A stretch of 64,000 nt of DNA from Verrucomicrobiota bacterium (GTDB lineage Bacteria; Verrucomicrobiota; Verrucomicrobiia; Opitutales; Coraliomargaritaceae), in NCBI GenBank assembly GCA_039815375.1, contig JBCBZJ010000013.1, forward strand, positions 17,984-81,983, read 5' to 3'. Below, piece by piece: positions 1 to 64,000 of the stretch; position 1 is the first letter of the stretch, and each line of letters starts with the position of its first letter. Below the pieces are notes generated by a model, which was given only the letters and a program-made list of their open reading frames with translations, was not told the DNA's origin and searched no databases. Position numbers and translations under genes: made by a program.

Positions 1-146
1 CATCAGTACTCAGAAACTTGTGCGAAGAAGTTGATTTTCGTGTAGGGAGTTCTGATGTATACAAAAGCATGCGCTTCCAGCATTTGGTTGTATGAGCGCT
101 TTATTTTGTAAAAACTAATTAGTATTCATCCGAAAACTAACGTAAA

Positions 147-164
147 ATGGTCTTTTGAGACCAT
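147..164. promoter_or_regulatory. Perfect inverted repeat upstream of the toxin operon (possible operator)
   Basis: ATGGTCT-TTTG-AGACCAT in AT-rich intergenic DNA about 110 nt before the first gene; function inferred only. Confidence 0.3.
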
Positions 165-276
165 GTTGGCATAACAGTAACGGCGATAGCACAAAAAGTT
201 TTTTAGATCGCAGTATATCTTGCTCTCGACCCTATGCACAGTTCGATTTCAAGCTATTGGCTTACCAATACAAGAG

Positions 277-1113
277 ATGAGGATTGTTGCCTACCTAATG
301 CCATGCCTTATAGCACCACTGCTATTTAGTGAAGAAACGACACCAGCCCTGACTGAGTCAGAGGCGCTTGAAATTGTCTATGCGCAGCGAGAAGCAAAGG
401 CAGCTCTAGAGCTTGAGCGCAAACAGCGTATTCTTGGGGTTGAGGCCGAGAATGAAACTGTTCTCGATAGAGGCAGCCACAAAATGATCTTACGGCGTGT
501 GGGCTGGCAGCCTCTTGTTGCTCAGATTGAGACTGAAAGTGCTTCCGCTGGAACGGACACAGACTTTTCCGGTATCGTGCCCGAGCATTCTATGATTTCC
601 ATAAGCTCTACCGTTTATGATGACACCTTCACGAAGGTGACATGGCGTGAACCGGGTGCTGCCGGAACCAAGCCAATTAATGTCTGGGTCAATCGGAATC
701 TCAAATACTTAAGCCTCATTCATCAGTTCACCCAGAATGGAGTTCATTACAGCTATGTCGGTCCAACCCAAAGCATCGATACAGATGCCTATGTGACGCA
801 CCCCGTTACCGGCGAACAATTCCCACGCTATGATTTGCCGGACTGGATGCCGACCGCTGAAGACTTCCCCTCCGATACGTCTGCCTACCTTGTTGTTCTT
901 GAAGATGAGACGTCTGTTGTTCCTCAACTTCTCTACCAGCAAATGGATGCGCTCTTAGTGCATTTCACTGAAAACGAGCCCGAGCTACTCGCGTCTTACC
1001 AGCGCAAAGAGGCTTTGAAAAAGGCTAAAGCACAACTCGACGAACAGGAGCCGGAAGCCAAACCTGATGTAGTGATCAACTACTGGCCTATTCAAAGCAA
1101 CGCAGACCTTTAA
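277..1113 (+). CDS. Secreted hypothetical protein, first gene of RHS operon
   Basis: ORF 220..1113; ATG at 277 gives a signal-peptide-like N-terminus (MRIVAYLMPCLIAPLLFS); ends 6 nt before next gene. Confidence 0.75.
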   Translation: MRIVAYLMPCLIAPLLFSEETTPALTESEALEIVYAQREAKAALELERKQRILGVEAENETVLDRGSHKMILRRVGWQPLVAQIETESASAGTDTDFSGIVPEHSMISISSTVYDDTFTKVTWREPGAAGTKPINVWVNRNLKYLSLIHQFTQNGVHYSYVGPTQSIDTDAYVTHPVTGEQFPRYDLPDWMPTAEDFPSDTSAYLVVLEDETSVVPQLLYQQMDALLVHFTENEPELLASYQRKEALKKAKAQLDEQEPEAKPDVVINYWPIQSNADL

Positions 1114-1119
1114 GACGAT

Positions 1120-3441
1120 ATGCGAAAACTCCTATTCTGTTTTTCCCTTACTGGGCTGGCTTCGACCAGTGTTTTAACCGGGCAAACTTCGACCGACCTG
1201 AATGAAGGCACGCAGGTTAATACAAGCACGACACCGGATAACTATATCTTTTCATGGTGGGGCAAGACCGGTCGTTTCTACGTAATCGAACACAGTGTAG
1301 ATTTACTCTCCCCGTGGAACCACATTCGTGCGATTGAACCCGGGTATGACGAGGCTGCCGAATGGGGCTTTGCGACCAATTCAGATAAGTTCTTCCTCAG
1401 ACTAAAATATACCGATGATGCTCTGATCGGTTCATTCTATGGGGATGACGATCTCGATGGTATTATTAACGGTGTCGAATTATTACTTGGCTATTCTGCA
1501 ATTACCGCTAACGGCAATACAGATGGCGATTTGCTGACAGACCGTCAGGAACTTGCGTTGGGTCTCGATCCAAATAATAATACCGACGCAGTTGACGGTG
1601 ATGCTGACGGCGTAGTCGATGCAATCGAAAGACTCTATGGTCTATCCACTTCCGGCACCACCGATTTGGACGGAGATTCGATGCATGATGAGTGGGAGCT
1701 ACTGAACTACCTTGATCCAGCGATTAATGATGCATCTGACGACCCGGATGCAGACAACAGGACAAACCTGCAGGAATTTACCGATGGCACCAACCCCTGG
1801 GCTTTTGATACCGATGGCGATACCATCCCCGATGATGTCGAAATCACCAATTCACTTGATCCTACTATCGCCGACCGTATCCGGACGCGAAACAACTACA
1901 CTTTGCAATTCAGTTCCGATCTTGAGGATGATGAAAATCAGTTTGTCGACCGCGTTTCTGAAAACGGAGGCTTTACCGTTAATGACGGCTCAGTGATTGC
2001 GGCCATAGACAATTCCGGCTTGGTCTATGCAGTTGGAGATAATTCCCGAGGCCAGTTCGGTTTGGGCAGTGCTGCCGTGGGTAACGTCTACACCACTCCG
2101 ATTGCGACCGGATTCAGTGGAATCAAAAGCGTTGCCGTAGGACGGGGAACAATCCACGCAGTTGAAACTGCGGGCACTGTCCGTGCGGCTGGAGCACAGG
2201 ACCTTGGACGTCTCGGTAATGGTCTGACCACTTCTGCAGATGTAGATATGCCGGTTACCCTTTCCGGCTTTACCAATGTCAGTTCCATCAATGCCCGATC
2301 TGAAGGTGAATACTATGATGCGGTTGTTTCAGGAGATATTTACGTATGGGGCACCAATCTCTTGGACGCGTTTTCCAACTATTACGGCGACGGTTCATTC
2401 ACGACCGCAGAGCCCACGCCGTTCGGCCCCTTGAAAGGCATTAGCGATGCCGAGCGTTTGTCTTCCGATTATACAGATGCCCGAAGCAGTCAGGCAGCGA
2501 CCGTCTTGGAGAATGGCTCTGTTCTAATGTGGGGGACGAACGCCACTGGTTCCCTAACGGTAAATAGTGATAATCTCTATCTTACTAGCGAGAATAGCTT
2601 TGAGACAGTGTCCGGGCTTCCTGCCATGGAAGAGGTATCGCTATACTACGGTTCAGTGGCAGCTCTGGACCGATCAGGTGGCTTATGGACTTGGGGTGCG
2701 TTCAATGGTTTTAGTGGCAGCGTCAATTATACGGCTCAGAGAACCCCCGCACTTGCCGCAACTGAAGTTCCAGTTCGCGCCTTGTCTGCCGCGAATTATG
2801 ACGATTTCACTCCTCTGAATTTTAAAGACAGCTATGGCCTCTTCCTCGGCGACGATGGCCATGTGCGGCGCTTTCAGTGGCTTGAAGATAGTGATGTATA
2901 TGCGACTGCGGGCGGTGATTTGGGTAAATTCTATGTGCGCCCATTGGATCTGCCTTTTCGGGTTATTGCACTGACTTCGACTATAAACGGGGCATTTCTG
3001 CTCAGTGAGACGGGCGACCTATACAAGTATTCCGAGGTCGTCGGTGTCGCCGAAGTCATCGAATTGGAAGAAATCGCTATTCCGAACTTTTTTGCTTCGA
3101 CCGATAGCAATGGTGACGGGCTTAGTGATGCTCTGGAACGCTTCCTCGGCCTGAATCCTTCAAGTGCAGATACCAATGGCGATGGGATAACCGATTTCAT
3201 TTCCGTCCAGCTTGGTCTCGATTCCACAGCATGGGATCTGGATGGCGATGGTATTCCAAATGAGGTGGAAATCGCCAATGGCCTGGATCCGAACGCTCAG
3301 GACTCCGATGGAGATGGGATGCTCGATAACGAAGAGTTCTACCTGAAGGATCGTCTGAACAACTATATTCTAGCCACCGAGCCTAACACCTCCGGCCCCG
3401 ACATTGTTCTTGTTGAGCCGAGTTCGGCCACTGCCCTTTGA
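1120..3441 (+). CDS. Secreted protein with thrombospondin type-3-like Ca-binding repeats flanking an RCC1-like beta-propeller
   Basis: Signal peptide; many DxDGDGxxDxxE..LGLDP repeats; RCC1-like units (GLVYAVGDNSRGQFGLG, GSVLMWGTNATGSL, GGLWTWG). Confidence 0.85.
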   Translation: MRKLLFCFSLTGLASTSVLTGQTSTDLNEGTQVNTSTTPDNYIFSWWGKTGRFYVIEHSVDLLSPWNHIRAIEPGYDEAAEWGFATNSDKFFLRLKYTDDALIGSFYGDDDLDGIINGVELLLGYSAITANGNTDGDLLTDRQELALGLDPNNNTDAVDGDADGVVDAIERLYGLSTSGTTDLDGDSMHDEWELLNYLDPAINDASDDPDADNRTNLQEFTDGTNPWAFDTDGDTIPDDVEITNSLDPTIADRIRTRNNYTLQFSSDLEDDENQFVDRVSENGGFTVNDGSVIAAIDNSGLVYAVGDNSRGQFGLGSAAVGNVYTTPIATGFSGIKSVAVGRGTIHAVETAGTVRAAGAQDLGRLGNGLTTSADVDMPVTLSGFTNVSSINARSEGEYYDAVVSGDIYVWGTNLLDAFSNYYGDGSFTTAEPTPFGPLKGISDAERLSSDYTDARSSQAATVLENGSVLMWGTNATGSLTVNSDNLYLTSENSFETVSGLPAMEEVSLYYGSVAALDRSGGLWTWGAFNGFSGSVNYTAQRTPALAATEVPVRALSAANYDDFTPLNFKDSYGLFLGDDGHVRRFQWLEDSDVYATAGGDLGKFYVRPLDLPFRVIALTSTINGAFLLSETGDLYKYSEVVGVAEVIELEEIAIPNFFASTDSNGDGLSDALERFLGLNPSSADTNGDGITDFISVQLGLDSTAWDLDGDGIPNEVEIANGLDPNAQDSDGDGMLDNEEFYLKDRLNNYILATEPNTSGPDIVLVEPSSATAL

Positions 3442-6400
3442 TTACGATGCTTAGACATTTACTTCTTGCGATTAGCTTCGCTTCCCTAGTTGTCTTGCCG
3501 ATGTGGGCCGACTTGCCCCGACGTGCTGTGATCGCGGCTCCTGCTGAGAGCCAGGAGGCAGTGGCGTCCTCTGCCGATGCAGTTGAGGACGCTTCACCCT
3601 TTCGTTTCAGTCCGATTGCCGATGGCACGGCTACGGATGCCGAAAATAATGAACTCGCCGGTCTCCTGACACAGTATGCGACTTCCGCCAAACCCTATGA
3701 TTTTACATGGCTGGATGCATATCTAACAAAGTATCCAGATAGCGCGTGGAAGGGCGTCCTGTGCCTGAACCGTGGCCTTATTGAGCGTTATAACGGATTT
3801 ATCGGCGCGTCATTCAAGTCGTTTGAGCAAGCTTGGGTATCACTCAAGGAGTCAGAGGACTTGATGCTTCGGGGATATGCCAACCATGCCCTTGCCGAGC
3901 TGATCTCAATCAAAGCTGGCCTTGGGCGGATGGATGAACTGGAAGTGCTTTTTGCGAAGACCGAAGGAAGGCGTTTTCATGGTAAATCTGCTCAGTTGAT
4001 TTCCAGCGCCCGTGAAGGCCTGTCTTCGATGGAAAAATTCCCGGAGCGTTCCTTTAATTGCGGTCCGGCAGCCCTGCTCAATGTGCTGGCAACTTTAGGT
4101 GACGAAGCCGCAACTGACCCCCGCATCATGTCTAAGGCCGCCACGACGGACGGCTTGAATTTGTGGCAAGTATCCGAATTGGCCCAGGAGGTTGGGTTCA
4201 ACGAGCACATTCTGGCCTATCGCGAAAACGGCGGCATCCAACTGCCGGCGATCCTGCATTGGAAAGAAGGGCACTTTTCGGCTTTGTTGAGGCTGGAGAA
4301 CAGTCGTTATCTCATTAAAGACCCCACGCTTGGCAATGTCATGTGGGTGCCGGAGGAAGCGGTCGATTCCGAAGCAAGCGGCTACTTCCTGTTGGCCAGA
4401 AGTGATGTGCCGGAGGGTTGGCGTGAAGTGGATTCGGGCGAAGCAGAAGATATCTGGGGTAAGGGTAAGGCCACGACTTATGAATTAGGTTCCACAAGAC
4501 CTTACGACCTTAAGAACTGTGAGGAAAATGGCAATCCCGGTATGCCCGGCCACAGTGTGCACCTGCTCGCTCTCAGCGTCAATGTGACCGATACCCCAAT
4601 CTGGGTAAACACGCCCTATGGCCCTTCAATGCATTTTACCGCGACCTACAACCAGCGTGAAATCAGCATTCCACTGACGGATCAGTTTGGTTTTATGGGC
4701 CTTAACTGGACGCATAACTGGCAGTCCTGGATTGATGCCAACCCAGGCAACGGCAGCATTATCCCATTGGCCGCCACTCGCATGGTTGCCGGTGGCGGTA
4801 AAGAGGATTTTGAAATCAATAATGGCAGCACGGGCTATAAGCCGCAGCGCGATACGCAGGCTGACTTGGTCGCGCTGTTCGATGGGGGCAACTTGGACGG
4901 CTTTGAACTTAATTTTCCGGATGGCTCTAAATGGGTCTATCAGCATGAGCAGGCATACATGGCCAATTCTAACGCACGGTATTTCCTGACGAGCATTACT
5001 GATCCTTACGGTAATGCCGTTACGATAAATTACGACAGTGACGACCGCATTCAAAGCGTCGATTCCGGTGCAACAACGGCAGTTGATTTGAAATTTGCCT
5101 ATGAGTTTAACGGCAGCGGCCAACCTGTTTGGCCCTCCTCCGCTTCATCCGATGTCGAAGATAATTTTATTCGCGCGGTCATTGGCCCGCAGGGGCGTTA
5201 TGCCGAATTTGACTACAACGACGACCTGATGGTGAAGCGTGTCGTAGATATGGCTGGAATGGAATCGACTTTCAGTTACAAGGATGTGAACAGCAACGTT
5301 TACATTGGTGCATACGCTACTCCTTACGGAACGACGGTCTTTGATTATCCAGAAACGAATGGCACGGATGATGTGGTCCGTGGTGTCGTCATCACCGATC
5401 CCGAAGGCCAGAAGGAACGGCTGGAATACAATCAGGTAGATTTCAACTTTCCGGGAGAATTAGTTCCTTCCGGCACAGCCCTGGGCATTCACTTCTACGA
5501 CGATCTTAATACCTATCATTGGGACAAGCGCGCCATGGAAACTGCGGTGCAGACGGATGGCTCGGTTGATTACGGTGAAGCCACAATTTACCACTGGATG
5601 CTGGCGACCAGCCAGCAGGCCTCCTCTGTGCTCCACAGCATAAAGCGCCCGCTGGAGAACCGCGAGTGGCTGATTTACGATGATTCCCCGGATGGTGGCG
5701 CGACGATTGGCGCGACAAATCGTCCTTCTGCAAACGAGCGCTACGTAAAAGATGAATCCGGTGCCACCGTGCTCCGCACTACCGGGTTCGAATACAACAG
5801 CCTCGGGAACATGACCGGCAGCATCGATCCGAGGGGCCGCGAGCTGGAAATGAACTATGCCGCCAACGGCATCGACCTGCTCAATGTGAAGCAGCGCACC
5901 GGGGCCGGAGCCAACGACTTTGAGACCCTGAACAGCTTCGATTACGATGAGGATAACGACGGTAACGATGACTTCCCGCGACTGCCTTCCCTGATCGATG
6001 GGGCGGATGGCGTTCGTCTGGACATGACTTACAATAGCGAGGGCCAAGTTACCTCTGCTATACGCAAAGAGCCGGACGGATCGGGCGGTTTCACCGACAA
6101 GGGCACGACAGACTACACGTATTACACAACTGGCGATCACATCGGCTTTTTGGAGAAGATTGAAGGGCCAAGCGTGGGTGGTTCGCGTGCTACTACGACT
6201 TACACTTATGATGATTACGGGAGGGTGGAGACAGCGACCGATACCGATGACTTTACGCTCACATATACATATGACGATCTCAACCGGATTGTTAAAATCG
6301 ATTACCCGGACGGCACGCATATCGCCAACATCTACGAGCCCTTCAGTGACGGTCTGGATAGGATCGGCTTCCGTGACCGGATGGGCCGCATCTCGCAATT

Positions 6401-9008
6401 CCGGCACGATGATCTGGGCCGCGTCGTGCAGTCCATCGATCCTAAGGGCCAGAGCACCCTTTACCAGTGGTGTGGCTGCGGCTCACTCAATGCGCTGATC
6501 GACCCGAAGAGCCAGGCCACCACCTGGCAGCGCGATGTGCAGGGCCGCCTGACCAAAAAGGAGTATGCGGACGGCACCCGCATCGACTACGCCTACGAGC
6601 CTGAATCCGGCTTTATCAGCAAGGTGACGGACCAACGCGGCTATGAACAGGAGTTCAAATATTTTAAGGACGGCAATATCGAGGAAATCAGCTTCGATGA
6701 CGGCGGCACTGCTGACCCCAATTACATCGATGCGCCAACTTTGACTTACGATTATGGTGATTTCACTGACCCTAATGATCCCAATCGCTATTTTAATCGC
6801 ATCCATTCAGTTACTACGGCAGGAGATCCTGACGATTACATCTACCAGTATTATGGCTTCACCGGAGATGGAAATGCCAACCGCCTGCAGAAAGTCACTA
6901 TTTCCAAGCAGCGCGGTGCGCAAACGGTCAATAACGACATCGATTACGCTTACGATGATCTCGGACGCCTGCTGACCCGCAGCTTCAGGGGAGATACCGA
7001 GACCTACAATTATGACGATTTGGACCGCCTAAATAGCTTAAGCGATCCTCTTGGCGACTTTATCTATAGCTATGACGAGCTCACCGCTCGCATCCTCAAC
7101 GTTCAGCACTCGGTTTCCTCTGTTAACGGTATCCGCACCGATCTAGCCTATCAGAGTAAGATCGCCGGTGGTGAGGAGCGTAAGGTGCCTTACCTCAGCA
7201 GCATTAGCCACAGTAATCCCTCCGGCACCGTCAGCGCTCATGCCTACCTGCGTAATGAAAACGGCTGGATTGATCTCTGGCAGCAGTTCGACGGCAGCCA
7301 GTGGCAGAGCCACAGTTACCGCTATGACCAGCAGGGGCAGCTCCAGCGCGACCGCAAATATGACGGTCTCGATGAGAATAGCCCACTGCTCGAAAGTGAA
7401 GAATACCGCTACGACTTGGCGGGTAATCGGACTTTGTATAAAGACGGTAGTGCCCAGCTCAACGATAGACACAATAACCAGCTCAACCAGCTCAACCAGC
7501 TCACCGCACGCAGCAGCGAGGGTAGCGTGCTCTTCCACGGCACCATCAGCGAACCCGGTAAGGTCTTCGTTCAACAGCTCGACGGCAGCAACAACGTGCT
7601 CACCTCTACCGAAGCGCAGCTCTATGGCGGGAATGAATTTTACGCTTCCTTGGACTTGCCCGTCGGCAGTAACACCGTCCGAATTATCGCCACCGACATC
7701 CACGGCGAGAGCACCACGCAAGATTACTCGGTTCCCGTGGCCGCAGACATTGGCGATAGCTTCACCCACGATGCAGCAGGAAACTTAACACAGTGGACGA
7801 AGGCTGACGGAACTGTCGTGAAATACAAATGGGATGCTGCGAATAGGCTCCGTGAAATTTTGGTCGATAGCGTCTCGATCAAGACCTTCGAATATGATGG
7901 TTCCGGGCGCATGGTCCGCGCGACCAGCGGAGGTCAGAGCGACGATTACTTCTGGGATGGCTTGGAGCGTTTAGGCCGCGAGAATGTAGATGCGACACCG
8001 ACGGTCTATCGTCGCTACTTAACCCAGGGCTTCACCGTGAGTCTCGACGGAGCCACTGCTTCGAATTACTACGTCCTCCGCGATCACTTAGGCAGCACGC
8101 GTGAAGTGCTCGACGGTACTTACGCCACCGTCGCCACTTACGATTACTCGGCGTGGGGTGAAGTAAGTAAACTAAGCGGCACCGTCGACGCCGACCAGCT
8201 TTACACCGGGCATCTCTACTTTGCGGACACCGAAACACCGCTGCACCTCGCGCCGTATCGGAGCTATCAGCCTGAGTTGGGGCGTTGGTTGCAGAGAGAC
8301 TTTCTAGGAGAAACAGGACCGGATGGACCAAACGTTTACGCTTACACCCAGAACAATCCTGTTAACTGGTTCGATGGCACCGGACTTTGGACTTCAGCTC
8401 ATTCAGCTGTCGCAGTAGCTGCAGCATGGGGCGCTGGAGCGGGTGCTTTCGAAGGTGCAGTGACCAGCGTAGCTTTTCAGGCAATTGAAAATGCAGGCAA
8501 TGGCGATTCCTGTGTGAACGCTAGTGGTGGTATTGATGGTGGCCGTGTGTTGCAGGACGCTGTAATTGGTGCAGGCATCGGAGCAATCACTGCGGGTGTC
8601 GGAACCAAGTTCCAAATCTTTGCTAAGATTGCTAATCGACTGAAGGGAGCCACAAACAAGTTTGCTCCGGGAGCATCTCGTCTAGTAAATGCGCCAAATG
8701 CTAAGATTGATCCGAGAAAGTTAACAGATTATGCCCTGAATCCGAATCATCCTGTTGGTGGTAACAAAGCAAAGGTGTTCGAATCAGCTCTTGGCTACAA
8801 CCAGTCAAATGCACAAGGCTTACTCAAGCAGCTTCAACAAGGGGTTCTCAATAACACGCCTGTTGCTGGAAAAGTTGATAATTTCGGAAGTCGTTTCACT
8901 GTGGATATTCCCGTTACAGGTCCTGGTGGAAGTGGAACTGTTCGAACTGGTTGGATATTTAAATCAGGGTCAAATACACCCGAGCTAACAACACTATTCG
9001 TAAAGTAA
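3438..9008 (+). CDS. RHS/YD-repeat polymorphic toxin with N-terminal signal peptide, C39-like cysteine peptidase domain and DUF6883-like C-terminal toxin
   Basis: CGPAAL / HWKEGHF / IKDPTLG C39 motifs; YD repeats; RHS core RDHLGSTR...ELGRWLQRD...NPVNWFDGTGL; Gly/Ala-rich pre-toxin segment; tip KLTDYALNPNHPVGGNKAKVF...VRTGWI...PELTTLFVK. Start is TTG 3438 or ATG 3447. Confidence 0.92.
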   Translation: MITMLRHLLLAISFASLVVLPMWADLPRRAVIAAPAESQEAVASSADAVEDASPFRFSPIADGTATDAENNELAGLLTQYATSAKPYDFTWLDAYLTKYPDSAWKGVLCLNRGLIERYNGFIGASFKSFEQAWVSLKESEDLMLRGYANHALAELISIKAGLGRMDELEVLFAKTEGRRFHGKSAQLISSAREGLSSMEKFPERSFNCGPAALLNVLATLGDEAATDPRIMSKAATTDGLNLWQVSELAQEVGFNEHILAYRENGGIQLPAILHWKEGHFSALLRLENSRYLIKDPTLGNVMWVPEEAVDSEASGYFLLARSDVPEGWREVDSGEAEDIWGKGKATTYELGSTRPYDLKNCEENGNPGMPGHSVHLLALSVNVTDTPIWVNTPYGPSMHFTATYNQREISIPLTDQFGFMGLNWTHNWQSWIDANPGNGSIIPLAATRMVAGGGKEDFEINNGSTGYKPQRDTQADLVALFDGGNLDGFELNFPDGSKWVYQHEQAYMANSNARYFLTSITDPYGNAVTINYDSDDRIQSVDSGATTAVDLKFAYEFNGSGQPVWPSSASSDVEDNFIRAVIGPQGRYAEFDYNDDLMVKRVVDMAGMESTFSYKDVNSNVYIGAYATPYGTTVFDYPETNGTDDVVRGVVITDPEGQKERLEYNQVDFNFPGELVPSGTALGIHFYDDLNTYHWDKRAMETAVQTDGSVDYGEATIYHWMLATSQQASSVLHSIKRPLENREWLIYDDSPDGGATIGATNRPSANERYVKDESGATVLRTTGFEYNSLGNMTGSIDPRGRELEMNYAANGIDLLNVKQRTGAGANDFETLNSFDYDEDNDGNDDFPRLPSLIDGADGVRLDMTYNSEGQVTSAIRKEPDGSGGFTDKGTTDYTYYTTGDHIGFLEKIEGPSVGGSRATTTYTYDDYGRVETATDTDDFTLTYTYDDLNRIVKIDYPDGTHIANIYEPFSDGLDRIGFRDRMGRISQFRHDDLGRVVQSIDPKGQSTLYQWCGCGSLNALIDPKSQATTWQRDVQGRLTKKEYADGTRIDYAYEPESGFISKVTDQRGYEQEFKYFKDGNIEEISFDDGGTADPNYIDAPTLTYDYGDFTDPNDPNRYFNRIHSVTTAGDPDDYIYQYYGFTGDGNANRLQKVTISKQRGAQTVNNDIDYAYDDLGRLLTRSFRGDTETYNYDDLDRLNSLSDPLGDFIYSYDELTARILNVQHSVSSVNGIRTDLAYQSKIAGGEERKVPYLSSISHSNPSGTVSAHAYLRNENGWIDLWQQFDGSQWQSHSYRYDQQGQLQRDRKYDGLDENSPLLESEEYRYDLAGNRTLYKDGSAQLNDRHNNQLNQLNQLTARSSEGSVLFHGTISEPGKVFVQQLDGSNNVLTSTEAQLYGGNEFYASLDLPVGSNTVRIIATDIHGESTTQDYSVPVAADIGDSFTHDAAGNLTQWTKADGTVVKYKWDAANRLREILVDSVSIKTFEYDGSGRMVRATSGGQSDDYFWDGLERLGRENVDATPTVYRRYLTQGFTVSLDGATASNYYVLRDHLGSTREVLDGTYATVATYDYSAWGEVSKLSGTVDADQLYTGHLYFADTETPLHLAPYRSYQPELGRWLQRDFLGETGPDGPNVYAYTQNNPVNWFDGTGLWTSAHSAVAVAAAWGAGAGAFEGAVTSVAFQAIENAGNGDSCVNASGGIDGGRVLQDAVIGAGIGAITAGVGTKFQIFAKIANRLKGATNKFAPGASRLVNAPNAKIDPRKLTDYALNPNHPVGGNKAKVFESALGYNQSNAQGLLKQLQQGVLNNTPVAGKVDNFGSRFTVDIPVTGPGGSGTVRTGWIFKSGSNTPELTTLFVK

Positions 9009-9013
9009 TTGGC

Positions 9014-9205
9014 ATGAAAGAGCATGATACAGTTCGACTAAAAACAGACGTAGAAGATTATGGCTTAAAAGCTGGAATGATTGGTGTCATCGTATGCGTT
9101 TTCGATGAACCCGAGATTGCTTATGAAGTTGAATTTTCAAACGAGAAAGGAGAAACCATATGTGAGCTAGCGCTTTCTGCGGATAGTATTGAGTTCGTGG
9201 CATAA
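9014..9205 (+). CDS. DUF4926-like immunity protein cognate to the RHS tip
   Basis: 63 aa, acidic; D.V.L..D....GL.AG..G.IV.......AYEVEF...G.T pattern; 5 nt after the toxin stop. Confidence 0.85.
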   Translation: MKEHDTVRLKTDVEDYGLKAGMIGVIVCVFDEPEIAYEVEFSNEKGETICELALSADSIEFVA

Positions 9206-9562
9206 TTTGTCGCCACAAACAACGCAATCCCATCAACGCTTGCTCGTGTTGTTCCTGACAATGCAGCGACTAGAGCTTCGGGCACATTAGGCAGATCGAA
9301 TGCTGATGATGTTTTTGTTACAGCCGCAGAAGATATAAGAGGCTTAAACTCTGCTCAAATTGCTGAACGACTTACTATACAACCTAGCTCTACTGGTTTT
9401 AGGGTTACAGAATTTGCTACTCCACCTAACGGATTAGCTACGCCGATCAATCGCCTTGACGATGGCTTTATTGGCGGTGGTCGAACCGCTGGAGGAGCAC
9501 GAGAGTTTGTTATTCCAAATGGCCCGATTCCACCTGGTGCAACAACGAGGACGATCCCATGA
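9206..9562 (+). pseudogene. Start-less orphan toxin domain, Ntox10-like
   Basis: Hand translation: FVATNNAIPSTLARVVP...LGRSNADDVFVTAAEDIRGL...GLATPINRLDDGFIGGGRTAGGAREFVIPNGPIPPGATTRTIP*; open 118 codons with no ATG; stop overlaps the next gene (ATGA). Confidence 0.8.
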
Positions 9563-9840
9563 GTAAAATAGAACCGAACGAAAAAGAGATCATTGGTAAG
9601 TGGTTATTTGAAGGCTCAAAAGTAACTGGCGATTCAGCATGTAAGCGAATCGAGGATCTAACTCAGAACTATCTCAAGGAGCTGGCTGCTGACGGAGAAG
9701 ATTGGTCTATACTTTATCAAGATCCAGAAGATCAGAGGTATTGGGAGTTTACTTATCCTCAAAGCCACATGCACGGTGGCGGGCCTCCAGCTTTGACTTT
9801 GCTTCAAGATGAGGAAGCGAAAGCTAAATACAAAATCTAG
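9559..9840 (+). CDS. Imm27-like immunity protein
   Basis: LYQDPEDQRYWEFTYPQSHMHGGGPPAL signature; translationally coupled to the preceding toxin domain. Confidence 0.85.
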   Translation: MSKIEPNEKEIIGKWLFEGSKVTGDSACKRIEDLTQNYLKELAADGEDWSILYQDPEDQRYWEFTYPQSHMHGGGPPALTLLQDEEAKAKYKI

Positions 9841-9860
9841 CCAACTCCGTTCGCTAAGTC

Positions 9861-10481
9861 ATGATTACGATTCTACGTTTCATTCTCTTCTTTCTGGTGG
9901 CACCAGCCTTTGCTATCGTAGCGCAAGCGGCTGGAAGCCTTCAGGATGATTTCCGCATCTTAGATGTTGATTTTCAGGCTGAGTTGGTCGCTTTAGATCT
10001 TACTGACGGTGAAATCTGCAACTACGACTCAAGCGGTGCACTGTTGCATCAACGCAAGAGCCTCGACGGCGAAGATCGCCTAATCGAATTCGAAGAATTG
10101 AAAACATCAGGGGCGGAACGGCCCCTTTTTTTGTTTTTGGCCGAATTAGTAGCCACAAACAAGTTGGTCGATACCAATACGATTCGATTTACGCAAGATA
10201 GCATCAGTTCCAGATTTAGGGATGGTAGATCTGTTCAAGGGCTAATTGACGATTTGGGCTCTGGCAGAGTTTCGCCTAATGATCTGCCTCCGATTCGGAC
10301 ATTCCAGCAAGATGGATTAACATTCACACTCGACAATCGTAGGCTCTTCGCGGCTGATCAGGCAGGTGTTCCGATCAGAACCGTTCCTGCTACGGCAGCC
10401 GAAGTTGCAAAAGAGCTCCCGAAAAAGTTTACGACGCCAAATCAAGGAACTATAATTGGTATCAGAGGTAAACTGGAATAG
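9861..10481 (+). CDS. Orphan cassette: hydrophobic leader + linker + ParB/Srx-like toxin domain (toxin begins about 10152)
   Basis: IRFTQDSIS..F.DG.....LIDDL..G...P..LPPI...TLDNRRL.AA pattern of ParB-like toxin tips; upstream part may not be expressed as one protein (internal terminator). Confidence 0.7.
   Translation: MITILRFILFFLVAPAFAIVAQAAGSLQDDFRILDVDFQAELVALDLTDGEICNYDSSGALLHQRKSLDGEDRLIEFEELKTSGAERPLFLFLAELVATNKLVDTNTIRFTQDSISSRFRDGRSVQGLIDDLGSGRVSPNDLPPIRTFQQDGLTFTLDNRRLFAADQAGVPIRTVPATAAEVAKELPKKFTTPNQGTIIGIRGKLE
10109..10138 (+). terminator. Intrinsic terminator inside cassette 2, just upstream of the toxin domain
   Basis: AGGGGC-GGAACG-GCCCCT followed by TTTTTTGTTTTT. Confidence 0.65.
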
Positions 10482-10492
10482 GAGAGCTAGAA

Positions 10493-10747
10493 ATGGAGCT
10501 ACATGAAAAAATCGAATCTATTGATTCTAAAGATCAACTCGTTGACTTTCTCAGTGCGTTAAAGTCGGATTTTTCTCAAAATAAAGAAGACTGGGAAAAC
10601 CCGAATCTGGAAAGATATTTGGATGCTATGGAAGCATGGACAGGCTCTTGGGAGAATCTCTACAAGAATACTGGTCGGGAGTTCCCGGAGCAACCTACGT
10701 GGAGCATGGTAGCTGAGATGCTTTATGCCGCCAAGATTTACGAGTAG
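10493..10747 (+). CDS. Putative immunity protein (DUF7660-like) for the ParB-like toxin
   Basis: 84 aa acidic; WENPNLERYLDAMEAW...PTW...AEMLYAAKIYE; GGAG RBS; follows toxin directly. Confidence 0.75.
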   Translation: MELHEKIESIDSKDQLVDFLSALKSDFSQNKEDWENPNLERYLDAMEAWTGSWENLYKNTGREFPEQPTWSMVAEMLYAAKIYE

Positions 10748-10990
10748 TATTCTAAGGCTGTTTATTGTGTTGCTGACTCTTTTCGGGAGTCAGACGGTAG
10801 CACTTGGGCAAATTGACGCCGAATTTGTAGCCACAAACAAGGCGCCGAAAGTATTATTTGGACAACCCAATGTTAAATCGACCTTTGCTAATGGCCCATT
10901 CAAAGGGAAGTCGATCAACGAAGTTTCTCAGGGGCTTAGGAATGGGACAATAAGTCCAGACCAATTACCTCTAGATGTTATTATTAGTAA
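10748..10990 (+). pseudogene. Truncated third orphan cassette: hydrophobic leader + N-terminal half of a second ParB-like toxin
   Basis: ILRLFIVLLTLFGSQTVALG...EFVATNK-APKVLFGQPNVKSTFANGPFKGKSINEVSQGLRNGTISPDQLPLDVII, then similarity stops before the expected NxR motif; no immunity gene follows. Confidence 0.65.
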
Positions 10991-11435
10991 CCCCACATGC
11001 CAACCAATAGCGCGACTGCCATGTGGTGCCAAAATTGATGAAAAACATTGAATGCAGCTTCTCGGATACAACCCCCTCTTGTCAGGTTCGTCTGTTCTTG
11101 GCTACCGGCTTGAGCAGGAGGTTCGTTTTTCGAATGCTCCAACGGCTCTCACTGGACTTGCCCTTTCACAGACAGCCTGTGCTTACGAGCGTAAACCTCT
11201 CCTACGCTTTGCACATCCCAACGGCTTGCCCGCCTCGTACCGCTTTCCCCGTTAACCGATAGAAACCCGCTATTTGTTTCAACCTGAATTTCTGTTTCAA
11301 ATGATAGGTAGGCATGCGACTGCTTCAATTATGTCGTATTCCGTGTAAGTGAAAGCGGGTCTGTAGTAAACGATTAAGCGAAATCCATTACTTCGCGGGT
11401 TTTCATCTCCGGCAGATGCTTCTCTTTCATGTCTC

Positions 11436-12173
11436 TTAATTTAGAGTATGTTCTTTGCGGTAGCGCCCGGGCGACGTATTGAAGACTTTTTGAAATTCGC
11501 GCGAGAAATGGCTGTGATCATAGAAACCAACCTCTTGGGCAATGTGGCTCAGGGTGGCCTCGGAGTTGATGAGTAATTGGCTGGCTCGGGTCAGGCGATA
11601 GCGAATCAGGAAACGTGACGGTGTTTGCTGGAAGGCGAGGCGAAAGCGACGTTCAAACTGACTTACGGACAGGCCGGCAACCTGTGCGAGGTCAGTCATC
11701 TCAATCGCTTCAGCATAGTGTTCGCTGATGTAGTCGACCACGGAATTCATCCGGCGGTAGGGCTGCCAGGAAACGTCACTGCGCGCGAAGTCGCGCATAC
11801 AGCCGATGATGCCGATGCAGTCGCCGCTCTGATCGTAAAGCGGAAATTTACTGGTGACGTGCCAAGAGATGGAGCCGTCCGCATTGGCCACCAGCTCAAT
11901 TCTTCGTAGGATAGGTTCTCTGCTCTTTATGACCTGTTGGTCATCTTTTGCGTAGTGGCTAATCATGTAGCTTGGGAAGAAATCGTAGTCGGTCTTTCCC
12001 ATGAGCTCTGCTTCCGAATCGAGACCGAGTTTCTCGAGCTGGAGTTCGTTGGCGCCGATAAATCGACCTTCGCGGTCTTTCATGAAAAAGTATACGTCCC
12101 CGAGAGCAGAGAAGAGGGCTAGCACGCTGGATGGATCCAGCTTTTGGTGTAGGGAGCGATTAATTGAATTCAT
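11436..12173 (-). CDS. AraC-family transcriptional regulator with N-terminal PAS domain
   Basis: YFFMKDREGRFIGAN...GKTDYDFFP PAS; LSVSQFERRF...IAQEVGFYDHSHFSREF AraC HTH. Confidence 0.92.
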   Translation of the reverse strand: MNSINRSLHQKLDPSSVLALFSALGDVYFFMKDREGRFIGANELQLEKLGLDSEAELMGKTDYDFFPSYMISHYAKDDQQVIKSREPILRRIELVANADGSISWHVTSKFPLYDQSGDCIGIIGCMRDFARSDVSWQPYRRMNSVVDYISEHYAEAIEMTDLAQVAGLSVSQFERRFRLAFQQTPSRFLIRYRLTRASQLLINSEATLSHIAQEVGFYDHSHFSREFQKVFNTSPGRYRKEHTLN

Positions 12174-12260
12174 TTTTAAATGTTACGCCGAAAATATACA
12201 CAAAAATGCTGGAAATTTCCAAGTTTTAGGTTGTTTCGATCTGATATTATTTTCTGCCCC

Positions 12261-13136
12261 ATGCGTTTTGGTCTAAATACCTTCTTAGTGAGCCCCGGAT
12301 TTACCAGTGCAGATCTGGACATGATCCGGTTGTTCAAATCTTACGGTGCTGATGTGATCGAGCTTGCCTTAGTCGATCCGGAAGCTGTTAACGTCGCGAG
12401 CCTCAGAGGCGCGCTTGAAAAAGCGGAATTGGAGCGGCCTATTATTTGCGGTGCATTTGGCCCCGGGCGTGATTTGCGCGGTTCCCCTGAAGAGGTGAAG
12501 CAGTCTTCGGATTACATCAACGAACTGATCGATATCGCGGTAGCGCTTGATTCGAAAATAGTCTGTGGCCCGATGTATTCAGAAACTGGTCGTTCCGGTG
12601 CACATACACAGCCAGAAAGAGCGGCGCAACTTGAGCAGATTACTCAAGCTTTGAAGCCTTTATGTGGCAGAGCAGAAGAGTCGGGTGTGATCCTCGCGGT
12701 GGAACCCCTGAACCGTTTTGAGACGGATTGCATCAATACTCTGGAGCAGACCGTAGACCTGATTGAGCAGGTCGGGAGCCCCGCTCTTAAGATTCATGCG
12801 GATACTTTCCACATGCACATCGAGGAAGAGGACTCAGCAGGAGCAATTCTTAAATACGGCAAGCACATTGCCCACGTGCATGCCAGCGCGAGCCATCGCG
12901 GTTTGCTGGGCAAGGATCAGGTGGATTGGAATGGCGTCTTAAAAGCTCTATTTGAAATTGGCTACGAAGGAGACATCGTGATCGAGAGTTTTTCGGAAGA
13001 TAACAAAGTAATCGCGAAGGCTGCATCGATTTGGCGCAAACTTTACGACAGTCCGGAGCAGCTCGCGACAGAAGGCCTTCAGTTTTTGCACAAAACCTGT
13101 AATCAACTGTCTAATGAATCTGTTTTGACTTCGTAA
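12261..13136 (+). CDS. Sugar phosphate isomerase/epimerase (D-tagatose 3-epimerase-like TIM barrel)
   Basis: EPLNRFE, DTFHMHIEE, HVHAS..HRG, IESF metal-binding motifs. Confidence 0.9.
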   Translation: MRFGLNTFLVSPGFTSADLDMIRLFKSYGADVIELALVDPEAVNVASLRGALEKAELERPIICGAFGPGRDLRGSPEEVKQSSDYINELIDIAVALDSKIVCGPMYSETGRSGAHTQPERAAQLEQITQALKPLCGRAEESGVILAVEPLNRFETDCINTLEQTVDLIEQVGSPALKIHADTFHMHIEEEDSAGAILKYGKHIAHVHASASHRGLLGKDQVDWNGVLKALFEIGYEGDIVIESFSEDNKVIAKAASIWRKLYDSPEQLATEGLQFLHKTCNQLSNESVLTS

Positions 13137-13145
13137 GCCCTCCCA

Positions 13146-14702
13146 ATGATTCGCTCTACCCCAGTCGAATTGAAAAACTATCTGCTCAGCTCGCTGTTAA
13201 GCGTTTGCCTTTCGGTGTGCTCAGCCTTTGCAGTGGATGGCTTCAAGCCGCTTTTTGATGGAGAGACGCTGAGCGGTTGGGATGGTGATCCGAAGTTCTG
13301 GCGTGTAGAAGATGGTGCGATTGTAGGTCAGACAACTCCTGAAAACCAAACCGAAGGAAACACTTTTTTGATTTGGGAAGGTGGCGAGCTGGAGGACTTT
13401 GAACTCAAGGTTGAGTTCAAGCTCGGTAATCATAACAGCGGCATTCAATACCGAAGCTTTCGGCTGGATGGCCAGCAATGGCGGGTCGGTGGATATCAGG
13501 CTGATATTTCAGAGAAGTCAAAATGGATGGGGGCAGCTTACGGCGAAAAATACAAGAAGTTGTTGGCTGGGCGAGGGGAGAAGACGGTTGTTGGAGCAAC
13601 TGCAGAGGACAAGCAAGTCGTGGCTTATGTTGGCGATAGCGAGGAAATCCTCTCCCATATCGATATCAACGGCTGGAACGAATATCATATTATCGCACGC
13701 GGCAATCAATGCATTCAGAAGATAAACGGAGTGATCACTGCGGAGTTTTCCGAGTCAGAAGCGGATCGGCTGAAGTCCGGTTTGATTGCCTTGCAACTGC
13801 ATTCAGGTCCACCGATGAAAGTTAGCTTCCGCAACATTGGTTTGCGCCGGTTGGATGATGAGAAGAGCGAAATCCTTTTTTTAGCGGGTAAGAAGAGCCA
13901 TGGCTACGATGCGCACGAGCACCACGCCGGTTGCAGTCTGTTGGCCCGTTGCCTGAATGAGAGCAATCTTGATGTCAGTGCTCAGGTTGTGATGGAAGGC
14001 GCCTGGCCGGAGCCGTGGGTCGGCTACGATGAACCCGATGCGGTAGTTATGTATTGTGATGGCTTCAAGAAGCACATGGCAAAAGAGCATCAAGATAAAA
14101 TACAGTCGCTTGTGGATCGAGGTGTAGGTGTTGTCTGTCTACACTTTGCCACCGAGGTCGAGCCGAAGGAGCTGGGTTCGACCTTCCTTGACTGGATTGG
14201 CGGCTACTTTGAAATCGGCTGGTCCGTTAACCCGTATTGGGATGCAACTTTTGATGTTCTGCCTGAGCATCCGATCACCAATGGTGTGCAGCCTTTTACG
14301 ATTCGTGACGAGTGGTATTATCATATGCGTTTCCAACCTGAAATGGAAGGTGTGACGCCGATTCTTTCGGCCTTACCTCCGCTTAGAACCCTTACCTCAA
14401 GGTCGAAGAATAAAGACCGTGGCAGCAATCCGACAGTAATGGCTGCTGTCGAGGCGGGTGAAAAGCAGCACGTTGCATGGGCTTATGAGCGGCCTAGCGG
14501 AGGGCGTGGCTTTGGCTTTACCGGAGGGCATTTCCATCAAAACTGGAAGCATGATGACTTCCGTAAGCTTATTTTGAATGCGCTCATCTGGACGGCTCAA
14601 ACCGAAGTGCCTATTGATGGAGTTGCTTCCCGCACGCCGAGTAAAATCGATATGGAATTGAATCAGGATTTCCCCGTTCCCGATAGGAAACAGAAGAAGT
14701 GA
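13146..14702 (+). CDS. Secreted DUF1080 (3-keto-glycoside hydrolase/lyase-like) + ThuA-like fusion protein
   Basis: [36 protein letters not shown] (DUF1080); [15 protein letters not shown]...LILNALIW (ThuA). Confidence 0.9.
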
Positions 14703-14725
14703 TATCCAGGCCGGACTCTATTGCT

Positions 14726-15529
14726 ATGAAAATGACATCTATTCACAAACTCTACATCGTAGCAGTTGCATGCCTGTTTGCATGGAACATCACGTCCAGT
14801 GCCAACCCACAAGAAGGAGGGCCTGAACTGAAGGCTTTGCTTATTACCGGAGGTTGCTGCCATGACTATGACGAGCAACGTGAAATCCTGCCGATGGCAG
14901 TCGATCTCAAGTCGAAGCTGAAAGTCGAGTGGACGATTTACCATCAGCGCACGAAGGCGACGGACCGCTTGCTCGAACTCTATCGAAATCCGGATTGGGC
15001 AGAAGGCTACGACGTGATTGTCCATAATGAGTGCTTTGGGAAGGTCGGAAAAGAAAACGAGGGTTTCATTGAAGGTATTCTAAAGCCCCATCGTGATGGA
15101 GTGCCGGCGGTTCTGGTGCATTGCTCGATGCATTCCTACCGCGGCGGTAAAAATCGTGAAGAGTGGTGGAAGTTCTGTGGGCTCCATACTCAAAAACATG
15201 GCCCAAAGCATCCTTTTGAAGTTCAAATCACAGCACCGAATCACGAAATCTTAAAAGGGATGGAAAATTGGACAACTCCACAAGGAGAGCTTTATTTCAT
15301 TGATAAGACTTATCCAACGATGACTCCGCTTGCCGAATCTAAATCGAACAAAACTGGTGAAATGCATACTAACATATGGGTTAATGCATTTGGCCCGAAC
15401 AAGACCCGCGTCTTTGCGACTACTATTGGCCATCACAACGAAACCATGCTCCAAGACCAATATATGGAATTGTTTACCAGAGGCCTACTTTGGGCAGCAG
15501 GTAAGCCGGTCGCCGACAATATTAACTAG
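14726..15529 (+). CDS. Secreted ThuA-domain protein
   Basis: Signal peptide; [27 protein letters not shown]...RGLLWAAG. Confidence 0.88.
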
Positions 15530-15555
15530 AAACCTAAGTGAGATTACCCAAAATT

Positions 15556-16896
<1,341 letters not shown>

Positions 16897-16926
16897 ATCC
16901 GTTCTATCTATTGGTCCTTTTATCGG

Positions 16927-16952
16927 GTGGCTCGGTGGTAACACCGAGCCAC
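16927..16952 (+). other. Intergenic 11-bp hairpin with GNRA loop (mRNA stabiliser or weak terminator)
   Basis: GTGGCTCGGTG-GTAA-CACCGAGCCAC, no adjacent U-tract. Confidence 0.5.
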
Positions 16953-16983
16953 TCACTGTTTTAGCATCCGGATGTTCTTTCAC

Positions 16984-18534
16984 ATGAATTGTAAATATCT
17001 AATCGGATTAACTTTGGCGGTCACAAATACCCTTTGGGCTGCGCCATCGAAGCCAAACGTGGTAATCCTTTACGGTGACGATGTCGGCTTCGCGGATATT
17101 GGGGTTAACGGTTCCAAATTGATTCCGACACCCTATATCGACCAGCTTGCTGCAGAGGGGATTAATTTCACGGATGGCCATTGCCCGGGTGCGACCTGTT
17201 CCGCATCGCGTTATGCGATGCTGACCGGACGTCTGGCTGTTCGGAAGAATGTCAGAATCATCAGCCCAACCGGTGGCATGCCGATTACATTGGAGGACTA
17301 CACCTTGCCGAAGCTTTTCCGCGATGCTGGCTATGCCACCTCGGTGATTGGCAAATGGCACCTCGGACTTGGTTTCCCGGGTGAGAGCGTAGACTGGAAT
17401 GGCGAGGTGAAGCCGGGGCCGCTGGAGATCGGATTTGATTATTCTTTTTTAGTGCCGAGCACGAATGACCGTGTGCCTTGTGTGTATCTGGAAAATCACC
17501 GGGTGGTAAACCTCGATCCGGCCGACCCTATTTCGCTCGGCCAGCCCATCAGTCCGGACCAGACCGTCTATCCGGATGGACGGAAGAACCCCGAGGCCAT
17601 GACTTACTACCCCAGCTCACATGGCCACAACGCCACTGTGATCAATGGTATCGGCCGTATCGGGGTGATGTATGGCGGCAAGAGTGCACTGTGGGATGAC
17701 GAGACCATGGGGGATGTCTTTCTTGAGAAAACCGAAGATTGGCTCGATGCGCATCTGGCCAAGAATGCAGATCAGCCCTTTTTCCTTTACCTGCCCTCGC
17801 AGATGATCCACGTGCCACGCGCACCGCATCCACGCTTTCAGGGCGCGACTAAGCTCGGCTACCGCGGTGATGCGATGGTGGAATACGATCATTCCGTCGG
17901 CGCGGTCCGTAAGATGCTGGAAGCGCGCGGCCTCACCAAGGACACAATCGTCATTTTCTCGTCCGACAACGGGCCGGTCTACGACGATGGCTATCAAGAC
18001 GGAACGGTCGTGAAAACCTCCACAGAAGAGGTCGATCAGGGCCACGATGCCTCGGGGCCATTTCGAGGCGGTAAATACCAGATCTATGAAGGGGGCAACC
18101 GTGTGCCGTTTATCGTGAGCTGGCCCGGCACGATCAAGCCCGGCACTTCCAAGGCTCTGGTCAGTCATACTGATTTTATCCGTTCCTTTGCTGAGCTCCT
18201 TGGTCTTGAATTGCCCGAGGGCGCTGCGCCCGATAGTCTCAACTCGATGGATGCCCTGCTTGGCCAGGGAGAGGGGAATCGTTATCTTATACAGGAACAC
18301 AGCCACCAACTGGCACTGCGTGATGGTGATTGGAAGCTGATCCGCCTTTCGAATAAAGGACGCAAAAATAAGGGAAAGATCGAGGTAAGCTATGCTTTGT
18401 ATAATCTGGCCGAAGATATTGGTGAGCAGAACGATATTCTTAAGCAGCACCCGGAGCGTGCTGATGAGATGAAGGTGCTGCTGGATTCAATCTACGAAGG
18501 CCGGGAAGTGAGCAAAGTCTTCGCTGACCAATAG
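16984..18534 (+). CDS. Arylsulfatase-like formylglycine-dependent sulfatase (S1)
   Basis: PNVVILYGDDVG, CSASRYAMLTG, GKWHLG, SSDNG, YEGGNRVP, LYNLAEDIGE. Confidence 0.93.
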   Translation: MNCKYLIGLTLAVTNTLWAAPSKPNVVILYGDDVGFADIGVNGSKLIPTPYIDQLAAEGINFTDGHCPGATCSASRYAMLTGRLAVRKNVRIISPTGGMPITLEDYTLPKLFRDAGYATSVIGKWHLGLGFPGESVDWNGEVKPGPLEIGFDYSFLVPSTNDRVPCVYLENHRVVNLDPADPISLGQPISPDQTVYPDGRKNPEAMTYYPSSHGHNATVINGIGRIGVMYGGKSALWDDETMGDVFLEKTEDWLDAHLAKNADQPFFLYLPSQMIHVPRAPHPRFQGATKLGYRGDAMVEYDHSVGAVRKMLEARGLTKDTIVIFSSDNGPVYDDGYQDGTVVKTSTEEVDQGHDASGPFRGGKYQIYEGGNRVPFIVSWPGTIKPGTSKALVSHTDFIRSFAELLGLELPEGAAPDSLNSMDALLGQGEGNRYLIQEHSHQLALRDGDWKLIRLSNKGRKNKGKIEVSYALYNLAEDIGEQNDILKQHPERADEMKVLLDSIYEGREVSKVFADQ

Positions 18535-18849
18535 CTTCAGGTCTCTCGGTGGCCAGCTCAGTTCAAGTGTGTTGCCACCATGTATTTCGCGATACGAGAG
18601 AAGTAAATTAACACTTTTAGCAATTTATTGGCCACACTCTTAGGAAGATAATCTATTACTAAGTGACTTTCAGAACTGGAATTTTTGCTCGCGAGTTCCC
18701 TTTGCATGCGCATTCCTTCTCGAGTCAGCAGACTGTTTCCATCAACGCCTACGATGCCTTGATTCCCGATATGACTAATTCCGATAGCTGCTGTGGTGGA
18801 GTGTGCTCTCAATCATGCGACGATTAAAATCAGTGATGAATAAGCCTGT

Positions 18850-19455
18850 ATGGCGTGTGCTTTTCTTGTGAAAGTAGGGCTCACAGGTGGAATTGGATGC
18901 GGGAAGTCGACGGTTGTTGGCTTATTTCGAAATGCCGGTTGGCAGGCCTTGGAGTCGGATCAGATTGTTAGGGACCTTCTCGCGACAGACCCGGTTATTA
19001 AGGAAGCTATTCGAAAACGTTGGGGTGGTGAGGTGATTCTGGAAAAAGGTGGGGTGAATCGGCGTGCCGTTGCGGAGCATGTCTTTGCCAATAAAAATGA
19101 TTTGCTCTGGCTTGAATCTCTCCTGCACCCGCTCGTTCGTAGTGCATGGCAGGGGGAGGTCGCATCGCGGCCCGATGTGAATTGGTTGGTGGAGATTCCC
19201 TTACTCTTTGAAAAAAGTCTTGAAACTGTCTTCGATTTAACTGTGTGTGTTTCCAGTCCTCCCGATGTGGTCGAAACCCGAATGGCGGCCCGAGGTTACA
19301 CGGGAGAGGAAGTCGATCGCCGTCGTCAACGGCAGATGCCCCTCGAAGACAAGATGCGACTTGCCGACCACGTAATTACCAATGCTGGCAGCCTAGAATT
19401 TCTCGAACAACAAACCAAGCGCCTGATTGCGCAGATCTCTGGCATACAGTCCTGA
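18850..19455 (+). CDS. coaE: Dephospho-CoA kinase
   Basis: GLTGGIGCGKSTV P-loop, LESLLHPLV, EIPLLFE; start could be GTG 18868. Confidence 0.95.
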   Translation: MACAFLVKVGLTGGIGCGKSTVVGLFRNAGWQALESDQIVRDLLATDPVIKEAIRKRWGGEVILEKGGVNRRAVAEHVFANKNDLLWLESLLHPLVRSAWQGEVASRPDVNWLVEIPLLFEKSLETVFDLTVCVSSPPDVVETRMAARGYTGEEVDRRRQRQMPLEDKMRLADHVITNAGSLEFLEQQTKRLIAQISGIQS

Positions 19456-19497
19456 AGAATTCAGGTCGTGTGCGTGTCTTGAGATCACACATCTGCT

Positions 19498-21273
19498 ATG
19501 AGCACCGAAGAAGAAAATACGACCCAAGTCCCTGAAAACAAGGAGCTTGCTCTAGAGACTCCCCCGAAGAAAGTTGCGGCAAAGAAAGCGGCAAAGAAGG
19601 CAGCAAAGAAACGGGCACGGAAAGCTGCGAGCGAAGCGCCGGTGCCGGTCGGCTCAAGCGATGACGAAGTCACATTCAGCGCTGATATCGTGGTCGATGA
19701 GGGCGAACCTAAAGAGGCCCCTGCCGCCGCTGAACCTGCGGAAGCACCGCGCAAAAAAGAAGGACAACAAAATGGCCAACAGCATGGCCAGGATCGTCAG
19801 AAGGGTAACAAATTTAAACACAATAAGAATAACAAGCGAGGCAAGCCGCGCGGAAAGAATAAGAATTGGCAGAATAAGAACCGCCAGCGTAACCGTGAAG
19901 AAGAGACGCCGATTGAGTTTGGCGAGCTGCTGGAATGGGAACTTCTGGAGAAGTTTGAAGAGGTCGAGGCACTTGCCGCAGGGCTAAAGGACGGTGGCGG
20001 TGAAGCCCTCGACTACAATCACATTTACAACATGGGCTTGACTGAGCTTCGGGGCGAAGCGACTGCGCTTGATGTGGATGTGGGCCATCATGCCCCGAAC
20101 CGCGACCAGTTGATCAACGCTATTGTGAAGCAGGCAGCCGATGCGAAGTCCGCCGTCTATTCGACCGGTGTGCTTGAGTTTCTTGATGATGACGAAGGCG
20201 GTCTCCTGGTTTATGAGCGGGATAGTTACCGTGTGAAATCACTCAGTGCCTATGTGCCGCAGGTTTTCATTGAGCGCTTCGGTTTGAAGCGCGGGCACAT
20301 TGTCCGGGCGCAACTGCACCCCCATCGCGATGGCGAGTCCTGCCCATTTGTTGTCAGCATCCAAAGTGTCATGGATCGCGATCCGGAAACATTGAGCGAG
20401 ATTGTTCCATTTACCGAGCGTGTGCCTTACTATCCGACTGAGCGTATTTTGATGGAGTCCGATACGGACGCGAAGTGGGATAATCTTTCCATGCGTGTGG
20501 TGGATTGTCTGACACCGGTTGGTTTTGGCCAGCGTGGGCTGATTGTTGCTCCGCCGCGCACCGGTAAGACTGTTCTCATGCAGGGCATGGCGAACTCGAT
20601 TCAGAAGAATTACCCTGAAGCGCACCTTATCATTTTGCTGATCGACGAGCGCCCCGAAGAAGTAACTGACTTTCGTCGCCAGGTTCACGGCGAAGTGATT
20701 AGCTCTACTTTTGATGAGACAGCTGAGAGCCATGTTCATGCTGCGGAAATGGTCATCGAGAAGGCTCGCCGCATGGTCGAGGTAGGTAAAGATGTCGTCA
20801 TTCTACTGGACTCGATTACGCGTCTTGCGCGGGCCTACAACACAACCATGCCGAACAGTGGCAAGATTCTCTCCGGTGGTGTCGAAGCCAACGCTCTGCA
20901 AAAACCAAAGCGCTTCTTCGGTTCCGCGCGTAACATTGAGGACGGAGGTAGTCTCACAATTATCGCAACGGCACTGGTGGAGACTGGGAGTAAGATGGAT
21001 GAGGTGATTTTCGAGGAATTCAAGGGCACCGGCAATATGGAGCTGCACCTCGATCGCGGGCTCTCTGACAAACGTATTTTCCCGGCTCTCAGCATGGATA
21101 AGAGTGGCACCCGCAAGGAGGAATTGCTCTATCATCCGGACGAGATGTTGAAAATTTATTCGTTGCGCAGGGCGATGAAAGGCCTACCTTCCACAGATGC
21201 TATGGAAATGCTTATCCAGCGTATCAAGAAGACGAAGACGAACGCTGAATTTTTGATGAGTGTTGCCCGTTAG
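19498..21273 (+). CDS. rho: Transcription termination factor Rho with long N-terminal low-complexity extension
   Basis: [50 protein letters not shown]. Confidence 0.97.
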
Positions 21274-21315
21274 TTCCATGTGTTCAAACCCACCCCCCGA
21301 AATACATAAAATTCT

Positions 21316-23046
<1,731 letters not shown>

Positions 23047-23068
23047 AGATAATTTTTAAAGAAATCCG

Positions 23069-24148
23069 ATGAGCTACGAAATGAACGACCTTCTGGAACT
23101 GATGGTAGATCAGGGAGCATCGGATTTGCATATTCAGGTCAAGCAACCGCCGACCCTACGTATCAGTGGCACGATGGTGCCTGTGCAGGGCCCGCTTCTC
23201 AGCGACAAGGATACCGAGGACCTGATGAAGGCGATCACCTCCAGCTCTAATCAAGAAAAGTTGAAGACGACTGGTGGTGCTGATTTCGGTTTTGCTTTTC
23301 AGGAAAAGGCGCGCTTTCGCGTCAGTGTGCTACGTGCAAAAGGCGCTTACGGTATGGTTTTGCGTCAGATTCCGAACGAGCTCTTTACTCTGAGCAGAAT
23401 AGGTCTTCCGGATAAGATCAAAGAGCTGATTAGTCGGCCACGTGGTCTTATATTGGTGACTGGGCCAACCGGATCTGGAAAATCGACTACACTCGCATCC
23501 ATGATTAACTGGATTAACGAGCACTGCGACGGGCATATCATTACGATCGAGGATCCGATCGAGTATTTCCATGACCATAATAAATGCATCGTCACCCAGC
23601 GTGAAGTGGGTAATGACGTCGGTTCTTTCTCCGATGCGATTCGAGGTGCATTGCGTCAGGACCCCGATGTTATTCTGGTTGGTGAGATGCGAGATCTGGA
23701 AACTATTCAAGCGGCGGTAGGGGCTGCTGAAACGGGACACCTCGTTTTCGCAACACTTCACACCACCGGTGCGGCTCGCACGGTAGACCGCATTGTGGAT
23801 GCTTTCCCCGCAGACATGAAGGACCAGATGCGCACCCAGCTGGCCTCCTCCATTGTGGCGGTTATCTCGCAAGTACTCTGTAAGAAGAAAAGCGGTGGCC
23901 GTATCGCATCTTTCGAGATCATGGTGACGACGACTTCGGTTGCACAGCTCATTCGTGAAAATAAGACCTATCGAATCGCGTCTGACATCCAGACCGGTGC
24001 CGTGCATGGCATGATCGGCTTAGATGCTCACTTACTCGGCCTTTTTAACCGCGACCTGATTACTGCAGACGAAGCTCTGTCAAAATCACAAACCCCTGGC
24101 CCCATGCGCGACAAACTGATCGAGTGTGGAGCCGTTTTCGATACCTGA
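23069..24148 (+). CDS. pilT: Type IV pilus retraction ATPase
   Basis: [53 protein letters not shown] (AIRNLIRE-like). Confidence 0.92.
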
Positions 24149-24182
24149 CCTTTTTAATTCTGGATACCTGGCAAACTCCCCG

Positions 24183-25871
24183 ATGTTCGAAGATCACAAC
24201 GACACCGTATACGACATTATCAAGTCCGCTGACTTGCTTGATCCTGCTCAACTTGAAGAGTTGAATGAATCACACCTGCACACTGGAAAGTCACTGGCCG
24301 ACGCGGTAGTGGATTCTGGAGTGGTGGATCGGGGGGCCATTCTCGCCTCCATTGCCAATTTCCTTGGTTACGAGTATCTGCCCGAACCGCCACAGGTCAT
24401 TGGAGAGGAGATTGCTTCTTCCGTCCGTTCCAGTGTTGCCCGGATGTATGCGGTCGTTCCCTATAATGTGGACGATACTTCGATTTCTCTGCTCGCGAAG
24501 GACCCCTTTAATGCTGCGGTGATCGACGACCTGACTTTCACCCTCAACAAAGACGTGACGATTGTGGTCTGCAACCCGGACTCTATCGACCAGCTGATCA
24601 CCGCTACTTACGGAGAGGAAGACTCTTCAATTGATGATATCCTGGGTGATCTTGGGGAGACTTTCACTGAGTCGGAGGAGGATCTATCAGAAGGAGATTT
24701 AGCTGATTTGGCCAATCAAACGCCTATCATCCGCTTTGTAAATCTCGTCCTTCAGCAGGCGATTAAGGACAAGGCCTCCGATATTCATTTTGAGCCTTTT
24801 GAAGATCAATTCCGTATCCGTTACCGAATCGATGGTGCGCTCTACGAAATGGCACCACCGCCGCGTAATCTCGCAGTGCCTGTGACCTCTCGTGTTAAGG
24901 TGCTCTCCAATATGAACATTTCGGAGACGCGTATCCCTCAGGACGGACGGATTAAGATGACCATCGCCGGTCGCCCTGTAGACCTTCGTGTTTCCACGCT
25001 ACCGACTCAGTTTGGTGAGAGTGTGGTGCTTCGTGTTCTTGATAAATCCGTGGTTAATCTCGACCTTGAGGCGCTCAGTTTACCGGATGACATTCTGCAC
25101 AGTATTCGTGATCTGGTTGATCGTCCGAACGGCATCTTTATTGTAACGGGCCCGACTGGTTCCGGTAAAACAACGACACTGTACAGCGCGCTTCGCGAAG
25201 TGAATCATGTCGAGACCAAGATTCTGACCGCCGAGGATCCGGTCGAATATGAGATCGACGGGATCATGCAGGTTGCAGTCAACCACCAGGTCGGTCTTGA
25301 TTTTGCGCGCGCGCTCCGGGCCTTCCTTCGTCAAGACCCCGATAAGATCATGGTTGGGGAGATTCGTGATCTGGAAACGGCACAAATCGCGGTTCAAGCT
25401 TCGCTCACTGGTCACGTGGTGCTTAGCACGCTTCACACGAACGATGCGCCGGGTGCGGTGACTCGCCTCATCGACATGGGCCTTGAGCCTTTTCTCATTT
25501 CAGCTTCTCTCGAAGCGATCCTGGCGCAACGTCTCGTGCGCCGGATCTGCCCGGCCTGCCGCACGGCTTATGAGCCGAGCCAAGAGCTTATCGATATGCT
25601 TGATGTCGATCCGCTCGAGATTGCTGACAAGGATTTCTATTATGGAGAAGGCTGTCCAGAGTGTAGCAATACCGGCTATCGCGGACGTATTGGTCTCTTC
25701 GAAATGATCGTGGTTTCCGATGCAATTCGCGAGCTGATCAACCAACGTGCCCCTACGTTGGCAATCAAGCAAAAAGCTCTTGAGCAGGGCATGAGAAGCT
25801 TGCGTGACGACGGTCTGCGCGCCATTTTTGATGGCAATTCTACCATCGAGGAAGTCCTCAAATATACTTAA
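24183..25871 (+). CDS. pilB: Type IV pilus/T2SS assembly ATPase (PilB/GspE), copy 2
   Basis: Same motif set as copy 1, including CPAC...CPEC. Confidence 0.9.
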
Positions 25872-25884
25872 TTCAGATTCCCCA

Positions 25885-27135
25885 ATGCCAAAATTCAAAT
25901 ATACCGCGATTGACGCTAACGGCAAACAAAAGAGTGGCACGGTTGAGGCTGAGAGCCAAGACGAGGCCAGTTCGAAATTGAGTGCCACTGGCCTGATGCC
26001 GACTAAGATTGCTGCCGCGGGTGGCAGCAGCAAGGCGGTTAAAAAGACCAAAGCCGTAAGTAAGAGCAAAAAAATCGGAGGATTCGGCAAGGTCATTAAG
26101 CCTGAGGAATTGACCACCTTCACCCGCCAGTTGGCGACGCTGCTTCAGGCAGGTTTGCCGTTGCTGCGCGCTATTGAGGTCATGATTCGTCAGGAAAAGA
26201 ATCTACGTTTCCAGGCGGTGCTGGAACAGATTGCCGATCAAGTGAAGTCGGGAAATTCCTTCTCGGACGGGCTCAGCCAACACCCGAAGATTTTTGACCG
26301 TCTTTTTGTGAACATGGTGCGTGCCGGTGAAGCGGGTGGCGTGCTTGATGTGGTGCTTTCGCGTCTTGCTGGCTTTATGGAAAAGGCCCTGAAGACCAAG
26401 AAAAAGGTGAAGTCTGCAATGGTTTATCCGATTGTTGTCGTCGGTGTGGCAATATCGATTGTGGCACTCCTGATGGTTGTCGTGGTTCCGAAGTTCCAGA
26501 CCATTTTTGATGACATGCTTGAGGGTGCCGCGTTGCCTGGACCCACACAATTAGTGATCGGTGTCAGTAACTTCATGCAGCAGAACATTCTGCTGAGTAT
26601 CGGTATTGTGGTCGCGTTGTTCTTCGGCTTTAAGTTTTTCCTCAGGACTTCGGTGGGTTCGAAGATTTTCAACTGGTGCTCGATCAACGTGCCTAAGGTT
26701 GGGGATCTTGTCCGCAAAGTGAATATCGCTCGCATCACCCGGACCTTCGGAACACTTCTTTCCAGCGGTGTGCCCATCCTTCAGTCGATCACCATCACAA
26801 AGGACATTACGGGTAACGCATTCTATGCCAGCGCATTGGATCGTATACACGACAGCGTTCGCGACGGAGAGTCGCTTGCTGCGCCGATGGAGCGCGAGTC
26901 GGTTTTTCCAAATATGGTTACCAGCATGGTCGATGTTGGTGAAGAGACCGGTGAGTTGGCAGAAATGCTCAACCGCATTGCAGATAACTACGACGAAGAT
27001 GTGGATAATGCTGTGGCCGGGATCACTTCTATTATTGAGCCGGTCATGATCGTGTTCCTCGCCGTTGTGGTTGGCTTCATCGTCATCGCGCTCTTTCTGC
27101 CGATTGTCGAAATCATCAAACAGCTTACGGGCTGA
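25885..27135 (+). CDS. pilC: Type IV pilus/T2SS inner-membrane platform protein (PilC/GspF)
   Basis: [32 protein letters not shown]. Confidence 0.92.
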
Positions 27136-27161
27136 TCTTCGATCTTACCTACCCCAATATG

Positions 27162-27198
27162 GAAACGCAGCTTCGGACGAGGCTGCGTTTCTTTATTT
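27162..27198 (+). terminator. Intrinsic terminator of pil operon
   Basis: GAAACGCAGCTTCG-GA-CGAGGCTGCGTTTC then TTTATTT. Confidence 0.8.
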
Positions 27199-27232
27199 CA
27201 ATCATCTTATCGACTCTAGTCATATTGCCTTC

Positions 27233-27513
27233 ATGAAAAACGATTTCCGAAGGTTGGCTGAAAGCTAAGATGCTCGCTCATTTTTGCGAAGTTGAATCGA
27301 CGGGCGAGCCTTTGATTGTAACGGACCATGGTCGAGGTGGGCCCGATCCGGCCCAAGCCAACGAAGACATTCGAGGTATTGGAAGCCTACCGTTCCGGTG
27401 GAAGAACCGTTGTGAGGATTCCGGAGGAAATCGAGCTACTCGAGCCGTTGGAGGCGGATAATTGGGAGGCCCTTCAGGAGCTGCGTGGGCTTGCTGCCCC
27501 TCCTGGTCAGTGA
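27233..27513 (+). pseudogene. Frameshifted Phd/YefM-like antitoxin
   Basis: Joined frames read MK/TISEGWLKAKMLAHFCEVESTGEPLIVTDHGR/EVGPIRP...; two frameshifts. Confidence 0.7.
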
Positions 27514-27726
27514 GCGATTGGCCGGGATTTCTCGTTCGTCTGCCCTAATTGCAGATTTAGAGCACGAGTCATGAAATCTGGCTTCATTCCGCAGAATTGG
27601 AATGGGCCCACCGCGATCCTACCGATCGCATCCTCGCTGCCACCGCTTTGCGTTTTGAAGTGCATGTCCTGATGAAAAGACCGCGTCTTTCATCAACCCG
27701 ACTCCCCGGTCGAGGCGGTTTGGTAG
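27480..27726 (+). pseudogene. Remnant of PIN/VapC toxin (C-terminal part)
   Basis: ELEWAHRDPTDRILAATALRFEVHVL / DRVFHQPDSPVEAVW*; N-terminal LLDT motif not found. Confidence 0.65.
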
Positions 27727-27732
27727 ATAGAC

Positions 27733-27872
27733 AAAAGAAAGCCCCGCATTGCTGCGGGGCTTAAAAGAAGCACTTTTGATCTGGACGTTCCCGCCTAACG
27801 AGAAGCTAGACTGTTATTTCAGTAGCCAATTTGATACTTCAAACTTTGTCTTGATTCCAATTAAGACAAGGT
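27733..27872 (-). ncRNA. tracrRNA
   Basis: Minus strand TTGGAATCAAGACAAAGT pairs with crRNA repeat GCTTTGCCTTGATTCCAA (G.U end, 6-bp lower stem, C.A mismatch, upper stem); nexus-like TTTGA-AGTA-TCAAA; terminal hairpin AAGCCCCGCA-GCAA-TGCGGGGCTT + TCTTTT. Ends approximate. Confidence 0.85.
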
Positions 27873-27922
27873 AAGTTTTTTTGTTGCAGGCGCCAGAGTC
27901 AAGTATTAATTACTAACTTAAA

Positions 27923-30900
27923 ATGAGTTTTTTGTTTGGCTTTGATGTCGGACGCTCATCGATTGGTTGGAGTGTCCTTTCTGTAAATAAAAAATTTGAT
28001 ACGAACCCCCAGATTTTAGGTTGCGGGTCCGTGATCTTCCCTGCGGATGATTGTCTGGCTTCCAGGAGACATGCTTACCGTAGAACGAGGCGCAATATCC
28101 GCGCAACTCGCCAGAGAATTTCCCGGATCAAGCAACTCTTTGAGCATTTGGGTGTGTTGAAGCGTCAAGAATTGGATGCGATTGGACATCCTGCCCCGCA
28201 TGCCCTGGCTGCGCGCGCATTACTTGCCGATAAGCCTGTTCTTGGCTGGTTGGAATTATGGCACGTGCTTCGATGGTATGCCCATAATCGCGGCTATGAC
28301 GGAAATGCAAGGTGGGCACGGCATGAAGCAGACGAGGAGGACACTAAAAAAGAAAAGGCTGCCTATGAGCTCATGCGTAAACATGGCACTGAGGATAAAA
28401 GTATGGCTGAAACCATTTGTGCAGTTCTCGGAATTGATCCTTTGTCCGAGAAGATTTCTTCTGCAAAACCCTATAAGAATCTGAATGTGTCTTTTCCTAG
28501 AGGTATTGTTCGCAAAGAGGTACGCGAAATTCTGGATAAACATATAGGCCACTTGCCGAATTTAAATTCGGCATTTGTGAAGACCTTGGTTGGGGGAAAA
28601 GGTGATTCGGAGCATCGTGCGTGGGAGACGATTCCTGTTCCCAATTTGCACCTTCCAAGGCGATACTATGGCGGTTTGCTTTTTGGTCAGCTGGTGCCGC
28701 GTTTCGATAACCGCATAATCGGGCGGTGTCCCATTTCTGGCGAAAAGGTTCCGGATAAGGCGACTAGAGAGTTTCTCGATTATCGTTGGGCAATGATTCT
28801 GGCGAATCTCCGCATAGAAGGAAAACCGCTTTCGGCAGAGCAACGCCAGATGCTACACGAGAGAATGAAGAGAGAGGGCATGATGAGCCCTACGGAACTT
28901 CGAAAAGTATTGGAGGAACTATCGGGCTCAGAAGACAATAATGTGAGTGCGTTCTTTGAGCTGAATCCCTATAGTAAGGAAGCGTTAGTGTATGATCCTG
29001 CGCTGGCACTGTACAATGGGCATGGTGCCGGGTCGGATAAGATTAAGCCTTATTGGAAATGCCTGCCGGAGGTTGTGCGCAAAAGGGCTCTCGGGCGCTG
29101 GAAGAAGGGACGAGTTGTTCACTTGGCTTGGATGCTGGACCAATGCGAAAAATCAGGTGAGGGTGCTTCGGAACTCCAGAAGGTTATAGATAAGGCGTTT
29201 GCCAAGGACCAAAAAAAGAAGAAAGGGCAATTTTTAACTAAAGAGCATCTACTGAATCTTTCGTTTGCTCCAGAGGATTTGTCCGGTCGAGCACCCTATG
29301 CACGTTGGGTTATGCGAGATGTCTTGGAGTTTGTTCTCTCTACAAATCGGCATCCGTCAGAAGCCGAAACAGAAGAATTGTCTGCGGGGCCAATATACCG
29401 GTCTAAAGATATAAAGTCCGCTGAGCGTGAAGTCGAAATCACTGAGCTGACAAATAACCATCTGATTCGGCAGCGACTCGATATTCTCCTCCGGCTCGTG
29501 GATGATATGCTGCTAGATTATGCGGCAAGCGATACGCGCGCAGTTTCGGATATAGTTGTTGAGGTTGCGTCGGATTTGCAGACCTACTCGGGTTTGACTT
29601 CCAAAGAGATACAGGGAGAGCTGGCCAAGCGCCTTTCGCATTTCAAGTCGGCGGTCGAAAAATTGACCCGAGATGCGCCTCATCTATCCGTGACCGGTTC
29701 ATTGATACGCAAATGTCGTATTGCAATGGATTTAAATTGGACCTGCCCGTTTACACTGAAGACGTATGAGGTGCATCAACTTGAGTGGATGGAACGTGAG
29801 CATATTATTCCTTATGCGGATCGACCGACAAATGCTCTGGATGCGCTGGTGCTTACTTTTCCCGAGGTCAACCGGATGAAAGGGAAGCGCCTGGCTTTTA
29901 AATTCGTCGAAGAATTCCAATCGATGCAGGTTTCCGGCAAACCGGAGTTATCGATATGCAGCTTAAGAAAGTATCTGGATTTTGTAGAAACCCTGAAACT
30001 AAGAGTCCCTCGGAAGAGGACACATCCGGAGGACTATAAAAGGCAGTCGAGTCGCATCAAATTGCTCAAGCTTGAGCAATTTGATTCTCGGGATCAGTCC
30101 TTTGCTCCAGGTGCGTTAACCCAGACTTCGCATTTGAATCGTTTGTCAGCACGACAATTGGAGAAGCGTTTCATTGATACTGAAACAAAAGAGCCAACGG
30201 TTAGAATACACTCTGTTCCGGGTAAAGTAACTGCAGAGACAAGAAAGTCATGGCATTTGCTCGGCACGCTGGCTCGGGCCTGTCCCGAGATTCTTAACGA
30301 TGACAATAGGCCGAAGAATAAAACTGAGATACGTGAGATCACTCATTTACATCATGCCCTCGATGCTGCGGTTTTAGGGCTAACGCATTTTTATTTGCCT
30401 GGGACACTTCCCGGACAAATAGAGAATGAAAAAGGTTCAATTTGGCGTGCCATGCTTAAGCGAAACAAGAATCAGGATGAGCAAAACCTGCTTCTGTCGA
30501 CCGGCATGTTTAAGTCTCATTACAGGAAAGATAAGCAGGGTAATGTCGAGTTGAATGAAAAGGGCGAGAAGCAGCTCGACGTGCATCTCTGCGATATTCC
30601 CAAAGAGGTGAAGAATAACTTGTTTCTGCGTCTGGCCGAGAAGCGGGTTGTCCAGCATATTCCAGCAGATCAGTCCGGCTCCGCTTTGGAAGAAACAACT
30701 TGGCGTTATCTCTGCGACTTTGAAGGGCAAGCTTTGTTGCTGCAGAAAATCGGTCGTGACAACTTGAAGCAGGATCCCTGTAAATCCGGTTGGGGTTGGG
30801 AAGATATTGAGCGTTCTGGAAGGCAAAATAAAAAGTTAGAGGAGATCCTCGCCGACACGGTAGTCAGTGATTCGCTGAAGCGAAATCAGATAAAGTCTTC

Positions 30901-31345
30901 TTTGATTCGGCGTGGTCTGATCAAGTATTCTTTAGAATTCAAGCACTCACTTGTTGGATTGGAGAGTGGCGTACTAAAGGGCCTCCAGGCGGTTCGTGTT
31001 ATTGAGTCCAACTACGGAATCGTTTTAGGAAAAAATCCCAGAATTATTCCATTTCACAAAGTCCCTGAGGAACTGAAGCAAATTCGGAAACAAAATAACG
31101 GAAAATTGCCTGATTTGATTCGTAAAGGCTCTCTAATCACAGTTTGCGGTGGCACTTGGAAAGGGTATTGGCGGGTGATTTCTGTGAAGCACAGTAAGGC
31201 TTATGGGGTATCTGTAGACCTAGTCCATCCACATTATGTCAAACTCGGAAAAGGTAATGCTAAAATACCGGACATGATAAGGGAGGGGCTAATCGTCCAT
31301 AAATGCAAGCTGACCGGGATGTGCGACATAGCGTCTGATTTGTGA
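27923..31345 (+). CDS. cas9: Type II-C CRISPR endonuclease Cas9, 1140 aa
   Basis: RuvC-I FDVGRSSIGW, Arg-rich bridge helix, RuvC-II IVVEVA, HNH EREHIIP...VNRMKG, RuvC-III HLHHALDA; flanked by tracrRNA and array. Confidence 0.96.
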   Translation: MSFLFGFDVGRSSIGWSVLSVNKKFDTNPQILGCGSVIFPADDCLASRRHAYRRTRRNIRATRQRISRIKQLFEHLGVLKRQELDAIGHPAPHALAARALLADKPVLGWLELWHVLRWYAHNRGYDGNARWARHEADEEDTKKEKAAYELMRKHGTEDKSMAETICAVLGIDPLSEKISSAKPYKNLNVSFPRGIVRKEVREILDKHIGHLPNLNSAFVKTLVGGKGDSEHRAWETIPVPNLHLPRRYYGGLLFGQLVPRFDNRIIGRCPISGEKVPDKATREFLDYRWAMILANLRIEGKPLSAEQRQMLHERMKREGMMSPTELRKVLEELSGSEDNNVSAFFELNPYSKEALVYDPALALYNGHGAGSDKIKPYWKCLPEVVRKRALGRWKKGRVVHLAWMLDQCEKSGEGASELQKVIDKAFAKDQKKKKGQFLTKEHLLNLSFAPEDLSGRAPYARWVMRDVLEFVLSTNRHPSEAETEELSAGPIYRSKDIKSAEREVEITELTNNHLIRQRLDILLRLVDDMLLDYAASDTRAVSDIVVEVASDLQTYSGLTSKEIQGELAKRLSHFKSAVEKLTRDAPHLSVTGSLIRKCRIAMDLNWTCPFTLKTYEVHQLEWMEREHIIPYADRPTNALDALVLTFPEVNRMKGKRLAFKFVEEFQSMQVSGKPELSICSLRKYLDFVETLKLRVPRKRTHPEDYKRQSSRIKLLKLEQFDSRDQSFAPGALTQTSHLNRLSARQLEKRFIDTETKEPTVRIHSVPGKVTAETRKSWHLLGTLARACPEILNDDNRPKNKTEIREITHLHHALDAAVLGLTHFYLPGTLPGQIENEKGSIWRAMLKRNKNQDEQNLLLSTGMFKSHYRKDKQGNVELNEKGEKQLDVHLCDIPKEVKNNLFLRLAEKRVVQHIPADQSGSALEETTWRYLCDFEGQALLLQKIGRDNLKQDPCKSGWGWEDIERSGRQNKKLEEILADTVVSDSLKRNQIKSSLIRRGLIKYSLEFKHSLVGLESGVLKGLQAVRVIESNYGIVLGKNPRIIPFHKVPEELKQIRKQNNGKLPDLIRKGSLITVCGGTWKGYWRVISVKHSKAYGVSVDLVHPHYVKLGKGNAKIPDMIREGLIVHKCKLTGMCDIASDL

Positions 31346-31361
31346 TCAAGCAGCCATGTAA

Positions 31362-31439
31362 CGCAGCATCGTTATTTATGGAAAGCCGGCACAGGAAATC
31401 AAACCCAAGGCCATTCCCGGACAGATCGAATTCTGGTAG
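31362..31439 (+). pseudogene. Probable 3' remnant of cas2
   Basis: Start-less frame RSIVIYGKPAQEIKPKAIPGQIEFW* resembles the P.Q(L/I).(F/L)(F/W)* tail of type II-C Cas2 and sits where cas2 normally ends. Confidence 0.55.
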
Positions 31440-31467
31440 TTCCCTAAGCCTCAGTGGCTTAGGGAAC
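31439..31467. other. 12-bp perfect inverted repeat abutting the conserved end of the array (leader-side element or crRNA terminator)
   Basis: GTTCCCTAAGCC-TCAGT-GGCTTAGGGAAC, 3 nt from repeat 1. Confidence 0.7.
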
Positions 31468-31470
31468 CAG

Positions 31471-31968
31471 ATGCTGCCCGTCTAAGATTTGGAATCAAGG
31501 CAAAGCCGGAACGAGGTTTAAGCCAGGCCACTCGCAATGCTGCCCGTCTAAGATTTGGAATCAAGGCAAAGCTGCTATAGATGTTCTTAGGGCTTCAATT
31601 GGATGCTGCCCGTCTAAGATTTGGAATCAAGGCAAAGCAGTTAGCAAAGCCATGCGAACCTTCAGTAGATGCTGCCCGTCTAAGATTTGGAATCAAGGCA
31701 AAGCAGGGTCTTCGCGTTGGTCGCTTGTAAAGGTATGCTGCCCGTCTAAGATTTGGAATCAAGGCAAAGCTTTTAACTCTGACTATGTCCCTTAGCCTGA
31801 GTGCTGTCTGTCTAAGATTTGGAATCAAGGCAAAGCCTCACCTTTCCCATTACTGTCCAGAGGAGCGGATCGTCTATTTAAGATTTGGAATTAAGGCAAA
31901 GCTTCCTATGTCAACTGAAGAAAGCGTTTAATAGATTAGCTTTATAAGATTTGAAATCAAGCCAAATC
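31471..31968 (-). CRISPR. CRISPR array: 8 repeats of 36 nt, 7 spacers of 30 nt
   Basis: + strand repeat ATGCTGCCCGTCTAAGATTTGGAATCAAGGCAAAGC at 31471, 31537, 31603, 31669, 31735 (identical), 31801 (3 changes), 31867 and 31933 (increasingly degenerate); 66-nt period; strand inferred from tracrRNA pairing. Confidence 0.97.
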
Positions 31969-31996
31969 TGATTGCTCAAGAGAACGCCCAATCTGC

Positions 31997-33625
<1,629 letters not shown>

Positions 33626-33756
33626 TGAGAAGAAGTCGGAAGTAAGGAGTGAAAATTCAGGAGGCGATGGTGATGTGTTGGTTGTCCAAATCGTAATCGT
33701 AGTGGTCGACCTCGTTCCGAAAGCGGCAGGATTGAAGGGGCTGTTTGACAGATGGC

Positions 33757-33785
33757 AAAGAAAAAGCCCAGCGAAAGGCTGGGCT
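33757..33785 (-). terminator. Intrinsic terminator of the EF-hand gene
   Basis: Minus strand AGCCCAGC-CTTTC-GCTGGGCT-TTTTCTTT. Confidence 0.8.
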
Positions 33786-33809
33786 GATGGAGGCGGAGCT
33801 ATTAACAGA

Positions 33810-34265
33810 TCAGCTGTCGGAGGCGCTTTGGCGACGCTGCCCCATTTTCTTTCGCAGTGTTTGTAGCTCTTCGCGATCAAGCTCACCGTCTCCGTTGCCG
33901 TCAATGCGTTCGAAGTTATCAACCAGTTTGTCGGCACCAGCATCAACTGCTTCGTCGTAGGAAATAGCACCATTGCCATCCGCATCGATGCTTTGGCGCT
34001 GGGCGCGGCGATCTTCCATACGGCTTTTGTAGTGTTCGCGCAGTTCTTCTTTAGTAAGATCGCTGCTACCGTCAGTGTCGATCTCATTGAAGTTATCAAC
34101 CAGTTTGTCGGCACCGGCGTCCTCCGCTTCTTCGAGCGAAATGACTTCGTCGCCGTTGCTGTCGATTTTAGCTAAGCTCATTCCGGGCTTTTTGGGTTTT
34201 GCGTGGACAAAAGCCGGGATGATGAGTGCTGCCAGGAGGCAAGGGAGTATGTTTTTGTATTTCAT
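33810..34265 (-). CDS. Secreted EF-hand Ca-binding protein (internal duplication)
   Basis: Signal peptide; DSNGDEVISLEE, DTDGSSDLTKEE, DADGNGAISYDE, DGNGDGELDREE; 27-nt identical repeat at 33912 and 34089. Confidence 0.88.
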   Translation of the reverse strand: MKYKNILPCLLAALIIPAFVHAKPKKPGMSLAKIDSNGDEVISLEEAEDAGADKLVDNFNEIDTDGSSDLTKEELREHYKSRMEDRRAQRQSIDADGNGAISYDEAVDAGADKLVDNFERIDGNGDGELDREELQTLRKKMGQRRQSASDS

Positions 34266-34455
34266 GGTTCGATTCGATTTTGAGTGATGCAGCGGATTGA
34301 TGACTGCTTAATCCTCGAATCGTCATTGTGAGCAAATAGTTTCACGCTTTGTCGGGTCCTGGTGGTGTTGGCTGATTGAGTAAATTCTTGAGCTTTTCCG
34401 ATGTGATTGGAGTATTTCTTTGTTATTCTCACTTTTTCGTCTATCTGTTCGCGAC

Positions 34456-35451
34456 GTGTTAGATCAAGAAACCACTAGTTTTATTAATCGTCTGCCGAAA
34501 ACGGAGACGCATTTGCACATCGAAGGCTCGCTTCCTTATGAATTGTTGCAGCGGCTGGACCCGGTGAAGTTTGCCGAGCCTCAAGCCTGTTGGGCACCCG
34601 ACTTCAAGTGGGCCTGTTTTGAGGATTTCGAAAACCACCTTCTGGAGCACGCTCTGCAATGGTTTACTTCTGCAGAAAACTACCATGAAGCCGCGAAGCT
34701 AATTTTTCAGAAACACCTTGAGCAGAACGTTCGCTATGTGGAGACATCATTCCATGCAGGTGTGATTGAGTTTCTCAAGATACCGGGGCCTGTTATTCTG
34801 GATGCGATCCGAAGTGCCGCTCCCGAGGGTCTGGAGGTTCGGGTCTTTATGGGCATGGCGCGTAATTGCTATAATGAGGTGCTTGCACCGGTCGTTGAAG
34901 ACTGCGTCAACTGGGAAGGTTTGGCTGGTATCGATCTACACGGTATCGAGTACTTGCAGCTGGAGGAGTGGACGCCGAAGCTCTGGGCCAAAGCTCGGGA
35001 TGCCGGCCTTGAGACAAAAGCGCACGCCGGTGAATTTGGGCCCTCCGGGCACGTTCGCGAGGCGATCGAGGTTCTCGGCAGCCGTCGTATTCAACACGGC
35101 ATCCGTGCGGTGGATGATCCCGAAGTACTTCAGCTCGCGATCGATGCCGATGCCACTTTCGATGTTTGTCCGATTAGCAATGTTAAGCTCGATGTGATCG
35201 ATACGATGGCGGCCCATCCGATCCGTGAATTCTTTGACCGTGGTTTACGCTGCACGGTGAGTACGGATGATCCCTTCTCATTCGGCAACACAGTCGAAGA
35301 TGAGTATCGTGCCCTTGCGGCCGATCTCGACTTCACATGCGGTGAGCTGGGTCAGATTGCGAAGAATGGCTTTGAGGTGGCTCTCGTCGATGCGGCGACC
35401 CGGGCTGAGTGGCTTGCAGAGGTGGATGCGATTCTTTCTACATCGACATGA
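34456..35451 (+). CDS. Adenosine/adenine deaminase family
   Basis: [31 protein letters not shown]. Confidence 0.92.
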
Positions 35452-35481
35452 AAAAACCCTTCCGACTATGGAAGGGTTTTT
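35452..35481. terminator. Bidirectional intrinsic terminator
   Basis: AAAAACCCTTCC-GACTAT-GGAAGGGTTTTT between convergent genes. Confidence 0.85.
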
Positions 35482-35505
35482 GAAAAATTAATATGACCGT
35501 GCGGC

Positions 35506-35664
35506 TTATTCTTCCGGCTTGGTCTTCTTTAGACCAACGACACGGTTGCCTTCTGCCCACTCTCCACGCTTACGGAGAAGGTCAATACGCTCGAAGCGTT
35601 TGAGGACTGTGCGGTTTTTTTTGCCACCGCCACCGGAGGCCTTGAAACTATTGTGTTGGGACAT
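35506..35664 (-). CDS. PVC-superphylum small basic (signature) protein, 52 aa
   Basis: Hand translation MSQHNSFKASGGGGKKNRTVLKRFERIDLLRKRGEWAEGNRVVGLKKTKPEE*; AAGGAG RBS; below the ORF-track cut-off. Confidence 0.88.
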   Translation of the reverse strand: MSQHNSFKASGGGGKKNRTVLKRFERIDLLRKRGEWAEGNRVVGLKKTKPEE

Positions 35665-35797
35665 GCTGTGACTCCTTGTTAAAAGTGAAAGCGGGGGAAT
35701 AAATGGGGCATATTCGTAAAGATCAAGGGTTATTTCGGGCTATTGATCCACATTTCGCAGGCTTTACAGGCTTCGGTAGAGCGGGCAATCAAGAGGG

Positions 35798-36184
35798 ATG
35801 ACATACCTCTTTGTAGCCTTAGGATGTGCGCTTGGCGGGATTTGTCGCTACTGGAGCGCTATGTTGATGGAGCGTTGGCTGGGCGACGCTTTTCCCTGGG
35901 GCACGCTATTGGTCAATATCGTTGGTAGCTTTCTTTTAGGGGCTACTCTGGGCGCTGGTATCAGTTTCGCTGAGGGTGTTCTGAATTTTCAAAGATTACA
36001 TGCTTTTTTGGTTTTTGGCTTCTGTGGTGGTCTGACGACGTTCTCAACTTTCAGCCTGCAGAATTTGAGCCTACTCTCACGGCACGCGATTCTCCCGCTC
36101 GCTCTGAATATTTGCTTAAGCGTCGGGTTATGCCTGATTGCGGGGGCCGGAGGCTATTCCCTGATGGAAAGGTGGACCGCTTGA
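35798..36184 (+). CDS. crcB: Fluoride channel Fluc/CrcB, subunit 1
   Basis: G.ALGGICRY, FPWGTLLVNIVGSF, GFCGGLTTFSTF. Confidence 0.92.
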   Translation: MTYLFVALGCALGGICRYWSAMLMERWLGDAFPWGTLLVNIVGSFLLGATLGAGISFAEGVLNFQRLHAFLVFGFCGGLTTFSTFSLQNLSLLSRHAILPLALNICLSVGLCLIAGAGGYSLMERWTA

Positions 36185-36579
36185 TACAACTGCTTTGGAT
36201 TGCTCTCGGTAGTGCCCTTGGTGGCACGCTACGCTTTGTGCTCGATCAGCTCGTTCCGGTTATGGGCGGTTTTCCGGTAGCCACTTTCGCGGTGAATCTG
36301 AGTGGTTCACTTCTCATCGGCTATCTCGCCGGCCTTTGGACCCGCGGGAAAGCCGCTGCACCGCACCCGTATAAGTGGCATTTTTGGATTACCGGAATCT
36401 GCGGCGGCTACACTACTTTTTCGGCCTTCAGTTGGCAGGTGCTTGAGCTCATCAATCTAGGAGAAGCTCAAGTAGCCGCGGTATACGCTGCCGGCAGTAT
36501 CATCTCAGGCCTTTGTGCCGTTGCTATCGGGCTGAGTCTTGCGAGAATGGGTATTAAAGAAAAATCTCATGAATCCTGA
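36181..36579 (+). CDS. crcB: Fluoride channel Fluc/CrcB, subunit 2
   Basis: [38 protein letters not shown] start overlapping previous stop. Confidence 0.9.
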
Positions 36580-37474
36580 TGCGCCCATAAGTTATTATAA
36601 CCCCAGCAGTGAAAAGATCGAAGTGGAGGCAGTCTACGGTGAGAACTTTCTACGCTGGGCCTATGGTAACACGGTCGGTCTGTTTACAGTTGAGCTGGCC
36701 GTCAAGCGGGCATGGTTCTCTCGTTGGTATGGCTGGAAAATGAGCCAGCGATCGAGTTGCGAGAAGATTGCACCTTTCGTTGAAGACTACGGCTTGGATA
36801 GCGCCGAGTTTGCAAGCCCGGTTGAGAGCTTTCAGAGCTTCAACGCGTTTTTTTATCGAAAACTCAAGCCGGAGGCTCGGCCGATCGACTTGGATCCAGC
36901 CACTGCGGTTTTCCCTGCCGATGGGCGCCATCTGGCAATTCCTGAGATTGATGTGGCCCGCATCTTTTACATCAAAGGCCAGCGCTTCGATTTGAGTTCC
37001 TTCCTGGCAGACGACAAGTTAGCCAGTCAATTTGCCGGCGGTTCGATGCTCATCTCGCGCCTCTGTCCAGTCGACTACCACCGCTATCATTTTCCCGTCT
37101 TCGGAGTCGCGGAATCACCGACCTTGATCAATGGTCCGCTCTATTCGGTCAATCCGCTTGCTCTGCGGCGCAATCTTTCAATTTTCTGGCAGAATAAGCG
37201 CATGCGAACAGTCATTGAATCACCCGAGTTCGGTAAAGTCGTGATGATGGAAATCGGTGCGACTTGCGTTGGCTCAATATATTCCACTTACCAGCCCGGA
37301 GTGGTTCAAAAGGGAGAGGAGAAAGGTTATTTCGCCTTTGGCGGCTCCTGTGTGGTCACATTGTTTCAGGCAGGCTCTCTTCGATTCAATGGGTTGCTTC
37401 TGGAGCATTCAGCTCAAGCGCGTGAAGTGTATTCACGAATGGGTGAGTCCGCTGGGGTTGCTACTTCGCAATGA
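36569..37474 (+). CDS. psd: Phosphatidylserine decarboxylase
   Basis: [42 protein letters not shown] cleavage motif. Confidence 0.92.
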
Positions 37475-38333
37475 TACCGGCGCGTGCTGCGGCAAAGAGG
37501 TATTGCTGGGCGAGGCCGGCGGAAGTGCCGAAGTGAGCGTGGGCGAATTCGAGAAGCTGCCCGGTTTTCCAATCGTTCAGACCGTAGGCACGGCTGAGAA
37601 TTTTCTGCACCCATGTGTCGATGGGGAAGGCCTCGAGGCGAGCGGCACCGAACAGCAGCACGCAGTCGGCGATCTTCCGACCGACTCCCGGCAGCTGCAT
37701 GAGCAAATCGCGGGCATCTTCTGTCGAAGAGGCCTCGATCTTTTCCAGATAGTTGGGGTGATCTGCCAAAAATAGTGCGGTCTGATGAATGTATTTGGCG
37801 CGATAGCCTAGCTTTGCTGCCCGCAAGCGCGTTTCGCCAACTTCGGCGATTCGCCGCCACGAAGGCAGGGCCTTTGAGCCATCAGCCAGTGTTTCACCGA
37901 GATCGTCAGCAATGGCTTCGCAAATCGCCTTGATTTGAGGGATCTGTTTGGTCGAGCTGCAGAGGAAACAAAAGAGTGTCTCGTCGAGTGGTTGACGAAG
38001 AATACGCAGGCCCGGGAAGGCTTCGATGGCTGTTTTGAGGATGGGATCGCTCCGCCAGGGCAGGGCGTCTGTAAGTGCTTCGAAGTCGGACTCAGTCGCG
38101 AGGTAGTGGTTAAGAGCTTCTACTGCTTGCGCCGATTCGATTTCCTTGGGCGCGGCAAACTCGATAGAGCTTTTATTAATTCGCAGTCGAAGAACGTTCC
38201 CGCCCCATCGACCTTCGAAGAAATCGGTCTTTTCGTTCCAGCGGAAGGTCTGCCCGCCATCGAGTATCTCAGCCAGCGTGCGTTTGTTGAACTTTGGCCC
38301 ATCCGGCCATGTCTGCCATTGTGTAAAGGCCAA
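37461..38333 (-). CDS. 8-oxoguanine DNA glycosylase (HhH-GPD family)
   Basis: [43 protein letters not shown]. Confidence 0.9.
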
Positions 38334-38336
38334 GGC

Positions 38337-38819
38337 CTACATGCTCCAGAGATAGCTTTGTTCTTCAGCCAGGATGTTTTCGTTGGCGTCCTTGATCGTG
38401 AATCGCCAAGCCGAGGCTGCACCGCCGTCCTTCGGCCAGTCTGCTCCGGTTAGGCCGACAAAGACTTCCTTTGTTCTTGGGCGCTTGCTGGGCAGGGTGA
38501 ACTCATAGGTCCGAGCATCGGGCGAGAAAGGTGTGTAGAACTCGCCGACAATGACTGTGCCTCGGGGAAGTTTGCGAACTTTCTTGTCGAGAACCAAAGT
38601 GAAGTAGTAACCGTCGCGGACTTGCGGATCGGTGCGAATGACAAGGCGTTTCCCAAGCTTTTCGGTGCCATTCCAATATTCGCTGATGCGCATGAATTGC
38701 TCTTCCTCCATGTAGCGAGGCTTGATCTGCTTTATATCAACGGAGCTGACCGACTCTTTCGGTGATGAAGCACAGCCGAAGAGCGTGAGGCTGAGGAGGG
38801 CAAAGAGAAACGTGCGCAT
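38337..38819 (-). CDS. Hypothetical lipoprotein
   Basis: Lipobox LFGC after hydrophobic stretch. Confidence 0.75.
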   Translation of the reverse strand: MRTFLFALLSLTLFGCASSPKESVSSVDIKQIKPRYMEEEQFMRISEYWNGTEKLGKRLVIRTDPQVRDGYYFTLVLDKKVRKLPRGTVIVGEFYTPFSPDARTYEFTLPSKRPRTKEVFVGLTGADWPKDGGAASAWRFTIKDANENILAEEQSYLWSM

Positions 38820-38863
38820 GTTGCTAGATTCGGGAGCCAGCCGACCTTGTCAATAGTCGTGGG

Positions 38864-39418
38864 CTAGGCGTATTGCTTCACCAGTTCGGTGTATGCCCGA
38901 AAAGTCGGATGATCGGCACTGCCCAGAATGCTATAGAAAATGGTTTCCGATGGCAGTATATGGGCGTCCATAGCGAGCAGCTGCTTGAAAACAGGCTCTC
39001 GGTCCTGCACCCGGCGCTGGCTTACGCAATCGCTAAGTAGAGTGACTCCCATGTCGTCGCCGAGGGCCTGAACTGCGGTCTGATAAATACAGATCGGCAC
39101 TTCGATACCGATAAGAAGCAGGTGATCGATTTGATTGGCCTCTATCCATCGACTCAGCCCATCGGCCTCCATAGCTGAGAATGCGTTTTTAGAAAAAACA
39201 GGTGTGTCGTCTGTCCAGAGTTCTGTCAGGGCCTGGGTCGTTCCGCCGAGCTTTTCGGGAAACTGCTCCGTGGCTGCAATGGAAACTCCCAGTGACTCAG
39301 CGGCCTCAATCGCGAAGCCGCAACGCTGAAGAAGCGCTTCCCGGTCGGGTATGACTTTGAGAAAGTTCTCCTGCATGTCGACACAGAGTAGACCGAGGTG
39401 TTCGATTGGATTGCTCAT
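38864..39418 (-). CDS. Isochorismatase-family hydrolase
   Basis: VDMQE, TEQFPEKLGGT, K..FSA, GIE..IC.YQT. Confidence 0.9.
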   Translation of the reverse strand: MSNPIEHLGLLCVDMQENFLKVIPDREALLQRCGFAIEAAESLGVSIAATEQFPEKLGGTTQALTELWTDDTPVFSKNAFSAMEADGLSRWIEANQIDHLLLIGIEVPICIYQTAVQALGDDMGVTLLSDCVSQRRVQDREPVFKQLLAMDAHILPSETIFYSILGSADHPTFRAYTELVKQYA

Positions 39419-39433
39419 GGGATTGAAAAAGGG

Positions 39434-40114
39434 TCAAACTGGATTAGGAAGACGTTTGCTGTGGGCGTAGGCTTTTTTAGCCCGGACTTGGACGAGGCTT
39501 TGATCGTCGGTTATGTAAGCAGTGAGATGTCCTCCGTAGACGCAACCTGTATCAATGCCAATGGATCCGGGGTGTTTGAGGACGGACGGTCGGGGGGTGT
39601 GGCCGTAGATTACGAAGGGTTTTCCGGGCCAAACGTCTGCCCAGGACGGAGCGTCCGGCGCATCAGAACGTTTGGCGGAAGAGCCGTCTCTATCGATTAC
39701 CTGTATGGTGGTAATGATGTCGATATCCTGTTTTTGCCAGGGTTGGTCTGGTAGGAAGCCACCGTGAACCATGACGGTATCGCTGGTATTGCCGTATTTG
39801 AACTTCGACAGGCTGCCCAGATAGTCCCAGTCCTCATCACTGAGCTGGGCCATGGTTGCATAATCATAGTCCTTAACCAGGTCGAGCCGGCCTTCGCGTT
39901 TTATCCGCAGCAGCCTCAGTTCATGGTTACCAAGGATCGCCTCGACCTTGTATTCGCGGGCGAGGCGAATCACGCGTTGGCTTTCGGGCCCTCGATTCAC
40001 GAGGTCGCCGAGCTGCACAACCCGGTCTTTCGGCTTGAGCTTTAAAGCCTTGAGGAGCTCTTCAAACTCATCCGCGCAGCCGTGGACATCTCCGATGGCA
40101 ATGGTTCTGGACAT
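39434..40114 (-). CDS. Metallophosphoesterase (ApaH/PrpE-like)
   Basis: IGDVHG, GDLVNRGP, GNHE, VHGG, YGHTP, IDTGCVYGG. Confidence 0.92.
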   Translation of the reverse strand: MSRTIAIGDVHGCADEFEELLKALKLKPKDRVVQLGDLVNRGPESQRVIRLAREYKVEAILGNHELRLLRIKREGRLDLVKDYDYATMAQLSDEDWDYLGSLSKFKYGNTSDTVMVHGGFLPDQPWQKQDIDIITTIQVIDRDGSSAKRSDAPDAPSWADVWPGKPFVIYGHTPRPSVLKHPGSIGIDTGCVYGGHLTAYITDDQSLVQVRAKKAYAHSKRLPNPV

Positions 40115-40280
40115 TTACAATAGGTTAGCACTGTGAGGAGTGACCGAGGTTTGTTCCGTCTTCTTTGGCTGCAAGTTTTTTTGAGCCTTTGGGGCATTAT
40201 TTCAGTGGAGGTGCATCGACCGACTGGTTTTAGTTGCAACATGATAGTCGCATCTCAGTCTCAAGTGACGGTAATATCTC

Positions 40281-40778
40281 ATGGATTGGCAGATCAAAAC
40301 CCTCTCTCGTAAGTCCTCGCATTCGGGCAATGCATTTCAGCCCGGTGACAAGGCGGTATCGCTTGTTTATGTCGACGATGCGGCCGGCGAGCTCGGACGG
40401 GCCGATTTGCTGGCATCGGAATTAGAAGAATACGAACTTCCCGGTCCGATCCTGGGACGCTGGACCCGTGTGATGAAGGATCCGGATGACGAGTCTGCAG
40501 GCGCGAGTGATACTCTGGCCTCAGCAGAGGATTTCTTCTTTTCCCTTTTTGAGAACGAAGCGACTCAACCAAACGAGGAATCAGAGATAATAAAGCATCT
40601 ACTTGCGCTCTTTTTGGAGAGGAAACGGGTTTTACGTGCCATCGCTCCAAGACAAACCATTGGCTCTCAGCGTTACCTTCATGTAAAAACCAAACAGGAG
40701 ATCAATGTTACGGTTTCTGAAATCTCGCGTGATTTGATGCTTAAGATCGAAGACACCCTCGGCGATATCATGTTTTAA
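40281..40778 (+). CDS. Hypothetical protein
   Basis: 165-aa ORF heading a co-directional three-gene run; LAL.LERKRVLR motif; no family recognised. Confidence 0.7.
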   Translation: MDWQIKTLSRKSSHSGNAFQPGDKAVSLVYVDDAAGELGRADLLASELEEYELPGPILGRWTRVMKDPDDESAGASDTLASAEDFFFSLFENEATQPNEESEIIKHLLALFLERKRVLRAIAPRQTIGSQRYLHVKTKQEINVTVSEISRDLMLKIEDTLGDIMF

Positions 40779-40787
40779 TCGGTAGCT

Positions 40788-41279
40788 ATGAAGAACGGAA
40801 TTTTTTTGACCATTCTGGCGCTAGTTCTCCTTTCGGGTTGCAGGAAGGATGATGTAGATTTGGACAATCTGAAGGTGCCGCGGCTGATGATCGAGTCGAG
40901 GGGGGTGAATTACGGTAACCTCAGTGGCGATATCGTGGGACTGCCCGTCAGTGGAACGCGTATTACTCTTCAGAAGGAGCCTTTGGTTAACGAGTTCGAC
41001 ATTATGAATGTCGAGTTGGTTAAGGTCGAGATGGGTCTGGCTCTTTTAATACAGATGAATGATAAGGGCTCCAGAGCACTCTATCGCGGCACAGTTACAA
41101 ATATGGGCGGACGTATCGTCCTCACGGTCAATGGAAACCCGATCGGGGCCAGACGTATCGACGGAGCGATTCAGGATGGTAATCTCTATACCTTTGTAGA
41201 GATTGATGATGATGAGATTGGTCAGCTTGTGCTTGATTTGAAAGACAGCATTGAAAAGTTGAAGCTGATAGACGAGTAG
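40788..41279 (+). CDS. Lipoprotein with SecDF P1-head-like domain
   Basis: Lipobox LSGC; pattern G.R.LY..T..N.G.RIV..VNG..I.A..I...I.DG. Confidence 0.7.
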   Translation: MKNGIFLTILALVLLSGCRKDDVDLDNLKVPRLMIESRGVNYGNLSGDIVGLPVSGTRITLQKEPLVNEFDIMNVELVKVEMGLALLIQMNDKGSRALYRGTVTNMGGRIVLTVNGNPIGARRIDGAIQDGNLYTFVEIDDDEIGQLVLDLKDSIEKLKLIDE

Positions 41280-41287
41280 CCTCGATC

Positions 41288-42304
41288 ATGCCTGTGCGTA
41301 TCACCACGCTTTTGTTTGGCATCATGCTTCCGCTTTGCGCGATTGCTGCCACTGCCGGCTTAACCTGGCCGACTCCGAATCCAGCCTTCCAAAAAGGAGA
41401 GCGACTAGAAGCATTTGTTCAGTCGACCGTTTCCGGCAGGGTCGAATCAGGTCTTTTCGGTTGTGTTCGGAATGGTGGGGCGAAATTTCATGAAGGACTT
41501 GATCTCTTTCCCATTAAACGTGATGCACGCGGTGAGGCGGCGGACCCGGTTTATGCTATTCTACCGGGTCGGGTGGTTCATGTCAGTCGAACTTCAGGGC
41601 ATAGCAGTTATGGACGCTATTTGATCATTGAACATGAGGGCGAGTCGCCGGCTTTTCATTCGCTCTATGCGCACATGGCATCAATCGATCCATTGATTCA
41701 GGTTGGCCGTCTTGTTGATTCCGGCAGTATAGTTGGCGTCATGGGCAGATCGGCATCCGGCTATTCGATTCCGCGCTCACGGGCACACCTGCATCTGGAA
41801 ATTGGGTTTCGGCTGAGTGATGATTTTCAGGCGTGGTATGACAGGCAGAAGTTTAAGAGTAAAAATCGGCATGGGAATTGGAATGGCATGAACCTGATGA
41901 GTGTTGATCCGCTGGGGTTTTATCAGGCAATGCGGGCTGGTGAAGTTCGCAGCTTTCAGGAGTATTTGAAGGGGTTGCCCGTTGCTGCCAGAATTCGTGT
42001 GTTTAGCGCTAAAGTGCCGGATTTTGTGCGTAACTTTCCTGCTTTGACGACTCGGTCTCACGATGCGGGACAGTTGGTTGGTTGGGATATCGCCTTCACT
42101 CAGTTTGGCGTGCCTAAAGAGTGGACCCCGCGGTTCGCCGATGAAGGCCTCAAGGGCAAAGCAGGCGAAGTCCGCTTGCTGACCTATAGCCCGGATCTTT
42201 TGGCGGATCAGAGCTGTAGGCGTGTTGTGAATCTTGGAGGTCGTATACCGTCGATTACGCCGGGAACTGTTACGATTCTGAAAAAGCTCTTTGGGTTCAG
42301 ATGA
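41288..42304 (+). CDS. M23 family metallopeptidase
   Basis: HEGLD, YGRY..IEH, SLYAHM, HLHLE; signal peptide. Confidence 0.9.
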   Translation: MPVRITTLLFGIMLPLCAIAATAGLTWPTPNPAFQKGERLEAFVQSTVSGRVESGLFGCVRNGGAKFHEGLDLFPIKRDARGEAADPVYAILPGRVVHVSRTSGHSSYGRYLIIEHEGESPAFHSLYAHMASIDPLIQVGRLVDSGSIVGVMGRSASGYSIPRSRAHLHLEIGFRLSDDFQAWYDRQKFKSKNRHGNWNGMNLMSVDPLGFYQAMRAGEVRSFQEYLKGLPVAARIRVFSAKVPDFVRNFPALTTRSHDAGQLVGWDIAFTQFGVPKEWTPRFADEGLKGKAGEVRLLTYSPDLLADQSCRRVVNLGGRIPSITPGTVTILKKLFGFR

Positions 42305-42310
42305 CTTCCT

Positions 42311-43009
42311 TTAGAGCGCGTAGTCTTCTTTTGCGATGCAGACTACGAATTCTCCTTTCTGGCTGCCTTTGGCGACTTGGTTCAGCACCTCGGCAGCCTG
42401 CCCGGAGTAGACGGTTTCGTGCAGCTTCGTCAGTTCGCGTGATACGCTGATACTTCGATCTGGTCCGAGTGTGTGGACAAGGTCGTCGAGGAACTTTCCG
42501 ATCCGGTGGCAGGATTCATAGAGCACAATGCTGTATTCGAAATTCTGATACTTCTCAAAGAAGCGTATCCGCGCAGCACTTTTGGGAGGCAAGAATCCGG
42601 CAAAGAGAAAGCCATCGGTCGGTAGACCGGAAATCGCAATTGCAGTTGCCGCTGCGGTTGCTCCTGGCATGCAGCTCACCCGTAGATTCCGGCGTTTGCA
42701 TTCGCGCACCAGGCGAAAGCCCGGATCACTTATGGCTGGCATTCCGGCGTCGGAGACCAGAGCAATGGATTCGCCTGAGGCAATCCGGTCGGCTAGCTCT
42801 GGTGCCATGCGCTTCTCATTTTCCTCTCGATAGGAGATGAGGGCTGCAGTTTTTTCGACTCCGAGCTTACTCAGCAGTTTTCCAGTCAAACGAGTATCTT
42901 CACAGGCGATAGAATGTGCGTTCCTGAGTGCTTCAAGTGCTCTGGGAGTGTGGTCGCCAAGGTTACCGATCGGTGTAGCGACGAGAATTAGAAACCCATG
43001 GGTTGTCAT
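42311..43009 (-). CDS. rsmI: 16S rRNA C1402 2'-O-methyltransferase
   Basis: VATPIGNLGD, CEDTR, SDAGMPAISDPG, RELTKLHE. Confidence 0.95.
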   Translation of the reverse strand: MTTHGFLILVATPIGNLGDHTPRALEALRNAHSIACEDTRLTGKLLSKLGVEKTAALISYREENEKRMAPELADRIASGESIALVSDAGMPAISDPGFRLVRECKRRNLRVSCMPGATAAATAIAISGLPTDGFLFAGFLPPKSAARIRFFEKYQNFEYSIVLYESCHRIGKFLDDLVHTLGPDRSISVSRELTKLHETVYSGQAAEVLNQVAKGSQKGEFVVCIAKEDYAL

Positions 43010-43159
43010 AACTTATTCACCGATAAGGGACATATTTTTCTGGTGATTGTTTGATAGATGTTTTTATCTCCTTAAGACGATGGAAGTAGTTCATCTGAAC
43101 TAAGCCCGGCCATTGAAGTACTCTCATACCCTCGCACCTATTCAGCCTGTTGCCAAGCT

Positions 43160-45193
43160 ATGTCTGATTCTGAAAAGACGATTGCCGACTTAAAGATTAG
43201 GCTGGCCGCAAGGGAGGCCGAGTTGCGGCTTCTCAGATCTCAATTTGAAGAACTTGAGCAAAATGTCGGTTCGACCACTTCCGTGGAGTCGGATCTGATG
43301 CATGAAATTCAATTTGACGGGGCCAAACTCGCATCCGTCGGTGCCTGGAATCACAATTTGGAGACCGATCGAATCCATTGGACTGAAGAGGTTTTTAAAA
43401 TCCATGCGATCGAGCCGGGCTCGGTTCCACCCCATGAGGAGTGTCTAGCGTTCTATTCGAAGAAAGATCGGGCCCGGGTTGCGGCGGCAGTAAAAAAGCT
43501 GGCAGAGGAATCAGAACCTTATGACATGGAGTGTGACTTCATTGATGCTAAGGGCGCGCATCGGTTTGTTCATATAAAAGGGCAGGTCCACAGTAGCAAA
43601 GATGGCAAACCAACCGCCCTTTCAGGTATAATCCAAGACATTACAAATCAATATGTCATGAAGCGCGGGATGGAAGCATTCTTCACGCTGACACCTGATT
43701 TAATTGGTGCGATCGACTATGATTCCCGCCCGGTTACGTTGAGTCCTTCTTGGCAGAGTTTGCTTGGATGGACTCAGCATGAAATGATTCACATGGGCGT
43801 AGACTGCGTGGTTCATGAGAAAGACAGACAGCCGATGGGAGTGGTGTTCAAACGCGCGATCGCTTCAGGTAAAATTGAGTCTCTCGAAAACCGTGTCGTC
43901 TCAAAGGAAGGAGAAGAGTATTGGTATTCATGGCGTCTTTTTGCCGATCCGTCGACCGAGCTGGTTTTTATTGCTGCGCGCGATCTCACTCGACAGAAAA
44001 ATACAGAGAAAGCACTGAAAGATGCAAAGATTCAGTCGGAGGCGGCGAATCAGGCTAAGTCCGACTTTCTTGCCATCATGAGTCATGAACTGCGCACGCC
44101 ACTGAATCCGATCCTGGGCTTTGCAGATCTGTTATTGTCGGAGCTGGAAGACCCCGAGCATCTGGAGATCCTGGACGCAATCAGCTGTGCGGGACAATGT
44201 TTGACCACTGTGATCGGTGACGTGCTTGATTTCGCTAAGATTGAATCGGGCAATGTTCAGCTCTCTGAGGATACCTTCGATCTCCAAGTAATACTCGAAA
44301 AGAGTCTGAGGTTAATGGAAGGGCAGATAAAAGTTAAGCCGGTCAAGCTTTCGATGAATTTCGAAAAGTCAGCGGATATTCCTGACGACTGTCGCTTTAT
44401 CGGGGACTCCGATAAGATTTCACAGGTTCTTTTCAATCTGCTTGATAACGCGATAAAGTTTACTGAGAAGGGTTCGGTGGTGCTTGACAGTTCTCTTGTA
44501 ACGACGGGCGACGGTCGGGTGCTCTGCCATGTCGAGGTGCGCGACACCGGCATTGGTATCGCGGAGAGCTCACAAGAGACGATCTTTCAACCTTTCATCA
44601 TGGGTGATAGTTCTTCGACCCGACGCTATGGCGGGACAGGCTTGGGCTTGGCGATTAGCAAAAAGCTGGTCGAACTGATGGGCGGAACGATTAGCGCTAA
44701 AAGTGTGCTCAACAAGGGCACCTGCATGTCTTTCACGCTGCCTTTGAAATTGGAGAGGCTGGCTTCTCAGATACCGAAGTTGAGTGAAGGTGTTTCCGAG
44801 ATTTTCATTGAAGGTAAGCATCACGTTTTGTTGGTGGAGGATAATGCCACTAATATTTTTTATATTCGTAGACTGATGGAGCGCATGGGTTGCGAGGTCA
44901 CGAGTGTAGCAAGTGGAGAAGAAGCTATGGCCGAGTATAAGCCCGGTCTGTATGATCTGTTACTGTTGGATATTCACATGCCGGGAATGAGCGGTGTAGA
45001 TGTGTTGCGGGACATACGAGAGGATGAAGCTCAATATGGATTCACCAAGTTACCGATTGTGATGCTTACTGCCGACGTTCTTCCTGCAACGCGCCAGCAA
45101 TGCATGAAGTATGGTGCCGACGGTTTTCTGATCAAGCCGGTCCGGGCGCAGGAGTTGTTCGATGCGGTCAGTCTAGTGCTTGAGAGCAATTGA
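43160..45193 (+). CDS. Cytoplasmic PAS-PAS hybrid histidine kinase/response regulator
   Basis: FLAIMSHELRTPLN, NLLDNAIKFT, DTGIGI, GGTGLGL, receiver LLVEDN...LDIHMP...KP. Confidence 0.93.
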   Translation: MSDSEKTIADLKIRLAAREAELRLLRSQFEELEQNVGSTTSVESDLMHEIQFDGAKLASVGAWNHNLETDRIHWTEEVFKIHAIEPGSVPPHEECLAFYSKKDRARVAAAVKKLAEESEPYDMECDFIDAKGAHRFVHIKGQVHSSKDGKPTALSGIIQDITNQYVMKRGMEAFFTLTPDLIGAIDYDSRPVTLSPSWQSLLGWTQHEMIHMGVDCVVHEKDRQPMGVVFKRAIASGKIESLENRVVSKEGEEYWYSWRLFADPSTELVFIAARDLTRQKNTEKALKDAKIQSEAANQAKSDFLAIMSHELRTPLNPILGFADLLLSELEDPEHLEILDAISCAGQCLTTVIGDVLDFAKIESGNVQLSEDTFDLQVILEKSLRLMEGQIKVKPVKLSMNFEKSADIPDDCRFIGDSDKISQVLFNLLDNAIKFTEKGSVVLDSSLVTTGDGRVLCHVEVRDTGIGIAESSQETIFQPFIMGDSSSTRRYGGTGLGLAISKKLVELMGGTISAKSVLNKGTCMSFTLPLKLERLASQIPKLSEGVSEIFIEGKHHVLLVEDNATNIFYIRRLMERMGCEVTSVASGEEAMAEYKPGLYDLLLLDIHMPGMSGVDVLRDIREDEAQYGFTKLPIVMLTADVLPATRQQCMKYGADGFLIKPVRAQELFDAVSLVLESN

Positions 45194-45241
45194 TGCGCAA
45201 GCGTGGTTGTCTTTTGCTGTTCGGCTATCAATCTTCACCGC

Positions 45242-45616
45242 ATGGAAATTGAGACCTTCCCTAATCCGAGCCCTAAACGAAATTTTACGATTCAGCATAT
45301 TCAGGAGGAATTTACTTCTACCTGCCCGATGACGGGGCATCCAGACTATGCGACTGTTGTTTTCAGCTACGCGCCGGATGAGATCTGTATCGAGTTAAAG
45401 TCGATGAAGCTCTACCTTCATAGCTTCCGCAACAAGGGTATTTTCTTCGAGGCTGCAACGAACAAAATTTTTGACGATCTCTACGCGGCAATTCAGCCGC
45501 GCTGGGCGCGACTCGAAACGATCTGGCGTGGCCGCGGGGGTATTCGCTCCAATGTGGTGGTCGAAAGTCAGCAGGAAGGTTATTCGGGTCCGGTAACGGA
45601 GCCCTTCGGCGGCTAG
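45242..45616 (+). CDS. queF: PreQ1 synthase (7-cyano-7-deazaguanine reductase)
   Basis: EFTSTCPMTGHPDYA, ELKSMKLY, RGGI. Confidence 0.92.
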   Translation: MEIETFPNPSPKRNFTIQHIQEEFTSTCPMTGHPDYATVVFSYAPDEICIELKSMKLYLHSFRNKGIFFEAATNKIFDDLYAAIQPRWARLETIWRGRGGIRSNVVVESQQEGYSGPVTEPFGG

Positions 45617-46071
45617 GCAATTTCGAAGACTGCCTGCAGTTCGACTGTTGTGTCTTTCGGGAGGCCGGTTACTGCAACGGCAGCACGAGTGTGTCTTCCA
45701 CGTTCACCGAGAACCTCGACGAGCGTATCAGATGCTCCGTTGATGACTGCAGGGCTGTCGGGGAATCCGGGCACTGCATTGACGAAGCCGTTCAGCTGGG
45801 CAACTTGCTTGATCTGGTCGAGATCGCCGAGATGAGCCTTAGCGACGGCCAGAAGGTTTAGTGCGCAGATCCGGGCTGCAGCTTGGCCATAGGCAATGTC
45901 GTGTTCTTCTCCGACTTTTCCTGTGTGGGTCATTTCGCCAGCCACCAGGCAGATTGCGCCTGAAAGATAGAGAAGCTTTCCGGATTGATAGGCAGGCACA
46001 TAGTTACCCGCAGGTGCGGGCGCTGGTGGTAGTTCGATGCCGAGTTCAGCGAGGTGCTCTTCAGTAGTCAT
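45613..46071 (-). CDS. RidA/YjgF family protein
   Basis: PAPAGNYVP, GFVN, VINGASD, GRHTRAAV. Confidence 0.9.
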   Translation of the reverse strand: MTTEEHLAELGIELPPAPAPAGNYVPAYQSGKLLYLSGAICLVAGEMTHTGKVGEEHDIAYGQAAARICALNLLAVAKAHLGDLDQIKQVAQLNGFVNAVPGFPDSPAVINGASDTLVEVLGERGRHTRAAVAVTGLPKDTTVELQAVFEIA

Positions 46072-46116
46072 TAAAAGTTTGTTTAAAGGTGAGAGTGAAA
46101 GCTTGGAAAAGAAGAA

Positions 46117-47424
46117 TTATTTTGAATCAGGATAAGGTATTTCGCCTTCACTTCGGCCAATGACAACAGCACCGACCGTATCAGAAAAAACGTTCACGGA
46201 GGTGCGGCACATATCGAGAATACGGTCTGTTGCCCAGATCACGCCAATGGCTTCAACCGGAAGGCCAACAACTGGCAGAATCACCGCGATAGCCACTAGG
46301 CTTGCAGCCGGGATTCCGGCTACCCCAATACTGGTCGTTAGTGCGAGAAAGACGACCAGCAGTTGCTGGCCTATATCCAAAGCGACGCCACCGGCTGATG
46401 CGTAGAGTTGTGAGATGAAGAGCACGACAACACACTCGTAGAGTGCCGTGCCATCCATATTGACGGTTGCGCCAAGCGGGAGTGTAAATGAACAGGTTTT
46501 CTTTGATATTTTGGCCTGATCCTTGACCGTATCCATAGTCAGGGGAAGTGTCGCGGAGGAACTTGCCGTGGAGAAGGCAGTGAGCAGAACGGGGCTCATC
46601 GCCTTGTAGTGAGTCAGCGGATTGAGACCACCAAATAATCTCAGAATCAAGCTTAGGTTGACGATGAAGTGCAGGGCCAGTGCGATCAATACTGTCAGAA
46701 AGAAGGCGAGTAGGGTGCCGACGAATTTGTCCAATGGAGCTTCGAGTAATTTGGGCGTGACCAGGCCGAAGACGCCGATTGGCGCAAAGCGTATAATAAA
46801 CTCGGTGAGCATGAGCATGACACTTTGCGTCCCATCCCAAAATTTCTGCTGTGCCTCTTTGAGGTCTGGGCTCAATTTGCCGATGAATAGCCCAAATAAA
46901 ATCGAGAATGTGATGACGCCAAGAAGCTGCCCGTTATTGCTGGCGGCGTTGACGATGTTGGAAGGGAACATGCGAAGGAAAACCTCGACGATGTCTCCCG
47001 AATCTCGGCCCTCGACTTTGGCGGCCAGACCTTTTTCCACCGAAGTGATTTGCGCTTCACCGAGTAGGGCCTGAGCCGTTTCCGCGTCGACTTTTCCCGG
47101 GCCAATCACGTTGACTACAAGTAGTCCGATCATGACAGCAAGTGCTCCGCTAATTGTGTAGTAAAGTAAAGTTTTGCCTCCGATCCGCCCGACGCCCTTT
47201 TCTGCACCGAGATGCATTACGCCAGCGATAATCGAGGCGACGATCAAAGGCACAATGACCATTTTGAGGGCATTCATAAAGAGATCACCGGAGAACTCAC
47301 AGAAACCGAGTGTTGCCGAGCTGAATCCATCGCTCGAATTCGGAAGGATAAGCAGTCCAAAGAGGGCTGCGAAAGACAGAGCGAGGAAGATCTGCCAGTG
47401 GAGTTTCCAGCGAATCGGGTTCAT
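46117..47424 (-). CDS. Dicarboxylate/amino acid:cation symporter (GltP family)
   Basis: FSTASSSATLP, PLGATVNMDGTALY, DRILDMCRT.VNV. Confidence 0.93.
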   Translation of the reverse strand: MNPIRWKLHWQIFLALSFAALFGLLILPNSSDGFSSATLGFCEFSGDLFMNALKMVIVPLIVASIIAGVMHLGAEKGVGRIGGKTLLYYTISGALAVMIGLLVVNVIGPGKVDAETAQALLGEAQITSVEKGLAAKVEGRDSGDIVEVFLRMFPSNIVNAASNNGQLLGVITFSILFGLFIGKLSPDLKEAQQKFWDGTQSVMLMLTEFIIRFAPIGVFGLVTPKLLEAPLDKFVGTLLAFFLTVLIALALHFIVNLSLILRLFGGLNPLTHYKAMSPVLLTAFSTASSSATLPLTMDTVKDQAKISKKTCSFTLPLGATVNMDGTALYECVVVLFISQLYASAGGVALDIGQQLLVVFLALTTSIGVAGIPAASLVAIAVILPVVGLPVEAIGVIWATDRILDMCRTSVNVFSDTVGAVVIGRSEGEIPYPDSK

Positions 47425-47430
47425 AGTCTG

Positions 47431-48258
47431 CTAACTCATCCTCTTGGCGAAGCTTTGCCAATGCTCAAGTGCCAAATCTTCGGGGCGAATGTTTGGAGAA
47501 ATGCCTTCCTTGATCATTGATTCGAACCATGCCAGAGCATGTGCTTCCGGATCCTTTTTGCAAAGGGTGCCGAGTTGTTTGCGGCGTTGAGTGAAGATAC
47601 GGCGCACGCATTCACGAGCATTTTCCGGGAAGCGTATGAAATCCCTCTTCAATTCAAGGCGGAGTAGAACCGAATCGACTTTTGGTGCTGGATAAAAGCA
47701 CGGAGCAGCTACCAGATGTCGGCCTGTTACGGAATAAGCAGACTGCAGGAAAATAGAAATAGCACCGAAGTTTTTGGTGCCGTGTTGAGCGGAATATCGA
47801 TCGCCTGCTTCTTTCTGTAACATCAAGACCATACAGGAGGGAAGTGGGCCGGCGAGCACAGCCTCCATCCACGGTGTGGAAACGGCGTAGGGAAGATTGG
47901 CTACGATTTTATAGCCGTCACTGAGATCATCCAATCCGGCTCGAGGAGAGTCAAGGCAGTCGCCCTCAATGAGATGGAAGTCCGGTGCTTGCGGCTGAAT
48001 ATTTTCTCGAAGATGTTTGGCGAGAGAAGCGTCGCGTTCGACAGCCCAGACTGACGCGCCCGTTTTCAGAATGGCTTGGGAGAGAGTCCCGAGGCCGGGC
48101 CCGATCTCGACGACCCGATCAGTTGCCGAAACTTCAGCAAGTTCGATGGATTTACGAACGATATTGCCGTCCACAAGGAAGTTTTGCCCCAGCTTCTTAT
48201 TTGGCTGGTGTTCCAGCTTATCAAGGAGCTCTCTGGTCTGCGAGGGGTTGAGGGGCAC
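47431..48258 (-). CDS. rsmA: 16S rRNA m6,2A dimethyltransferase
   Basis: KKLGQNFL, EIGPGLG.L, ANLPY, P.PKVDS, F.QRRK. Confidence 0.95.
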   Translation of the reverse strand: MPLNPSQTRELLDKLEHQPNKKLGQNFLVDGNIVRKSIELAEVSATDRVVEIGPGLGTLSQAILKTGASVWAVERDASLAKHLRENIQPQAPDFHLIEGDCLDSPRAGLDDLSDGYKIVANLPYAVSTPWMEAVLAGPLPSCMVLMLQKEAGDRYSAQHGTKNFGAISIFLQSAYSVTGRHLVAAPCFYPAPKVDSVLLRLELKRDFIRFPENARECVRRIFTQRRKQLGTLCKKDPEAHALAWFESMIKEGISPNIRPEDLALEHWQSFAKRMS

Positions 48259-48263
48259 GAGGT

Positions 48264-49061
48264 TTATGCGTTATGGAAATCGCGGATCATTTCTTCCGGG
48301 TCCTCGGCTTTCATTAAAGCTTCACCCACGAGTATCGCGTCCGCTCCACATGCGCGCGCTCGGCTGGCGTCTTCTAGGTCGAAAATCCCGCTTTCGCTGA
48401 CTTTTACGATGTTATCCGGGATTTGTGGTATCAATAATTCGGATACGGCTAGATCGGTTTTGAATCGTTTGAGGTCTCGGTTGTTTACGCCAATAATTTT
48501 CGGCTCGAAGCGAAGTGCTTTTTCAAGCTCTCGCTCTTCGTGGATCTCGTAAAGGATATCGAGGCCCGCGATTTCTGCAGCATCGCGCAAGGCCTTGATT
48601 TCGTCGTCTTCAAGAGCGCGCACAATAATGAGGATACAACGTGCACCTGCTTCCACGGCTTCTGCCACCTGGACAGGGTGGACCATAAAATCCTTGCGCA
48701 AGCACGGCGTCTTGCGCTGATGACATTCAAGAAATTCGACTACATCCCAAAGGTCTTGGAGGCTACCGCCGAAGTAGTCTGTATCTGTCAATACGGAGAA
48801 GCAGTCGGCCTCTGCATTCACATATTCCCGTGCCTGGTCGACTGCGTCGAGTGTCGCAGGTGCAATCTCCCCGGCAGAAGGAGATTTACGCTTGATCTCG
48901 GCGATTACAGAAAGCTGCTCTTTACGGGCGAGTGCTTCAAGAAAGCTGCCGCCTTGACGCTGCATACGCGCGAGTCTTTCGAGCTCTTGCTCTCGAACGG
49001 GGCGAGCACGACCCTCCATAGATTGCCGTTTGGCGGCCATAATTTCGGCTAATTTGTCCAT
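48264..49061 (-). CDS. trpC: Indole-3-glycerol phosphate synthase
   Basis: IAEIKRKSPS, SVLTD, LRKDF, GVNNRDL, SESGI, LVGEALM. Confidence 0.95.
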   Translation of the reverse strand: MDKLAEIMAAKRQSMEGRARPVREQELERLARMQRQGGSFLEALARKEQLSVIAEIKRKSPSAGEIAPATLDAVDQAREYVNAEADCFSVLTDTDYFGGSLQDLWDVVEFLECHQRKTPCLRKDFMVHPVQVAEAVEAGARCILIIVRALEDDEIKALRDAAEIAGLDILYEIHEERELEKALRFEPKIIGVNNRDLKRFKTDLAVSELLIPQIPDNIVKVSESGIFDLEDASRARACGADAILVGEALMKAEDPEEMIRDFHNA

Positions 49062-49111
49062 TTGGTAAGCACGAAAGGTTGACTGGCTTGTTGCCGAGTT
49101 CAAGCCGGAGT

Positions 49112-49549
49112 TTAATCGATCCGCCTTGAGCTTACGATCCGCCAGGCTCCGTCTGTTCGTTGCCCAATACTGAAGAGGCTGATAAAATTGTCTTCGGTCT
49201 CGTAGATGACTCGCATACGCAGTTTTGGTTCAAGGCTAGGGCCGTAGCTTCGGCCTTCGTATTCGAAGCCAATGTTCTCTTCTGGTGCACCAGATAAGGG
49301 TTCGAACTGTATTGTTCGAATAGGCAGCCCCAGCTCGCTTTGAAGAACCGGTTTCAGGAGTTGCCGCGTGATGGCATCGGTTCCCTCTAAATGGTATAGA
49401 TCAAGCATGGCATTGATCGAATCTGCCTGATTGGCTTCTTCAAAAGCTTCAGCCAGTTGCCGTAAGCCTGCCTTGTCTGGGAAACTCGGGCTGCATGCAG
49501 ACAGTGCGAAGGTGATGCAGCAAAGCGCTAGGCGCACTACGCTAGCCAT
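49112..49549 (-). CDS. Hypothetical lipoprotein
   Basis: Lipobox LSAC; within accBC-trpC operon. Confidence 0.7.
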   Translation of the reverse strand: MASVVRLALCCITFALSACSPSFPDKAGLRQLAEAFEEANQADSINAMLDLYHLEGTDAITRQLLKPVLQSELGLPIRTIQFEPLSGAPEENIGFEYEGRSYGPSLEPKLRMRVIYETEDNFISLFSIGQRTDGAWRIVSSRRID

Positions 49550-50097
49550 TACAGGATCTTGGATTGCCCGTTCTCCGGTTCCGTGGGCTCGGTCTCATCA
49601 AGAGAGAGCTCTTCCGGCTCTGTGATCGAATCTTCGATGGCCGGGTCTTTTTTCTTTAGAGCGCTGCTTTGTTCGATGCGGCCGCTCTTAAATCCCGTTG
49701 CGACAATATTGATACGTCCCAGATTTTCGATCCCGAGGTTCTCGCTCAGTGCTTTACGCAAGTGCGCCTGGAGCGTCTCCTCGATGCTCCTGAGGTGTGC
49801 TCCACTGGCCAACTTCAAGCGCACTTCGAAATGTGTTTTGTTGCTCTTCGCGTTAACGCTGACTTGTGGTTTACTGACTTCGCTGATCTGTTCACAGGAG
49901 GTTTGTACCAGTTCGATGATAGCGGAGCGTCCGACCATGACTTGACCGTTCGCAGTGGAGTAGGCCATGACATTCTTTGGCTGCCTGCGCACGAGCAGGA
50001 AAAGCAGTAGCGCGAGGACGAGAACTACCGACCCGATGTAGAGGTATTCGGTTTCTGCAAGATGATTGATGCTATTAAAAAACTCCATCCATTCCAT
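49549..50097 (-). CDS. Membrane-anchored protein, AmaP/Asp23-like
   Basis: One TM helix then T..G.V.V...AI..LV and Q..LR..L.E.LG....I.I pattern; adjacent to asp23 homolog. Confidence 0.6.
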   Translation of the reverse strand: MEWMEFFNSINHLAETEYLYIGSVVLVLALLLFLLVRRQPKNVMAYSTANGQVMVGRSAIIELVQTSCEQISEVSKPQVSVNAKSNKTHFEVRLKLASGAHLRSIEETLQAHLRKALSENLGIENLGRINIVATGFKSGRIEQSSALKKKDPAIEDSITEPEELSLDETEPTEPENGQSKIL

Positions 50098-50120
50098 CTC
50101 GCTCTATCTTGTCTCGGGGA

Positions 50121-50564
50121 TTAGTCTGTGTGAGCTTCGTCGTTCCAGTCTTCGCTCTCTTTACTCTCTTCGTCGGTGCGAACCCCATCGATCACAACGT
50201 TTACCTGAGAGACATTCTTACTGGTCATTTTTTCGACCTGTTCGGCAATACGCTGCTGAATTTGAGTTGCGACTGAGGCGAGTTCTACGCCGAAGCGTAA
50301 TATGACGCGAATCTCGATTCGATAGTCGCCAACTTCGTCTTCTTCGACGCGGACGCCACGCTCATCACCCTTCTTGGAGAAAATTTCAGCGATCCCGTCG
50401 ACAAATCCACCGCCTACTGCCGCGACGCCGGCGACTTCAAGTGCAGCAAGACGGACGATACTGGCAACGACGCTATGGTTGATGCGAATATCGCCAAGCG
50501 TATTAGAGTCTTCAGATACAGTTGGGATGGAAGACTCGTTCTGGTTTTCAGTTTCCTTACTCAT
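50121..50564 (-). CDS. Asp23/Gls24 (YqhY-like) family protein
   Basis: LGDIRI...VVASIV..AALEV.GV, RGVRV, IQ..I...VE.MT...V..VNV.IDGV. Confidence 0.88.
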
Positions 50565-50591
50565 AATGGCCGGAGTGTAGAGTTGTAGAGT

Positions 50592-51956
50592 TTATGTGTA
50601 AATATCCTTCGGAACGCGCTGAATAAATTCTTCAATGAACTTTGTCGTCGCCTTGCCCTCGCGGAAATTCGGATCGCGGATGATTGCGCGACTGAAGGGA
50701 ATGTTGGTCTTGATGCCTCGAATCAGGTATTCACCCAGTGCGCGATCCATGCGGTCAAGTGCGAGATCACGAGTCTTACCAAAGGTCATGACCTTGGCGA
50801 TCATGCTGTCGTAGTGCGGCGGTATAGTATAGCCGCTGTAGACGTGGGAGTCGATACGGACACCGTGACCTCCGGGAGAGTAATAGAGGCTGATTTCGCC
50901 CGGGCATGGTGCGAAATTGCGGCCCGGATCCTCGGCGCATACCCGGCATTCTATGGCATGGCGGAGGAACTTGATGTCCTTTTGCTCGTAGTTCAGTTTC
51001 TGACCACCGGCGATGAGAATCTGCTCCTTAACGAGATCAACACCTGTGATTTCTTCGGTCACACCGTGCTCCACCTGAATACGGGTGTTCATCTCAATGA
51101 AGTAGTAGTTTTGCTTCTCGTCCATCAGGAACTCAATAGTCCCTGCTCCTTCATAATTGACGGATTTTGCTAGTTTTACCGCATCGCGCCCCATCTTTTT
51201 GCGGGTTTCCGGGCTGATGAAAGGTGAGGGAGCTTCTTCAATAACCTTTTGGTGGCGCCTTTGAACAGAGCAGTCGCGCTCGCCTAGATGGATGACATTG
51301 CCATATTGGTCACCAAGAACCTGGATCTCGATGTGGCGTGGTGCATCCAGGAATTTCTCGATGTAGACAGCGCCGTTTCCAAAGGCCTTTTCGGCTTCGC
51401 TGCGAGCACTGTTGTATTCCTTGGTGAAAGCAATCGCATTGTGTGCAGTCCGCATGCCTTTACCGCCGCCTCCTGCAACTGCTTTAATAATGACCGGGAA
51501 GCCAATGCCCTCAGCGACGGCAAGTGCGTCTTTCTCATTGTCGACTGTTCCTTCGCTACCGGGTATAACCGGGACCTTGGCCTTAACGGCCATTTCCCGG
51601 GCGCGTGCTTTGTCGCCAAAGTTGGTGATCGCATCCGAGCTCGGTCCAATGAACTTGATTTTGCAGTTTTCGCACTGTTCGGCGAAGTCTGCGTTTTCTG
51701 CGAGGAAGCCATAGCCCGGGTGGATTGCATCGACGTCAGCGATTTCTGCTGCAGCAATGATACGGTCAGCCTTCAGGTAGCTTTCATTGCTCGGCGGTGG
51801 CCCGATGCAGATCGCCTCGTCGGCTAGCTGGACGTGAAGGGACTGCTCGTCAGCCTCAGAGTAGACGCAGAGGGTTTTGATCCCGAGTTCGTTACAGGCG
51901 CGGACGATACGCAGGGCGATCTCGCCGCGATTGGCGATGAGGACTTTTTTGATCAT
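50592..51956 (-). CDS. accC: Acetyl-CoA carboxylase biotin carboxylase
   Basis: [39 protein letters not shown]. Confidence 0.97.
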
Positions 51957-51964
51957 CCAGTGCG

Positions 51965-52435
51965 CTACGCGGTTTTAACTTTGAAGAGCGGTTGGCCGTA
52001 TTCCACAGCTTCGCCATTCTCAACAAGCAGTTCGGTGATTGTGCCACTTATTTCGGACTGAATCTCGTTCATCACTTTCATTGCCTCAATGATACAAACG
52101 ATAGAGTCTGCACTGACTTTTTTGCCAATATCTGTGAACGGGGGGCTCTCTGGAGAGGGAGAACGGTAAAAAGTGCCGACCATTGGCGAGGTGATGAAGG
52201 AAATGCCAGCTTCTTCCACGGGCTCTGCCGCCGGTGCATCGGCTACTGGTGCGGTAGCAGGAGCTGTAGGGATAGGAGCTGCTGCCTGAGGAACCGGAGC
52301 AGCCTGAATAATCTGCGGCGCATCCCCGTTTTTACGGCTTAGTCGTAGCTTGAAGCCCTCTTCTTCGAATTCGAATTCAGAGAGCTCGGAGCGTTTCATC
52401 AAATCGACGACTTGCTTGATTAGTTTAATGTCCAA
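51965..52435 (-). CDS. accB: Biotin carboxyl carrier protein
   Basis: [17 protein letters not shown], Ala/Pro linker. Confidence 0.97.
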
Positions 52436-52617
52436 GGTAATTCCTTTGTTTTGTCCTAGTTTCGTGAGGCGGTTTTCCTCGGAGAGGTCTCCGGAGTAAT
52501 CCTGTGATGTAAGGGGAGCTTTTCGAGTTGTGCAACGACTTTGTTGCGCGGCAAATCAGCTTTGGCAGGAGCAAAATAGTGCTTTTACTTCTTCTCCTGT
52601 AGATTCATGTTAAGCCT

Positions 52618-53694
52618 ATGCCTAAGTGCAGCTTCGAAGGAATTAGAGTCGGTGGGGTCGTGACCTGTGTGCCCCAGCGTGAGCGTTGTATTGATGAAGA
52701 GGTCGAGCTTTTCGGCGGAAATGAGAAGCAAATTGCCCGTCTTAAGAAGACGATTGGTTTGGATCGCCGTCGTGTGGTTGATGATTCTACGACGGCTGCT
52801 GACCTTTGCGAAGCGGCAGCAAGAAGGCTACTGCCAGCATGTGATCTGGAATCTTCGGATATTGATGCGGTCATTTGCGTGACACAGACCCCCGACTACC
52901 CTCAACCTTGCAATGCTGCTGTCTTGCATGGGAAACTGGGACTACCCAAGAATTGTGCCGCACTTGATGTGAACCTTGGTTGCTCGGGCTATGTATATGG
53001 TTTGTGGTTGGCCTTCATGATGATCAGCTCTGGAGGGTGCAAGCGCGTCTTGTTGCTCGCTGGAGATACGATAAGTCGCCTGGTTAATAAACGGGACCGT
53101 TCTGTTGCGTCACTTTTTGGGGATGGCGGCAGCGCTACCATGATAGAGCAGTCTGATGGTGCAGGGACCTCATGGATGAGCATGGATACAGATGGCACCG
53201 GGTTTGACCGTCTAATCGTTCCCGCTGGAGGGGCACGTCACCCGCACTCTGCCGAAACCCATCTCGAAGCTGAGGATGATGCCGGTAACCTTAGGTCCAA
53301 AGAGAATCTCTTTATGGATGGTGCCGAGGTTTTTAATTTTTCGATCAGCGAGGAACCCAAGGCAGTGTCCGATCTTTTAGACTTTGCGGGAATCGAAATA
53401 GACGACGTTGATCACTTTGTTTTTCATCAGGCTAACCGTTATATCCTTTCAAATATTGCAAAGCGATTAGAGATTGATCCAGCTAAAGTTCCGATGCGAA
53501 CGGTGGAACGTTTTGGCAATCAAAGTTCGGCGTCGATACCTTCGGCACTATGTTCTGAGCTTGGCGACCTTTTGAGCTTGGATGCGGGGCGGCAGGTTTT
53601 GCTTTCTGGTTTTGGAGTTGGCTTGTCCTGGGCAACGGCATTGCTTCCGATCTCGAGTCTTAGAGTGTGCGAGGTTATCGATTACAAAGCTTGA
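52618..53694 (+). CDS. Ketoacyl-ACP synthase III-like enzyme
   Basis: [42 protein letters not shown]. Confidence 0.9.
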
Positions 53695-53742
53695 ACTTCT
53701 TCGGTTGCTTCTCGCTTATCGCTAATCCATTTTCTTTAGGAT

Positions 53743-53979
53743 ATGGAATTGGAACAGTTTATTCGTGATTTTGAGGCGGCAATTGAGGATCTGCCCGTGG
53801 GCAGCCTTACTGCAGAATCGCATTTCCGTAAATTAGAGCAATGGGACTCTCTTGCAGTGCTGACTGTTATTGCTATGGCCAATAGTGAGTACGGCTTTGC
53901 TCTTAAAGCGCGCGACTTGAAGCGCTTTGATACCGTGGAAGCGTTATTCGCTTTTATTGAATCATCACAGAACCCATGA
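53743..53979 (+). CDS. Acyl carrier protein
   Basis: 78 aa acidic with WDSL phosphopantetheine motif. Confidence 0.88.
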   Translation: MELEQFIRDFEAAIEDLPVGSLTAESHFRKLEQWDSLAVLTVIAMANSEYGFALKARDLKRFDTVEALFAFIESSQNP

Positions 53980-54608
53980 AGCGCTTGATCATTGTTGGTG
54001 CCGGAGGTTTTGGTCGCGAAGTCTACGCATGGGCCAAGGATCATAAGGACTGCGGCACACTATGGGAGGTGGTTGGTTTTCTGGATGATGACCCATTTGC
54101 GCTCAATGCATTTGAATACCCGGTTGGTATTCTGGGTTCCATTGATACTTATGTAATCGGACCAGACGACATTTTCTTGTGTGCAATCGGTTCGCCAAAA
54201 GTAAAAAAGGTTGTTGTCGGTCGTATGCTGGCCAGAGGAGCAGATTTTATGACTTTGGTTCATCCTACAGTGGTCGTCGGTGAAAATGTTATGATTGCTG
54301 TTGGGACGATCGTTTGTCCGGGCGCGGTCATCACCTGTGATATTACAATCGGTCGATTTGTTGCGGTGAACTGCCTAAGCAGTATCGGACACGATGTGAA
54401 GGTGGGTGACTGGGCAACCATTAGTGGTCATTGTGACTTGACCGGAAAGTCCTCGATAGGCGAGGGCAGTTTTTTAGGGAGCGGTTCACGTATCCTGCCC
54501 GGAAAATCGGTAGGATCAGAAGCACTTGTGGGTGCGGGGTCAGTCGTTCTTAATTCGGTTTCGGATGGAAAAAAGGTATTCGGCAACCCGGCGCAGCCAT
54601 TCTCCTAG
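53976..54608 (+). CDS. NeuD/PglD-type sugar acetyltransferase (hexapeptide repeats)
   Basis: IIVGAGGFGREV, GFLDD, AIG.P, IGHD, VGAGSVV, FGNPA. Confidence 0.9.
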   Translation: MKRLIIVGAGGFGREVYAWAKDHKDCGTLWEVVGFLDDDPFALNAFEYPVGILGSIDTYVIGPDDIFLCAIGSPKVKKVVVGRMLARGADFMTLVHPTVVVGENVMIAVGTIVCPGAVITCDITIGRFVAVNCLSSIGHDVKVGDWATISGHCDLTGKSSIGEGSFLGSGSRILPGKSVGSEALVGAGSVVLNSVSDGKKVFGNPAQPFS

Positions 54609-55303
54609 TTTTCAGGGAGGCTGCCGGGCTTTTCGAGGCCGATTTCTGCCAGTCCATCGAGAAGAGTTTGAAAACCCTCCATACCTTTAAGTTCTTCGAT
54701 CATTTTGTTGCTTGATAGGCGAATGAAAAACTGTTCCTGCCTCAAATTTAGACCGTGCTTTTGGATATCAATCAAGGCGCCGAATATATTGTGTCCGCCC
54801 TTTTGGTCATATCCAAATGCGACTCCGCCGACCAAGTGCCAAAAGTAAACATTTTCAACATTACCGTTTTTCTCGAATATCCCAAATTCAGCAGGTTGAA
54901 AATCTGCCGATGCCGAGTTGAACGGTATACCGTATTCACGGTCTAAACGAGTCCATCCGTTTTGAACCCAGCAAGTATCTGGTGTGTGTGCACCGGCCCA
55001 GCGATAGGAGGCTTTTCCTGGTGTCCAATAGGCAATGTATAGACTTACGATAGTGTCGCTTTTCTGAAAAACGCGGAATAAGGAGTCATCAAATTTGAGA
55101 AAATCGCTGACTCGAGCCGCTGCTTCCGGTGAGTTCGACATTTTCATATCACGCACTTTCCACCCTTTTAATTCTGAAGGAAAAAGATCGGATAGTTGAT
55201 CTTGCAGTGTCGCTGTTGGCGGCAAGGTGAAAACAAAATAAGCCCTGAGTCCCAGGGATGCGGCCAGAATTGCGAACGCGACGACAAGAAGAATCTTTTT
55301 CAT
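54605..55303 (-). CDS. Exosortase-associated EpsI-like protein
   Basis: N-terminal TM, P....GW, LYIAYW, HTPDTCWVQNGW. Confidence 0.75.
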   Translation of the reverse strand: MKKILLVVAFAILAASLGLRAYFVFTLPPTATLQDQLSDLFPSELKGWKVRDMKMSNSPEAAARVSDFLKFDDSLFRVFQKSDTIVSLYIAYWTPGKASYRWAGAHTPDTCWVQNGWTRLDREYGIPFNSASADFQPAEFGIFEKNGNVENVYFWHLVGGVAFGYDQKGGHNIFGALIDIQKHGLNLRQEQFFIRLSSNKMIEELKGMEGFQTLLDGLAEIGLEKPGSLPEN

Positions 55304-55434
55304 TTTGCACCCACGATGTGACCACACCACTTTTACGTCAATACTCTGAGGGACTTAAGATTGCCTGTGGTCAGAAAATATGCGTTTCCTCTCTATACGC
55401 TTCCAATATCGCAAATATTTTCGATCAATAGATT

Positions 55435-57387
55435 ATGCCCTCCTTAATTGATAGGTCTGGTAATGTCCAATTTTTTGGTCAGCTATCTTGGGCTAATTTC
55501 CTCGATTGGCTGATTACCTTATGCCTTGCCGCTATTCTAGTGATTACTTCTCTCCAGCTGGGCGGTGTTCGGCCGGAGACTCAGCATTCTGTTCTGCCAC
55601 TGTATGCTATCCTTCTCTTGCTCCATGGTCTTTGGATCGCCATTGATAAGGAAAGGCCTCGCCGGATTAGTCCAGGTCCGGTCCTTTTTTTACCCTTCCT
55701 TATTTTCGCGTCGCTCAGCTTTTACTTTTTAAGCCCGGTTCCCTGGCGCGCATCTTATGAATTAACCTATTTCTTTGGCATATTCATATTTATTTGGGTC
55801 GCAGTAAATAACGTGCGGAGTCGAGCGCATTTATTGATTTTGATACTTATGGCGCTGATTCCGGCAGGGAGTGCATCTCTTATCGGTTTTTACCAGTTTT
55901 TCCAGGACTCCACTCAGGTAGCGAGTGCATCGGTCGGTTATGCATTGGAATTGAATCAACAGTACTTTGGAAGGGCTACAGGTATTTTCGCTGATCCAAA
56001 TAGCTTCGCCGCCTACCTTCTTGCTCTTTTGCCCTGTTTTATAATAGCGGCCCTTGTGCCCCGGCTCCCGATCATCTTAAGAGTGCTTTGTTTTTATGTG
56101 GGTCTAGTTCTGCTGGCAGGTATTACCTTTACGCAAACATATTGGGCTGCCGCTTCGGTCGTCATTTTGATGGCTATCTTGCCCTGGTTTTGTTTCAAAA
56201 AAAAGTCCTTACGGGTGCTTTCTTCCATGCTGGTAGTTGGTTCGGCTCTGGTGGTCTTCCTGTTGATGTTTCTGGTAAGCCCATCATTTCAACGTGGTTT
56301 CGCGCGTGCGCTGAGCACGGATGGCGAAGCTGTAAGAATTGTTTTATGGCAAGAGGGCCTTCGTAGTCTATCGCGAAGTCCTTTCCTTGGCTCAGGTGGA
56401 GGCACCTATGCTTTTCAACTAGATCATAGTGACTCTCTCTCAATTCCTTATGGTCCTGTAACGCCGCAAAATGATTACATGCTTATTTTGGGGCAATATG
56501 GGTTACTTGGTGGAGCTCTTTTGTTCGTGCCTGGCTTTTACCTGATTTTAAGAGCTTACCTACGCTGGAAATCTGAGGCATTTGACAGAAAGCTAAAGGG
56601 GCAGCGCGAGAGGGTGATGTCACCACAGAAGTTTTTTCTTTCAATTGCGACTAGCGGAATTCTGGCTCTTCTCATTGCGGCCTTTTTTACTTCTGTGCTT
56701 TATATTCCGGGGTTGCTGCTCTTTGGAGCCCTGCTCTTTTCTGTCCTAGTTAAGCTCAGCTTCAGTCGCACTCTGAACCTGCCGAATTTTCGTTTTGCAG
56801 GCCTGTCTTATTTGTCTATCGCCGCATTGTTTGGTGTAGTTTTCTGGATAAATTCCAGCTCTAGTATTGAATCCCAAGCATACGAGTTACGGGCTCGGCA
56901 GAGCCTTAATAAACTTGTGGAAAAGCGGGTTCCCATCTCAGGCAATATTGAGCTAATCGAAAATACCATTCATAGGTTCAAAGATGCTGTAGTTATCGAC
57001 CCGAACAATGCTGACGCTTGGATTGGTCTGAGCTCAGCGATTTGCCAGCTTTACTACAGTAGGCCTGAAGAATTTGAAGCAATCGCGTCTCGTGCCGTCT
57101 CGGCTGCGTCCCGTGCCTACGAGATATGTCCGGAATATTGGCTATCATCAGCGCAGTTGGGTATTGCCCTTGCACTGGGCGGAGAGCTCGAAGACGCTCG
57201 CTCTGCGCTGGAACGCTCTGTAGCAATGGCGCCAAACAGCAGTAATGCACATTATTATCTGGCTTCTTACCTTAGCGTTTTTCCGGAAGAGAGGGAGGGC
57301 GCGATTGAGCACGTCGGCCTGTCGCTTGAGATTAATCCGCGTAATGCGGCGGCTTTAAAACTGCAGCGTAAACTTTTGATTCTTTAG
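55435..57387 (+). CDS. O-antigen ligase (WaaL/Wzy_C)-like membrane protein with C-terminal TPR repeats
   Basis: About 12 TM; GRATGIFADPNSFA; R..LW..G......PFLG.G.G; PQNDY; TPR tail. Confidence 0.82.
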   Translation: MPSLIDRSGNVQFFGQLSWANFLDWLITLCLAAILVITSLQLGGVRPETQHSVLPLYAILLLLHGLWIAIDKERPRRISPGPVLFLPFLIFASLSFYFLSPVPWRASYELTYFFGIFIFIWVAVNNVRSRAHLLILILMALIPAGSASLIGFYQFFQDSTQVASASVGYALELNQQYFGRATGIFADPNSFAAYLLALLPCFIIAALVPRLPIILRVLCFYVGLVLLAGITFTQTYWAAASVVILMAILPWFCFKKKSLRVLSSMLVVGSALVVFLLMFLVSPSFQRGFARALSTDGEAVRIVLWQEGLRSLSRSPFLGSGGGTYAFQLDHSDSLSIPYGPVTPQNDYMLILGQYGLLGGALLFVPGFYLILRAYLRWKSEAFDRKLKGQRERVMSPQKFFLSIATSGILALLIAAFFTSVLYIPGLLLFGALLFSVLVKLSFSRTLNLPNFRFAGLSYLSIAALFGVVFWINSSSSIESQAYELRARQSLNKLVEKRVPISGNIELIENTIHRFKDAVVIDPNNADAWIGLSSAICQLYYSRPEEFEAIASRAVSAASRAYEICPEYWLSSAQLGIALALGGELEDARSALERSVAMAPNSSNAHYYLASYLSVFPEEREGAIEHVGLSLEINPRNAAALKLQRKLLIL

Positions 57388-57390
57388 GAA

Positions 57391-58296
57391 ATGAACCGGG
57401 ATTGGATCTTATTGCTTTTTCTTCTGATTTTAAGGCCGTTTGATGTAGGTGCAGAAACCACATTTCGAGGCTCGGTAGCTGTCTTGGAAGCCAGCCCGAA
57501 AGTTCATTTGTCAGTTCTTGGCTACGAGGGCAGTTCGTTTACACCAGTCGCCTTGCCACAATACCTCCCTGGTTTGTTTTCGGCTACTGGAACTCAGGAA
57601 GATTACCTCTTTCTGCGCACTTCGAACCGAATGAATCTCTTTTTTGAGGGAGCTGGTTTTTTCGCCGTGGAACGCTTTGAATATGTAGCAGAATCCGATC
57701 CGTCGGTGAGCGAAGAACTAAAGGTGCTCCAGAGCCGGATGATATTGAATTTGCGGAAAGGTCTACTCTTGGTGGATTGTGTTGAACTTTGCGAGGAATC
57801 TCAACTTTTTGTTGAGGCACCATTCGGTCAGGTCGCCGGTTCCGGGGCTAAATGGTTTATAGAGATTGCATTAGATCCGCGCAGCGGGATTTACGGTTTT
57901 ACCATTGCCTGCCAAGAGGGTCTGGTTCGTTTGACTGACCTGAGAGGCGAGGTCTATTTGATCTATCCGGGGCAGCGTCTGGCCGGTGCGGGCAGTTCGA
58001 GTGCGCCGGCAATCGAGGTCGGCGAGCCTACCGATCATTCGCGTCAACTCTTCAAGAATTTTGAGGAACTGTTAATGAAGCACGACATGACTAAGCTCGA
58101 CCATGCAGCATTGCGTCAACAGATGCTGGTGCTGGGGGAATCTACCGCTGCAGAATCGGCTCTTACGGATGATTCAGGTGCTCCGAAATCTAACAAGCGC
58201 CCTGTTGTTATTGAGTTTTCGCCTCGTGCACCGGAATTGACTCCTTTTCGCGGTGAGGTGTGCCCGCCTTCCGATGCCCAAGTGGATTTATTTTAG
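57391..58296 (+). CDS. Secreted protein with FecR-like beta domain
   Basis: Signal peptide; L.L.KG.L...VEAPFG.V...G......I.C.EG.V...PGQ pattern. Confidence 0.6.
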   Translation: MNRDWILLLFLLILRPFDVGAETTFRGSVAVLEASPKVHLSVLGYEGSSFTPVALPQYLPGLFSATGTQEDYLFLRTSNRMNLFFEGAGFFAVERFEYVAESDPSVSEELKVLQSRMILNLRKGLLLVDCVELCEESQLFVEAPFGQVAGSGAKWFIEIALDPRSGIYGFTIACQEGLVRLTDLRGEVYLIYPGQRLAGAGSSSAPAIEVGEPTDHSRQLFKNFEELLMKHDMTKLDHAALRQQMLVLGESTAAESALTDDSGAPKSNKRPVVIEFSPRAPELTPFRGEVCPPSDAQVDLF

Positions 58297-60679
58297 AAAA
58301 TTGAAAGGATTGAAGCAATCTGGCCTTTACGCTTTGCTGGTCCTGGCTTCATCGGCAGTTTGGATTGTATTGGGCAGCTCTGGGCTCTTGGACGGTATTG
58401 ATCAGGAGGTCATGAGATGGCGCTATCTTGCGAGGGGTGAGATTGAGACGAAAGACAACATCGTCTATGTCGATCTGGATGCTGAAACCGTTTCTTATAT
58501 GGGGCATCGGCCGTGGGATCGCAGAGAGTTTGGCCGCGTTCTCGCAGCTCTTTTGGGTCCGGGTGGAGCCAGAACCGTGGCGGTTGATATCATCTTTTCA
58601 AAGTATGGTGCGAGCACGATGCTTGATCTGGATCGTGCACGAAAAGGGGACTTCTTTTTGGGGCAAATAGTAGAAAAGTATAAGGATAAAGTGGTCTTGG
58701 CTGCAGCCTATACAGGAGTGATTAATACTCTGGCTGCTGAGAGTGCCGACAGGCTGCCGCTGATTCGGGATGGCAACTACGATCCCGAAACGAACACTTT
58801 TCCTGAGGCACCAACGTTCCCGATTATTAATCTCGATGTCGGGCGTTTGGGAATAGCGAATGTTGATGAGGCACTGAGTCGGGGGCCGATTCCCCTCTTT
58901 GTTCCCGCATTTATCGAGTTTGATAGCCCTCGTTACAGTTTTTTGCTGATGGATGGTTTAACCCGCCATTTCAGCTTAGTCCTGAATGAGGAGCTCAGGC
59001 CGGCCGTTTTAGGGGATCAAGTTACCATCCAAAGTAGTGATGGTTGGTTTAGCAAGCAGCTGCCTCTAAATACCAAGACGACGCTTTTTAGCTTAGGTTT
59101 GGAGGCTTTTCTTGTTGCGCATGGTCTCGGACGAACAGCGGTTGAGTTCGAAGGCAGTACGCTGTCGATTCGCATGAGCGAAGAAGAAACCATACGTATA
59201 CCATTGGTTCAGTCACAGTCGATTGAAGTGAATTGGTTCGAAGGTTGGGATACGAGTCAGGGCAATGAAAGAGTAAGTATGCGCGAGGTTCTGGAACGAG
59301 CTGATGCGCTGGCAAAGGCTGCAAATGCGAACGATACTTCTACCCTCAAAACTTTGCGCGAGTGGTTTAGCCAATTCAATGATAAGGTCATCTTTCTTGG
59401 GCCGGTTGACCCTCAGTTGAAAGATATTGCTCCGACACCATTCAATCGAGTGCCTGTTCCTAAGGTGTTGCTGCATGCCAATGTTTTTCGCACGATTGAG
59501 TCCGGCGAGTTTATTCTGAGAGTATCATCTTTGGTCTCCGCTCTGAGTGTTCTTCTGCTTACTGTTGGGGTTGCATGTTTGGCCCTTGGTAATCGATGGT
59601 TACGGATTTGTTCAGTAGGCGTCTTTATCGGCTACATCGGATTCGTATTTGTGGTTTTTTCCTCTTCGAATCTAGTCCTTCCTCTCGTCTCGCCTGTAGG
59701 TTCTGCCCTCACCGCAACCATTTTTGTTATTCTGATCCGTATTGGTTCCGAAGAGTGGCAGCGTCGTCGTATTAAGAATCTATTCGGTGCTTACGTCTCT
59801 CCAAGCTTGGTTAATGATATGGTCGAATCCCATCGAGACCCTGAGCTTGGCGGAACAGAAGCTGAGGTGACGGCCCTTTTTTCCGATGTCGAGGGGTTTT
59901 CTTCGCTTTCGGAAGAGTTGAAGCCGAACGAACTGGTCGCTCTTATGAACGAATATCTCGGTGAAATGACTGAGACTTTTCAGGCGGAACAAGGCACCCT
60001 GGACAAGTATATCGGCGATGCCATTGTGACGATGTTTGGCATGCCCTATCCGGTTGACGATCATGCTGCGCGTGCCTGTCGATCAGCACTCGCTATGCAA
60101 GAACGCCATGCTGCACTTCGAGAACAATGGAGGGAAGATGGCAAGTGGCCGGAAAAGGTGCTGCAGATGCGCACTCGAATCGGTATCAACACCGGGGTTG
60201 CTGTTATCGGGAACATGGGAAGTGAAATGCGTTTCAACTACACAATGATGGGGGATTCGGTAAACCTCGCTGCTCGATGCGAAAGTGGGGCAAAGAGCTA
60301 CGGAGTGTATACCATGGTCACGGCGTCGACGCTCGAGGCTGCTTTGCGGGAGAACCTGGAATTGCACTATCGCAAGTTGGATCGTGTTGTCGTTAAAGGT
60401 CGGAGTCGGCCGGTTGAAATCTACGAGCTATGGGATGCCTCCTATGATTTAACGAAGGCTCGATCTTGTCGTGCGAAGTATGAGCAAGCGCTTCAAGCGT
60501 ATTTCGACGGCGATTGGGAAAATGCGCTTTTGGGCTTCGAAGCGTCTTCAGCTGATGAGCCCGGTCAGGAGTTTGCGCCAATCACGCCATCTGAACTTCT
60601 CGCGGAACGTTGCCGAGAGTTCATTAAGAACGGCTCTCCGGAGAATTGGGATGGCGTCTACCGGATGAAAACGAAATAA
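58274..60679 (+). CDS. CHASE2-domain adenylate cyclase (class III)
   Basis: IVYVDLD..T......PWDR, AVDIIF (CHASE2); 3 TM; FSDVEGFS, LDKYIGDAIV, RIGINTG, YTMMGDSVNLAARCE; start uncertain. Confidence 0.9.
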   Translation: MPKWIYFRKLKGLKQSGLYALLVLASSAVWIVLGSSGLLDGIDQEVMRWRYLARGEIETKDNIVYVDLDAETVSYMGHRPWDRREFGRVLAALLGPGGARTVAVDIIFSKYGASTMLDLDRARKGDFFLGQIVEKYKDKVVLAAAYTGVINTLAAESADRLPLIRDGNYDPETNTFPEAPTFPIINLDVGRLGIANVDEALSRGPIPLFVPAFIEFDSPRYSFLLMDGLTRHFSLVLNEELRPAVLGDQVTIQSSDGWFSKQLPLNTKTTLFSLGLEAFLVAHGLGRTAVEFEGSTLSIRMSEEETIRIPLVQSQSIEVNWFEGWDTSQGNERVSMREVLERADALAKAANANDTSTLKTLREWFSQFNDKVIFLGPVDPQLKDIAPTPFNRVPVPKVLLHANVFRTIESGEFILRVSSLVSALSVLLLTVGVACLALGNRWLRICSVGVFIGYIGFVFVVFSSSNLVLPLVSPVGSALTATIFVILIRIGSEEWQRRRIKNLFGAYVSPSLVNDMVESHRDPELGGTEAEVTALFSDVEGFSSLSEELKPNELVALMNEYLGEMTETFQAEQGTLDKYIGDAIVTMFGMPYPVDDHAARACRSALAMQERHAALREQWREDGKWPEKVLQMRTRIGINTGVAVIGNMGSEMRFNYTMMGDSVNLAARCESGAKSYGVYTMVTASTLEAALRENLELHYRKLDRVVVKGRSRPVEIYELWDASYDLTKARSCRAKYEQALQAYFDGDWENALLGFEASSADEPGQEFAPITPSELLAERCREFIKNGSPENWDGVYRMKTK

Positions 60680-60694
60680 ACTGTTATGGTGGCT

Positions 60695-61015
60695 TTAGTA
60701 GGAAGGCACCTCGGGGTCGACTTCATGAGACCAGGCGTGAATGCCCCCCGCCATGTTGATCACATTTTTGAAGCCCCTTGACTCGAGATACTGGAGGACG
60801 TTCATGCTGCGCATACCATGGTGGCAAAACACCACGAGCGGCGCAGTCGTTGGGAGTGAATCGACTCTGCCGGGGATTTCGCCCATCGGGATATGAAGTG
60901 ATCCTTTGATGGAGCAGAAAGCCACCTCCTCCGGCTCTCTTACATCGAGGAGAACCGTTTCGGGAGTCTCTTCACGCATTTTAGCTGCATCGGTCGCACT
61001 GATTTCCTTGTTCAT
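60695..61015 (-). CDS. Rhodanese-like protein
   Basis: [25 protein letters not shown]. Confidence 0.92.
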
Positions 61016-61045
61016 TACCTATCTTTCATGATGATTGAGGAGAAT

Positions 61046-61804
61046 ATGTCAAAGAACCCGGCTATAATCGTGCCAACACGGCTAAGCTCGACGCGCTTTC
61101 CCCGTAAGCTTCTCTATGCTGTGAAAGGGAAACCCGTGATCCTTTGGACAGCTGAGCGCATTGCCCAGGTTGCGCCGGAGTTCCCTCTCTATTTCGCTGT
61201 GGATGATGTCGAATTAGAGGACTGCCTTGGTGATGCAGGCTATCAAACTGTAATGACACATCCGGATCATCCAAGTGGCACCGACCGTCTTGCCGAGGCC
61301 AACGAGAGAGTAGGGGCCAGTGCTGTGATTAATGTCCAGGGGGATGAGCCACTTGTTACCGGTGAACAAATTCGCGCTCTTGCAGAAGGCCTTGGTAATG
61401 GTTGTGACATTGCTACACTTGCGGTGCGTTTTGAAAAACCGGAAGATTTTGCCAATCCGAACCAAGTTAAGGTCGTGTGTGCCCGCACAGGAGAAGCGCT
61501 TTTCTTCTCACGTTCAGCGATTCCTTTCTGCCGTGAACTCGCTGGTCAGGTTGACGCGGCTTGGCTTCGAGCCAATCCAGTTTACCGGCACCTCGGTCTT
61601 TATGCCTATTCTGCTGATTTCCTGAAGGCTTTCTCTTCGCTTGAGCCTGGCTTCCTTGAGCAACATGAAAAGCTCGAACAGCTCCGAGCTATGGAGCACG
61701 GCTACAGAATTCACGTTGGAACAACGGATCAACCCACAATTGGTATCGATACGCCTGAAGATATCCTTGGCTTTGAAGCTGCCATGAATTCGTCGAAGGG
61801 TTGA
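61046..61804 (+). CDS. kdsB: 3-deoxy-manno-octulosonate cytidylyltransferase
   Basis: [37 protein letters not shown]. Confidence 0.95.
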
Positions 61805-61836
61805 CAAAGCAGCAGACTAGCAGCCGTATTTAGTAG

Positions 61837-63063
61837 ATGCAGACTGCGACGCCAGCCCTTGAAGTAGACCCGCTCAGCCTCCCGGACGAGCGGGGCCACT
61901 TTGGCCCATACGGAGGTATGTATGTGCCTGAAACCTTGATGACACCACTTTTTGAGCTGACGGAAGCCTACAAGGAAGCTCGTAGGGATCCTGAATTCCA
62001 GAAAGAGCTGGACCATCACCTGCGGGAATTTGCTGGTCGTCCGACCAATCTTTATTTTGCGGAGCGCCTGACCGAGCACTGCGGTGGGGCACAAATTTAC
62101 CTGAAGCGGGAGGATCTCCTCCATACAGGTGCGCACAAAATTAACAACGCACTTGGGCAGGCACTTGTTGCTAAACGCATGGGCAAAAAGCGTATCATTG
62201 CCGAAACAGGAGCAGGGCAGCATGGAATCGCGACTGCAGCCATATGTGCGAAGATGGGCTTTGAATGCGTGATTTATATGGGCGAAGAGGACATGCGTCG
62301 TCAGTCGCTGAATGTCTACCGCATGCGCCTTTGTGGCGCCGAGGTTCGGGGTGTTTCCGCAGGTCAGAAGACTCTCAAGGAGGCCGTTAATGAAGCGATG
62401 CGTGATTGGGTGACGAATGTTCGCGACACGCATTACATTATTGGTTCTGCGCTTGGTTCACATCCTTTCCCTATGATGGTGCGGGATTTTCATCGTGTTA
62501 TCGGTGAAGAAACTCGACGGCAAATTCTCGAAATGGCTGGTCGTTTGCCGGATGAGGTTACCGCATGCGTTGGAGGTGGCTCGAATGCCATCGGTATCTT
62601 TTTCGCCTTCCTTGGTGATCCGGAAGTCAAACTCACTGGAGTAGAAGCAGGTGGGCACGGGATCGCACCGGGCCAACATGCAGCTCGTTTTGAAGGTGGT
62701 CGACTGGGTGTTCTTCAGGGAGCGAAAACCTGGATTTTGCAGGATGTTGACGGTCAGATCGATCTCACTCATTCGGTCTCCGCTGGCCTCGACTATGCCG
62801 CGGTCGGGCCGGAACATGCTTATTATAGAGATGCGGGTCGCATCGGCTTTGGATTCGCGACCGACGATGAAGCGCTCGATGCTTTTAAGGGGCTTTGCCG
62901 TATCGAAGGGATCGTGCCTGCGCTCGAATCCTCTCATGGCATTGCCTACACGATGCAGCGTGCGCGGGAAATGGGCCCTGACGAAATAATTGTTGGCAAC
63001 CTATCCGGTCGTGGCGACAAGGACGTGCAAGAAGCTGCCCGTGTTCTCGGCAAGGAGATCTAG
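61837..63063 (+). CDS. trpB: Tryptophan synthase beta chain
   Basis: [41 protein letters not shown]. Confidence 0.97.
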
Positions 63064-63065
63064 CC

Positions 63066-63629
63066 ATGTTGCTCGTTATCGACAACTTCGACTCGTTTAC
63101 CTACAATCTGGTTCAGTACTTTGGTCAATTGGGGGTCGAGCAGCAGGTCTTTCGTAACAACGCGATCTCGGTAGACGAGGCTCTTGCGCTTGAACCGGAA
63201 CGAGTCATGATTTCGCCAGGTCCGTGTTCCCCGAATGAAGCGGGTGTGAGTATCGATATAATTTCTGCCTTTGCCGGAAAGGTTCCACTCCTTGGTGTAT
63301 GTCTGGGGCATCAAAGTATCGGCCAGCATTTTGGGGGTAAAGTGGTGCGGGCAGATCGTCTGATGCACGGCAAAACCAGTCCGGTCCGGCACCGCGAAAC
63401 GGATCTGTTTACAGGACTACCCAATCCAATGGAAGCGACCCGCTATCACTCTCTGATTGTGGAACGTCAGAGTCTGCCGGATTGTCTTGAAGTTACAGCT
63501 GAGACAGACGACGGGGAGATTATGGGGCTTGCGCACAAAGAACTGCCTGTTTGGGGGGTTCAATTCCATCCGGAGTCCATAGCAACTGAACGGGGAATGA
63601 AGATACTGGAGAACTTCCTGAGCCTCTGA
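63066..63629 (+). CDS. Anthranilate/aminodeoxychorismate synthase component II (TrpG/PabA)
   Basis: [37 protein letters not shown]. Confidence 0.95.
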
Positions 63630-63742
63630 GCCTTTGTTGGGTCGATTCGCCTACTCGTTGTTCTTTTTCTTGCGCCTGTTTTTGTATTTCTTCCGCTCTT
63701 CGTGCTTAATTCTGTCCGTTAGCTCAAGTCGTTCGGATCAAT

Positions 63743-64000
63743 TTAATGTTCTTGAAGTCTCCCCACTTTCCGGAAGGTGAATTGGGCACCATCATAGTAG
63801 GTGTATCCAACCTCTATGGGTTTATTTCTTTGATGAGTTCTAGATAGGTGGATCTCGTGGAAGGCTTGGACGAGGCCGTCGTTGGTGAGGACGGCGTTGA
63901 GCTCGCCGGTGCCGCGGATGGTGTGGTTTGTGCCGTTGGTGAGCGTGACGGCGGCGGCGGTGTTCAGTTGCGAGTCGTTCTGTCCGCCACCGAGTTCAAG
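63743..64000 (-). CDS. 3' end of an ORF running off the window; beta-helix/passenger-like sequence, possibly truncated
   Basis: Hand translation LELGGGQNDSQLNTAAAVTLTNGTNHTIRGTGELNAVLTNDGLVQA... then atypical tail to TAA. Confidence 0.5.
   Translation of the reverse strand, partial: LELGGGQNDSQLNTAAAVTLTNGTNHTIRGTGELNAVLTNDGLVQAFHEIHLSRTHQRNKPIEVGYTYYDGAQFTFRKVGRLQEH

Follow-up and report, generated by a model that had tools for sequence, protein, structure and literature searches.

How does an RHS toxin gene acquire a new C-terminal tip? The available text of Poole 2011 (PMC3150448) calls the mechanism of C-terminal tip swapping unknown, and the homologous model that has been tested requires ~500 bp of homology and may entail loss of the old immunity gene, according to the accessible part of PMC3967940. 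In the locus analyzed here, in a 64,000-nucleotide stretch of verrucomicrobial DNA (the window), four consecutive toxin tips start in frame at one identical 11-mer, GCCACAAACAA.

A short DNA word at the start of four toxin tips

The features of the locus are as follows; the motif name DPxG is taken from the available text of PMC3150448.

3447..9008, + strand: RHS toxin gene with signal-peptide-like N terminus, C39 peptidase domain, RHS repeats, core, linker and tip 1
8373..8387, + strand: DGTGL, the DPxGL equivalent that closes the RHS core; not the switch point of the orthologs
8388..8648, + strand: linker of 87 codons, Ala/Gly-rich, kept in orthologs up to the site
8649..8659, + strand: site 1, a half-site (core only) within the RHS frame
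8649..9008, + strand: tip 1, DUF6883 (E 6.7e-28), fused to the RHS
9014..9205, + strand: DUF4926, putative tip 1 immunity gene (role from position)
9199..9222, + strand: 13-nt leader stub and site 2; tip 2 has no start codon
9212..9562, + strand: tip 2, Ntox10
9559..9840, + strand: Imm27 immunity gene
9861..10151, + strand: long leader (type 1), 97 codons, own ATG, hydrophobic N terminus
10152..10481, + strand: site 3 (10152-10162) and tip 3, no Pfam family
10493..10747, + strand: DUF7660, putative tip 3 immunity gene (role from position)
10752..10829, + strand: short leader (type 2), ~26 codons, conserved
10830..10982, + strand: site 4 (10830-10840) and truncated tip 4 (right edge taken from a loose end at 10983)

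Each tip is followed by a small immunity-type gene, save truncated tip 4, which has none, and the site-to-site units measure 563, 940, and 678 bp. Tip 2 is identical at 111 of 116 residues to a tip carried on a long leader elsewhere (P0011), and tip 4 weakly resembles tip 3 (32% over 50 amino acids). The label "ParB" given to tip 3 by a previous, sequence-only reading finds no support in Pfam; in the Atlas, tip 3 belongs to unnamed clusters, with one weak neighbor carrying ParB_N at 0.76. No Rfam match was found between positions 8000 and 12200.

That reading had reported the word at the starts of the RHS-fused tip and the three orphan tips, and we find four exact copies, each on the + strand (8649, 9212, 10152, and 10830). 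The left flanks read as it quoted them, the dyad TTTGT-NGCC-ACAAA is present at 9212 and 10830, and the copy inside the RHS gene has the right half only. In line with its statement that the orphans hold no RHS-core sequence, comparison of their left flanks with the RHS core and linker returned a single 17-nt match (E 0.016). The whole 3.56-Mb genome contains seven copies of the word, four of them in the window; when positions 8601-10900 were put through 1000 dinucleotide shuffles, no 11-mer reached three copies. Any pair of site copies shares exact identity over 11 to 15 nt. Because all four sites are direct repeats, exchange among them needs excision and integration rather than inversion.

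Across 28 junctions, which are not independent and include several RHS-side junctions placed by eye from motif lists, the core of the word is GCC(A/G)CAA. Both four-fold silent positions are fixed (C at +3 and A at +6, each 28/28), +4 is A in 18 and G in 10, +8 and +9 vary, and -1 is A13/T8/C5/G2. Of the Ala codons in the tips, only 11% are GCC, and the encoded peptide differs among junctions (ATN, AAN, AAK, or AAR). As the silent positions are invariant while the peptide changes, the constraint acts at the DNA level. The synonymous conservation claimed from the window alone thus extends to the wider set, and the free variation at silent positions that would mark a peptide-only motif is not seen. 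Moreover, in 9 of 10 multi-site loci a single 9-nt core variant is used per locus, by the RHS gene and different leaders alike, a pattern matched by 0 of 100,000 permutations. Half-sites are present in eight RHS or RHS-like frames. Unlike in a two-armed Xer/Cre site, nothing is conserved 3' of the core.

The 17-nt full form of the site occurs in 2 of 101 genomes of the family, and this genome's six further RHS loci have no copy of the site; G001:C19 contains ordinary orphans with retained core. A pattern scan for the word in species genomes gave 37 matches, of which two were judged to be in toxin context and the others appeared chance-like; the word alone is therefore not diagnostic.

Orthologs change tips at the core

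Two orthologous RHS proteins, P0145 (74.6% identity over 1816 amino acids) and P0146 (71.0% over 689), align with the window's RHS protein through the linker to ..NRL(K/F)G and then diverge at the word. Likeness thus persists for 87 residues beyond the DPxG equivalent, and the switch at DPxG that would have spoken against the word as exchange site does not occur in either protein. Beyond it, P0146 carries the opening 15 residues of the window's tip 3. We also found one tip in three contexts: behind an RHS-type linker (G017:C198), the short leader (L087), and the long leader (P0012). Between the first two, DNA identity begins one base before the core. More generally, leaders, tips, and RHS parents are found in mixed combinations joined at GCC(A/G)CAA. 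This core is the tip exchange point in the window's RHS family. In the contigs of three sequencing runs of one study, no alternative RHS-tip junctions were seen.

Conserved leaders and a primase-XerC element

The orphan tips do start at the word, but what precedes them had been overlooked: conserved, signal-peptide-like leaders, which bear many other tips elsewhere. Tips of 21 groups are joined to the long leader in 23 proteins. Its reading frame runs on into the tip in each of the 10 aligned DNA copies, and it is repeated within arrays and under protein-level selection (dN/dS 0.39). It contains a dyad (GTTG-N3-CAAC, 10043-10053) and an inverted copy of the core (10131-10141). The short leader is 92 to 94% identical in two other genera, whose copies have the ATG that the window's copy lacks, and it contains the dyad CTGACT-N9-AGTCAG (10773-10793). 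Short hairpins can form from the leaders. The long leader occurs in 3 of 401 genomes of the order and the DNA of each leader in 3 of 101; viral contigs gave no match for either leader, and the Atlas gave no usable leader match. A loxP-like 12-8-12 site was considered and rejected: it fits leader 1 only (4 to 10 of 12 pairs), and the RHS copy does not share its spacer.

Leaders 1 and 2 occur in the same arrays as a third type, which is found next to xerC, although neither was itself seen directly behind xerC in the loci examined. At G160:C21, leader type 3 comes after a remnant of xerC and a TA pair; at G542:C62, xerC is intact and the leader immediately behind it ends in GCCGCAAAG. One leader type is the arm behind XerC (NCBIfam PRK01287), the tyrosine recombinase of an XRE-primase-XerC element. 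Such elements, where intact, are located within rhs and cdiA-like genes in the order gene, core, tip, immunity, XRE, primase, xerC, (TA), leader, core, tip. Two elements stand in tandem in one rhs gene (G516:C4), where exchange is limited to 7 bp, and NZ_CP090650.1 has the same tandem layout in a tpsA2 gene with a common 10-bp core. Of 21 xerC copies read by eye, 16 have a leader plus an open reading frame for an RHS core or a tip behind them; four of the remaining five are cut by contig ends and one is ambiguous. NZ_CP072857.1 is an 11.3-kb circular record made of such modules. The element is already visible in annotations.

The sequence-only reading had noted that no recombinase is encoded here, and tblastn with an XerC query gave no match in the window or its contig. 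The suggested search for a co-occurring recombinase yielded the PRK01287 XerC family as candidate, with one member elsewhere in the window's genome: contig C44 carries an element XerC (447.5 bits against the PRK01287 cut-off of 371) beside a CHC2/Toprim primase. Its leader is of a different type from those of the window, and its likeness to a close relative in G306 stops at a sequence other than GCC(A/G)CAA; the enzyme that acts on the window's sites may be one other than the C44 XerC. TTAGYYGC, a repeated signal of the primase-XerC elements, occurs nine times in C44 (0.07 per kb genome-wide) and not at all in window positions 8001-11500; as a crossover site it was rejected, since it recurs within the primase gene and is missing from the array. 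Among other site-bearing genomes, whose assemblies comprise 70 to 630 contigs, G160 holds the xerC remnant, G015 only a 93-amino-acid XerC fragment, and G017 and G447 only 34 to 42% matches to the family XerC query. Junction class maps poorly onto the XerC tree.

The window shares with the elements a leader arm ending at a short core that is also present in the target toxin gene. Taken together, these comparisons suggest that GCC(A/G)CAA is probably the crossover core of a PRK01287-family XerC that would insert tip-immunity-leader circles in frame into the RHS gene. XerC, carried by a primase-encoding mobile element, would act on the RHS half-site and the leader full-site, so that a circle integrates site specifically. 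Each integration would join a new tip to the RHS, retain the old immunity gene, and displace the old tip onto the leader, whose signal-peptide-like start may permit its export as a small toxin. The array would then record successive integrations, its three units being recombinase-less cassettes with the oldest tip last. The earlier proposal of a dedicated recombinase acting in trans gains support from the ortholog switch point, the fixed silent positions, and the candidate enzyme family. Its half-site/full-site idea agrees with the layout of intact elements, except that the site next to the orphan tips comprises an entire conserved leader and not 13 nt.

Of the alternatives, the one that survives best, though we consider it unlikely, is that the word is a true recombination site of some other enzyme (host XerC/XerD, an integron-like single-strand reaction, or a transposase) and that the primase-XerC element is a fellow traveler. 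The empty tblastn search at the locus, the different junction of the C44 element, the failure to find a family XerC in the site-bearing G017 and G447, and the hairpins foldable from the leaders would fit this, whereas leader type 3 and related arms directly behind xerC or its TA pair at several loci, and tandem intact elements bounded by such cores, argue against it. Quite improbably, the leader-tip genes could be a separate family of small secreted polymorphic toxins, spread through homologous recombination between their 80- to 300-bp leaders, with RHS genes taking tips occasionally; a long, conserved leader 1 that is open into its tip in every aligned copy and repeated in arrays suits this idea, which leaves unexplained both the core variant shared per locus by unrelated leaders and RHS parents and the half-sites in RHS or RHS-like frames. 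That the word is a peptide motif, signaling processing or a boundary, and that tips are exchanged by rare homologous or microhomology-mediated recombination, is very improbable: all junctions are in frame, leader proteins are under selection, and some CDI orphans share only a VENN-coding stretch with the parent (PMC3150448, in its available text), but the peptide varies around fixed silent positions and the identity of 11 to 15 nt compares with 522 bp in the Salmonella case described in the accessible part of PMC3967940.

Relation to known systems and meaning

In shufflons (Rci/sfx), a tyrosine recombinase swaps a protein C terminus at short repeats by means of invertible segments with opposed sites. 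The window resembles them in swapping C termini at a short repeated site but has direct repeats only, none opposed, and no adjacent recombinase. Integrons have same-orientation cassettes, a half-site platform, and attC cores of the form RYYYAAC...GTTRRRY. The window has similarly oriented cassettes, a half-site platform, and a newest unit that would lie at the platform, as in IntI insertion (PMC8138268, in its available part). It differs in having no IntI beside the platform (TIGR02249, 126.5 bits against a cut-off of 265), a GCC(A/G)CAA core rather than GTTRRRY, and cassettes that are partial genes fused in frame. The XRE-CHC2/Toprim primase-XerC elements (NCBIfam NF002331, PRK01287) agree with it in leader type 3, half-site/full-site layout, and gene order, but the window consists of cassettes only.

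Orphan rhs-CT/rhsI and cdiA-CT/cdiI modules, as described in the accessible text of PMC3150448 and PMC3967940, likewise form tip-immunity arrays behind a full-length gene, with tips fused to full-length genes elsewhere. The window's orphans differ in having no parent sequence, leaders of their own, and a DNA-level core; the divergence right after DPxG(L) that is typical of classical orphan rhs is replaced by a switch 87 codons later. That orphans usually keep a stretch of the parent, as the sequence-only reading stated, does not always hold, since the available text of PMC3150448 gives exceptions. The deletion model for these modules loses the old immunity gene, whereas insertion here would keep it. 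In the available text on Bacteroidales rAID-1 (bioRxiv 10.1101/471110), an XerD-family tyrosine recombinase is likewise tied to conflict-system arrays with repeated motifs between units, and XerC/D genes beside polyimmunity loci appear in the accessible part of Zhang 2012 (PMC3482391). Those are immunity arrays, whereas the window's site lies inside a toxin frame and alters the toxin; moreover, the recombinase here would come with a primase element rather than at the array head. The rAID-1 arrangement of Bacteroidales, in which low-GC immunity genes run co-directionally behind a 5' XerD-like gene, is absent from the window.

Our literature search found no description of the primase-XerC element as a tip-swapping unit, only mentions of XerC/D beside polyimmunity loci; the available portions of PMC5131962, PMC11278526, PMC3942780, PMC8386352, PMC10210955, and PMC8138268 hold nothing on the element. 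The locus and its relatives supply a named enzyme family, a 7- to 10-bp core with its half-site and full-site partners, and a circle that the model predicts, and the tip-swap question thereby becomes testable by a simple reporter assay. We are evenly divided on a broader proposal, by which mobile elements found across phyla would use their tyrosine recombinase to integrate in rhs and cdiA-like genes, swap the warhead in frame for their own, keep the old immunity gene, and make the displaced tip a separately exported toxin. Recombinase-less tip-immunity-leader circles would act at the same sites and build integron-like arrays. If true, toxin polymorphism would have a dedicated engine that does not depend on RecA, and the frequent xerC and primase genes beside rhs/cdi loci would be accounted for. 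The proposal would also add a recombinase family that produces in-frame protein fusions and give bacteria a cut-and-paste route to new toxin weapons.

Sequence and position of the repeated word

The sequence-only reading held that every tip opens with the same 11-mer, and the window indeed carries four plus-strand copies of GCCACAAACAA, each at a tip start:

8649 onward, + strand: tip 1, DUF6883, fused to the RHS protein (C39 peptidase, RHS repeats); followed by DUF4926
9212 onward, + strand: tip 2, Ntox10, preceded by a stub without the full leader; followed by Imm27
10152 onward, + strand: tip 3, unnamed; followed by DUF7660
10830 onward, + strand: tip 4, truncated, with weak likeness to the unnamed tip 3

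These are four of the seven copies genome-wide; when the 2.3-kb array region was shuffled 1000 times, no 11-mer reached three copies. Identity between copies is limited to 11-15 bases, and the left flanks of the orphan tips match neither the RHS core nor its linker, in agreement with the earlier claim that orphans lack parental RHS sequence.

The DUF4926 gene ends in EFVA-stop (9193-9211), overlapping the stub and echoing the AEFV end of the leader; the leader before tip 2 may have been lost through short-homology deletion. Tip 4 is cut off by an unrelated minus-strand segment (10983-11300), which resembles the 5' end of a degraded group II intron. This segment gave no match in Rfam, plasmids or the genome and no RT-like ORF by motif; a short piece of it (11218-11257) matches another contig, and in a contig from another run different DNA lies upstream of 10983. 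Before the RHS gene (220-3441) lie two conserved genes, one encoding a product of 297 aa and the other an RCC1/acidic-repeat protein. Comparable pairs, possibly an export or presentation module, precede RHS genes on contig C2 of this genome and at G017:C146 in another.

Leaders and the points at which tips switch

Tip 3 lies behind a 97-codon leader that is absent from the sequence-only reading; this leader has its own ATG and is hydrophobic at the N terminus. Used as a query, it returned 23 proteins (own included) carrying 21 tip groups; the leader is kept in all, and the switch follows directly. Ten DNA copies read through into their tips and dN/dS is 0.39, so this long leader is protein-coding. 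The leader of tip 4 is short and distinct, with 92-94% identical copies in two other genera, where identity ends where the word ends. Related arrays add two further leader types. A fourth type, with an APK junction end, occurs at locus L085 (3457-3930), and its tip is close to a long-leader tip in L028.

A linker search gave three matches, the window's own included. The two orthologs, P0145 (74.6% identical) and P0146 (71.0%), align with the window RHS for 87 residues beyond DGTGL, the equivalent of DPxGL, and diverge at the site; orthologous alleles thus switch at the word, as proposed, and not at the DPxG equivalent. The junction reads ..NRLKG-AKH in P0145 and ..NRLFGK-ATNK in P0146, the latter continuing with the first 15 residues of window tip 3. 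The P0146 tip is chimeric, these 15 residues preceding an Ntox10 tip that resembles the one at G017:C146, as deletion within an array would give.

Window tip 2 and the long-leader tip of P0011 are identical at 111/116 residues. A single tip was found on an RHS-type linker, a short leader and a long leader, with DNA identity between the linker and short-leader versions starting one base before the core. Contigs from two other runs, both of the same one study, join the short leader to a different tip starting at 10840; one of them has the short and long leaders in reversed order. No alternative RHS junction was seen in these contigs.

Constraint on the DNA of the junction

If the word were conserved only as peptide, its silent positions should vary freely. 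We compared 28 junctions, 20 of them on a leader or stub and 8 in RHS or RHS-like frames. At GCC(A/G)CAA each has C at +3 and A at +6, whereas the encoded peptide differs between junctions and the wobble base at -1 is free. The count includes relatives, which are not independent, as well as several RHS-side junctions picked out of motif lists and G017:C146, a locus retrieved through a motif search. The same result holds in 21 of 21 junctions from loci mostly found by protein or leader homology, compared with GCC as 11% of Ala codons in tips. Of the 19 four-fold columns in the long leader, five never vary: the two in the core and another three within a small dyad region. We conclude that the constraint at the word acts on DNA.

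Many tyrosine recombinases require identical overlap sequences. In 9 of 10 multi-site loci, one 9-nt core variant spans unrelated left partners, a pattern unmatched in 100,000 permutations, and a single core variant per locus is the trace that such a recombinase would leave. Against this reading, sequence to the right of the core is not conserved, unlike in a two-armed Xer/Cre site.

Association with a primase-XerC element

The sequence-only reading proposed a dedicated recombinase acting in trans. A tyrosine recombinase family (PRK01287, NF002331) is tied to such arrays and probably supplies the enzyme, and one member is encoded in this genome. Its element (contig C44, 1-6031) looks complete, with an XRE regulator, primase, XerC, leader, tip-like and immunity-like ORFs and nine TTAGYYGC copies; the XerC scores 447.5 bits against NF002331 (cut-off 371). 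Some 20 XerCs in the database share 91-95% identity with it, which suggests many recent copies of this element type in related organisms. A relative at 95% identity is named Puniceicoccaceae, which makes Verrucomicrobiota the probable group of the host.

Family members were found in 8 of 401 genomes from the phylum and in 9 of 401 from the order. Of the 21 copies read by eye, 16 have a leader plus an RHS-core or tip ORF behind them (four others are cut by contig ends and one is unclear). Related array L090 adjoins a CHC2/Toprim primase and xerC, and the G160:C21 array an xerC remnant, then a TA pair and leader 3. G516:C4 reads RHS-tipA-immunity-primase-xerC-leader-tipA-immunity-primase-xerC-leader-tipB, with exchange limited to AATGGCT; in G542:C62 the leader after an intact xerC ends in GCCGCAAAG. 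The XerC is also present in 26 plasmid records, four of which were read. In three the element comes immediately after a tpsA2, hemagglutinin-type or FG-GAP-repeat gene; in NZ_CP090650.1, GGTGCAAAAG is common to the gene and both downstream units, and the leader end resembles leader 3. The fourth, an 11.3-kb circular record composed of such modules, is an excised form or else a tandem repeat closed into a circle. Cores differ between elements, and some lie inside the RHS core.

The part of the proposal that fits less well is the pairing with this array. The window's contig carries no xerC, and the C44 leader is of a different type with a different junction; the cognate enzyme may therefore be absent from this genome. 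The query used here retrieved no full-length XerC of the family from genomes G015, G017 and G447, which do have sites, junction class does not clearly track the XerC tree, and the genome's six other RHS loci lack the site. The same insertion-like sequence follows three RHS loci of this genome (C54, C6 and C45), and REP-associated tyrosine transposase-like genes adjoin RHS loci on C44 and C62.

Measured against integrons and shufflons, the window system works similarly, yet belongs to neither. The consulted part of Zhang 2012 (PMC3482391) places XerC/D genes beside polyimmunity loci, with a suggested role in gathering immunity genes, and that of bioRxiv 10.64898/2026.07.13.738213 refers to Martinkus et al. 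2026 on Xer-dependent systems that adjoin poly-immunity arrays. Site-specific tip replacement has no account in the consulted portions of the literature searched, including PMC3150448, PMC3967940, PMC3482391 and bioRxiv 10.1101/471110; Martinkus et al. 2026 or supplementary material to the papers may lower the novelty of a tip-swapping account.

Architecture and breakpoints are observed; we infer that circles integrate, in what order they did so, that leader-tip proteins are exported and that the system is still active. A circle carrying leader, core, tip and immunity gene, with or without XRE-primase-xerC, would integrate at the core within a toxin gene and fuse its own tip to that gene in frame; the displaced tip would end up behind the leader, and the old immunity gene would be retained. 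Three integrations of this kind, by circles of 678, 940 and 563 bp that lack a recombinase, would build the array, tip 3 having formerly been on the RHS, as P0146 suggests. The word is a real DNA site in a real cassette system, one that comparison ties to a widespread primase-XerC element.
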